Of a stretch of 44,936 nt of DNA, positions 1 through 44,936 are shown piece by piece. This DNA comes from a virus. Lineage: Duplodnaviria; Caudoviricetes. Under the pieces are notes generated by a model, which did not search any database, was not told where the DNA came from, and saw only the letters and a program-made list of their open reading frames with translations. Both the position numbers and the translations under genes were made by a program. Where the stretch lies: positions 1-44,936 of the IMG/VR virus record IMGVR_UViG_3300037243_000031. One strand, 5' to 3'. How positions within the stretch are numbered: position 1 is the first letter of the stretch; every line of letters begins with the position of its first letter.

Positions 1-174
1 CCCGCCGTTTCCTCCTGCCGGTGCCACGCCTCCCACTGGTCCCTGCTTAGGATTGCCTTGCTGTCCACCGTTACCTCCTTGCTGTTGCGAATCTTGCGTT
101 TGCTGGAACAACTTGCTGTAGCTGTCAACCGCGCCCATTAGTTGGTCCTGGTACTGCTTTGCGGCCTTCAATTC
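1..174. repeat. terminal direct repeat / circular overlap, left copy
   Basis: Identical to 44763-44936 except T48 vs C44810. Confidence 0.97.
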
Positions 175-2118
175 CTGATCCATCAGCGCCAACATCTTGC
201 TGTCGGCAGGTACGCCGGCCTCGGCGCGCAGCTTCATGGCTGAAGCCTCCAGCTGCATAACCTTGGCTTGGTTCAGGCGTGCGTCCTGCATGAGTTCGAG
301 TTGGTGCCTGCGGTCGCCGGATTCCAGTTTCGCCTTCTCGGTCTGCGCTTTAAGCTGCGCGACCTGAAGTTGAACAGGCGGCTGCGGTTGTGCGGCGCCG
401 GGAGATCCTGGTTTCGGGAAAATCTCGTCGATGTTCGGCACTTCCATCGCGTCTAGTACGCGACGCTCCACAGCGTAGCGGTTGTAGCCAGGCAGGCTTC
501 CCGCCATCTGGCGGACTTGCATGTCGCGGGCGAGGAGCTTCTCGCGGGAGGCGATAGACGGGTCTGCTGCTGGCACGATTGCTTTGTTGGACTCGAAATA
601 GTCGGTCCAAAGGGCGACGCCGCCCTGTCCTGATTCATCTGCATACTCAAACTTTCCTGTGATCGGTTTTGCAAGGTAGTTCAGGCGGTAGACGAGCCTG
701 AATTCCTTTTTCATTGCGCGATATGTGCGCTTGTAGATGCCGTTAAAGACCTTTTCGCCCTGGTCGATCACCGCTTGCGTCGTGCCCACTTTCTGGTTTT
801 GACCAGGGTTCTGGCCGGTAGCAGCGTCGGTAGCCATACCAATACGGCTGCCCCAATCGATAAGCAGATTGAGAAGCTGGAACAGGACGGGGGACGGCTC
901 CTTAGTCGGCAACGGCATAATGCCGTTCTTCAGATCGCCGGCGGTCGAGTCCGTACGTTTCCATTCCTGCGGTCGGAACGAGTATTCGCCGCCGCGCACG
1001 CGCACGCCGCGCGCGAGGAAGCCGCCGCCCAGGCTGTTCATCACGCCCGAATCGATGAGGATATTCATCAGCGAGTCAATGGCGTGGTTTGTGGCGCCGA
1101 GCAGCATCCCAAAGCCCATACCGTAGATCGAACCGTCTGGTGCGGGGATAAATTCGTACTTCGTGAAATAGTGTTCGGGTTCGATGCGCAGAATCACTCC
1201 GGCGTCATCGCGCTCCACCTTGTCTTCGTAGAAGCGCGCCACCAGGCGGTACAGAACGCCGTCGTCTTCGCGCACGAAAGCGATGTAGGGCTCGCGCAGG
1301 CCGTCGCCGTCCAGGTCCAGCCAGAGGTGTTGTTCCAGGAAAAGAATCGGCGTGTCCTGGTCAACCGCTGCGGGTTGGATTCCGTTAATGTCGTTTTCCG
1401 CCTGCTGGATCGGCCCCGTCGGCATGATCTCGCGCGGCGACGGAATCATGCCGTCTTCGCTTTCGTTCTCCGGCTTGCAGAAGAGTCCGCGCCGGACGCG
1501 CTCCTCCACTTCGTCTTGTGACAGCCCGATCACGTGCGTCAGGCGCGGCGCGAGCTCCAGCGACTTGGCGTGGTACGGGATCACCAAGTCCTTCGGCATC
1601 ACCAGTTCACTACGCACAGCGTGGAGCGATGACGAGTTAAACGTCTTCTTAAACGAGCACCCCATGATCGCTTGCACGATCAGAGCCTTGTCTGTGCTGT
1701 CCTCAAACTGCGTGTCCTCTTCCATGAGTTGGAACGACATGTGATCTGAGACACGCTTGGCGCGGGCCGATTTCGTGCCCTGCGGATCTTCGCCTATAAC
1801 GCGACAACTAACAGGGTTGCTGCCGCGCACCAAAGCAGGATAGGCACGAGCATGATACTGAAGTGCAGCAATCGTGAGTAGGGGGAAACGAACGTTCGAC
1901 GCACCCGGCCACGGGAAGGACTTTTCTTCCGCAAGTTGCATAACAAGCTTTTCCGCATCCGCATAACGAGACTCCCATTCATACCGCGATTGTTTGTCGT
2001 TCTCGTAATTCTGGCGGATGGTTTCGCCGATCAGTTTTGCGTCGTCGTCGTCCAGGTTCTCGCAAAGATTGTTGGAGTTAACGATCGTGTCGAACGCGAG
2101 ATGTTTTTGGAAATGCAT
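1..2118 (-). CDS. portal protein (5' part; continues across the junction to 44724, about 718 aa total)
   Basis: Not in the ORF track because it runs off the edge. ATG at 2118 gives MHFQKHLAFDTIV...EKSFPWPGASNVRFPLLTIAALQYHARAYP. It is in frame with ORF 44724..44933, lies downstream of terL, and has a Q/G-rich C-terminus. Confidence 0.88.
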   Translation of the reverse strand, partial: MHFQKHLAFDTIVNSNNLCENLDDDDAKLIGETIRQNYENDKQSRYEWESRYADAEKLVMQLAEEKSFPWPGASNVRFPLLTIAALQYHARAYPALVRGSNPVSCRVIGEDPQGTKSARAKRVSDHMSFQLMEEDTQFEDSTDKALIVQAIMGCSFKKTFNSSSLHAVRSELVMPKDLVIPYHAKSLELAPRLTHVIGLSQDEVEERVRRGLFCKPENESEDGMIPSPREIMPTGPIQQAENDINGIQPAAVDQDTPILFLEQHLWLDLDGDGLREPYIAFVREDDGVLYRLVARFYEDKVERDDAGVILRIEPEHYFTKYEFIPAPDGSIYGMGFGMLLGATNHAIDSLMNILIDSGVMNSLGGGFLARGVRVRGGEYSFRPQEWKRTDSTAGDLKNGIMPLPTKEPSPVLFQLLNLLIDWGSRIGMATDAATGQNPGQNQKVGTTQAVIDQGEKVFNGIYKRTYRAMKKEFRLVYRLNYLAKPITGKFEYADESGQGGVALWTDYFESNKAIVPAADPSIASREKLLARDMQVRQMAGSLPGYNRYAVERRVLDAMEVPNIDEIFPKPGSPGAAQPQPPVQLQVAQLKAQTEKAKLESGDRRHQLELMQDARLNQAKVMQLEASAMKLRAEAGVPADSKMLALMDQELKAAKQYQDQLMGAVDSYSKLFQQTQDSQQQGGNGGQQGNPKQGPVGGVAPAGGNGG

Positions 2119-2119
2119 T

Positions 2120-2461
2120 TTACTGTTCCTCGCCGACGATCACGCCGGTGTTGCGCTCAACTTGCACGACTCGATCGTCATATAAAACTTCGAGTCCCGG
2201 ATCTTTCTCACAGGTTACGTCGAGAATCTGGCCGACGTTGTCTTGCAGCCATTGTTCGATCGCGTTCATGAAACCTTCACTCGGGTCGAACGCACGAGCG
2301 GTTAGAATACGGACTTCCTTACCTTCTGATAGCCAAAGCTTAACGCGATCGACCATTGCGGGGATCGGCTCGCCAATATGTGTGTCGTCATCGCTGTGCG
2401 TGGTTTGCGCCAGCGTGCCGTCGAGATCGACGCCGATCCAGCTTGTGTAGCCGTCGCGCAT
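2120..2461 (-). CDS. small HAD-superfamily phosphatase-like protein
   Basis: Motif I VDLDGTL, motif II ILTAR, C-terminal LYDDR. Confidence 0.75.
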   Translation of the reverse strand: MRDGYTSWIGVDLDGTLAQTTHSDDDTHIGEPIPAMVDRVKLWLSEGKEVRILTARAFDPSEGFMNAIEQWLQDNVGQILDVTCEKDPGLEVLYDDRVVQVERNTGVIVGEEQ

Positions 2462-2462
2462 A

Positions 2463-3980
2463 TCAGTATCCGGTAACAGGGTTTCGACCTTGGCCGCCGG
2501 TATCGCGCGACTTCTCGGCCCGCCATTCGTCTTCCTCGACTTCGTCTTCGGTCGGAGGCGTGATTATCTCATCCAACGCCAACCCGAACTGCGACATGGT
2601 GTCGACAAAGTCATCGTGGCCGCCGCGCGGGAACTGAAGCATTTCCTGCTCAATGTCGTCGTACCAATCAGCGGACTTGTCAAAACGCACGCGCCGAGCC
2701 TTCATCCGCGCTTGAATCGACTTCGCCCGCGTGACCTTGTCCTTGCTCGGGACCATCAGGTGCATATTCAAAAAGCAATTGCGCCTGGCCATCTCTTCAT
2801 TCAGGTAGGGGCCGATCGCTTTTAGAATTGTGCCGGATTCTACGAACCACAGTTCGGGTTCGTACTCCTCATGGGCCGCGAACATGTTATCGACCAGGGT
2901 TTTCGGGTCCCATCGGCCCTTTCGAACGTCGATCACATCGAGATTTTGCTCGGGGTCCAGCGTCGCAAGACTGATCACCGAACGGTCAGCCGACGTACGC
3001 GTCGAGACGGCAAAGTCAACCGAAGCGTAGAAGTTGACCGGGCGGCGACCCGGATTCGTCTCCCAGTCTCGATAATGCTGGAACGGGATGTCGATCATGT
3101 CCTCGCGATCGAAGAACGCGTTCCCTTCCGCGATCGGGGTGTTCAACATCTCCTGGGCGTAGGCGTCCGACTTGCCCGCGTTGATCGCGAGCTGGCGCTC
3201 CGCGCGTAAATCAGCCTCTGGCCACTTCTCCGGCCACAGAATATCCGAGAAGTCATCGAAGGCGTGATGCGCGGACCAGAGGTGGCTAGTCCACGACTTA
3301 TCCGACATCAGGCGCATCAGCAGCGAATTGAAAGCCATGATCGTGCCGACGATCCTGAACAGGCAGTCCTTCGAGCCGACGTGCAGCACCGCCTTGTAGA
3401 ACCAGTCGATAAATTTGCGCAGGCGTTCTGGGTTCGACACGATCTCTTCGAATTCTAGATCGTCGCCCAAGACCAGGTTCGGTCGCTTGCCCCGCCACTT
3501 CATACCGCGCAAGCGCTGTTCACTGCCCCGCGCAAGGACGCGCACCTGATACCCGTCATTAAATTCCAGGATGATCTCGGTGTCCGTGTCTTTCACAAAT
3601 TCCCGGAATCCGAAGTCGCGGCGCAGTTCTTCGTTCTCGTGAAACTCGTTCTTGATCTCCTTCAACTGCGAGACCGCCTGCCCTTCCGAGTCTGAGAGGA
3701 TCAGAACGTGATCGCGGAACCGGAAGCAGATTGCCGCCAGTGCAAACGTCAAGGTGATCGCGCTTGACTTCGCGTGGTGGCGCGGCGCCGCCCAGGCGCA
3801 GTGCTTGAACGCTTCGTTGCAAGCCTCTTCCCACATCGTCTTGTGGAAGGGCGCCGACTGGCTCGCGCCGTCGAACCCCTGCATCAAGTAATGCTTTTGA
3901 AAGCCTTCAATAAGGGCGACATCGAGCGCGCCCTTCGCTTTCGCGGCCGGCGGCTTCTGTGCGGTCTTCGCGGCGGTCAA
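2463..3980 (-). CDS. terL: terminase large subunit
   Basis: Walker A-like APRHHAKS, Walker B LVLGDD, RNase H-like SVDFA and GHDDFVD. Start moved to TTG 3980, which has a GAGGA RBS and overlaps the upstream stop. Confidence 0.95.
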   Translation of the reverse strand: MTAAKTAQKPPAAKAKGALDVALIEGFQKHYLMQGFDGASQSAPFHKTMWEEACNEAFKHCAWAAPRHHAKSSAITLTFALAAICFRFRDHVLILSDSEGQAVSQLKEIKNEFHENEELRRDFGFREFVKDTDTEIILEFNDGYQVRVLARGSEQRLRGMKWRGKRPNLVLGDDLEFEEIVSNPERLRKFIDWFYKAVLHVGSKDCLFRIVGTIMAFNSLLMRLMSDKSWTSHLWSAHHAFDDFSDILWPEKWPEADLRAERQLAINAGKSDAYAQEMLNTPIAEGNAFFDREDMIDIPFQHYRDWETNPGRRPVNFYASVDFAVSTRTSADRSVISLATLDPEQNLDVIDVRKGRWDPKTLVDNMFAAHEEYEPELWFVESGTILKAIGPYLNEEMARRNCFLNMHLMVPSKDKVTRAKSIQARMKARRVRFDKSADWYDDIEQEMLQFPRGGHDDFVDTMSQFGLALDEIITPPTEDEVEEDEWRAEKSRDTGGQGRNPVTGY

Positions 3981-4234
3981 CCCTGTTCCTCGCCTAACGC
4001 TGCGCGCGCTGCGGCGATGTTGAGGATTCCGATTGCCCGCGCCGTGTCGCACGGCTTGCCGCACGTGCGCCGAGTAATCGAACCGTCGTCCCTTTCCAGC
4101 ACCATGAAGATATTGCGCAGGGGCTCGAAGTCTTCCTCTTCCAACCAATCCGCCATCTGGCGCAGGTGCGCCGCAATATCCGAATTGCTGTTGCACATCC
4201 CGCCGAGTTCGAGAGCAAACAATTCGGCGCTCAC
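3977..4234 (-). CDS. hypothetical protein
   Basis: GTG at 4234 overlaps the upstream TGA; the stop overlaps the terL start. Confidence 0.6.
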   Translation of the reverse strand: MSAELFALELGGMCNSNSDIAAHLRQMADWLEEEDFEPLRNIFMVLERDDGSITRRTCGKPCDTARAIGILNIAAARAALGEEQG

Positions 4235-4323
4235 TGAACCGTGCCCCAAATGGCGATCTTGTCGTAGTGGATGGCGCGCACGCCGTAGACCCAACGGGCG
4301 TTGAAAATTTGCACGTAGGTCAT
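4231..4323 (-). CDS. 30-aa hypothetical peptide
   Basis: MTYVQIFNARWVYGVRAIHYDKIAIWGTVQ; fills the gap exactly, with ATGA and GTGA overlaps. Confidence 0.45.
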   Translation of the reverse strand: MTYVQIFNARWVYGVRAIHYDKIAIWGTVQ

Positions 4324-4526
4324 CCGTCCACCGCCGTGCGCAGTTGGTCGATCATGTCGGAGATTTGGACGAACAGCGGATGGAAGTCGAGCACGAGACC
4401 CGGCCCTTTGAGCGCCGTCTTCTGAACCTCGAACAGATTGTCGTTCACCGCCATCAGTTGGCCGATGGTGCGAAAGACCGCGCCCCTGTCTTCGTAGAAG
4501 CCCCGCGTGTTCACGAGTCTGGTCAT
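4320..4526 (-). CDS. hypothetical protein
   Basis: 68-aa ORF with ATGA coupling at both ends. Confidence 0.6.
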   Translation of the reverse strand: MTRLVNTRGFYEDRGAVFRTIGQLMAVNDNLFEVQKTALKGPGLVLDFHPLFVQISDMIDQLRTAVDG

Positions 4527-4663
4527 TTCTTTTTCTTCTTGCCGCTCTTGCCCGCCTTACTCAAGGCAATTGCGACGGCCTGCTTCTGCGGCTTGCCGGC
4601 GGCCATCTCTGTTTTTACATTTTCCGAAACAGCTTTCTTGGACTTCCCTTTCTTCAGCGGCAT
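4523..4663 (-). CDS. small Lys-rich phage protein
   Basis: MPLKKGKSKKAVSENVKTEMAAGKPQKQAVAIALSKAGK..., AAGGAG RBS; below the ORF-track cutoff. Confidence 0.75.
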   Translation of the reverse strand: MPLKKGKSKKAVSENVKTEMAAGKPQKQAVAIALSKAGKSGKKKKK

Positions 4664-4672
4664 GCCAGCTCC

Positions 4673-5227
4673 TTAGCAAAGATCGTCGTCAACCTGCTTC
4701 ACTTCCACGTCCTCAACGGCGGTGTCCCTGAGAACGTCCTTGCTCTCAGCTAACGAGTACTGCCGCAACTTGTTCGCGATCCGCTCCAGTGCACTCTCGG
4801 CGTGGTCATCGTCTGACTCAGGCGTCTTGCGGATGGCTGCTCGCTTGTCGAACAGGACACCGGTCACCACCGCCAGGTCGCGGGCGCTTACCGGCACTTG
4901 CTCCCTGAAGATGCCGTCCTTAGTGGATAGCACTTTCGTGTCGCCCTTCTCGATCCGGTCTTCCAGTGCGTCCAGCGACTTCGCCAGGATCTTCGTGATC
5001 CGGCCGTCCATTTGCTTGTCAAGCGAACGCTTAAGTTCCTTGATCGCCTTCTCAAACCACGGTGCCTTGCTCCACTCGTGCGCGGTGTTCTTGTGGACGC
5101 CCACAATCTGAGCCGACTTAACCGCGTTGCCGGTTTCGAAGTAGACGCCCACGAACGCTTCGCGCCGAGCCTCATCCGGTTCGGGATACTGTCCGGCAGT
5201 AGACGGGACTTTGCGATTCGTTGCCAT
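4673..5227 (-). CDS. terS: terminase small subunit (probable)
   Basis: N-terminal HTH (GNAVKSAQIVGVHKNTAHEW), helical middle, SARDLAVVTGVLFDK; first gene of the packaging operon. Confidence 0.7.
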   Translation of the reverse strand: MATNRKVPSTAGQYPEPDEARREAFVGVYFETGNAVKSAQIVGVHKNTAHEWSKAPWFEKAIKELKRSLDKQMDGRITKILAKSLDALEDRIEKGDTKVLSTKDGIFREQVPVSARDLAVVTGVLFDKRAAIRKTPESDDDHAESALERIANKLRQYSLAESKDVLRDTAVEDVEVKQVDDDLC

Positions 5228-5295
5228 GCCGTTACCTACGTGTGTATTGCGTGTAATATAGCACACGTAAAACCCCTACCGCTTTGGAGATTAAT

Positions 5296-5556
5296 ATGTC
5301 AGATACCCCCGAACTCGTCTTTCCTGCCGCTGAGCCCGTTCAAGATGTTTGTGTTGAAGTTATCGCCGAACTCGCGCCGGCAGCAGAACTCCCAAACGTA
5401 TCTGCGGAAACTGCGGCCGATTCCGCCCCCGCAACTACCGCTGCTCCTGCCGTTGGCGTTAGCGACCTGCATCATATCCACACGGGCTTCCTCCAAGTGT
5501 CGGTGCGCGAGGGCGTCGCCCGCCTGGAAGCGCTGATCGCCCGCCTCGAAGCCTGA
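5296..5556 (+). CDS. hypothetical acidic Ala/Pro-rich protein
   Basis: GGAG RBS before ATG 5296. Confidence 0.55.
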   Translation: MSDTPELVFPAAEPVQDVCVEVIAELAPAAELPNVSAETAADSAPATTAAPAVGVSDLHHIHTGFLQVSVREGVARLEALIARLEA

Positions 5557-5558
5557 TC

Positions 5559-5987
5559 GTGTTCCACGTCACGCCCGAAGGCGAGAAGTACAAGAAGGGT
5601 ATCAACTGGTGGCGTGCGCCTGGCTGGGTGCGCCTTGTGTTCTTCTGCGGCGATTGCCGTTTGTATTTCCGCCTTCGCTGGCGTGGCGGCTTGCGTCTGT
5701 TCTGCCACTGGGATTTGAGGAGGAACGAGGAACCTGCGCGCACTTTCGTGTGGACAGGTTCGGAGTTTGTTCCTTGCTCGGATGAGGCCGAAGAGTCCGC
5801 CGCCCAACGGTTAGCGGATGAGACTTCAGGTGCTTGGGAGCAGTGGCAGCGCGAGGCAAATTCGAAGGAAGTGAAAGAAGCCCAAGTGCGCTACTTCAGA
5901 GAGCAAAGGGAACGTTGTCTGGAACTTGAGAAGGCCGGTTTAACGCCGGCGGAAATATGGCGGGCACTGCACCCAGACGAGAAATAA
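5559..5987 (+). CDS. hypothetical protein
   Basis: 142-aa ORF immediately after the previous stop, followed by a terminator. Confidence 0.6.
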   Translation: MFHVTPEGEKYKKGINWWRAPGWVRLVFFCGDCRLYFRLRWRGGLRLFCHWDLRRNEEPARTFVWTGSEFVPCSDEAEESAAQRLADETSGAWEQWQREANSKEVKEAQVRYFREQRERCLELEKAGLTPAEIWRALHPDEK

Positions 5988-5989
5988 CT

Positions 5990-6017
5990 AACCCCGCTTC
6001 GGCGGGGTTTTTGTTTG
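5990..6017 (+). terminator. intrinsic terminator
   Basis: AACCCCGC-TTCG-GCGGGGTT then TTTGTTT. Confidence 0.85.
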
Positions 6018-6356
6018 TGGACGGGAAGATTGCAAATTGTAGGTTTCGTTCTGTCTGGCAGAACGTGTAACTATTTACAGTTCGCGATTTCTGCATAAAA
6101 GCCGAATCTGCAAAATTTGCAGAAAACTTTTGGCTCTTTAAATTTCAGTTAGCGTCTGAAGCAGGGTAGTAACAATAATGGTTATGCGCGATTTACCCCG
6201 GAGGGGTCGCCCAAATCCGGCCCGAAACGCGTGGATCCGGGCTGAAAGTACGATAATCCATATTATGTCCACTACCAGGTTACGGTTCGAAGCCTTACGC
6301 AGCAAGGCGCAAAGGCAGGTAGTGGCTTGCTGATAGCGATTATGCGTCGTGGTTGC

Positions 6357-6773
6357 TTACAGATTTAGGGCTGTCTCTTTCGGTTTGCGTGCAGGCTTCC
6401 GGCGCTTGCCGATCGCTGCTTTATGCAGGCGCTTAAGATGAGCCTTTAAAAGAGGCGAACACCCTGTCTTGTAGCCCTGCGCGTAAATCGTCAACTGACA
6501 ATGGGGGCAGACCCTTGCAGCATACGAACGCTTATCGGTGCCCGGGCACATCTCCTCAAACACCAACGGGAAATCCTTAATGCGCTCCAGAGAGATCGCG
6601 GCTGCCGGCGGTATCTTCCCTCTGCTGATCCACTTGTTGACCGAGTAGCGGGACAGCGCGAGCCTGTCAGCCAGCACGGATTGCGAACCTGCCCACTCAA
6701 TAGCTATCAGCAAAGCGCGGGCGCAAATTGACTTGTGGAACGTGTGTATCTCTTCTTGCAATCCGTTTCGCAT
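6357..6773 (-). CDS. Cro/YdaS-like HTH regulator with CxxC and basic tail
   Basis: AIEWAGSQSVLADRLALSRYSVNKWISRGKIP helix-turn-helix pattern; CPHC. Start uncertain. Confidence 0.65.
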   Translation of the reverse strand: MRNGLQEEIHTFHKSICARALLIAIEWAGSQSVLADRLALSRYSVNKWISRGKIPPAAAISLERIKDFPLVFEEMCPGTDKRSYAARVCPHCQLTIYAQGYKTGCSPLLKAHLKRLHKAAIGKRRKPARKPKETALNL

Positions 6774-6783
6774 CTGCTATAGT
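6756..6783 (+). promoter_or_regulatory. sigma70-type promoter, repeated cassette copy 1
   Basis: TTGCAA-16-TATAGT with TTTCGCATCTGC before the -10. Confidence 0.75.
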
Positions 6784-6809
6784 CCAATCGCTAACACAAG
6801 GAGATAAAG

Positions 6810-6983
6810 ATGAGGCCTGACAACCCAACCGCCCAACAGGACATCTGGCTAACCAGATTCCTGAGAGTCGTTCTAACGGCTCGCCCTGCCCTTCGCCGGA
6901 GTCTGGACTACGAAGGTATCAACCGGCTCTACGAAACCCGTCCTGACCCCGTTCAGGCAGCCCGTGAGTATCTTGGAGGCTAG
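6810..6983 (+). CDS. 57-aa hypothetical protein
   Basis: AAGGAG RBS; MRPDNPTAQQDIWLTRFL...; directly after the promoter. Confidence 0.7.
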   Translation: MRPDNPTAQQDIWLTRFLRVVLTARPALRRSLDYEGINRLYETRPDPVQAAREYLGG

Positions 6984-6984
6984 A

Positions 6985-7116
6985 ATGCATACGGTCATAA
7001 CTCTACTCGCAAACGGCTACATGGAATGCGTGTGCTTTGACATGTGGTTGCCTGAGCTTCAACGCCACTGGCTCTACCGGCGCACAGTGGATTATTCACG
7101 AATTATCTGGTGCTGA
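6985..7116 (+). CDS. 43-aa hypothetical protein
   Basis: GGAGG RBS; MHTVITLLANGYMECVCF...; tight packing. Confidence 0.5.
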   Translation: MHTVITLLANGYMECVCFDMWLPELQRHWLYRRTVDYSRIIWC

Positions 7117-7117
7117 C

Positions 7118-7282
7118 ATGCTGATCGGGAAACTGACTCTACCTCCGCTGAACTCCGTGCCTGAAGGGGCGATCGTGCCTTTTTGGTTAGCCTGTGTCCT
7201 GTGGCTGGTGATCTGCGCCTGTACGACGCTTCTTGCCCAACTGATCTGGAAAATGATATGGAACAAATTCAAAAAATGCTAA
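7118..7282 (+). CDS. small membrane protein
   Basis: One hydrophobic helix (FWLACVLWLVICACTTLLA) followed by basic residues. Confidence 0.5.
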   Translation: MLIGKLTLPPLNSVPEGAIVPFWLACVLWLVICACTTLLAQLIWKMIWNKFKKC

Positions 7283-7425
7283 CAGGCTACACCTGCCCGC
7301 ACTGCGGCAAGTCTGGTTTGATGAAATTCACAACGATCGGCGGCGATTTCGTGGCTGACGGGCCGAACGAGGAAACCGGCGAGATGATCCGCCACGTTTG
7401 TGAGACCTTAGGAGATCCGCAATGA
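7258..7425 (+). CDS. small zinc-ribbon-like protein
   Basis: YTCPHCGK and HVC; ATGA coupling to the next gene. Confidence 0.55.
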   Translation: MEQIQKMLTGYTCPHCGKSGLMKFTTIGGDFVADGPNEETGEMIRHVCETLGDPQ

Positions 7426-7637
7426 CGAATCCTGTAATTCTTAGAGGCGATCACAACGTCTGCCCGTCGTGCGGTGAGTGCTTCAACTCGTCAGCGGCTT
7501 TCGACAAACACAGGACGGGTGCATTCGGTATCGACAGACGCTGCTCCACCGCCGATGAGATGCTTTCCATAAAGATGGCGAAAAACGCGGACGGGTTCTG
7601 GGTAACAAAGCAAAATCCGATGTACGCCTTGGTTTGA
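7422..7637 (+). CDS. zinc-binding protein (FDxHR type)
   Basis: CPSCGECFNSSAAFDKHR...RRC; GGAG RBS. Confidence 0.7.
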   Translation: MTNPVILRGDHNVCPSCGECFNSSAAFDKHRTGAFGIDRRCSTADEMLSIKMAKNADGFWVTKQNPMYALV

Positions 7638-7642
7638 AACTA

Positions 7643-7665
7643 AAACGGCCCGCTAAGGGCCGTTT
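7643..7665. terminator. bidirectional terminator
   Basis: AAACGGCCC-GCTAA-GGGCCGTTT between convergent genes. Confidence 0.8.
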
Positions 7666-7677
7666 GTACGTCTGGAC

Positions 7678-7854
7678 CTACCCGACTACCTCCTCAGCCT
7701 TCCGAGCCCGTCCTGCGGCTTCTGCAAGCTCCTGATCGGCATGCGCGATGCACTTCTGGCACCACAGCGGCCCCGACCATCTGACCAGTTCGAGTAATCC
7801 AACATCGAACTCGCTTCTACAGCAAACGCATAAAACCGAATCGCGCCTGACCAT
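7678..7854 (-). CDS. 58-aa zinc-finger-like protein
   Basis: MVRRDSVLCVCCRSEF...WCQKC; abuts the upstream stop. Confidence 0.55.
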   Translation of the reverse strand: MVRRDSVLCVCCRSEFDVGLLELVRWSGPLWCQKCIAHADQELAEAAGRARKAEEVVG

Positions 7855-8046
7855 CTATTTCATCTCCTTCATCATTCGCCAAATCTCGCCCACACTTTCT
7901 TCCACGTCGATCTCGCTGCTATTGCCGACCAGCAGAATCCTACTTCCACTTTCGTAACCGCTGCAAACGTGCGCAATCTTCGTGAACGGGATAAGCAGTT
8001 CAACTTCCCGGCTGTCGCCTGTCATTCTCGTTACTTTTATAAACAT
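7855..8046 (-). CDS. hypothetical protein
   Basis: 63-aa ORF, AAGGA RBS. Confidence 0.6.
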   Translation of the reverse strand: MFIKVTRMTGDSREVELLIPFTKIAHVCSGYESGSRILLVGNSSEIDVEESVGEIWRMMKEMK

Positions 8047-8076
8047 TTCATTTTCCTTTCATTTAGGGGTTTTGTC

Positions 8077-8182
8077 TTGGCTGAGGTTGCTGAGGTGCTG
8101 AGGTCTTATAGACACCTCAGCAACCTCAGACTTCAGCCGAACCTCAGCCGAACCTCAGCCGAACCTCAGCAACCTCAGCCAA
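8077..8182. repeat. iteron-like ACCTCAG(C) array in inverted arrangement, putative replication origin
   Basis: Three GCTGAGGT copies face six ACCTCAG copies plus one CTTCAGC variant; perfect 20-bp outer inverted repeat; sits at the 3' end of the primase-helicase. Confidence 0.75.
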
Positions 8183-10145
8183 GGAAATCGTCAGAATCGT
8201 CAACGCTATAGCAGTCAAGGCTTTGCTTGATTGCACCCATCTGCTCCAACCTCAGCAAAACCACAGCCATGTTTTTTTTCTGTTTTCCGGGGTACTTGTC
8301 AAGCAAAACTTCAAAAATCTTATCCTGGTGGACTTTTCCTGTGCTGGAATCGTGTGCAAGATCCTCCACGATCGCCAAAACTTCGCGGCTCAAATCGTAT
8401 CTTGAGTCGCTCAGGTTAGCCAATTTCGCGGGGCGCTTGCCGCTCTTTTCGACATCCTTCTTGATCGGTTCCACGACGCATGTCGTTACTTCGTCACCCT
8501 CGTCATCGTGACCGACAACGACGCGTTTCAGCACGAAGCTAAAACTGGCGCCCGTAGCGTCGTCTCGCGACTTGGAAAGCACAGCGCCGTGCTCCTTGTC
8601 GTTCTTGAACACTTCCATCACGAAATCAGCGCCCGCAAAGAGAGCTGACGAGCCCCGCATGCCTTTGCCGTCTTCCTTACCTGTGTGGTGGACGGCCAGG
8701 ACCATCGCGCCCGTCGTCTCGCTGAGTTCCTTGCAGGCAGCGAGGAACATGCCCATGTCCTTCGCGCTGTTCTCATCTCCTGAATGGCTAGCGGCCATTG
8801 TGTCTAGGATAACCAGGCCGGCTCGCCCGATCGCGGCTGCCAACTGCTGCGTGTCCGAGGAAAGCAGGTTTGGCGCACTCGCGATGATGTCGGGGCGCGC
8901 GCCTTCGGCACAGACGTACTGGTCGTAGGCGTCCATGCGCTTCTTGACGCCTTCGCGGGCCTCAGCCGCCACGTACACGACTCGGCAGTCTGAGACCTTG
9001 CGCCCGCGCCACTGGCCGCCACGCGCGATCGTCGCGGCAAGGTCTAGCACGAAGAACGTCTTGCCGGACCCCGACTGGCCGTAGAGAATGCCGACCTCGG
9101 CCTGCGGCAGCACGCCCTTAACGATCCACGGCGTGCTGAGGTAGTTCTGTTTGTAGTCGCCCCAAGCGTGAACTGCAAAAGGGTTATCTGAGGTCGCGCG
9201 CGGCTTGTGCTCGGCGGGCTTCTCGCCCTTCAGCAAACTGCGAAGCGTGACCTGCCGGCCTGTATAGCGCCCAAGCGAGTTCCACGTGAGATCAAACTTG
9301 GCGTCGGTGTGCTTGTGCGCTTCGGTTGACCAAGCGCGCGCCACGTCCTCGCCTTCTTCGCCGAGCTCGTGATGCACGGCCGCCAACACCTGGAACCAAT
9401 GGTCGTAATCGGCCTCGGCATTCGGATGGCGCGCAAGTAGTGCGCGTACTTCCTCTACGCCCTTGCCTACCGGCTCTACGTGCGCGGCAAACGGGTCATC
9501 TCCTGCCGGAGATCGATCATCTCTTGCTGCAACTTCGCCCTTCTTTGACCAACGCCCAGATGCAACCATTCTTCCCGCAAGTACTTCGAATGCGTCAACA
9601 ACCCGTTGAGCATCTGATCGGGTGAGCAGCGGTAGGGCGGATCGGTCAGATCCTCGCAAACCCACGCCGCTAACCCCATCGAACCACTCATAGGGCTTTC
9701 CCGTCTCGGGGTGCACGTGGTAAGCGACCCATTGCTGCCCGTCACCGAGGATTTCGACTTTGTGATCATTTTCGCCGTCCGTATAAACACTGGAAGTCAG
9801 TTTCTTGAAAGGATCGTCAGACCGGAAAGGAATCAGGAACTTAGGCGCCCGACCTGTGCGCGTCATTAGCGCCTGGCCTGCGAAGATCTCATCGATCAGA
9901 TCCGACATTTCCTGCGCCGCGACTTCGTCCAGAATATCCACGTCGATTGCAGGCGTGTAGCGGGCCAGCACGCCGATGCCAGCGTCCGCCGAACCGTTAG
10001 CAGCCATCTTATGAAAGGTCGGCTTGTCGAGCTTCAGGTTCGGCCAGCCTTTGATGCGCGGCCCCTTGCTGCCCGGCGGCAGAGGAACGATCAGGTACCC
10101 TTGGTCGAGCAACTGCTCGCCGAGGTTTTTGAAGTATTGGGTCAT
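8175..10145 (-). CDS. bifunctional primase-polymerase / PriCT-2 / AAA_25 (RepA-like) helicase
   Basis: Prim-Pol N-terminus (IVPLPPGSKGP, AIDVD), PriCT-2 (DYDHWFQVLAAVHHELG), Walker A GQSGSGKT, VILDT, VHHTGK...RGSSAL. Confidence 0.92.
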   Translation of the reverse strand: MTQYFKNLGEQLLDQGYLIVPLPPGSKGPRIKGWPNLKLDKPTFHKMAANGSADAGIGVLARYTPAIDVDILDEVAAQEMSDLIDEIFAGQALMTRTGRAPKFLIPFRSDDPFKKLTSSVYTDGENDHKVEILGDGQQWVAYHVHPETGKPYEWFDGVSGVGLRGSDRSALPLLTRSDAQRVVDAFEVLAGRMVASGRWSKKGEVAARDDRSPAGDDPFAAHVEPVGKGVEEVRALLARHPNAEADYDHWFQVLAAVHHELGEEGEDVARAWSTEAHKHTDAKFDLTWNSLGRYTGRQVTLRSLLKGEKPAEHKPRATSDNPFAVHAWGDYKQNYLSTPWIVKGVLPQAEVGILYGQSGSGKTFFVLDLAATIARGGQWRGRKVSDCRVVYVAAEAREGVKKRMDAYDQYVCAEGARPDIIASAPNLLSSDTQQLAAAIGRAGLVILDTMAASHSGDENSAKDMGMFLAACKELSETTGAMVLAVHHTGKEDGKGMRGSSALFAGADFVMEVFKNDKEHGAVLSKSRDDATGASFSFVLKRVVVGHDDEGDEVTTCVVEPIKKDVEKSGKRPAKLANLSDSRYDLSREVLAIVEDLAHDSSTGKVHQDKIFEVLLDKYPGKQKKNMAVVLLRLEQMGAIKQSLDCYSVDDSDDFLG

Positions 10146-11323
10146 ATCAGGTCGTAAGCCTCGATTGCTTCGGCAGCGGATCGGATGAAGATTTCCGCCT
10201 GAGAAGCGTTGATCGCGTTTCCGTAGGCGCGCAGTCGTCCCACTCTTGAGGTAGCGCCATGAGCCAGCGGGAATGTGCCGGGTTCAATTGGCCGCCACTT
10301 TCCGTCCCGGCAGAGGAGCCAGTCAGCATCTCGCCAGTAACCGTTAGTCGGGCAGGCTGATTCGATACGCTCAATTCGACCGTCTTGCGCGAACTGTCCG
10401 TGTTTCCCGCTGCGTTGTAGCCCTTCTGTGCCGGGGTGCCCGCCATCGGCGTAGGCCATCCAGCCAGCATCTCGCCAGAAACCGTTAATCGGGCCGGCTG
10501 CGACAGTTCCTCCGGGACGAGTAGTTGAGCCGCGTCGTCCAGGTTTCGTTTCCCCTGGCCATACCTCTTCAGCGCAGTCTGCGGTGTTGCCGTGCGGCCG
10601 TTCGGATCGCCGTCCCGAGCCTGAGGAGTCGGCCACGAGGCAAGCCAAGCCACTCGGCCCAGTAGTGCGTTGAGCGGGACGTTCTGACACTCGCTGCCAT
10701 CCTTGCGGTCGCGCGTCGTCGGTGTTGACCACGCCGCCAAGAACACCGTATCTTCGAGCCGGCTCTTGCGGTCGAATGCACGCTCCGGATTGCCCGTTGC
10801 GTGCCCGGCCTCGACCGATCGAGGCGTCGGCCACGAAGAAAGTTCGGTCCCGGATGTGCGGGGCACCGATGCCCGCAGACGGGAAAGCGATCGCCCCGAA
10901 GGCAAAACCCAAGCCTTCCAGGTCAGTCGAAACAAGGTCGAGCCAAGGCTCTGCGTCCTTGCTTGCAACCTGTTCACCAAAGACCACTGGAGGCTTTCGC
11001 TGAGAGATAAGCCAGTGCCAAGCGGGCCATAAGTGCCGCTCGTCAGCAAACCCCGCTCCTTTGCCTGCCGCGCTGAAAGGCTGGCAGGGGCAACTGCCGG
11101 TCCAGACGGGCCGGTCGTCGGGCCATCCGGCGTTGCGCAAAGCGTAGGACCAGACGCCGATTCCGGCGAAGAAGTGGCATTGGGTGAACTCCGAAAGATC
11201 GGAAGGGCAGACATCCTCGATACTCCTCTCGTCAACCACGCCGGGGGCAATGTGACCGGCTTTTATTAGATTTCGCAGCCACTCGGCGGCGTAGGGGTCG
11301 ATCTCGTTATAGTAGGCGGCCAC
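10142..11323 (-). CDS. C5 cytosine DNA methyltransferase, catalytic (alpha-like) chain
   Basis: FFAGIG (I), GSCPCQPFS (IV), GEQV (VI), PHIRDR (VIII), RAYGNAI (X); no motif IX. GTG start overlaps the AlpA-like stop. Confidence 0.92.
10147..11214 (-). CDS. nested alternative-frame methyltransferase beta-like chain with motif IX and four W(P/S)TP modules
   Basis: 355 open codons inside the MTase gene; AGGAG 8 nt before ATG 11214; [18 protein letters not shown] resembles motif IX. Confidence 0.78.
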
Positions 11324-11493
11324 TAAGCCTCCGCTTTCTTCGATTCGATATAGGCAAGAATTTCCTGCATCTCCCAAAACACCTTGCCGCCAATCTTGAT
11401 CGGCTTGGGGAAATCGGGTTCGGCCATGCGTAGGTATAAGGTGGAGCGGGCGACGGGTATAAGCGCCAGAACATCGGCGACGGGTATAAGCAC
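11323..11493 (-). CDS. AlpA/excisionase-like winged-helix protein
   Basis: MLIPVADVLALIPVARSTLYLRMAEPDFPKPIKIGGKVFWEMQEILAYI; GAGGAG RBS; 56 aa, not in the ORF track. Confidence 0.85.
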   Translation of the reverse strand: MLIPVADVLALIPVARSTLYLRMAEPDFPKPIKIGGKVFWEMQEILAYIESKKAEA

Positions 11494-11559
11494 GGTAATC
11501 TCCTCTGGGTTGTCCTAAACTGTCCGAGCATCCTACACGCTACAAACCAAGCGCGCAAG

Positions 11560-11584
11560 AAAAAAGCCCGCTGGGAAAGCGGGC
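11560..11584 (-). terminator. intrinsic terminator
   Basis: GCCCGC-7-GCGGGC then T6 on the minus strand. Confidence 0.75.
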
Positions 11585-11619
11585 CGAAAGTCAAACACGA
11601 GGAGATTGCGGTTAGTGTA

Positions 11620-12033
11620 TCACGCCGCACTATCAGGGGCTTGTGCTCTTGTCGAGGTGTCGTGGGTGGTGTAGAGGGGTTCGTATTTTCTGCCATAGCG
11701 CCCAACCCATTCAATATCCTGCTCTGTCGGAGCTTCTTCGCGATAGGCGTACCCACCTTCGCCGTCGAACATTCGCCACGCCACCGGCTCCGCAACGGAT
11801 ACAGGGGCGAGGGAGCGGGCTTGTCCTGCGCCAGCAGTGATCATCTGGCGCTCGAACTCGCTTGCGAGCCTGCATGACGCGAACACCACCGTGACGCTGA
11901 AATCGCTATCGCGTTTTACCCAGCGCGGCTTCGCTGCACCACCTGGCGAGTCGTCACGGGCGGTGGCGCGGTCGGCTGCGATGACGGCGCGAGCTGCTGT
12001 GGGGGTTTGGGCCATTGCGTCCTCGTAATTCAT
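11620..12033 (-). CDS. hypothetical protein
   Basis: GAGGAG RBS; contains the AEPVAW...EPLY motif common in phage early proteins. Confidence 0.7.
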   Translation of the reverse strand: MNYEDAMAQTPTAARAVIAADRATARDDSPGGAAKPRWVKRDSDFSVTVVFASCRLASEFERQMITAGAGQARSLAPVSVAEPVAWRMFDGEGGYAYREEAPTEQDIEWVGRYGRKYEPLYTTHDTSTRAQAPDSAA

Positions 12034-12035
12034 CT

Positions 12036-12368
12036 CTATCTCCTCGTACTCATAGCGAGTGCCGCATGGCTGCGCAGCGTCTTGTCATAACCAATCAGGT
12101 CTTCGGTCAGCCGCAAGTTCTGATAGGGCGGCTGAACCTTGTGCTCGGCCAGTTTGAACGCGCTGCCTGGGTAGCGCTCGCCGCACGCTTGCAGCTTGCC
12201 AGCGTCCTCAAGCTCGCGCAGCCAGCGGCGCATTTCCTGCGTTGTAACGCCGAAATCTTCAGCGAGCTTGAACACAATATAGGCAACGCCCGGTTTCATT
12301 TTCGAAAGCACGCCTTCGCCGATGGCAGGCGTCAAGTAGAGTTTGCGTTTAGTCATGACCGTTGTCAT
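12036..12368 (-). CDS. putative winged-HTH protein
   Basis: LAEDFGVTTQEMRRWLRELEDAGKL. Confidence 0.55.
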   Translation of the reverse strand: MTTVMTKRKLYLTPAIGEGVLSKMKPGVAYIVFKLAEDFGVTTQEMRRWLRELEDAGKLQACGERYPGSAFKLAEHKVQPPYQNLRLTEDLIGYDKTLRSHAALAMSTRR

Positions 12369-12519
12369 CCCGGTGCATTTGACGAAGCGTTCCCGCGCGC
12401 TGTTCCTGCTTCTCCAATTCGTTAATAGCTTCAGTAATCAGCGCAGCCAAGTTGCCAAGCCCGCGCTGGTCGCAGTCGATAGCGGCGTTCGTGAGCCGCA
12501 GTATGAGATAGTGGTTCAC
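12349..12519 (-). CDS. hypothetical protein
   Basis: GTG 12519 with GGGAG RBS, overlapping the upstream stop. Confidence 0.5.
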   Translation of the reverse strand: MNHYLILRLTNAAIDCDQRGLGNLAALITEAINELEKQEQRAGTLRQMHRDDNGHD

Positions 12520-12662
12520 AGCCGGTAGTCTCCCAAAAGTTTCCAGCGGGCGTAGGCTTCCTTCGGCGTGACGCCGGAGCGCCCGTTGCACCCCCAAGCG
12601 TAGCAACTGAAATAACCTACAACAGTGTCCAGCACGAAGATCCGTTTGATACGAGGTTTCAT
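12516..12662 (-). CDS. 48-aa hypothetical protein
   Basis: MKPRIKRIFV...GVTPKEAYARWK; ATGA and GTGA couplings. Confidence 0.55.
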   Translation of the reverse strand: MKPRIKRIFVLDTVVGYFSCYAWGCNGRSGVTPKEAYARWKLLGDYRL

Positions 12663-12943
12663 TCGCAATCCTTATAGAATTTACAACCTGCACACACAGA
12701 AGACAAATCGCCCTGGCGAACTTCCGGGAGTGGCGCGTGACGTTTGCGCTTGCCAATTGCCGTTAGCGCCTTGGTGATGCGAATCGCTAACTCCGAACTG
12801 GCAACGAACGGTTTGCCGTTCGCACGCACGCCATAGTCCAACTGGTAGAGCGTAGACAGCGAGGTGCGCGCCTTGATCGCAAGTTCTTTCTTCTCTCCGA
12901 TCGTAGATTCTTTCATCCACTGTTTGTAGTTCGAGATTGTCAT
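12659..12943 (-). CDS. Cro-like HTH regulator with C-terminal Cys cluster
   Basis: KKELAIKARTSLSTLYQL HTH; CAGC...C; TAATG coupling. Confidence 0.6.
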   Translation of the reverse strand: MTISNYKQWMKESTIGEKKELAIKARTSLSTLYQLDYGVRANGKPFVASSELAIRITKALTAIGKRKRHAPLPEVRQGDLSSVCAGCKFYKDCE

Positions 12944-13461
12944 TAGGCCGCCTGCGGTGCCGCGCGGAGCAACTCCAGAAGCGTTTTTGCTTCCCACTCA
13001 TAGTGCACCGCCGACTCCGCCGACTCCGCCGACCCCTTAATTTCAAGCTCGCAATACGCCATTACCTGTTCGATAGCGGCGACGCACTGAACTGCATACG
13101 CTTCTTTGTTCAATAAGAGCCGGTCACGCGCCCGTGTGTGCCGCTGAAAAGCTAACTGCCAGCGGACTTTGTCAACGTCAGCGCCAGCCGGCACCGCTTC
13201 CAAAAAATCAACCGCGAACTGCTGTGCTTTTTTCAGAGGCAGACCCTCGAAGACACGGTCTTCCAGATGCGCGAGCCACTGCGGCAAGCCGAGTTCATTT
13301 TCGTATGCCGAGTGATCGTACTTGTTCAGCGTGCAGCCAACCGCGCAGCCGTGACCGTCATTGAAGCCTGCCCCTTGAATAATCTCGTCCGCCTCGTGAT
13401 GCGCCTTCAGACGCGCTAAGTACTTCTCTTTTACTGCTGGGTCGCCGTGAAACGCTTTCAT
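12943..13461 (-). CDS. conserved hypothetical phage protein
   Basis: MKAFHGDPAVKEKY..., GCAVGC, short SAESAESA repeat; AAGGAG RBS. Confidence 0.75.
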   Translation of the reverse strand: MKAFHGDPAVKEKYLARLKAHHEADEIIQGAGFNDGHGCAVGCTLNKYDHSAYENELGLPQWLAHLEDRVFEGLPLKKAQQFAVDFLEAVPAGADVDKVRWQLAFQRHTRARDRLLLNKEAYAVQCVAAIEQVMAYCELEIKGSAESAESAVHYEWEAKTLLELLRAAPQAA

Positions 13462-13491
13462 GTTTTCTCCTTGTGTTGAGTAAGTGAACGA

Positions 13492-13521
13492 ACTATAGCA
13501 GATGCGAAATATAAAGCGCAA
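13492..13521 (-). promoter_or_regulatory. promoter, repeated cassette copy 2 (leftward operon)
   Basis: TTGCGC-18-TATAGT with TTTCGCATCTGC. Confidence 0.7.
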
Positions 13522-13534
13522 GTGAAAAATGTTC

Positions 13535-13564
13535 TTGACAGACCGATTCGCGCTGCCTTAAATT
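13535..13564 (+). promoter_or_regulatory. rightward promoter of the replication operon
   Basis: TTGACA-18-TAAATT, back-to-back with the leftward promoter. Confidence 0.55.
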
Positions 13565-13600
13565 TCGTCTTGCCGTAAGTCAACCCAAGGGGAAAACACA

Positions 13601-14059
13601 ATGCTTGAACAACGTATTGAAGAACTGACCGCTGCTGTTAAGGCGCTTACCGAAGCGTTCACGATTGCCAAAGAACAAGGCGCAGCGAAAGCAGTTCAGG
13701 GACCCGAAACCGCAAACGCGACGGGCGAGCAAACGGATTTCTCATCCGAGAAGTTCAACGCCGACGGAACTGTCCGCAGCACACCAAGGTCGGCGAAAGA
13801 AGCGAAGCCCGCCAAGGTCGAGCCGGTTGCTGAAGAAGCCCCAAACGTCTCGCCCACTTCCGAGCCTTCCGAGCCCGAATCCGCGCCGGTCACTTATGAC
13901 GACGTGAAGAAGGCGACCAATGCTTTGTCAGCCGCAAAGGGCCGTGACGTGACTATCGCCACGCTTGCCATGTTCAACGTGCAGAAGGCCACACAGCTGT
14001 TAGAAGCGCAATGGGCTGAGTACGTCGCGTATGCGACGAAGGTGGCTAGTGATGAATAA
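13601..14059 (+). CDS. hypothetical protein (Ala/Glu/Pro-rich linker), typical first gene of APSE-like replication modules
   Basis: Helical N- and C-termini joined by a low-complexity linker; AAGGGG RBS. Confidence 0.75.
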   Translation: MLEQRIEELTAAVKALTEAFTIAKEQGAAKAVQGPETANATGEQTDFSSEKFNADGTVRSTPRSAKEAKPAKVEPVAEEAPNVSPTSEPSEPESAPVTYDDVKKATNALSAAKGRDVTIATLAMFNVQKATQLLEAQWAEYVAYATKVASDE

Positions 14060-14342
14060 ACTCCCTGACGGCTCCGGGTTTTTCACAGCAAGCTTTCCGC
14101 TCCCGAACACGCACTGGCTGTACGCCCCATCGGTAGAAGGCTGGAATGAGGAAAGAGGTTGTTCTATCGAACTCCCCGAACCCATTCTCACGCATGAGCA
14201 ACGGGAAGCTGTGATTACGGCAGTTCGATATGCGGTGCGCGGCGCGACGATGCGGGGCACGCTACCCGATTTTGATCCCGACGCACTGGTCCTAAATGCT
14301 GTTGTCGCGCTGTGCGGATTTTACGGGGGTCTCGATGCCTGA
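14052..14342 (+). CDS. hypothetical protein
   Basis: Fills the gap with short overlaps at both ends. Confidence 0.6.
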   Translation: MNKLPDGSGFFTASFPLPNTHWLYAPSVEGWNEERGCSIELPEPILTHEQREAVITAVRYAVRGATMRGTLPDFDPDALVLNAVVALCGFYGGLDA

Positions 14343-15573
14343 ATACCACGCCATAGCTTCGCCGTCGTCGGCTGAGAAGTGGCTGAACTGCGCCAACTCG
14401 CTAGCTGCTGAGGTCGGGCAGCCCGACACGGCGGGCGCCGCTGCCGATCTCGGAACGGATAAGCACTCGCTGCTGACCGACTGCCTAACGTTCGGCACTG
14501 ACGCTTCGATCTATCTCGGCCGCATTATGGGTAAAGGCAACAAGGTTAGCGCCGAGTTCGCCGCCGACGTGCAAAACGTAGTTGATAACGTTCGAGCCCG
14601 GACCAAGAACTACGAAAATCTCGGATACCGGGTCGAGATGGATCTTGAACAGGACGTACCAATCGGCTGGATCACGGGCGAGGAAGGTGCGACTGGCCGT
14701 GCGGATGTTGTGCTCCGCATTTACCCGCCTAAGCGCCTACCGTGGGCTGAGGTAATTGACGCTAAATTCGGCTACGGAGAGGTAAAGGCTGAAAACAATC
14801 CGCAGCTAAAGTTGTACGGGGCTGGTGTCGTCGAGAAGTACTCGCTGACTGACGAATTCGATTCGGTAGGTTTCATCATCGAACAGCCGGCGCGGAGCAA
14901 GGAATCAATCGACGGCGGAAACATGACTGTCGATGACTTGATGTACTGGGTCACCAACACCGCGACGCCCGCCGCCCGCAAAGCGCTAATGATCCGCAGC
15001 ATGGCTGGCGAACGCGCGCTGAAGATGGAGGACTTCAGGGTGACGGAGAAAGGTTGCCAGTGGTGTAAGGCGGCTGCTGTTTGCCCTGCGCGTATCGCGC
15101 ATGTCGAGAAAGTCGTTGGTGAAGAGTTCGATGCGGAGGAGTACCTGCCGGTCCCGGCCCAGGAACTTCTGATCAAAGATCTAGGCGCGAAGTTCGAACA
15201 CCTGGAGATCATCGAAGACTGGATCAAGGCAGTCCGCGCACGCATCGAATTCGAACTACTGGCCGGCAAGTCGATTCCAGGCGTCAAACTAGTGGCCGGC
15301 AAGAAGGGTAACCGCCAGTGGGCGTCCGATGAGGAAGCCGAAGCGATGCTCAAGAAGTTCAGGGTCAAGCAAGACGAGATGTACAGCTTCAAACTGCTAG
15401 GACCGAAGCCGATCCTGGAAATGATGAAGTCGCGGCCACGTAATTTGAAGCACATCGAAGCGTTGGTGGTGCAACCAGACGGCAAGCCGCACGTAGCACT
15501 CGAATCGGACAAACGTCCGGCTCTCGAAATTAAACCTGTCGAAGATGGCTTCGACGCGGAGGATTTATGCTGA
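14335..15573 (+). CDS. DUF2800 family Cas4-like/PD-(D/E)xK exonuclease
   Basis: HAIASPSSAEKWLNC, GRADV, VIDAKFG, NPQLKLYG, CQWCKAAAVCP. Confidence 0.88.
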   Translation: MPEYHAIASPSSAEKWLNCANSLAAEVGQPDTAGAAADLGTDKHSLLTDCLTFGTDASIYLGRIMGKGNKVSAEFAADVQNVVDNVRARTKNYENLGYRVEMDLEQDVPIGWITGEEGATGRADVVLRIYPPKRLPWAEVIDAKFGYGEVKAENNPQLKLYGAGVVEKYSLTDEFDSVGFIIEQPARSKESIDGGNMTVDDLMYWVTNTATPAARKALMIRSMAGERALKMEDFRVTEKGCQWCKAAAVCPARIAHVEKVVGEEFDAEEYLPVPAQELLIKDLGAKFEHLEIIEDWIKAVRARIEFELLAGKSIPGVKLVAGKKGNRQWASDEEAEAMLKKFRVKQDEMYSFKLLGPKPILEMMKSRPRNLKHIEALVVQPDGKPHVALESDKRPALEIKPVEDGFDAEDLC

Positions 15574-15752
15574 GCCCAGAGGAAAGTGCAGCGTACAAGG
15601 AGGGCTACAACCACTGCGCGTTTCGATCGGACTGGGTGAACGCCGTATCCGAGGCTATAGCCATCATCAAACAGCAAAAACTGCTGACCGAGTCGGACTA
15701 CCGTCTTATCGGCAAACTCGAAGCAACCATTTACGCAATCGAAAACTACTAA
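15567..15752 (+). CDS. hypothetical protein
   Basis: GGAGG RBS, 61 aa. Confidence 0.6.
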   Translation: MLSPEESAAYKEGYNHCAFRSDWVNAVSEAIAIIKQQKLLTESDYRLIGKLEATIYAIENY

Positions 15753-15762
15753 GGAATAGATC

Positions 15763-16353
15763 ATGGAACTGATGCTCAAGAACGTACGTATCGCATTTTG
15801 CCAATCCGCGCTCGGCGAAGCCGAAGACTACGAAGGCAATAAGAACTTCCGCCACTCGGCCACGTTCATTGTTGAACCGGGAAGCGACAATGACAAGCTG
15901 ATCCAGGCTGCCATCAAGGCCGAAGCGGCAACGCTTTGGGGCAAGAAGGCTGATGGCATGCTGGAAGACATGAAGGGCAGCAAGACACAGTGGTGCTACC
16001 CGAAGAACAAGAAGGACAAGACCGGCGAAGTGTACGAGGGTTTCGAGGGTATGTTCGCGCTCGGCGCGCACCGCAAGCAGAAAGACGGCAAGCCGCTGCT
16101 TCTTGACAACATCAAAGACCCGGCCACGGGCAAGGCTGCAAAGCTCGCCGGCAACGAGGGCCGACTGTTCGCGGGCTGCATGGTGAACGCCAAGGTTTCG
16201 ATCTACTGCCAGGCGGGTACCAACAGTGGGGTTCGCTGTTCGCTGCTCGGCATCCAGTATGCCGGTCCGGGCGATAGCTTCGGCGGTGCGGGCGTCGTGA
16301 AGGACGATGACTTCGACGCGATTGACGCGCCGGAAGAAGCGGATTTGGCGTAA
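15763..16353 (+). CDS. DUF2815 family ssDNA-binding protein
   Basis: LKNVRIAF, FAGCMVNA, GVRCSLLGIQY..GDSFG, acidic tail. Confidence 0.88.
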   Translation: MELMLKNVRIAFCQSALGEAEDYEGNKNFRHSATFIVEPGSDNDKLIQAAIKAEAATLWGKKADGMLEDMKGSKTQWCYPKNKKDKTGEVYEGFEGMFALGAHRKQKDGKPLLLDNIKDPATGKAAKLAGNEGRLFAGCMVNAKVSIYCQAGTNSGVRCSLLGIQYAGPGDSFGGAGVVKDDDFDAIDAPEEADLA

Positions 16354-16411
16354 GCATCAACCGGTCGCCGGCTACCGGAATCAGAAAGCCGGCAATAACA
16401 AAGGGGAAGAG

Positions 16412-18526
16412 ATGAAGCGCCTTTATTGGGACTTAGAAACATTTTCGCCCGTTCCTATCAACAACGGGACTCACATTTACGCGGAGCAGGCGGAAGTCCT
16501 TTTGTTCGCTTATGCCGTTGACGAGGGTCCTGTTAATGTGTGGGACTTGACGGCGCACGTGTTGCCCCCCGCCAATCTATTGTCAGCATTAGAAGATGCC
16601 GACGAGCACTGGGGTACGAATATCGGAATGTTCGATAGGGTCGTTCTCAAGCACGCTCTCCCGGCCATTCTCGAACTGATGCCGCTGCGCAAGGCACGCG
16701 ACTTGATGGTTAAAAGTCTGGCGCACGGGTTGCCGGGTTCCCTGGCGTCGCTTTGCGAGATATTTAAGCTGAGCGACGATCTCGCGAAGGATAAGCGCGG
16801 CAAGCAGTTGATACAGATGTTTTGCAAATTACAAGCTAAAAACTCAAAGCTTCAGCGGAAGACGCGCGAGACGCACCCCGAAGATTGGGCCGACTTTATA
16901 AAGTATGCAGCATCGGATATCACTTCCGTTCGTGCGCTGCGCACAAAAGTTCCTAGTTGGAACTACGAACAAAACACCGCAGAACTGAATCTGTGGTTTC
17001 TCGATCAACGCATGAACATGGCGGGTATCTATGTCGATACAGAACTTGCGGAAGAAGCGATCCAAGCTGTCGAAGCTGCTCAATCAAACCTGGCGGAAGA
17101 AGTACATGAAGCCACGGGCGGTGAAGTCGACAGTGCCACGCAGCGCGATGCACTGCTCGCGTTTATTCTCCGGGAGCACGGAGTGTCACTGCCTGACATG
17201 CGATCCGATACTCTGGAACGACGACTATCAGATGTGTCTCTACCTGACGGGGTGCGTGACCTCATAGCTATCCGACTACAAGCGTCTACTTCTTCCGTAA
17301 GCAAATTCAAACGCCTAATCAAAGGCGTTAGCAGTGACGGTTATCTGCGCGGCCTAACCCAGTTCAACGGCGCCGCGCGCACGGGCCGAGACGCTCACCG
17401 GCTGTTCCAACCGGGCAACATGATGCGCCCGACGATATCGCAATCTGATATCGAGATCGGCATTGACGCGATCAAGGCGGGTTGCGCTGACCTGATCACT
17501 GACAACGTGATGGAGTTGACATCTAACACAATGCGCAGCGTGATCATCGCGCCGCCAGGTTACAAGATCGTCGTTTCGGACTTGGCTAACATCGAGGGGC
17601 GCGTTGCGGCGTGGGTCGCCGGCGAATTGTGGAAGCTCCAGGCATTTCGGGATTACGACACGATCTTGCAGGGGCTTGACGCCAAGGGCAAGCCGTTACG
17701 GAAGGGGCCGGACCTGTACGTTAAAGCCTACTCCGAATCGTTCCACGTGCCGCTCGACGCCGTTGACGGTAAGAAGAGGCAGATCGGCAAGGTAATGGAG
17801 CTCATGCTGGCTTACGGCGGGGGCGTAGGCGCCTTCCTGACGGGGGCCGCTACCTACGGCGTAGACTTAGATGAACTAGCCCGCGTAGGCCGTTCTGCGA
17901 TCCCTGACGCGACGTGGGCGGAGGCAGACAACTTCTGGGATTGGTCGGTAGACACGAAGCGAAGCACGTACGGCCTTTCGCACGACACGTTTTGTGTTTG
18001 CGATTCCATCAAGCGCTTGTGGCGCGCATCGAACCCGGCTATTTCATCATCGTGGCCGAAGCTGGAAAACGCAGCGCGCAACGCGATCAGCGAGCCGGGC
18101 CAGGACTTCCCGACTTGCCGCGTTACCTTTCGCCGTGACGGAAACTGGCTTCGCTGCATCCTGCCTAGCGGGCGGGCTTTGTGCTACCCGTCGCCGCGCG
18201 TGAACGACGAAGGGCAGATCAGCTACATGGGGCAGAACCAGTACACCCGCCAGTGGTCGCGGTTGACCTCGTATGGTGGTAAAATACTCGAAAATATCTG
18301 TCAGGCGATGGCGCGCGACGTGCTGTTCTACCGCCTACCGGATATCGAAGAAGCAGGCTACAGTGTGCGCGTGCGCATTCACGACGAGGTGATCACGTAC
18401 GCAAAAGACGGTTTGCTATGGGGCCACGCGCACCTGTCAGGCATCTTAGCGAAGCCGCACACTTGGGCGCCGGGTTTGCCGCTGGCCGCTGCCGGGTTCG
18501 AAGCGCAACGATATCGTAAGGACTAA
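16412..18526 (+). CDS. polA: family A DNA polymerase (SPO2/APSE-like)
   Basis: Exo I DLET; motif A SDLANIEGR; motif B RQIGKVMELMLAYG; motif C IHDE. Confidence 0.95.
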   Translation: MKRLYWDLETFSPVPINNGTHIYAEQAEVLLFAYAVDEGPVNVWDLTAHVLPPANLLSALEDADEHWGTNIGMFDRVVLKHALPAILELMPLRKARDLMVKSLAHGLPGSLASLCEIFKLSDDLAKDKRGKQLIQMFCKLQAKNSKLQRKTRETHPEDWADFIKYAASDITSVRALRTKVPSWNYEQNTAELNLWFLDQRMNMAGIYVDTELAEEAIQAVEAAQSNLAEEVHEATGGEVDSATQRDALLAFILREHGVSLPDMRSDTLERRLSDVSLPDGVRDLIAIRLQASTSSVSKFKRLIKGVSSDGYLRGLTQFNGAARTGRDAHRLFQPGNMMRPTISQSDIEIGIDAIKAGCADLITDNVMELTSNTMRSVIIAPPGYKIVVSDLANIEGRVAAWVAGELWKLQAFRDYDTILQGLDAKGKPLRKGPDLYVKAYSESFHVPLDAVDGKKRQIGKVMELMLAYGGGVGAFLTGAATYGVDLDELARVGRSAIPDATWAEADNFWDWSVDTKRSTYGLSHDTFCVCDSIKRLWRASNPAISSSWPKLENAARNAISEPGQDFPTCRVTFRRDGNWLRCILPSGRALCYPSPRVNDEGQISYMGQNQYTRQWSRLTSYGGKILENICQAMARDVLFYRLPDIEEAGYSVRVRIHDEVITYAKDGLLWGHAHLSGILAKPHTWAPGLPLAAAGFEAQRYRKD

Positions 18527-18528
18527 TC

Positions 18529-19044
18529 ATGTGGAAGGCAATACCCGGATGGGAAGGATTTTACGAGGTGTCGGACAAAGGCGAAATCCGTTCGGTAGAC
18601 CGGACGATAACTTTCTCTGACGGTCGCGTTCGAAGCTATAAGAGTAAGATCCGCGCGCAATGCAAAGATCAAGCCGGCTATATGAAAGTGACTTTGAAGG
18701 GAGCGGGCGCGGAGTTCAGGGTTCACGTCCATGTTCTCGTTACCGCCGCTTTCATCGGCCCACGCCCCTATAAATGGGTGGTGTGCCACGGAGACGGCGA
18801 TAACACGAACAACAAACTTGAGAATCTTCGTTACGGAACGCCAAAAGATAACGCGGCCGATTCACTCAGACACGGCACGCGAGCGCGCGGTGAAACGTGC
18901 GGGGCTTCGAAGATTACGGAAGAAAAGGTAAGAGAGATTCGGGCGACGCGGGGCACCATGGATGAACTGGCTGATCATTTCGGCATGAGCCGAACAGCCA
19001 TCTGGAACATACAGAACCGAAAAAGATGGGGTTGGCTACCTTGA
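18529..19044 (+). CDS. NUMOD4-HNH homing endonuclease
   Basis: WKAIPGWEGFYEVSDKGEIRS; VCHGDGDNTNNKLENLRYGTPKDN; C-terminal HTH. Confidence 0.92.
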   Translation: MWKAIPGWEGFYEVSDKGEIRSVDRTITFSDGRVRSYKSKIRAQCKDQAGYMKVTLKGAGAEFRVHVHVLVTAAFIGPRPYKWVVCHGDGDNTNNKLENLRYGTPKDNAADSLRHGTRARGETCGASKITEEKVREIRATRGTMDELADHFGMSRTAIWNIQNRKRWGWLP

Positions 19045-19078
19045 CATTCATTTCGCAACTGCTATAGTGGAGTCACAA
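19041..19078 (+). promoter_or_regulatory. promoter, repeated cassette copy 3
   Basis: TTGACA-16-TATAGT; 30 bp identical to 21879-21908. Confidence 0.8.
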
Positions 19079-19092
19079 CCAAGGAGGAAAAC

Positions 19093-19377
19093 ATGCAAGT
19101 GCTAACTCAAGCAGGCGTAAAGCTTCTAGAAGAGGCCATCAACAGCGCTGAAACATGGCGCGGTTCTATGATCGGAAACCCGGACCCCGAACCGTTAGCT
19201 AGTTTTGACGAAGAGATCGCGGCCATGCGCAAGGCAATCGCAGTCGTAAAGGAACAACAAGGCATTTTGCGAAAAGTTCGCCTCGGACTGCGTAAGCAAA
19301 ACACTAGCAGGGCTTACGTCCACTGCGAAGCACCGGAATACGGCTGCGTTGATATCCTCTCTTTCGAGTTATCTTAA
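19093..19377 (+). CDS. hypothetical protein
   Basis: AAGGAGG RBS after the promoter. Confidence 0.7.
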   Translation: MQVLTQAGVKLLEEAINSAETWRGSMIGNPDPEPLASFDEEIAAMRKAIAVVKEQQGILRKVRLGLRKQNTSRAYVHCEAPEYGCVDILSFELS

Positions 19378-19378
19378 A

Positions 19379-19555
19379 ATGTTTTCAAAAGACAACCGCC
19401 ATTACAGGGCAACGCCCCGTACGATAGCCCAAGCGTTCGGCCCCTACCACCGCTACGATATCGCGGTTTGCAAGAAGCACGAACGCCTGTGCGCGGTTAT
19501 CGGCGTCGTGATCGTCGGCGTGGTTTTCGGTTTACTGATTGGGTGGCGGGGATGA
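19379..19555 (+). CDS. small membrane protein
   Basis: C-terminal TM helix (AVIGVVIVGVVFGLLIGW); ATGA coupling. Confidence 0.6.
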   Translation: MFSKDNRHYRATPRTIAQAFGPYHRYDIAVCKKHERLCAVIGVVIVGVVFGLLIGWRG

Positions 19556-19842
19556 GAGAGCGCGACGTTGAGGCGTACTTCGTTAAGCGCGTGAAGGAGG
19601 CGGGGGGCTTGCAGCGTAAGTTCGCGAGCCCAGGCCACCGGGGCGTTCCTGATCGGATTGTTGGCTTTAAATACGAAAGATTTGCTTTTGTGGAGCTAAA
19701 AGCGACGGGTGAAGTGCCGCGCCCGGATCAGAGCCGCGAGCATTTAAAGTGGGCCGCGCTCGGTTTCGATGTTTTTATACTCGACTCCAAAGAAAGGGTC
19801 GACGACTTCATAGCGTACATGACGAGGTGGTTATGCTACTAA
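19552..19842 (+). CDS. VRR-NUC domain nuclease
   Basis: MRERDVE, GHRGVPDRIV, FVELKA, Q..EH. Confidence 0.9.
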   Translation: MRERDVEAYFVKRVKEAGGLQRKFASPGHRGVPDRIVGFKYERFAFVELKATGEVPRPDQSREHLKWAALGFDVFILDSKERVDDFIAYMTRWLCY

Positions 19843-19913
19843 TTATCTGCTTGATTGTGTGGGTCGCGCTTGCGGGCGCGGTGATTGGGTTTGTGTACGG
19901 TGCGGGGCGATAA
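19833..19913 (+). CDS. 26-aa membrane peptide
   Basis: MLLIICLIVWVALAGAVIGFVYGAGR; GAGGTG RBS; TAATG coupling. Confidence 0.45.
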   Translation: MLLIICLIVWVALAGAVIGFVYGAGR

Positions 19914-20122
19914 TGGTTCGGATAACTGATGGTCTGGATTGGCTTGATGCGCAACGGTACCGCTGGTTAATGGTTAACAAGGTCGGCATGGCCGACGCCT
20001 CCAGGGACGGTCCGGAGCATCCGCAGCTGTACATGTGCGCCGACCCCTGGAACGAAGACAAGTCGCGATCGCCCCGTGATCGCATCGAGGCGGCGATAGA
20101 TGCCGCCATTGCGGGGCGTTAG
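19913..20122 (+). CDS. hypothetical protein
   Basis: DAQRYRWL...IDAAIA motif common in phage early proteins. Confidence 0.65.
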   Translation: MVRITDGLDWLDAQRYRWLMVNKVGMADASRDGPEHPQLYMCADPWNEDKSRSPRDRIEAAIDAAIAGR

Positions 20123-21492
20123 TGGAACTTCGCCCCTACCAACGGCTGATCGTTCAGCACATTTTAGAAAAGGAGCGCTGCAATGCTTTTGTTCCGATGG
20201 GACTCGGTAAAACCGTATCGACTCTCAAAGCAATTGAAGCTTTTGCCTTATGTGACGACGGACCGACGCTTGTCCTCGCGCCGCTTCGCGTTGCTCAAAG
20301 CACCTGGCCTGACGAAGTTAAGAAGTGGAAGCTCGATCTCCCGATCACGCCGATTGTTGGGACCGCTTCGCAACGGGCCCAAGCTTTACGCGAGGATAGT
20401 GCGATCTTCACGACCAATTACGAGAACTTACCGTGGCTAATCGACTGGTTCAAGTACAACCCCCGCCCATGGCCGTTCAAGACGATCGTGGCCGACGAAG
20501 TGACAAAGCTAAAGGGCTTCCGCACGCGGCAAGGCACGAAGCGCGCGAAGGCCCTGGCGGAAGTTGCGCACAAGAAGGTGGATCGCTGGATTGGCTTGAC
20601 GGGCACACCTGCTCCGAATGGGTTGAAGGACTTGTGGGGGCCGATGTGGTTCGTCGATGGCGGCCAGAGGCTTGGGAAAAGTTTTACTGCTTTCTCCGAA
20701 AGGTGGTTTCGGAAAAGTCACGACGGATTCGGCCTTGACCCGCTCGCAACCGCCCAAGGCGAAATTGAAGCTGCGATTTCGGACGTTTGCCTAAGCCTCG
20801 ATGCGAAGGACTATTTCGACTTGAAAGAGCCGATTCGAAACAGAATCGAAGTGCAGTTGCCGGCGAAAGCCATGCGCCAGTATCGCGACATGGAAAAGAA
20901 GATGTTTCTCGAACTTGAGGGGCGTCTTGGGCCGGCAGAAGTAGAAGCGTTAAACGCAGCCAGCAAAACACAAAAGTGTTTGCAGTTAGCGAACGGCGCG
21001 ATCTACACCGACGAGGCACGCAACTGGACGGAGGTGCACGATGCGAAGATCAGCGCTCTCGACGACATTATCGAGGAAGCGGGGGGAGCGCCTGTCCTTG
21101 TGGCTTATCACTTCCGCCATGATCTTGTTCGTCTTTGCTCCGCTTTTCCTCGCGGCCGCGTGCTTGATGCCAATCCAGAAACTATTAGAGATTGGAACGC
21201 GGGGAAAATACCGATTCTGTTTGCTCATCCTGCTAGCGCTGGCCACGGTCTTAGTTTGCAGGACGGCGGCAATATCATCGTGTTCTTTTCAGTGAACTGG
21301 AACTTGGAAGAGCATCAACAGATCATCGAGCGGATAGGCCCGGTCAGACAGGCGCAATCCGGTCACAACCGTCCTGTTTTTATTCATTACATTCTCTCGC
21401 ACGACACGGTAGACCTTGACGTAATGGAGCGCTTGGAAACTAAAGCAAGCGTGCAGGATGTTCTAATGAAAGCTATGAAACGTCGAAAATGA
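20122..21492 (+). CDS. SNF2-like superfamily 2 helicase
   Basis: LRPYQ, MGLGKT, VADEV, LTGTP, SAGHGLSLQ, QIIERIGPVRQ. Confidence 0.93.
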   Translation: MELRPYQRLIVQHILEKERCNAFVPMGLGKTVSTLKAIEAFALCDDGPTLVLAPLRVAQSTWPDEVKKWKLDLPITPIVGTASQRAQALREDSAIFTTNYENLPWLIDWFKYNPRPWPFKTIVADEVTKLKGFRTRQGTKRAKALAEVAHKKVDRWIGLTGTPAPNGLKDLWGPMWFVDGGQRLGKSFTAFSERWFRKSHDGFGLDPLATAQGEIEAAISDVCLSLDAKDYFDLKEPIRNRIEVQLPAKAMRQYRDMEKKMFLELEGRLGPAEVEALNAASKTQKCLQLANGAIYTDEARNWTEVHDAKISALDDIIEEAGGAPVLVAYHFRHDLVRLCSAFPRGRVLDANPETIRDWNAGKIPILFAHPASAGHGLSLQDGGNIIVFFSVNWNLEEHQQIIERIGPVRQAQSGHNRPVFIHYILSHDTVDLDVMERLETKASVQDVLMKAMKRRK

Positions 21493-21875
21493 CCGAGATT
21501 AACACTTCACACCACTGCAAAAAGCAGTGGCTAAAGATCACGAAGAAACAGGAGAAAGTAATGATGAGTTTCGATGAGATGGAAAAGCGCATAGTTAAAA
21601 ACGAGTCGCGAATCAAGCAACTCGAAAAACACATCCACTACCCGCACAACGAAACGGCGATGAAGGAAGCCGCTGCTAAGGCACAAGCCCAAACCATTAT
21701 CAGCGAAGCCTACCCGCCGCCTATGCGTGCTGACACCGAAGCGATTCTCGCGCTGACGAAGTTCGCCAAGCGGTTACTGAACCCGGAAGATCTCGGCCAC
21801 GCGGTGACGTTCGAAGTGCGCCAGCTTGCGCGCCGCGCACTTGGGCTCCCGGAGGTTAAGGAGTATGACTTGTAA
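21489..21875 (+). CDS. hypothetical protein
   Basis: ATGA-coupled 128-aa ORF. Confidence 0.6.
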   Translation: MTEINTSHHCKKQWLKITKKQEKVMMSFDEMEKRIVKNESRIKQLEKHIHYPHNETAMKEAAAKAQAQTIISEAYPPPMRADTEAILALTKFAKRLLNPEDLGHAVTFEVRQLARRALGLPEVKEYDL

Positions 21876-21908
21876 TTCCATTTCGCAACTGCTATAGTGG
21901 AGTCACAA
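21870..21908 (+). promoter_or_regulatory. promoter, repeated cassette copy 4
   Basis: TTGTAA-17-TATAGT with TTTCGCAACTGC. Confidence 0.78.
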
Positions 21909-21922
21909 ACAACGAGGACATC

Positions 21923-22636
21923 ATGAAAACACAAATTGCGGCTTTGCTACTGGCGTTGCCGATCTTCGCGCACGCTGAAAGCTTCTTCCAGGTTGAAGTA
22001 GGCGCGGGCTTGGCGTCAGCTACGAAAGATGGCGACATCATGTACTACGACGAAGGTCTGCCCCATCACACGCCGATCAACGGCCCCGGCGCGCGTATCG
22101 GCCTGGTCGCCAACGTGGTCGAGGCTTCTACGAAGTCGTGGGTTCCCGGTGTGCGTTTGCACCTTGGATACACGTACTGGGGGTCAGAGTCGTGGTCCGC
22201 GACTGTCGGCGAGGACTTCAACGGAAACTACGGTTACAGCACACTAACCAAGAACTGCGTGAATACGTGCGGGCAAATTCGCACGTTCATCTCAGGCGGT
22301 TCGATGCACTCAGTGAACCTGACTGTCGAACCGTATTGGGATCTAGGCGGCGGATGGACCGTAGGCGCCGAAGCAGGGCCTGCGATTTACTTTGACCCGT
22401 GGTCGTCAGCGTTCGTCGCAAACGAGTCAGGACCGTTCGGGCCGGCCGGCAGCATCCAGCAGGTGTCGCACCACGTCGTTCCCGAACTCGGCGCCGTAGT
22501 CGGATTGTCGATCTCGAAAGGGCCGTTTTCGATCCGGTATAACTACCTGTTCGGGCGCAACCGATCAGCCGGCGGCAGCGATGTGCCGAGCGGCATTAAA
22601 GGCGCGCATTTGATAACCGCGAATTACACTTTCTAA
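21923..22636 (+). CDS. outer-membrane beta-barrel protein (moron-like)
   Basis: Sec signal peptide ending AHA, alternating beta-strand pattern, C-terminal ITANYTF BAM-type signature. Confidence 0.8.
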   Translation: MKTQIAALLLALPIFAHAESFFQVEVGAGLASATKDGDIMYYDEGLPHHTPINGPGARIGLVANVVEASTKSWVPGVRLHLGYTYWGSESWSATVGEDFNGNYGYSTLTKNCVNTCGQIRTFISGGSMHSVNLTVEPYWDLGGGWTVGAEAGPAIYFDPWSSAFVANESGPFGPAGSIQQVSHHVVPELGAVVGLSISKGPFSIRYNYLFGRNRSAGGSDVPSGIKGAHLITANYTF

Positions 22637-23094
22637 ACCAGAGCCGACAAGATCAACCGCAAATCATCGGGGTCGATCTTGTTAGCCGGTTCGCTCAGAT
22701 CCGCCAGCCATCTAGCCTCTTGCAGTGCCGCCGTTACCAGCTGCGAGCAAAACCAGGAGCCAACAGAAGACCAGTTGGCGTTCACCACGAACGCCAAAAT
22801 CCCCATCTTGTTGTATGGTTTGCCGATCTGCTCCCACATGAACTCATAGAACGCGCCAGCCTGCTCATCGGTAGCCGGCAGCACTAGCCGAAGTACTTTC
22901 GACTTCCCGACATAGTCAGCAGGGCGGATCTGAACACCCGCCGGCACGTTGCCGAGCATGTCGTTCCGAGCCCCCAGCAACGTACCGTCAGGCAAAACGG
23001 CGTCCACGTGGGAGTAGTCCCCGTGGCCGTAATACTTGATCAGGCCGGAACCGAGCCCCGAACCCTCAACGAATTGGAGAACGATCTCGGCCAC
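22633..23094 (-). CDS. permuted papain-like NlpC/P60 (YiiX/YaeF-type) enzyme
   Basis: His first (YSHVD), QIGKPY, then Cys (WFCSQLV). Confidence 0.8.
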   Translation of the reverse strand: MAEIVLQFVEGSGLGSGLIKYYGHGDYSHVDAVLPDGTLLGARNDMLGNVPAGVQIRPADYVGKSKVLRLVLPATDEQAGAFYEFMWEQIGKPYNKMGILAFVVNANWSSVGSWFCSQLVTAALQEARWLADLSEPANKIDPDDLRLILSALV

Positions 23095-23097
23095 GGG

Positions 23098-23424
23098 CTA
23101 GCTCGTCAGGCCAGTAGCGATAGTCGTCGGAGTCGGGGCGGGAGTAGCAGGCGCCAGCTTCGCAACGCCGACAGCGATCAGGGCCTGCACAACGCTTGCC
23201 AGCGTGGTGACGCTCGTGGATTCGATCGAGGGTAAAGTGGCTTGGAGTTGACCGAGCACGCCTACACCCTTCAGGAAGGCTGAAGCCGGGTTCGTCCATA
23301 CGGCCGGATTGTTCTCGATGTCCGTCAGCGTGGCGGAGACGATTGGCATAACCTGCACGACGGCGTTGTTCAAAAGCAGTTGGCCCAATTGTGCAAGTGC
23401 GGTGTCAACAGTGCTAGTAGTCAT
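23098..23424 (-). CDS. hypothetical amphipathic/hydrophobic protein in the lysis cassette
   Basis: 108 aa, no Cys, hydrophobic C-terminal helix. Confidence 0.65.
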   Translation of the reverse strand: MTTSTVDTALAQLGQLLLNNAVVQVMPIVSATLTDIENNPAVWTNPASAFLKGVGVLGQLQATLPSIESTSVTTLASVVQALIAVGVAKLAPATPAPTPTTIATGLTS

Positions 23425-23431
23425 AGTTTGC

Positions 23432-23629
23432 TCATTTTGAAGAGGGAAATGTAGGCGCAGATCGGTTTTGCCCGACTGCGTCTCCTATATGATAAAGGCC
23501 AAGGCCCAGTAGCGCGTCTCTGATACAAGAAACCAAGTCATTCGCGTTCGGAACTTTGAAGATGACCAGCGCCACCCATGTAAAGAACAGGACGGCACCG
23601 ACCCCGGCTTTCATGGTGTTTTCGTTCAT
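23432..23629 (-). CDS. putative holin
   Basis: 65 aa, one or two TM segments, ATGA-coupled to the endolysin. Confidence 0.55.
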   Translation of the reverse strand: MNENTMKAGVGAVLFFTWVALVIFKVPNANDLVSCIRDALLGLGLYHIGDAVGQNRSAPTFPSSK

Positions 23630-24060
23630 GGCGTATTGAACTCGTTTTCTTCGGCGATCCGCCGACGAAGCAAACCCGCAACCACTGCGCCGCCAGCTTG
23701 ATCCCACCTTTCGAACTGAAGCGCAGCAGCCGCGAAGTCTCCGGCATTCAGGTCTTTCAACAGTGTGGAGCTTTGAAAGTTGCCGCTCCCGACGTTGAAT
23801 GTAAAATCGACCAGTGCATTGAACTCGTTTTGCGTGAGCGCTACGACCACCGCGCCCCGCACAACACTGACCGCCCATTGGATATCAGCAGATAGCCAAG
23901 CCTCGGCTTGTGCTTGCGTGCAGGTCATTCCTTGCGTGACGCCTTCGGTATGGCCGTAGCCGATCGTGAGCACGCCACTAGAATCCTGATACGCGGTTAG
24001 CTGATAGCCTTCGAACTGCTCGGTGAGCCCCTGACCGGTGTACTCCAGCGAGTCGTTCAT
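23626..24060 (-). CDS. endolysin, GH24 (T4-like) lysozyme
   Basis: E-8x-D-5x-T triad EGYQLTAYQDSSGVLTIGYGHT; FTFNVG; GLLRRRIAE. Confidence 0.95.
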   Translation of the reverse strand: MNDSLEYTGQGLTEQFEGYQLTAYQDSSGVLTIGYGHTEGVTQGMTCTQAQAEAWLSADIQWAVSVVRGAVVVALTQNEFNALVDFTFNVGSGNFQSSTLLKDLNAGDFAAAALQFERWDQAGGAVVAGLLRRRIAEENEFNTP

Positions 24061-24251
24061 TTTCCGATAAACCCATGCGTTTTCGAGTAGGCGTACGCCA
24101 AGGCCGCGATAGCCAAGGACATGAGACCGCCGGCCGTCCACTTCCCAAACTGCGCCCACTGTTTGTCCAACCACTCAGTGAGTGCTTCCTTCATAGCGGC
24201 CTTCGCCTCTTCCCTCGTAAGCTGGCCCATAAAATACAGTACTCCGTTCAT
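24057..24251 (-). CDS. putative holin/antiholin (single TM)
   Basis: 64 aa, C-terminal TM, coupled to the endolysin start. Confidence 0.5.
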   Translation of the reverse strand: MNGVLYFMGQLTREEAKAAMKEALTEWLDKQWAQFGKWTAGGLMSLAIAALAYAYSKTHGFIGK

Positions 24252-24264
24252 CGTTCTGCCCCTT

Positions 24265-24540
24265 TTATGATGCGACCGCCGCGTCGGTGCTGTACACTCT
24301 CCATGCACCGTTGCTGTAGTAGACCGGTACCCCCGTCCCGGCGCCCGCTCCTTCGCCTACCTTACGTCCATTCGTGGCGTATGCCGTTTGGCCTGGCAAG
24401 GGATTCTTGCTCGGCAAATTCGCCACAAGGTAGTTGCCCTGATTTACAAACGTGTACAGCAGATTCAGCCAGCCCTGCCAGGCTGGCGAATCGAATTCTG
24501 ATCTCGGATCTGGCGGTGCGCCGAGTTGTCTAGCGGCCAT
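24265..24540 (-). CDS. small putative virion protein
   Basis: TGATG-coupled to the ATP-grasp gene; beta-rich C-terminus (GTGVPVYYSNGAWR) resembling fibre/needle tips. Confidence 0.55.
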   Translation of the reverse strand: MAARQLGAPPDPRSEFDSPAWQGWLNLLYTFVNQGNYLVANLPSKNPLPGQTAYATNGRKVGEGAGAGTGVPVYYSNGAWRVYSTDAAVAS

Positions 24541-25853
24541 CAGTAGTGCCACTCCAACGCGTACCCCATGTCTTGCAGCACGGGAAGCTGCTTTTCAAGC
24601 CGCTCGCCGATATCGTCCCGCCAGCCAGGGGAGTGCGATATCTCTATGGTTTTAAGCGCGCGTTTGGCGCGCTTCTGAGCACCGTGGATGTCGAAGTCCG
24701 TCCCGGTTGCGATCAGTACGTAATCGCCGCACGTAACAGGGCCTTTCTTGTAGACGATCTTATCGTCTTCCTCATCAACCACGTCGCCAAGCATGACTTC
24801 GCAATAGTGAATATCTTCCATCACGAGGCGTTCGGTGTTGTAGATCGGATAGCCGGTGCAGTTGCGCTTCGTGTACTGCGTGAAGGGGTAATCGGGGATC
24901 GTCGCTACGATGCCAACAGCAGTTTCATCAAGCACTTCGAGCGTATCTTCACCGTCGAGAAGATCCTTCATCCACCGGGACGGGTCGCCGATGTGGAGGC
25001 TGCTCTGGATGGTAAAGCACGGCCAGCCGGGGCGCGACGTAAACTCCAAAGGCCAAGGCACACCTTTGTCGTCGATAATGGCGGCAACGTCGATGTAGCC
25101 CCTGTAGTTGATCGAATGCAGATACGATGTCAGCGGCGTAAGCAGTTTGTCGACAAGCTTTGACTCTTTGACGTACCGCATAACCGTGCCTTGCTCGCCA
25201 GTGTTCACGCCTGTATCGCCCGGCAAGTGCTTTTTAAACTCCGCATTTTCGGTGTACCACTTCGAAAATCCTTTCTTGCCAAACCACCCGCCGATTGCCA
25301 TTTCGATACCGCCCACGAACGGTTGCAAGATGAAACCCTGCGACTGGGGGGCCTCAGTCTTCCAGCGGTCCAGCATGCCGATCATGTCGCGCGGCGACTT
25401 AGCCACGTATGAAAGGGCTTTGTCCACGTCGGAATTGGGCTTACAGACGAAGCGCTCCATTTTCGACGCGACATACTCTTTGGCTTTGTCGTAGTCGTTG
25501 AACTCGACGGAGGGCATCGTTTTGATGCCGCACTTTTTGAAGATGTCTTGTCCGAACTGGCGATCAAGCTCCATCTTGGCCGCCGCGATGTTCGGGCCGA
25601 AAATCGGATAGCCCCGCTTCTGATAGGGCTCTAGCTCTTCCATCAGGTTGGCGTTATCGGTAAGGAAGATGAGATCAGCCCATTGCATATGAGGCTTCCA
25701 TTCGGGGACCGTCTTCACGTACCCGTCGCCGATAGGGTTCCGCTTTTCACCGTCGCGCGGCTTCATCCACACTCGAATATCGTGGCCGGCATCCTGGCAT
25801 CTCATGGCCCAGTCCAGCGCGCCGCCGATGCAGTCAATTAACAAAATTCGCAT
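24540..25853 (-). CDS. PurD/GARS-like ATP-grasp ligase
   Basis: IFGPNIAAAKMELDR, FVCKP, ILQPFVGGIE, KKHLPGDTGVNTGEQG and LEFTSRPGWP correspond to GARS FGP..AAQLE, GPNTGGMG and EFNCRFGDP. Confidence 0.85.
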   Translation of the reverse strand: MRILLIDCIGGALDWAMRCQDAGHDIRVWMKPRDGEKRNPIGDGYVKTVPEWKPHMQWADLIFLTDNANLMEELEPYQKRGYPIFGPNIAAAKMELDRQFGQDIFKKCGIKTMPSVEFNDYDKAKEYVASKMERFVCKPNSDVDKALSYVAKSPRDMIGMLDRWKTEAPQSQGFILQPFVGGIEMAIGGWFGKKGFSKWYTENAEFKKHLPGDTGVNTGEQGTVMRYVKESKLVDKLLTPLTSYLHSINYRGYIDVAAIIDDKGVPWPLEFTSRPGWPCFTIQSSLHIGDPSRWMKDLLDGEDTLEVLDETAVGIVATIPDYPFTQYTKRNCTGYPIYNTERLVMEDIHYCEVMLGDVVDEEDDKIVYKKGPVTCGDYVLIATGTDFDIHGAQKRAKRALKTIEISHSPGWRDDIGERLEKQLPVLQDMGYALEWHY

Positions 25854-25895
25854 GTTGCGCATCCTCGTTCGTTAGGCTAGAGTATACCCCAAGCC

Positions 25896-25995
25896 TTGGC
25901 GGGCCTAAACAGATAAGGTCTCACATGCAAGCTGCGGGTTATCTGGCCCGTCCGCCAACGTCCGAAAGGATGAGCTTGCAGGTGAGACCTTTTTC
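25896..25995 (+). ncRNA. C4-antisense-like structured RNA with upstream complementary sites
   Basis: Nested stems 25915-24/25982-91 and 25926-33/25973-80 enclose two hairpins. Unpaired TTATCTG and CCGCCAA complement upstream CAGATAA and TTGGCGG. Confidence 0.7.
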
Positions 25996-26009
25996 ATTAG
26001 GTTTTCAGA

Positions 26010-26573
26010 ATGACCACTAAGTTATGCAACGGCTGCAAACAGACTAAACTCTTCGCCGACTTCCCTAAAGACAAAAATAAGAAAAACGGCTTGAAGCCTC
26101 GGTGCAAGTTGTGCATGAAAGCTTACCGGCTCGCCAACCGCGAGCATCTTCAGGCGTACCATAAAGCGTGGGCCGCCACCAACCCCGATAGACGGCGCGA
26201 GATAAGCCGACAGTGGTCGCGCGACAACCGGGCGTCGCTCGACGCCTGGGGCAAAGCAAACAGCGAAAAAGTAAAAGAGACAAAAACCCGTTGGAAAAAG
26301 AACAACATCGCGGCGGTGAACGCCGACACAGCGTACCGCCGCGCGGTAAGAGACCAAGCGACCCCCGCGTGGGCGAACAAAGCCGAGATGCGGAAGGCTT
26401 ATGATGCGGCCCAATTTCTCGGTATGGTTACTGGCGAGTGGCACCACGTAGACCACATCGTGCCTCTTCGTTCGTGGCTAGTATGCGGGCTGCACTGCGA
26501 AGCGAACCTTCGCGTCATCACTGAGAAAGAAAACTTGCACAAGAGCAATATCCACTGGCCTGATATGCCTTGA
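26010..26573 (+). CDS. HNH endonuclease with N-terminal zinc finger
   Basis: CNGC...CKLC; HHVDHIVPL...GLHCEANL...EN..K. Confidence 0.9.
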   Translation: MTTKLCNGCKQTKLFADFPKDKNKKNGLKPRCKLCMKAYRLANREHLQAYHKAWAATNPDRRREISRQWSRDNRASLDAWGKANSEKVKETKTRWKKNNIAAVNADTAYRRAVRDQATPAWANKAEMRKAYDAAQFLGMVTGEWHHVDHIVPLRSWLVCGLHCEANLRVITEKENLHKSNIHWPDMP

Positions 26574-26597
26574 CTTCCGTTTCGCAACTGCTATAGT
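26570..26597 (+). promoter_or_regulatory. promoter, repeated cassette copy 5
   Basis: TTGACT-16-TATAGT with TTTCGCAACTGC. Confidence 0.78.
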
Positions 26598-26629
26598 GAA
26601 GTCGTACAAACAACTGAGGGGAAAACATT

Positions 26630-26917
26630 ATGTTCGAGATCGCCGGCGGAATCATCCTCGCAGCTGTCATACTTTGCAACTTCGAAGCCGTCTTCAAGTT
26701 CGCATATTACGCCATAGCCATCGGTTTTTTCGGTTTCCTGCTCATCCTCGGTTTAGATACTTTCTTTCGTCAAACCGGCGAAGACCAAATTACCTTTCTC
26801 TGCATCTGCGCTGTCGTAGCCCTGCTTTTCTACTTCCACATCAAAAGAGAGAACAGGAAGACGGCTAAGGAACTTGCGAAGATCCACGCCGAAGCCGTCG
26901 ATTACCATCAGCGCTGA
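26630..26917 (+). CDS. small inner-membrane protein (moron-like, possible superinfection exclusion)
   Basis: Three hydrophobic segments, own promoter and GAGGGG RBS, antisense to the virion operon. Confidence 0.7.
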   Translation: MFEIAGGIILAAVILCNFEAVFKFAYYAIAIGFFGFLLILGLDTFFRQTGEDQITFLCICAVVALLFYFHIKRENRKTAKELAKIHAEAVDYHQR

Positions 26918-28851
26918 GAGTCGTCGCGCTGCGCATTCAAGTTGGATTGCTCAGTGACCTTGGAGCTAGCCACGTTTCGCGCACGCGCAAAGTCCGCGAT
27001 TCTGTCTACGGCCTGCTTTGACACACCGGCATCTTTTAACCGCTGGATGCCCCCCGGCTTCGTCGCGATGTCGATCATCGCTAGCGCCTGCTTCTCAGGG
27101 ATCTTAAACTCGTGCGCCAACCGCAAAGCAGTCCCTAGTCCGGGGATCGCTTTGCTTGCGGCCACGTTCACCCCGTGGGAAGCCATGCGCGCCTCATTCT
27201 CAGTATGGAATTCGGCTTGATGGTTGCCGCCTTTACTGACTTCCGAACTGACACGCTGGCGCGCGGCTTCCTTCATGAAGACTTTCCGGATGTCGTTTGC
27301 ATTCTTGTCGCCGAGCACTTCAACCAGTTGCGGATCGCGCATCCGATCGGCGATCTTCGTCAAAGCGCCTTCAGACATACGGCCGGCGTCGTTTATGTAC
27401 TTCTCCATGCCGTCGACCATACCGAGCTTGGCGTACTCTTTCTGCTCGGCATTCATTCCGCGAAATTGCTCAATGTCAGCGTTCTTCATCCCGAATGCGT
27501 AGGAGTGGCCCCATGATTGCGCGCCGAGAATGCCGGTCTTAGAGTCTTCACCGCCTAAGCGCGCCGCTAACTGCTGCGCATTCACAATATTACCGGTCTG
27601 CTGATCCTTAACCGCGCGCTGCGCTGCGGAAAGCGTGCCGTAGCGAATCGAGCCGGGGCCTTCGTCCTGAGCGGCTTTTCCGATCGCTTTCTGAAGATCG
27701 TCAAGCGCTGCGGACGGAATCGAAGTTACCTGACCGTCTTTCATCCGGGGCTTGGGTGCGGCCTGAAGATCCGAGATACCGGCTTCACGTCCCGCCTTAA
27801 AATCCTTCATCGCATGTTCGTACATCGGCTTAACTTCCGGATGGTCGAGAATGCGCTGAAGTTCCGGCGTTACCGCCACGCTTTCAGTTTTCGAAAGCGT
27901 GTAGGTATCTTTCCTCTGCGTCTGAAGTTTTTCAATGTTATCGATCATCGACTCTTTCGTACGCTGGAGCGGTTGCGTAGACGCTACGCCGGCGGAGATG
28001 CGCTCCGCCTGCCCCGAAGCATCCTGACGCAGGGTGTCGCCTAGAGCCTTGGCAGTGCCTTGCGTGCGGCCCCCTTCCTTTCCGACGAGCGAGGCTACTT
28101 TCGGGCTGAAATCAGCTAAGCGTCCGTCAGGGTTCGCGCGCATGTACTCGGCGAGTTCTGAAACGCTCTTGCCGTCTTTCTTCAGCGCCAGTTTTAGTTG
28201 CTCGGCGGCAGCGCGGCTTGCGTCAAAGCCGACAGCGCCCATACGGTTTAGCAAAGGCGCAGCTAAGGTTCCGAGCGCGGAGAGGCCTAGTGATCCTAAA
28301 GCGCCTATCGCGGCACCCTCCACGCCCGCGCGAACATGCTCGCCGCCGGACGCGCCGGACGACACGCTGTTAGCCCCCATAGCGCCGCCCATAGCGCCGC
28401 CCACCGCCGCGCGTTTCGCTACCAATCCAAGCCCTGCCGCGCCCACCTTGGCGGCGTTGGCTTCACCTAGACCGGGAATGAGACCGGTTGCGCCGGCTAC
28501 CGCAAGATCCACGCCGAAGGCCGCAAGAGGGTGATCTGCGCGATAGTGTTTTTCGGTGTCGCGGATTGTTGCTTCCATTTGCTTGAAGCCGAGAGCGCCC
28601 GCTACAGTTGCGGCGGTCCCTAATGTGGCCGATTGCAGAGCAGTCGCGGCAATGCCTTTCGCATCGAGCGCACTGGTTTCAGTTTTAGCAGGTTGCGGAG
28701 CGGTCTTCGGTTTAGCGGCAGACGCCGGCTGATACTTTTGTTTGAGTGCGGCAACTTGAGACGACGAAGCGCCGCCGTACTGCGCCACGCGCGAGTCACC
28801 GGGTTCCTGATACGTTACACCGTCGTCGGTGCTGCCGAGATCGTCAGCCAT
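26908..28851 (-). CDS. DNA ejection/internal virion protein (P22 gp16 position)
   Basis: 647 aa, helical, Gly/Ala-rich membrane-like segment; last of three large genes. Confidence 0.7.
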   Translation of the reverse strand: MADDLGSTDDGVTYQEPGDSRVAQYGGASSSQVAALKQKYQPASAAKPKTAPQPAKTETSALDAKGIAATALQSATLGTAATVAGALGFKQMEATIRDTEKHYRADHPLAAFGVDLAVAGATGLIPGLGEANAAKVGAAGLGLVAKRAAVGGAMGGAMGANSVSSGASGGEHVRAGVEGAAIGALGSLGLSALGTLAAPLLNRMGAVGFDASRAAAEQLKLALKKDGKSVSELAEYMRANPDGRLADFSPKVASLVGKEGGRTQGTAKALGDTLRQDASGQAERISAGVASTQPLQRTKESMIDNIEKLQTQRKDTYTLSKTESVAVTPELQRILDHPEVKPMYEHAMKDFKAGREAGISDLQAAPKPRMKDGQVTSIPSAALDDLQKAIGKAAQDEGPGSIRYGTLSAAQRAVKDQQTGNIVNAQQLAARLGGEDSKTGILGAQSWGHSYAFGMKNADIEQFRGMNAEQKEYAKLGMVDGMEKYINDAGRMSEGALTKIADRMRDPQLVEVLGDKNANDIRKVFMKEAARQRVSSEVSKGGNHQAEFHTENEARMASHGVNVAASKAIPGLGTALRLAHEFKIPEKQALAMIDIATKPGGIQRLKDAGVSKQAVDRIADFARARNVASSKVTEQSNLNAQRDDSQR

Positions 28852-30897
28852 TTAAAAATGCCCCTGCGAGAAAAATAGATGAGGGTCTTTATAGTCAGGA
28901 TTGGCGCCTCCGTCTTCCAACGTCGGGATACCGGCCGTGTTTGGAACCATAGTTTTCGTAGCAGGATCATAAATCTGCGTCGGGCCGAGGGCCTGCTCAT
29001 ACGTTCGGTACGCGACGATACCGGATTGAACGGGCGCATCAGGGTTCGTTTTACGATACTCATCCAACCAGTTGTTCATCTGGACCTGCGCTGCGGCACC
29101 TACATAGAGCCCGTGCGCCACCGCCTTATTGGCCGCTGGGTCTAACGTCAAATTCGGCTTTGCTTTCGCGTAGTTGGCGTACATCGCGGCGGTCGAAGCC
29201 GACCTCGCCCCACCATTTGCGCCAGCAAGAAGCTGCATTTGCTGAACCAGGTTGTTCGTCAGTTTCACAAACTCCTGTTGGTGAGCGTCAAGCAACGGGC
29301 CCCCGATACCCTCACGGATACCCATACCGATCCCGCCAGTAGTGACTGTACCTTTGTCTACCATGACATAGGCTTGCGCCGCAAGATCACGCACATTTTG
29401 AGCACCGGTTACGGCTTGCGAATTAGCCTTATCGTAGGCGGTATTCGTAGCGGTGATCTGCTTCTGCGCGGCGGCGATCTGCACAGGCGTCGTGCCGACA
29501 GGCGCAGTCGCGGCAATCGAAGGCGCAAACGGGATACCTTTGGCGGTATTGGCCTTTTCCCGCGCTTGATCAGCCTGTACCGCTTGCTGCTGCTGAATAC
29601 GCGGCAAAGCGTCTTTAGCTTCCTGCCTCTGCTCCTGCGCCTGCTTAACCTGAAGTTCGCCCTTCTTGATCTGCAAGTCGGCCTGATCTTTCAAGGTCAA
29701 CGTGCGATCCGCCAGCGTGGCGAGTTTTTGCTGATCCAAATCGTACTGGCCGGTCAAGTTCAACCCGGCTACCGCGCGTTGCATAGCCGGGTTGTTGCGG
29801 ATCTGCGCTTGGAAATTGGCGTAGGACGGTTGGTCTTTTACGCCGACTGCTAGATCGGCAGTTTCTTTGTTCGCTTCCTTCTGAACTGTAAAGCCTTCTT
29901 TCTGAGTCTTCAAGGCTTGATCGACCAACGTGTTCGCCTTCTCAGTGAACGCTTGGCCCGCACGTACGTTGCCCGCTTGAAACGCCTTCTGCGCGGCATC
30001 CTTATACATCGACGCCTGCTTGAATGTCGCCTGCGCGGACTGTTGGTATTCATCCGGGCGCACCTGCGCGCCGGCGTCCACACGTGCCGCGAGGTTGTCG
30101 GCTGCACTCGGCTGGTTCAGTGAATTCGAAGCCTGCTGGGCCGCCTGCCCTTGCTGCTGCGCCTGCTTCTGCCCCTGAACAGCATTCGCATTCTGCAAAG
30201 TTGATTCCGCAGCCGCGCGCCCATTCTCGTGGATGGCGATAGCGCGAGCCAGCGATGCGCGAACCTGCGGATCCTGCATATTCAGAGGCTGCGACGGATC
30301 GACGCCCAAGCGTTGTGCCACGTCCTTGATGTAGGACGCGCTGTCGTTACCGGCGGACGCGGGCGCCCACCTGTTCACGATATCTTGAACAGTGTTGATA
30401 CCCTTGTTGCCGTAGCTCTGCAAGTTGCTGTCGAGCGCCTGCATCCCCGCTTGGACGGTCGGGAACTTTTGAAGCTGTCCGTCCTTGCCCATCAGGGCGC
30501 CGGGGTTGTTATTCCGAAGGGGCGCCGGCAAAGACGGGTTTGCTACTTGCTGCGTGCTAACCGGAGCCGGGTTAGACGCAGCCAGTGCGTCGCCAGCCGC
30601 CTGTGGCGCGGCTGCGGTTTGCCCTTGCGACGGCTGCGCCTGCCCTGCCAACCCGTTCGCCCCGCCGCCATACACGTCCTGCGCAGCGCCGGTCAGAAAC
30701 CCGGTTTGCGCCTGGTCTTGGTTGATCGCGTTTTGCTGTGCTTGGATGTCGAGCGTCTTGGACTGATTCGCTAACTGACCGGCGGCCAACGACTGTGCCT
30801 GCTGTTGGCGTTGGAAGGCCAGCTGCTCTTGCTGATTGTTGTAGTCGTTATACGACGTAGCAGCCGACGAAAGGAGGTTCCCGAGTAGTGAAGGCAT
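28852..30897 (-). CDS. DNA ejection protein (gp20 position) with lysozyme-like RNNNPG domain
   Basis: Gln/Ala-rich coiled coil; LRNNNPGAL...IVNRWAP...AIAIHENG insert. Confidence 0.72.
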   Translation of the reverse strand: MPSLLGNLLSSAATSYNDYNNQQEQLAFQRQQQAQSLAAGQLANQSKTLDIQAQQNAINQDQAQTGFLTGAAQDVYGGGANGLAGQAQPSQGQTAAAPQAAGDALAASNPAPVSTQQVANPSLPAPLRNNNPGALMGKDGQLQKFPTVQAGMQALDSNLQSYGNKGINTVQDIVNRWAPASAGNDSASYIKDVAQRLGVDPSQPLNMQDPQVRASLARAIAIHENGRAAAESTLQNANAVQGQKQAQQQGQAAQQASNSLNQPSAADNLAARVDAGAQVRPDEYQQSAQATFKQASMYKDAAQKAFQAGNVRAGQAFTEKANTLVDQALKTQKEGFTVQKEANKETADLAVGVKDQPSYANFQAQIRNNPAMQRAVAGLNLTGQYDLDQQKLATLADRTLTLKDQADLQIKKGELQVKQAQEQRQEAKDALPRIQQQQAVQADQAREKANTAKGIPFAPSIAATAPVGTTPVQIAAAQKQITATNTAYDKANSQAVTGAQNVRDLAAQAYVMVDKGTVTTGGIGMGIREGIGGPLLDAHQQEFVKLTNNLVQQMQLLAGANGGARSASTAAMYANYAKAKPNLTLDPAANKAVAHGLYVGAAAQVQMNNWLDEYRKTNPDAPVQSGIVAYRTYEQALGPTQIYDPATKTMVPNTAGIPTLEDGGANPDYKDPHLFFSQGHF

Positions 30898-30899
30898 CG

Positions 30900-32054
30900 T
30901 TACTCCGTGAATCCGAAAGAATTGCTGCCGCTGTAGGTGTAGTCAGAGCCCGATTGACCCGCCGAAGTACCGTAGAGCGCGCCGCTACCCGAGATATCCG
31001 AGCCCGAAGTGCTGGTGCCGTCTCCGCCATTGAAGTCGCCGGTATAACCCCCGGTAGACCCGCTGCTACCGTACTGGCTCGCCAACTGCCCCGCACCTTG
31101 CGCCAACTGCCCAATACCCGTGCCGATCGAGGAACCAGCGGCGTTGTATTGGCCTAAGAGCAACTGTGCTGCCGCTGAGTTGTTGCCTACGCCCGCCAGG
31201 TTCGAAAGCTGGTTGTACTGCTGATTGTTCGTCGCAAGCCCGCTCTGCTGCGCACCCGCCAGCTGGTTGTAGCCCTGCTGATTTGCCTGCAACCCCAACC
31301 CTGCCGCGTTTGACGCCTGAGAGTAGGCCTGCTGATTTGCCTGCAACCCGAGCCCCGCCGCGTTCGACAACTGGCCGTAGTTCTGGCCCTGCTGCGCTGC
31401 TGCTTGCGAAGACAGTCCGGTCAGTTGCGACAAGTCAGTGTTGTATGCGTTCTGCCCGAACGACTGGCCGTAGCTCTGAAGCGCGGCAAGCTGGTTGCCG
31501 GACGCGTTTAGCCCTTGCGCAGCCAAGGTTGAGTTGACCGCGCCTTGCCCTTGATTGAACGCTGCCTGATACTGCGGCGTCTGGTAGATGCTGCTCGGAT
31601 TCTGAATCAAGTTCGAGATCTGACCGTTGATCCCTTGCAGGTTCAGACTGTTCAGGCCAGCGCCGCCCTGTTGCGCCGCGCTAAGAGCGGGGTTGATCGC
31701 CGTTTGCCCGGCTGCCCCCGCCTGTCCAGCCAGTCCTTGCGCTCCGCTAACGATTCCGCTCGCGTTGTTTGAGGTGTTGTCGGCGTATGTGCCGAGCGCT
31801 TGCTGACCGTTGTTCCCGTAGGAGCCGAACGTGCCGTTCGCGGCGCTTCCGGCCAGTTGTGCGGCCGAAGCGCCCGCATACTGGTTGTAGGGGCTCGCTA
31901 CGTTCGCGAGGCCTTGGGCTTCGCTGGCCGACAGCAACCCGCCAGCGATGCCCGTGGCGCCGGCGGCGAGGTTACCTCCTGCCGGGCTCGGCGAAGGCGC
32001 AAGCGCGCTGCTCACAACCGAGCCTACTACAGATGCTGCTACTCCCCACGGCAT
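30900..32054 (-). CDS. DNA ejection/pilot protein (gp7 position)
   Basis: G/A/Q/N/S-rich, hydrophobic N-terminus, 18-aa repeats. Confidence 0.7.
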   Translation of the reverse strand: MPWGVAASVVGSVVSSALAPSPSPAGGNLAAGATGIAGGLLSASEAQGLANVASPYNQYAGASAAQLAGSAANGTFGSYGNNGQQALGTYADNTSNNASGIVSGAQGLAGQAGAAGQTAINPALSAAQQGGAGLNSLNLQGINGQISNLIQNPSSIYQTPQYQAAFNQGQGAVNSTLAAQGLNASGNQLAALQSYGQSFGQNAYNTDLSQLTGLSSQAAAQQGQNYGQLSNAAGLGLQANQQAYSQASNAAGLGLQANQQGYNQLAGAQQSGLATNNQQYNQLSNLAGVGNNSAAAQLLLGQYNAAGSSIGTGIGQLAQGAGQLASQYGSSGSTGGYTGDFNGGDGTSTSGSDISGSGALYGTSAGQSGSDYTYSGSNSFGFTE

Positions 32055-32350
32055 ATCAACACCTCGTCTACTTTTTCAGGATCGGTTTCTTCAGTGGCGT
32101 GGACGCAAAACCAAACCGCGTTTTTCAAAGCCGTAACTTTATGAACCGTCTCGGCGGCGATCGTAATCACGGCCGGCGCTACGTAGATCGTCGTTTCCCC
32201 ATTCACTTCCACGGCCACGATGCCCGACGCCAGGATCGACATGTGCTCGTAGGTGTGTTTGTGCTGCTCCGCCCACAAACCAGCGGCAATATGCGCCTCT
32301 TTGGCGTACACGCCTTTCGAGAAATGGTGCTTGATGCCTAAGTCGATCAT
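32039..32350 (-). CDS. cupin-fold protein
   Basis: QHKHTYEH...VHKV metal ligands; ATG 32350 overlaps the upstream TGA. Confidence 0.8.
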   Translation of the reverse strand: MIDLGIKHHFSKGVYAKEAHIAAGLWAEQHKHTYEHMSILASGIVAVEVNGETTIYVAPAVITIAAETVHKVTALKNAVWFCVHATEETDPEKVDEVLICRGE

Positions 32351-32913
32351 TTGAACTTGTCCGTTCGGATGCACACAATCAGCGTCATGCGCCACTGGCT
32401 GCTGTCGTTCGTCACCCAATGCTCGTGTCGGTTATCGAAGCGGTACACGTCGCCTACCTCCGGCTCAATTACCTCATCTTCCGACCAGAACTTGGCGCCG
32501 GGTGCCGCTTTCAGCGAGATATAAAACTTGTCGTAGTAGTCTACGTGCCAACCTTTATCGACGTGCTTCGCGATTCCGTTTCCGGGCGGTATACCCGTGA
32601 TCAGAACGCCGCCGATCATCTCACCCTCGACGCGCGCCATTAAGTCGAAAATGACGGGTTTTAGTGCCGGCACCTTCTCCCAGGCGGGGTACCAGACCGG
32701 CACGTGTTCGTCGTTAAATCCGGTCAAGTCGCCTTTTGCAAGGTACTTCTGCACGTCATTGTACCGCACCCAGATATCGGACATATCGACGTGCGGGGAT
32801 CCGGGGAGCGTTCTACGGAGGGGGTTTTGATCCCACAACTCAGGCTGCTCGGCAATTTGCCGATTAATCTCCGCAACATCGACTTTATACGGTAGTTTCT
32901 GAAAAAGCTTCAT
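32347..32913 (-). CDS. Asp/Asn beta-hydroxylase-like 2OG-Fe(II) dioxygenase
   Basis: HVD, FDNRHEHWVTN distal His, 2OG-binding Arg in WRMTLIV. Confidence 0.85.
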   Translation of the reverse strand: MKLFQKLPYKVDVAEINRQIAEQPELWDQNPLRRTLPGSPHVDMSDIWVRYNDVQKYLAKGDLTGFNDEHVPVWYPAWEKVPALKPVIFDLMARVEGEMIGGVLITGIPPGNGIAKHVDKGWHVDYYDKFYISLKAAPGAKFWSEDEVIEPEVGDVYRFDNRHEHWVTNDSSQWRMTLIVCIRTDKFK

Positions 32914-34580
32914 GCGGGGCCTTCCACCATGTTAGCTAGTTCCAGATTATAGAACCGAACCTGGAAGCCGCCGATGTAAAGCACCGAAAACGACCGCCGG
33001 CGGGATGCCGCGCAGCGTTTCAACATCGTACGATCTGAGCCTAGATTAAGCGGCCTGAACGGGCTAAAACTGGCGAAGTCGTTATCTGAGTACCCTACAT
33101 AAACCGTGTCCTGCACCTTGTCGGCAATGATCTCGATGCTAGGGTAAAACTTCATCTTGTTCGATCCGAAGTCCCCGGCGTTCGTGCGCAGTAGCCCATA
33201 AATGAAGGTTCCCGCATCGCTGGATACCCCCTCCTGCATCTGGTATGTCACACCGTTGGTAGCGCCCAGTAAGTAATCGGTGTTGTTCGTAAACGCGTAG
33301 AACGTCGGCTGGAAATAGTTTTGGACGTACGGCGTGATCGTCAGTTGCCCCAAACCGCTCCCCGTGCCTGCCCCTACGGATTCGGTATTGATGGTGAAAG
33401 TGTCGATCGTATTATCGTTAATGCCCCCCGCTAGCGCAGCGCTGTTCACAGGGTACGTGATCGTGTTCGCGTTCAAAACAGTAATGACTGCCGTACCTAG
33501 AAACAAGTTGGCCGAGTTCGAACTTGTCACCTGCACTACTGTACCGTTGGTCAGGGTATTGGTCGGCATAGTAACCGTTACAATCCCGTTGCTTACAGAA
33601 GCACCTGTCGCAACGATCGGCGTGCCGAGCGCGGAACTAGACCAACGTGACCAGGCGCCCATAGACGCGTTATACACCAGGGTGCAGTTGCTCGCGGTAA
33701 GCGTCAAAACGTAAAGCGAGACGCCATTTATCTCTATATAGAACGCGTAGACGTTCGTGAGAGGGTCGGTATTGATGATCTTTTCGATAAACGTGTCTGA
33801 AATCGCCTGCGGCGTCAGACCGTTCAACATATAGACTTTGCGACCTTTCTGATGCGTTTGGCCTACCCAAAACACAGTATTCTCTGTCGCCACGACCGAT
33901 GTTCCTGACGCTACCCCCACGTTACAAGTTGCAGAGATTTGGGGCAACAGGGGCGATCCGGGCGGGGTGTTGCCCGCATCTGTGAAGAACGTTGCTGAGA
34001 ACGTACCGAATGAGACGACGAAGTTATAAAGACGAGTAACGCACGCCCCTGGGTCGGCCGACAAGCTGCCGTTGATGGTGTTTAACGCGTTCCAGGTGGC
34101 CGGCGTGTTCAGGTTGCTGTTGACTAGCGTCCCGCCGGGGGTTAGCACAAATACGTACCCGTCGAGGTACGCCACACCTGGCACCGTCACTAGGGGGTAG
34201 TTCACATCCGTGACCTGCGTTAGCGCCGTTCCGTTCCAGGTGTACGCCTTCGTATTGTTCTTCAGGAATACTGCGGTGCCGCCAGTGCCTGTTAGGGTGA
34301 ACTGGTAAAAACTTGAGCCGTCGATAGCGCTCGTGGCGACGCCGTTGACGTAGAACTCCGTTCCGATGATCGACAGAACCGAAGCGCCGAATTGAAACAG
34401 GCCCAGCCCTGTTGCGGCAGCGGCCGTGTAGACGGGTTGGATGCCGAACCGGCGTTCACAGAGAATCTGCCCGTTCGAATTCTTCGTGGCGTAGTAGTTG
34501 TACAAGATGGCGTCGTAGTTCATTGACGGATCTCGGGTAGAGATCGTCTGAGCCAATTGGATGCGTTGTACATCAGCCAT
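32910..34580 (-). CDS. tail hub / DNA stabilization protein (P22 gp10-like)
   Basis: 556 aa, beta-propeller-like (VAYLDGYVFV, TLVYN...W), YSDNDF...F near the C-terminus; synteny. Confidence 0.75.
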   Translation of the reverse strand: MADVQRIQLAQTISTRDPSMNYDAILYNYYATKNSNGQILCERRFGIQPVYTAAAATGLGLFQFGASVLSIIGTEFYVNGVATSAIDGSSFYQFTLTGTGGTAVFLKNNTKAYTWNGTALTQVTDVNYPLVTVPGVAYLDGYVFVLTPGGTLVNSNLNTPATWNALNTINGSLSADPGACVTRLYNFVVSFGTFSATFFTDAGNTPPGSPLLPQISATCNVGVASGTSVVATENTVFWVGQTHQKGRKVYMLNGLTPQAISDTFIEKIINTDPLTNVYAFYIEINGVSLYVLTLTASNCTLVYNASMGAWSRWSSSALGTPIVATGASVSNGIVTVTMPTNTLTNGTVVQVTSSNSANLFLGTAVITVLNANTITYPVNSAALAGGINDNTIDTFTINTESVGAGTGSGLGQLTITPYVQNYFQPTFYAFTNNTDYLLGATNGVTYQMQEGVSSDAGTFIYGLLRTNAGDFGSNKMKFYPSIEIIADKVQDTVYVGYSDNDFASFSPFRPLNLGSDRTMLKRCAASRRRSFSVLYIGGFQVRFYNLELANMVEGPA

Positions 34581-35320
34581 CAGTAAGAACTCCCGCGCCG
34601 CCCCTGGCCCCGCCGATCAGGCGTGAAGAAGGTCGGAGCCTCCTCCTGGTCCCAATTCAGCATGTCTTCCAGGTAGCGGTTTGCGTTGCGCTCTACGCGA
34701 GTAGCAATCGCCTCCGGAACGTAATATTCCGGCAGCAACTGCTCCGCCAAGCCCCATTTGAGCGCGTTCATCCACTCAATCGGAAAGTCGAAACTGTCCG
34801 TTGAGTTGATCACGTCCGCAATTGGCCGCTGGCAAGTCAGGATTACGATGTCGGGGTTCACATCAGGCGTCAAATACAGGTACAAAACGCCGTCATTAAG
34901 TTGCGGATCGTAATAATACGAGTTCGGCGTGCCTTGGGCTGTTTTCTGGCCCATTTGGTCGTATTCCTGCCGCGACAACTGAATCAGCGGCACTTGAAGC
35001 GGAAAACTACCGGCGTTGTTGGCGTACTGAATACGTGCCATCGGGATTCGCAACACGCGGTAAGCCTGAAGCCCCGGAGTGGTCGAGTCCGGGCCGATCG
35101 GGTACGAAGCCTGCCCTTGCACGCATGTAAAACTCAAATCCGTCACGCACCAGAGTGGGTAGTTCTTGCTCATCCAGTACTTAATCATCAAATTCAACGC
35201 CTGGGCGGCGTTGCTGAGATCAGTCTGCGGCGGCGGTGTGTCGTCGTTAAACTGGCCGATCAGGCGAAACGCCGCCTGAATGAGAGTTTGCTGATTAACG
35301 GAATAGGTATACGTGGTCAT
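34580..35320 (-). CDS. head-tail adaptor (gp4/gp11-like)
   Basis: LIQAAFRLIG...ALNLMIKYW; FPIEWMNALKWGLA. Confidence 0.75.
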   Translation of the reverse strand: MTTYTYSVNQQTLIQAAFRLIGQFNDDTPPPQTDLSNAAQALNLMIKYWMSKNYPLWCVTDLSFTCVQGQASYPIGPDSTTPGLQAYRVLRIPMARIQYANNAGSFPLQVPLIQLSRQEYDQMGQKTAQGTPNSYYYDPQLNDGVLYLYLTPDVNPDIVILTCQRPIADVINSTDSFDFPIEWMNALKWGLAEQLLPEYYVPEAIATRVERNANRYLEDMLNWDQEEAPTFFTPDRRGQGRRGSSY

Positions 35321-36105
35321 TAACGGACCCGCCTAGCGCGAATAAAGGACGTAGCCTGCACCGAGCCGCCTGTGAAGCTGGCTTGCCCGACCGCGAAGAC
35401 ACTCACAGGGACCGCGCTGCTTATGCGCACAACCGGCGTGGCAAGCACCTGACCGTTACCTGTTAGAAAGTTCGCCGACAGTTCCTGAAGGTTCTGGAAA
35501 CCCGGCAGCGCGCCCGATATCGTGTTTATGGACGCGAATATGATCGTCAGGGACGCGCCCCCGGAGGGGGCGTAATCGATAACGCCGGAGACATCCCAAT
35601 CCCCTGCTGTCAGCGATATAACCACACCGTTAAAAGGGCTTGAGGTGGCGAGAGTGAAGGGCCCCGCAGTGGCGGATATGTACTCACCTACGGCGCCAGC
35701 GTTCGCGTTGTCGCCTAGCGTCGTTCCCACAATACCTAGCGTCGTGGAGGGCGTTATCGCCACTGCCTGCGCCCCGAATAGCCCCTCGGCAGCGTTCTCG
35801 AAACCTTGAAGCTCAAGCCGAATCGTGCGCTGTGAAACAATATCGTTTGCGTTCCACGACAGCGCAGAAGTTCCGTCCTGCGCCCGAACGATCGAAAAAA
35901 TATTTCCCGATACCGCCGTTACTTTGACAATTTCAATAAGTGTCTGCGTGGCCGCGTCGGTAAGCGTCACATAGAACACCTGAGGCGAACTAGGTACGGG
36001 AAACAGCGCCGCCTGCCCCGCGTTTAACGTAAGCGAAGTAGAGGCGTTCGTGATCCCCGAAGCCAAAGTCCCCGCAGCGTTGTTAGCGTAGAGAATGTTT
36101 GCCAT
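35320..36105 (-). CDS. tail fibre/spike-associated protein
   Basis: ANNAAGTL, EIVKVT, IVRAQDGT motifs typical of fibre N-termini. Confidence 0.65.
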   Translation of the reverse strand: MANILYANNAAGTLASGITNASTSLTLNAGQAALFPVPSSPQVFYVTLTDAATQTLIEIVKVTAVSGNIFSIVRAQDGTSALSWNANDIVSQRTIRLELQGFENAAEGLFGAQAVAITPSTTLGIVGTTLGDNANAGAVGEYISATAGPFTLATSSPFNGVVISLTAGDWDVSGVIDYAPSGGASLTIIFASINTISGALPGFQNLQELSANFLTGNGQVLATPVVRISSAVPVSVFAVGQASFTGGSVQATSFIRARRVR

Positions 36106-36108
36106 GTG

Positions 36109-37614
36109 TCAGGGAACCCTGTTTATAGACAGATAATTGAAGCCGCCTGCACCTGCTTGGAGTAGCACCGCACCGCCTGAACTTTGGAACGCCTGAAGGA
36201 CTACGGTTTGCCCACTCGTGAGCGAAACTACGCAAGCCACATTCGCGGCTTCCCCGGCCGACGTGGCGGTATCCCGGATGTTGATGCCCGTCGCCACCGT
36301 AACGCCGTTGGCTACTACCAGTGTCTGTACCGAACTGCTGATCGCGCCAGTGTTAGCGGCGTACAGCAATTGACCTGATACAAAGTACTCACCCGTCGCG
36401 GGCGCCGTAAAGACGCCTGTTACCGCGTTAAAGTTGGTGTTAACTCTGTCAAAGGTTTTCGTCCAGTTCGTGACCGTCGTCGCGGTGGCGTTAGGAATAC
36501 TTTGCCCGCTCACGTTGCTGTACAGGAGGGCGTCATTACCGCTCGCGTTTAAGGTCGTGAAAGCTCCTGTGCTCGGCGTCGTTGCCCCAACCGTTGTGTT
36601 GTTGATCGTGCCGCCGGCGATTACCGGGCTGGCCGACGGCACCGCCCCGATCCCGAGCGGTGTGTTCGACAGCCAAACGTCGTTCACACCGTCCGTCTCA
36701 ACGATAACCGCGCCGGAGTTGTTCGTGCCCTGCGGCAGCACAACACCGCTGCCTGTCGTGCCGCCCGCGCCATTGCTCAAGAACACCGTAACCGTGAAAG
36801 CGCCCGTCGTGTTGTTATTGAATTGAACGCGGCGAGAGGCGGTTAGGAACGTACCGCGCTGGATAATGAATGTGAGATTACTTGTCAGGACACCCGTGAA
36901 CGTGACCGTACGCTGCCCCGGCGGCACGTCAATGGCTGTGACCGCAGGGCCGGTTGTGTAGCCCGAGCCCCCGTAGACCACGCTGACCGACGAGACGCCC
37001 GTGCCTGACACTCCGGTAACACGCACGATAGCGTCGGAGTTTCCAGCAGGCAGAATCAGCAGGTCACCCACGGCGTATCCCGAGCCGGGATTTGAGATCG
37101 TCAAGACCCCGTTCACTACACCGCCAGTTGCGAAAATGACGATCTGCGCGCCGCTGCCGAGCGACGCCTGGTTGTAGATGCCGCCTGTGACGCCCGCTGC
37201 TGTCACCGTGGCGGTGGAGCTTGCGATTTGCTGATTGACGAACGCGTCAGTTGCTACCAGTGTCGAGTTGTCCAACCGGCCTTGCGTCGTACCGTTCGTG
37301 ACGATCAGATTCGAGAACAACGGCACTTGGCCGGGGCCTTGGCTGACAAGCACCGTGCCGGCGGTGCCGGGTGGCGCGGTATTCAAGACGCCTGCGGTGC
37401 CGCCTACCAGCACGCTGCCGGTAGTGACTGCGGTAAGCCCCGTGCCGCCCTGAGTCACCTGTACCACGCCGCCGGGGAATACCCCGCCAAGGATCTGGTT
37501 GATCGTGTACTGAGCGAGCGTAGGGACGCCCCCCACCAGCTGATAACCGACGACGAAATCCCCGCTTGCGATTGGCAGGCGGGGAGTCGGGAATTGTCCG
37601 AAATTAAGAGACAT
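36109..37614 (-). CDS. tail fibre / receptor-binding protein with C1q-like C-terminal domain
   Basis: G/T/V-rich; FDRVNTNFNAVTGVFTAPATGEYFVS...LTSGQTV. Confidence 0.72.
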   Translation of the reverse strand: MSLNFGQFPTPRLPIASGDFVVGYQLVGGVPTLAQYTINQILGGVFPGGVVQVTQGGTGLTAVTTGSVLVGGTAGVLNTAPPGTAGTVLVSQGPGQVPLFSNLIVTNGTTQGRLDNSTLVATDAFVNQQIASSTATVTAAGVTGGIYNQASLGSGAQIVIFATGGVVNGVLTISNPGSGYAVGDLLILPAGNSDAIVRVTGVSGTGVSSVSVVYGGSGYTTGPAVTAIDVPPGQRTVTFTGVLTSNLTFIIQRGTFLTASRRVQFNNNTTGAFTVTVFLSNGAGGTTGSGVVLPQGTNNSGAVIVETDGVNDVWLSNTPLGIGAVPSASPVIAGGTINNTTVGATTPSTGAFTTLNASGNDALLYSNVSGQSIPNATATTVTNWTKTFDRVNTNFNAVTGVFTAPATGEYFVSGQLLYAANTGAISSSVQTLVVANGVTVATGINIRDTATSAGEAANVACVVSLTSGQTVVLQAFQSSGGAVLLQAGAGGFNYLSINRVP

Positions 37615-38012
37615 TACGGTCCTGGAACGGTCTGTTGATCTTGGATCTCCAGTTCAGTGCCCGGAACTAGCGGAGAGACGGAAGCACGGGTTCCGATCGG
37701 CTGAGAAGTCGTCGTGAACGAAACGATTATATCGTTCGTGAAGTCGATCATGAACGCGCCGTAAAAATCCGTTATCGCAATGCTAACAGGGTTTTGCGTG
37801 AAAGGCGGCGGAACGTCTGGGCGCGACCAGGGTACGGCTTGCGGATCCGGGATGCCGCGCACGAAGTCTTGCGGCTGGCGCGGATTCCAGTCCTGCCGGC
37901 AGACCATGAGTCCGTCCCAGCGCTCTTTGAGATCGCCGGAATGGTATTTCATGCCGCAAATGTCACACACGGCCAACCACTGCCCGCGCTTCCAAAAGTC
38001 CGCTCGTCCCAT
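37614..38012 (-). CDS. conserved hypothetical protein with CxxC motif
   Basis: AVCDICG...GLMVC...PQD; TAATG-coupled to the fibre gene. Confidence 0.7.
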   Translation of the reverse strand: MGRADFWKRGQWLAVCDICGMKYHSGDLKERWDGLMVCRQDWNPRQPQDFVRGIPDPQAVPWSRPDVPPPFTQNPVSIAITDFYGAFMIDFTNDIIVSFTTTSQPIGTRASVSPLVPGTELEIQDQQTVPGP

Positions 38013-38015
38013 CGC

Positions 38016-38534
38016 TTAAGGCATATCCGGCCAGTGTAGGTTGCGCTTCTTCCAGTTGTCTACCGCCGGAAGGACTTGGAGATTATCCTCACAGTGTAAC
38101 CCACACACTACTTTGGACCGAAGAGGCACGATGTGATCGACGTGGTGCAAGATGCCTGTCCTTTCAGTTGCTTCACGCGCCATTTCGTAAAACATCGCAA
38201 TGTAGCGCGGATCGGCCCAAGCGGGCGTTGCTTTGATACGCCGTGCGTTACGCTCGCGCTGTCGCTGCGCGTCGTGGGGTTTGTTCTTCTCCCTCCACTC
38301 GCGGGTTCGCTTCAGCATCAATTCGCGGTTTTCTTCGCGGTACTTCAACACCGTCGCTTTAACTTTCTCCGGGTGACGCGCCCGATAATCCGCAGCCCAC
38401 CGCGCCGTGCAGCCTGGGTCTTCCGCGTTTCTAGCGCGTCGCCACGTGTTGTAGCAAGGCTTGCACCAGCCCTGCCCCTTGGTGAACTCTTCCGAGGGCT
38501 TTAAGACGGAGCATTTTGAACAGGTCTTGGTCAT
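38016..38534 (-). CDS. HNH endonuclease, paralog of 26010-26573
   Basis: CSKC...CKPC; ATPAWA; HHVDHIVPLRS..VCGLHCE.NL; HWPDMP. Confidence 0.9.
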   Translation of the reverse strand: MTKTCSKCSVLKPSEEFTKGQGWCKPCYNTWRRARNAEDPGCTARWAADYRARHPEKVKATVLKYREENRELMLKRTREWREKNKPHDAQRQRERNARRIKATPAWADPRYIAMFYEMAREATERTGILHHVDHIVPLRSKVVCGLHCEDNLQVLPAVDNWKKRNLHWPDMP

Positions 38535-38558
38535 GGCTGATTATACCATGCTCCAGAC

Positions 38559-39002
38559 TCACGCAGGGTTAAGGCCGTTCTTGACGAGGTACAGCGTCAA
38601 CGTCCAGGAGGCGAACGTGACCGGCGCGCCGAAGGTAGCGACGCCAATACCGCCAGTGGTGCCGGCTAGGCCGGTCGCCTGGTACAAACCCCCGAAGGGT
38701 TTGAAGAATTTGTTTGCGCGCCCGATGCAGTGGTAGAACTCAAGTGGAACCGTTGCGTCCCAAAAGAGATCAACGCGCATCTCTGCTTCGGTCTGCACGT
38801 CCCACTCGATCGTATCGACGCGCAGAGACGCGGCGTGCTGACCGTTGGTCTGAACGACGTACCCGAGCGCCGAAGGCAGGATCAGGGGGGTGTAAGCGAG
38901 ATCGGTGCCGCCTGTTGTTGTGCCGCCGTTGTTCCCGTTCACAACCAGAATAGCGTTGCGGGGGCCGTCCTCCATCACCTGTACTGTGAACGTTGCTGCC
39001 AT
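38559..39002 (-). CDS. putative virion protein
   Basis: 147 aa, beta-rich, in the structural operon. Confidence 0.65.
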   Translation of the reverse strand: MAATFTVQVMEDGPRNAILVVNGNNGGTTTGGTDLAYTPLILPSALGYVVQTNGQHAASLRVDTIEWDVQTEAEMRVDLFWDATVPLEFYHCIGRANKFFKPFGGLYQATGLAGTTGGIGVATFGAPVTFASWTLTLYLVKNGLNPA

Positions 39003-39012
39003 TTTCTATCCC

Positions 39013-39273
39013 TTAAACACCCAACGTCACCGAGATCCGCAACTGCACCAAATTGCCGGGTGGATTTGCGAATGTACTTGTCAGCGTCTGACCGCTTAGC
39101 GTGCCCGTTACCGCGCTACCGTCGCTCATCGTCATCGCGGCGATGATCTGCGGCACTGTCGTGCCGGGCAGCCCCTGCTGGATAAGCAGGGGCGCCAGGT
39201 ACGTGTTTAGCGTGGTCGTTACGCCGTCGCCGATCAGCGGTATGACTAGACTGACCGGAAATGTGATTGCCAT
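39013..39273 (-). CDS. putative virion protein
   Basis: 86 aa, uncharged and beta-rich; starts next to the upstream stop. Confidence 0.55.
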   Translation of the reverse strand: MAITFPVSLVIPLIGDGVTTTLNTYLAPLLIQQGLPGTTVPQIIAAMTMSDGSAVTGTLSGQTLTSTFANPPGNLVQLRISVTLGV

Positions 39274-39274
39274 T

Positions 39275-40072
39275 TTACCGTTCTTTCGAAACGCAAATGA
39301 AATCAACGGTCATCGTGGTGGCTACTGCCGTCACGCCGTTGTACACCGCAGCGGTGACGTTCAGGTTAGCGGTCGGCAGAACCGGCGCTGTGGCCCGTGC
39401 GCAAGGCCCCAGACCGGCTGTCGGCGGCGAAGTTACGCCCGTTCCGGATTGCGGGATCCAGCCTACCAGTTGGTTGTTCGCGTAGACGCGGATATCGCCG
39501 TGGCGGTCGAGATACCAGGCCAAATCAAAGTTCGTCGCGGCGGCGTAGGTGGTGATAGCGCCCGCAGGGATCGGAACCGTGGCCGAAACGGTGCTGCCGT
39601 GAACCACGATCAAGTTGATCGTAGTCGTACCCACGGCTTTGCTGAAGTAGATACCGTCGGTGATACCGCCTGCGAACGGCGTCGTGTTCGTGTTCGTAAG
39701 CCCTGTCACCCATGCGTTGGTCGTGAGCGTCGCGAGTTGCATGCGCGTTTCGAAAAACATTTTCTGCGGCGCCGTCGCTGTGAAGCTGGCTGCCGGCAGT
39801 TGGATCTCCGCTTCCGAACCCGCGCCTGCCCCCGTTGTCAGCAGTGCCAAACCGCCGTCGCCTGCTAAGTGTACCGCAGACGTGCCGGGCGTCGGAGTGA
39901 CAACCCACAAGCCCGTAGGCGTCGCAGGCGTGCCGAAGGACTCGTCGAAGTCGTCAAAGAACTGGTGGTAGAAAGCCGGATTCCCGTTTCCACAGTCCGC
40001 GAACGGGCCGAAGGGCTGATCGGTGGCGTTACCGCTCGGATTGCGGACGGGGGGTTGCGAATTAGTTGCCAT
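39275..40072 (-). CDS. putative virion (head decoration/fibre) protein
   Basis: 265 aa, T/G/A-rich, FFDDF; GGAG RBS. Confidence 0.65.
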   Translation of the reverse strand: MATNSQPPVRNPSGNATDQPFGPFADCGNGNPAFYHQFFDDFDESFGTPATPTGLWVVTPTPGTSAVHLAGDGGLALLTTGAGAGSEAEIQLPAASFTATAPQKMFFETRMQLATLTTNAWVTGLTNTNTTPFAGGITDGIYFSKAVGTTTINLIVVHGSTVSATVPIPAGAITTYAAATNFDLAWYLDRHGDIRVYANNQLVGWIPQSGTGVTSPPTAGLGPCARATAPVLPTANLNVTAAVYNGVTAVATTMTVDFICVSKER

Positions 40073-40087
40073 CTATAGCTCCAGTAT

Positions 40088-40294
40088 TTACCAGCCGCTT
40101 TTCGACTTCAGCGGAAAACGTTTCTTGCCCGGACCTGTTAGGTACGAATGGCATGCGGCATCGTGACCGGGGATGCTCGGCTGATCCTTGGTGATCTGGT
40201 CGTACGGCTTCTCGATCACCTTCATCTTGTCGGGGCCGCCTACAATCCGGGCACCGTCCCGAAGCACGTCGGGAGCGTTTTTCTTGTTCGACAT
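40088..40294 (-). CDS. hypothetical protein
   Basis: 68 aa, AAGGTG RBS. Confidence 0.55.
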   Translation of the reverse strand: MSNKKNAPDVLRDGARIVGGPDKMKVIEKPYDQITKDQPSIPGHDAACHSYLTGPGKKRFPLKSKSGW

Positions 40295-40295
40295 G

Positions 40296-40490
40296 TCAGT
40301 ACATCACCTTTTTCTTCTTCATCGGCTTGTTCTGATCGATGCGTTTGCTCGCCGTCTGTTTGGCGGGGCCGATTTGCTTCTTGCTCGCTGCCAACAGCTT
40401 TTCAGGGCCTTTCATCGTTGCCGACCCCTGCAAGCCCTTCATGACCTTCTTAGGCTTGTGGTCCGTCGTCATCCGTTTCTTCGTTGCCAT
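40296..40490 (-). CDS. small Lys-rich basic protein
   Basis: GGAG RBS; overlaps the last 41 nt of the endonuclease VII gene. Confidence 0.6.
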   Translation of the reverse strand: MATKKRMTTDHKPKKVMKGLQGSATMKGPEKLLAASKKQIGPAKQTASKRIDQNKPMKKKKVMY

Positions 40491-41157
40491 TGTGGTGCTC
40501 CAAGTATTGTATCGCGGCTTGTAGGTAGACGGGGTTGTCCTTAAAGTAGCCCAGGCCCCGATTGCACCGCGTGCATAAGAGTGCGCGGATGCTGCCTTTA
40601 GCGTGGCAGTGGTCCACTGCGAGACTCCTGACCTTGCCCGCGTCCATTACTGTTTCCGGCTGCTTACAGATTGCGCAAACGTGATTCTGGCGCCGTAACA
40701 TTTCTTCGTACTCCCCGGCGGGAAGCCCGAAATACCGCTTCATCTCGTACTTCTTTACCCTTTCAGGGTGAAGCACCCGATACTCCCGCTGGTAGCGCGC
40801 TCGATACTCCTTTACGCTCTCAGCGTTCTCTTTTACGAAAATCTTTTCTCGCCAAAAGAAATTACCGGGGCCGAAAGGTTGTGTCTCATCTTGCCGGCCT
40901 AAAACATGCTTTTCGGTCGGGCGCGTGCCTACGTCCTTTACGAACACCCAGAAATCTTCCCATACTGCGGCCCGGGATTTCTCCTTTTTGCGCACTAACT
41001 CGCGCCAGGCGTCATACAACTCGTGGTTCTTTCGGACGCCCCAATCGTCGGGGCGCGCCGCTTCGATATCTCCATGCCTGCGCAACCGACTGTAGTGCAT
41101 GTTGCACAGGCCCTTACCGAACACTTCCTTTTCGCACTCTTTTACGCTGCATTTCAT
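40450..41157 (-). CDS. endonuclease VII-family (HNH-like) endonuclease
   Basis: QNHVCAIC...LAVDHCH..G.IRALLCTRCNRGLGYFKDN; N-terminal CSVKEC...GLCNMHY. Confidence 0.9.
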   Translation of the reverse strand: MKCSVKECEKEVFGKGLCNMHYSRLRRHGDIEAARPDDWGVRKNHELYDAWRELVRKKEKSRAAVWEDFWVFVKDVGTRPTEKHVLGRQDETQPFGPGNFFWREKIFVKENAESVKEYRARYQREYRVLHPERVKKYEMKRYFGLPAGEYEEMLRRQNHVCAICKQPETVMDAGKVRSLAVDHCHAKGSIRALLCTRCNRGLGYFKDNPVYLQAAIQYLEHHNGNEETDDDGPQA

Positions 41158-41160
41158 GTT

Positions 41161-41212
41161 GGAATCTCCGTTTAAGAGACTCCATCATGGCGGACAGCGG
41201 AGGAGTTGTCAA
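41161..41212 (-). promoter_or_regulatory. promoter plus RBS-sequestering hairpin for the endonuclease VII gene
   Basis: TTGACA-17-CATGAT; GGAGTCTC-7-GAGATTCC stem covers the RBS. Confidence 0.65.
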
Positions 41213-42126
41213 GGCCCAATACTGGCGAAAACACCACGCCAATCGGCCATTCCGACCGAATAACGCTCGTACGCCTTATACTTGACATTGCCGCTGTCGA
41301 AGTCACCGTCGTCGGAGTATTTTATTGGATTACGCTGGAACAGGATCGGACCTTGCTTGGCCATGATGTTCGTGCGGATGAAGAACGTATGCGGCGCTGT
41401 AAGGTATCTGTTAATTTTCACGCCCTCGGGAAACATATTAAGGTATTTGAGGGCGTTAATATCGTTATTCGCAGTCCCGGACTGGAAAGTCGATTTCAGA
41501 ATCCGCTGCGCGTTGAACATTTCCGTGTGCTGAATGATCAGCGAACGGGGCATCAGCGCGATGCGATTTCCACGGTCGTCCGTCGTGTACATCATCTGGA
41601 TCACGAGATCTTCCAACGATGCTTCCGACAAGTCGGCGGGAACCGTCAACGTGTTCGAACCCGTACCGCCGCCTTGCAACGGGTGAGCGGCATTGATGAT
41701 CGTCACGCCGTCCGAGCCGAGGTTGACGTTCATATTGTTGTAGAAGTTCGCAACAATCGTTTCCTTGGTCTGACGGAACGAGAAGCCGAGAGCTTCAGCG
41801 CGTTCTGCCGCGACTTGCGGATACAAGTTGTCGTCGATCTCTTCTTGCGTGACGATGTAGCCTAGGCCGTACGCAATGTGAATGAAGCGGGTGATGAAAC
41901 CCTGCCATTCGCTATCGTAGTTCGTCGGCGTGCCTTCAGGCTTTGCAGGCGCCGGCGCGAAGCCAACGATCTGCACAATTTCTTCGTACGCCTTCTTGGA
42001 CGAGAACACATCGACCAACGGCTTCCATTCCTGCGCCGTTTCGTTGTACCCGCGACCGAAGGTTGCAAACAGTCCCGGCCAAAGAAGTTTTGGCTCTGAG
42101 CCAGTTGTGATTACGCCGCCTGCCAT
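41209..42126 (-). CDS. major capsid protein
   Basis: 305 aa; PKLLWPGL, KPEG...YD, YGLGYIVTQE.I.DNLY, DGDFDSGNVKYKAYERYS.G..DWRG. Confidence 0.88.
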   Translation of the reverse strand: MAGGVITTGSEPKLLWPGLFATFGRGYNETAQEWKPLVDVFSSKKAYEEIVQIVGFAPAPAKPEGTPTNYDSEWQGFITRFIHIAYGLGYIVTQEEIDDNLYPQVAAERAEALGFSFRQTKETIVANFYNNMNVNLGSDGVTIINAAHPLQGGGTGSNTLTVPADLSEASLEDLVIQMMYTTDDRGNRIALMPRSLIIQHTEMFNAQRILKSTFQSGTANNDINALKYLNMFPEGVKINRYLTAPHTFFIRTNIMAKQGPILFQRNPIKYSDDGDFDSGNVKYKAYERYSVGMADWRGVFASIGP

Positions 42127-42147
42127 AATTGATTCTCCTGAAAGCTG

Positions 42148-42774
42148 TTAAACGCCAGCGACGCCGGACGATGACAATTCGTGCAAGTTGAATTGCACAA
42201 CCCAGATTGCGTTCACGCCGTACTGATTGCCGGATCCCGGCGCCACTTGCTGGTACAGGCCGCGCATCTTTAGCGGAAGCGTCGCGGTGACCGCGACAGA
42301 CGCCGTGGTAAGCACGGTGGCCGAGATTTCGATCAGTGCGTTGGCGTTGTTGGCGACCGTGAACGAGGCGTTCTTATTACACGACGTTGCCGTCAGTGCT
42401 GCGAGGCCGTCATCCTGGATCTGGTAGATCGCGTTCGGGTCGTCGTTGACTTCGACGTAGTAACCGCGCGTCTTCGTGGCCGGAACGTTGATCACTTCCA
42501 GCTGGAGCGGTACGCCGACGAGCGACGGTACGCCGACAGCCTGAACCGGCAGCACACCAACGATCACACCGCGCTGGTACTCGGAGCCTGCGCCCGTTGA
42601 CTTTTGAACCGCCGGAATGCCGTTCGTGTCGCCGCCGACAACGCTTTTAACCGCGTCACCAATGTTGTACTGAAGGACATCCGAGGACGGGATGAAATAG
42701 ATGTTGGTTTGCCCTGAGTACATACCGTTGTTGCGGATCGGTGTGAACCCATGCGGCGCGATCACGTTAGCCAT
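42148..42774 (-). CDS. capsid decoration/cement protein (probable)
   Basis: MAN...PHGFTP, V.DDPN.IY.IQ; directly upstream of the capsid gene. Confidence 0.65.
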   Translation of the reverse strand: MANVIAPHGFTPIRNNGMYSGQTNIYFIPSSDVLQYNIGDAVKSVVGGDTNGIPAVQKSTGAGSEYQRGVIVGVLPVQAVGVPSLVGVPLQLEVINVPATKTRGYYVEVNDDPNAIYQIQDDGLAALTATSCNKNASFTVANNANALIEISATVLTTASVAVTATLPLKMRGLYQQVAPGSGNQYGVNAIWVVQFNLHELSSSGVAGV

Positions 42775-42790
42775 GCTTCATTTCTCCAAA

Positions 42791-43369
42791 TTAATTGAAA
42801 CTGCCGCCCCGTTCAAACGTGTCCTTGCGAACGGAAAGCGCTTGACGACGTTGATCTGGCAGGTACTTTTCACCGATACGGTCGGTATTCATGCCCCCGT
42901 TCTTCAACATTTCTGTCTCAGAATCACGAATTTTCTTCGCGGAATCCTGCTGGTCCTCTTCGAACCATTCCTTCTTGATCTTCATCAGGTAGGCGTACAG
43001 CGGCTCGTTCTGGTCGGTTGTCCCGACGATCGCGCGCACCTTGTTGCCGATATCCGAGTTGCGACCGACTACCTTGTTGCTGTCGCCGAGCGCAATCTCG
43101 TCCTGCGTCACGTATTCCCACCAGCTCCGACTCACCGCTGTGTCCAGGCGGCCCGGTGCGTCATTGAACCAGCGCAATTGGTAGCCCGGAATCTCTGTTA
43201 CGACCGACAGCTTCTTGTTCGTGCCGTTGAACACCCCGCGCTCGCGAACCGCCGTGCGCGTGATGTCTCTTTCGTTCTGCGACCGGACGGCGGGCATATC
43301 ACCTGCCAAGTCCGAATTATCCTGGGTCACTGCCGCCAGTTCTTCAAGTCGTTCTCTGCTGCGGGTCAT
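42791..43369 (-). CDS. conserved head-module protein
   Basis: PGYQLRWFND, YAYLMKIKKEWFEED; TAATG-coupled to the scaffold. Confidence 0.7.
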   Translation of the reverse strand: MTRSRERLEELAAVTQDNSDLAGDMPAVRSQNERDITRTAVRERGVFNGTNKKLSVVTEIPGYQLRWFNDAPGRLDTAVSRSWWEYVTQDEIALGDSNKVVGRNSDIGNKVRAIVGTTDQNEPLYAYLMKIKKEWFEEDQQDSAKKIRDSETEMLKNGGMNTDRIGEKYLPDQRRQALSVRKDTFERGGSFN

Positions 43370-44259
43370 TAACGTTTCCTCCGATCGTCGTATCCGAAAT
43401 ACAAATCCACCCATTGCTTCTGTGTGAGCCCGCCATCCGCAACCGCTTCGTCGCAAGCCGCCTTCGCATCTTTTGGAAGCGAGTTGTACGACTTGCCTGT
43501 CGAAACCGCGCTGGACGCGCCTGGTGTGGCGCCCTCAACGGGGCTGCGTCGGCCTGCCTGGAACTTGTGCGGGAAAGCTTTGCGCACGCGCTCCGCCACT
43601 TGGTCGAGTAACTTGGGAAACGCCATCGATGGGTTCGATTCCCGAATCGACTTGCCGATCGTGCCGGCATACAGCGTCATGTCCTCGTCTACGTCGAACC
43701 ACGGCTGGCCTTTGGCCCACTCAACCATGTCGGCGTTGGTACGCCACTGGCCGGGTGCAATATTTTTCGGGGTAGTTTCGGGAAGATCAGGGAGTTCAGG
43801 GCCGCGCTCGCGCAAGCCATCGAGTTGCTCATCGATATCGGCTGCGGTCTCGTGTTCCCCGGAACGCAATGCTTCTCGCTTCTGTGCTTTTAGGAACGCG
43901 ACCTGCTGGTCGAATTCGTCCTTCTGCTTTTTGATCTGAATTTCGAAGATCTTCTTGTGCGCCGAGTCCATCCCGCGCATTTGAGCCTTCAATTCAGCTA
44001 AATCTGCTGCTTGGGCGGCAACTGCCTTGCGGAGTGCGCCATTGTTCCTGCTGTGCGTTTCCAGGAACGAGTCAGCGTCGGTCCACTTGGATTTGTCGCC
44101 CTTAAATTCGTCTTCAGGCTTCCATCCCAGTGCGCGTGCTTGCTCCTCAACGGTTCCGTCGTCGCCCGGTGGGTCTTCGACATCCGCGTTATCAGGACGG
44201 TATTCCGGAATGTCGTCGCCGTCAAGTGTTTCCGCTTCGATTTCGGCATTAGCTGGCAT
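43369..44259 (-). CDS. scaffolding protein (probable)
   Basis: Acidic N-terminus, ARALGWKP.DEF, coiled coil; GGAGGT RBS. Confidence 0.75.
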   Translation of the reverse strand: MPANAEIEAETLDGDDIPEYRPDNADVEDPPGDDGTVEEQARALGWKPEDEFKGDKSKWTDADSFLETHSRNNGALRKAVAAQAADLAELKAQMRGMDSAHKKIFEIQIKKQKDEFDQQVAFLKAQKREALRSGEHETAADIDEQLDGLRERGPELPDLPETTPKNIAPGQWRTNADMVEWAKGQPWFDVDEDMTLYAGTIGKSIRESNPSMAFPKLLDQVAERVRKAFPHKFQAGRRSPVEGATPGASSAVSTGKSYNSLPKDAKAACDEAVADGGLTQKQWVDLYFGYDDRRKR

Positions 44260-44569
44260 TTTCGACCTCCAAACCGACAACGTCGAGGTCGTTCAGGATG
44301 CGGTACTTCTCGCCGTCCTTGCCGGCCCACGGCAAACCCGAGTATTTCCCGAAGACGATTCGCTCGCCGGGTTTGGCCCAGTCGCCGGTCGGCGTGTCCT
44401 TCCAGCAGCCGTCGCCGGCGGCGATCAGCGTGCCTTTCACCTGCGCCATCTCTTCGCGGCCAGTTGTTTCCGTCACGAGCACGAGCCCGCTGGCTGTTTT
44501 CGTCTCAACCGAGTCCGGCTTGACGAGAAGCCGATGGCCGAGCGGAATAAACCCCGATGTGTTCTGCAT
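44249..44569 (-). CDS. groES: GroES-like co-chaperonin
   Basis: PLGHRLLVK, mobile loop KTASGLVL, GTLIAAGDG, GERIVFGKYSG, YRILND.DV.G. Confidence 0.9.
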   Translation of the reverse strand: MQNTSGFIPLGHRLLVKPDSVETKTASGLVLVTETTGREEMAQVKGTLIAAGDGCWKDTPTGDWAKPGERIVFGKYSGLPWAGKDGEKYRILNDLDVVGLEVENAS

Positions 44570-44572
44570 TTG

Positions 44573-44830
44573 TCAGTCCTTCATTGCGTTTAGGTAGGTC
44601 TCGTAATCGAGATCGATGATTCTTTCAGCAAACTGCACGTTCTCTACTGCGGCAAGGTTTGCCACGGCGACTTCGGCGGCCGACATCGTCGGCTTGCTGA
44701 ACTCACCGCGCGCCCACGCGTCTTTAGCCTCCACCACCTGCGCCTTGAGGAACGCCAGGAACCCCGCCGTTTCCTCCTGCCGGTGCCACGCCTCCCACTG
44801 GTCCCTGCTCAGGATTGCCTTGCTGTCCAC
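44573..44830 (-). CDS. hypothetical protein overlapping the portal 3' end
   Basis: GGAGGT RBS before GTG 44830; 85 aa. Confidence 0.65.
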   Translation of the reverse strand: MDSKAILSRDQWEAWHRQEETAGFLAFLKAQVVEAKDAWARGEFSKPTMSAAEVAVANLAAVENVQFAERIIDLDYETYLNAMKD

Positions 44831-44936
44831 CGTTACCTCCTTGCTGTTGCGAATCTTGCGTTTGCTGGAACAACTTGCTGTAGCTGTCAACCGCGCCCAT
44901 TAGTTGGTCCTGGTACTGCTTTGCGGCCTTCAATTC
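44724..44936 (-). CDS. portal protein C-terminal part
   Basis: In frame with 1..2118 through the terminal overlap. Confidence 0.85.
   Translation of the reverse strand, partial: ELKAAKQYQDQLMGAVDSYSKLFQQTQDSQQQGGNGGQQGNPEQGPVGGVAPAGGNGGVPGVPQGAGGGG
44763..44936. repeat. terminal direct repeat / circular overlap, right copy
   Basis: Matches 1-174 with one mismatch. Confidence 0.97.

Follow-up and report, generated by a model that had tools for sequence, protein, structure and literature searches.

The locus and its two open frames

The window, that is the whole stretch of DNA analysed here, is a complete virus record of 44.9 kb in which genes for terminase, DNA polymerase, helicase and primase are present. 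A methyltransferase gene lies on its minus strand, flanked by an AlpA-like gene and a primase-helicase gene (Table 1). PF00145 was matched once in the whole record, by this gene only, the product of which is called alpha below. Elsewhere in the window an HNH endonuclease gene (18529-19044, plus strand) immediately follows the DNA polymerase gene.

The alpha frame passes through motifs II, III and I, then motifs IV-VIII, an unconstrained read-through of ~150 aa over the units described below and finally motif X; motif IX is absent from this frame. Its catalytic residues, PCQ (motif IV), FFAG, EQ, RxR and GN, are invariant in 103 sequences, and motif VI takes the form EQV. Judged on its sequence, the PC of motif IV together with motifs I, VI, VIII and X identifies alpha as a C5-cytosine DNA methyltransferase (PF00145). 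The placing of motif I (FFAGIG) after motifs II (YNEID) and III (SIEDV), found in the window at 11323-11150 (minus strand), is a trait of alpha in this clade, unlike the methyltransferases of KBG, Pagassa and SPbeta, which keep the usual motif order.

A second frame, +1 relative to alpha, is open from 11250 to 10147 (minus strand), with zero stops in 367 codons, and would encode a nested chain, beta, for which a Pfam search gave no match. An earlier note on this DNA had claimed four W-x-T-P units in this inner frame, at 10833 (WPTP), 10731 (WSTP), 10635 (WPTP) and 10458 (WPTP), and the sequences that it quoted match those found here. The starts are spaced 102, 96 and 177 nt apart, and more than two W(P/S/A)TP words occurred in 0 of 20,000 shuffles of the inner frame, against the four of the locus. 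The position claimed for the units, between motifs VIII and IX, was likewise found, with alpha motif VIII upstream and the motif-IX segment downstream in the same inner frame. The proposed unit sizes of 32-59 aa stood for all units except the third, the '59 aa' of which comprise a ~40-aa unit and a duplicated terminal linker.

Table 1. Features of the methyltransferase locus, in window coordinates.
Feature	Positions	Strand	Description	Evidence
alpha ORF	10142..11323	-	393 aa, C5-cytosine methyltransferase catalytic chain	PF00145 E 3e-11; phrog_363 E 1e-86
beta ORF	10147..11214	-	355 aa from likely ATG 11214, nested in alpha, +1 frame; putatively translated	phrog_1008, phrog_31772
Shine-Dalgarno-like GAGGAG	11223..11228	-	8 nt upstream of beta ATG 11214	sequence
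beta residues 71-116	10867..11004	-	predicted helix and hairpin over alpha motifs V-VIII; in predicted alpha interface	block pLDDT 82-92
alpha motif VIII (HIRDR)	10844..10858	-		R158, R160 invariant in 103 sequences
unit 1	10732..10833	-	type M32, 34 aa	type in 4 loci, 4 different neighbour contexts
unit 2	10636..10731	-	type M06, 32 aa; docks on alpha in best complex run	type in 18 loci, 12 contexts
unit 3	10501..10635	-	type M35, ~40 aa and short tail	type in 3 loci
leftover copy of terminal linker	10460..10500	-	41-nt direct repeat	90% identical to 10319-10359
unit 4	10360..10458	-	type M03, ~33 aa, apparently recently acquired	type in 22 loci, 21 contexts
terminal linker	10319..10359	-	conserved in both frames	dN/dS over wider linker: inner 0.62, outer 0.54
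beta motif IX segment	10231..10290	-	14-letter motif from 10290	E 4e-10 to motif IX of single-chain relatives (profile match)
alpha motif X	10208..10237	-	10-letter motif	G368, N369 invariant

Selection on both frames among relatives

Relatives were collected on the strength of their catalytic domain only; the 80 best of 597 viral candidates, the 80 best of 214 genomic candidates and the window made up 161 loci. The two-frame layout (motif IX in the +1 frame and no stop after motif VIII) was present in 156 of them, three of which had no motif-X match before the alpha stop. The five loci without the layout comprise two at a contig edge, one with a foreign insertion, one that is frameshifted and the locus L044. 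Foreign sequence breaks the array of L005 after two units (2962 onward) and a frameshift lies inside the array of L102 (1370 onward). A further oddity is seen in L128 (2935-3970), where an insertion of ~200 codons near motif IX is followed by a second copy of the beta end; its +1 frame holds HHVNENWQDN and CVYCHQQWH, which we take to resemble an HNH nuclease.

Between motifs VIII and IX a stop interrupts the third frame in 155 of 156 loci and the alpha frame in 1. A T that would make an alpha stop, at inner position 3, was found once in 2831 cases, compared with 1562 in 9538 otherwise, and this near absence implies that alpha must read through to motif X. The beginning of beta is also marked, with an inner ATG on the Asp-Val codons of alpha motif III in 125 of 151 loci. 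For the Asp at this point, 131 of 151 loci use GAT, the codon that creates the ATG, compared with 547 uses among 1734 Asp codons elsewhere; a Shine-Dalgarno-like word stands ahead of the ATG in 88 of 125 loci (a count made without a control).

Selection, expressed as dN/dS, shifts from one frame to the other along the gene. Before the beta ATG, at the catalytic start, the ratio is 0.06 in the outer (alpha) frame and 2.62 in the inner (beta) frame, and the unit middles give the mirror image (inner 0.12, outer 2.78, from unit pairs chosen by inner protein identity; here and in the other regions the pairs are not independent). Motifs IV-VI gave 0.36 (outer) and 0.85 (inner), motif IX 0.79 (outer) and 0.21 (inner), and motif X 0.14 (outer) and 1.82 (inner). 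The same pattern was obtained from 905 unit pairs chosen by DNA identity alone, with differences of 0.15, 0.10 and 0.45 at inner positions 1-3. At the level of sequence comparison, these data show both frames to be open and under selection: in alpha this holds for the catalytic motifs, in beta for motif IX and for the units, which are under purifying selection in that frame. The family is broad; beta was matched by 6723 of 7995 candidates, and a profile of beta hit 232 GenBank phage records as well as 17,332 clusters (50% identity). A search of the ESM Atlas returned viral clusters alone.

Structure prediction was applied to the two chains, and alpha and beta are predicted to associate. The complex of alpha with beta residues 62-335 scored 0.91, the best of three controls scoring 0.00, on a scale whose mark 116 of 157 solved complexes attain, as do 2 of 215 mismatched pairs; at least 68% of contacts are common to the runs, with a partner pLDDT of at least 59. 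The closest predicted contacts are those of beta motif IX with alpha motifs VIII and X and the alpha N-terminus, and beta 71-115 also touches alpha. The high score may reflect likeness to solved single-chain methyltransferases, alpha and beta being split halves of such an enzyme. Unit 2 (158-170, 185-194) is the sole unit in the confident interface of the best run, which fits a single docking site occupied by one unit at a time; the docking of this particular unit may reflect the deeper alignment at unit 2.

The model of beta itself is poor (pLDDT 59.9, pTM 0.31), and the units are mostly unstructured in it. Because the units are of low confidence in both folds, that of beta and that of a single-chain relative, no structural match of units to a recognition domain was obtained. 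Foldseek with the poor beta model returned no match at E <=0.001, which is uninformative on the fold, and nothing relevant among solved structures came from sequence searches that used beta, the M06 alignment or the alignment of betas of 1-2 units as query. Over alpha motifs V-VIII, both frames are predicted to encode structure on the same DNA, the helix and hairpin of beta lying there.

Units drawn from a shared pool

Of 144 distinct loci, 143 could be parsed by pattern into 451 units, a few of which the regular expression mis-splits, and the remaining locus has a variant unit. The 143 loci carry 1-7 units each, with a median length of 36 aa, and long metagenomic betas carry up to 11. The 451 units represent ~119 types (101-147 depending on the threshold) and form 134 arrangements in the 143 loci. 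Types with at least three members were found at two or more positions in 45 of 47 cases, and 14 type pairs were seen in both orders. Moreover, among 36 locus pairs whose catalytic domains are at least 95% identical, the whole unit set is the same in only 4 and zero units are shared in 9. Within a locus, DNA identity amounts to 60% at the junctions and 29% in the unit middles, and the identity at the junctions offers a crossover site.

The pattern shows units to be drawn from a shared pool and, as read from their distribution, gained, lost and reordered at conserved xLAG/WPTP junctions. In-frame module exchange, as the earlier note had supposed, is borne out by homologs in which number, identity and order of the modules differ even with catalytic domains 99-100% identical. 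This comparison of module number and order had been named beforehand as a check, and it excluded an invariant content. Simple tandem duplication of units was considered and ruled out, given the 29% identity of middles within a locus and the finding that the nearest kin of each unit lies in other genomes.

No pair of the same type was observed within a locus among 565 pairs, where 8.6-15 were expected, and a duplicate unit type is present in 3 of 112 long betas. Deletion between near-identical repeats could be an alternative cause of this absence of duplicates. One predicted protein, P0051, joins a beta to a family A DNA polymerase (PF00476) and has one unit type repeated, possibly as an artefact of gene calling or assembly.

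The locus of the window is the only one of 143 with two true linkers, three other matches to the regular expression being false. Sequencing run X1, possibly the source, contains the array stretch whole with zero differences, and run X2, from another study, covers 10196-10696 in three overlapping pieces, also with zero differences, the piece 10351-10558 spanning the extra linker. Since both runs match without a difference, the stretch is not an assembly artefact. Joints found in a further run, X3, come from other organisms with low likeness and were disregarded.

At the DNA level unit 4 shares 97% identity with the final unit of another locus (L095), and the catalytic regions of the two loci are 81% identical. 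The match begins at the junction, directly after the leftover linker, with the breakpoint at the linker end. Read from this breakpoint, the comparison shows that unit 4 entered the array at a conserved junction. In the simplest reading, the linker end of a finished three-unit array would have crossed over with a donor junction, adding a fourth unit and leaving the extra linker as a scar.

Role of the units and comparison with known systems

A published account (PMC3404938) ascribes sequence recognition to the variable region that separates motif VIII from motif IX. As the alpha frame is unconstrained there, the units are the only selected variable candidates in this interval. Among actinophage relatives (L171-L201; 31 fetched, 29 parsed), 27 of 29 loci encode motifs IX and X in the alpha frame, which also holds 0-5 L-P-T-P units, placed between motifs VIII and IX. 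Of 120 actinophage-type single-chain proteins, 85 scored at least 10 bits with a hidden Markov model of the units, compared with 0 of 120 shuffles; in 113 of the 120 proteins the best match of the model falls on a unit. All 27 intact actinophage loci keep a +1-frame ORF with one or more units and without motif IX, and in four of them units occur in the +1 frame only; the sequences suggest that such recognition modules act in trans. Inspected by eye, the minimal members (KBG, Vibrio 1.091, SBP2phi2) retain nothing sizeable between motifs VIII and IX apart from the single beta unit. The invariant positions in unit middles are mostly R (25/30), Q (15/19), D (23/31), G (32/46) and N (16/26).

A one-unit single-chain relative models on M.HhaI (Z 23.1, 246 residues, 3.1 A), in a match that is reported as ranges only and does not map the unit to the HhaI recognition loop. 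Comparisons with characterized recognition domains gave little likeness. On SPbeta MtbP the unit model scored -4.6 bits, below the best shuffle (-0.9), and it gave nothing for the EZ-2018a enzyme. A position profile ranked the PTLTT site first in SPbeta and EZ-2018a, marginally, as 23 and 20 of 500 shuffles reached the score; on Dcm it failed (372 of 500), and it gave no support to a supposed resemblance between unit 2 and the recognition region of Dcm. Profile-profile comparison aligned the catalytic domain alone with MtbP, and motif IX alone between the two subfamilies. The earlier suggestion that each unit is a small recognition domain gains from the argument of position, with single-chain relatives carrying units in frame between motifs VIII and IX, and gains little from the supposed likeness to Bacillus domains, which is marginal. 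Palindromes are depleted in the genome (AGCT and CTAG 0.71, GGCC 0.78) and are tied to no unit; a search across family members for methylation, activity or expression data found none.

We consider it probable that the two overlapping frames encode two chains of one phage cytosine methyltransferase and that each of the four units is a small target-recognition domain, so that several sites would be methylated and the phage shielded against several restriction systems. Beta would be translated from its own ATG at 11214 and is predicted to supply motif IX and a helix-hairpin clamp to alpha. In known recognition domains a conserved Thr docks on the catalytic body; here, one unit at a time would dock its W-x-T-P edge on that body, and the Gly/Arg/Gln/Asn/Asp-rich middle would read the bases, each unit presumably reading a DNA site of its own. 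The purpose would be anti-restriction, as described for Bacillus phages. A wider proposal is made more tentatively, though it may well hold: that phage lineages in their thousands share a pool of more than 100 DNA-reading cassettes of ~36 residues, which fit one shared methyltransferase core and are supplied by a hidden frame or even, in actinophages, by a separate chain lacking motif IX.

It is unlikely that the units are recognition domains of which only one, be it the first, the last or the best-docking, is active, the rest forming a silent recombinable reserve. Unit 2 alone in the confident interface of the best complex run would agree with such an arrangement, as would the end preference of some types, with M06 leading the array in 16 of 18 loci and T07 closing it in 11 of 14. 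However, most common types (45 of 47) turn up at several positions, and decay would be expected of a silent reserve, so that the purifying selection on the pooled units (all positions together) counts against it.

Joint or loose action of the units, giving one composite or relaxed specificity, is improbable to the same degree. In its favour, the units are short, with a median of 36 aa, and largely unstructured by prediction, and other phage m5C enzymes of ~700 aa, whose kinship to the present family is not established, are described as having a relaxed CC specificity (PMC5537653). Against this, free reordering and arrays of 1 to 11 units accord better with units that act independently than with a reading surface folded jointly, and type-specific invariant Arg, Gln and Asn suggest specific reading.

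Slightly less likely again is that the units do not read DNA and are interaction tags, or decoys for host proteins, on the motif-IX chain. This would accord with the lack of a significant match of units to known recognition domains or solved structures, with the placing of the M.EcoHK31I target-recognition domain (TRD) on alpha in the literature and with the +1-frame units that actinophages keep without motif IX. However, the alpha frame over the units is unconstrained (dN/dS 2.8) and cannot hold the recognition domain here; furthermore, at least one unit is present in 143 of 143 parsed loci, a variant unit in the unparsed locus and a unit in some frame in 27 of 27 intact actinophage loci. A single polypeptide made by two programmed frameshifts, one into +1 behind motif VIII and one returning to alpha ahead of motif X, is very improbable. 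Two predicted proteins (P0040, P0270) do carry the alpha N-terminus, units and motif IX in a single frame, lacking motif X, but the selected internal ATG lies ~120 codons ahead of the units, a predicted folded beta segment overlaps alpha motifs V-VIII, alpha is kept open across the array where a double shift would not need it, and M.EcoHK31I is described as working as two chains (PMC2836561).

Should each unit of the proposed two-chain enzyme be one specificity, phages of many Proteobacteria would retune their anti-restriction methylation by swapping ~100 bp. The family would then be the largest natural library of swappable cytosine-methylation specificities, the arrays a readable record of the restriction systems that each phage meets, and one would have reason to reassign the recognition domain of M.EcoHK31I to beta, away from alpha. 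A table of units and sites would give a short recognition code for C5-methylation and allow host restriction systems to be inferred from phage genomes. With members in the laboratory phages N15 and epsilon15, the question is directly testable. Precedents exist for both ingredients, the nested two-chain layout and tandem recognition domains; the locus of the window adds the scar of a recent gain, the test on repeated types and the comparison with actinophages.

The nearest precedent for the layout is M.EcoHK31I of E. coli (YGGCCR), described as a C5-methyltransferase of two polypeptides that works as two chains (PMC2836561). Its beta lies wholly inside alpha in another frame, alpha carrying motifs I-VIII as well as X and beta motif IX, and the chains associate (PMC2836561, PMC3404938); both papers put the predicted TRD on alpha, not beta. 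The present family likewise has beta nested in alpha with motif IX on the nested chain (156 of 161 loci), and the selected ATG and the predicted complex (0.91 against 0.00) suggest that beta may have its own start and may associate with alpha as in M.EcoHK31I. Whereas M.EcoHK31I recognizes one site and has its predicted TRD on alpha, the alpha chain here is unconstrained between motifs VIII and X (dN/dS 2.8) and the variable array of units is on beta (0.12). The gene also differs in standing alone in a phage genome, with an AlpA-like gene on one side and a primase gene on the other, and the two systems are likened by layout, from descriptions and not from sequence, a plasmid search having returned no record named M.EcoHK31I.

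The use of the array recalls Bacillus phages, which employ tandem recognition domains against several restriction systems (PMC8936443, PMC12707154). Like M.SPRI, M.phi3TI, M.SPbetaI, M.rho11sI and M.H2I, the present enzyme is a solitary phage enzyme with tandem exchangeable modules between motifs VIII and IX. As in those multispecific enzymes, no module is repeated within one enzyme and module size is similar, with a median of 36 aa here and reportedly 38-54 aa in the Bacillus phage modules. In contrast, the Bacillus enzymes are single chains with a few known domains, whereas the array here lies on a second, nested-frame chain and draws on more than 100 types; likeness of the units to SPbeta MtbP in sequence is marginal or absent.

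The same two-frame layout with W-x-T-P units is found in annotated but uncharacterized members, namely in N15 gp58, in the epsilon15 cytosine methylase, in gp59/gp60 of the Paenibacillus phage Pagassa and in PHROGs 363, 1008 and 31772. Both frames are annotated as methyltransferases in the Pagassa record, the N15 and epsilon15 records annotate alpha only, and the units are noted in no record viewed. A literature search, for which subscription journals, REBASE and supplements were outside the scope and may hold an existing description, found no description of the nested-array family. The locus combines the two-frame layout of M.EcoHK31I with the multi-domain strategy of the Bacillus phages and is filed under neither system, because one published feature of each fails (the TRD on alpha and the single chain, respectively). 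The two-frame phage C5-methyltransferase, whose shuffled cassette array probably encodes several specificities, is a real, widespread and apparently undescribed variant.
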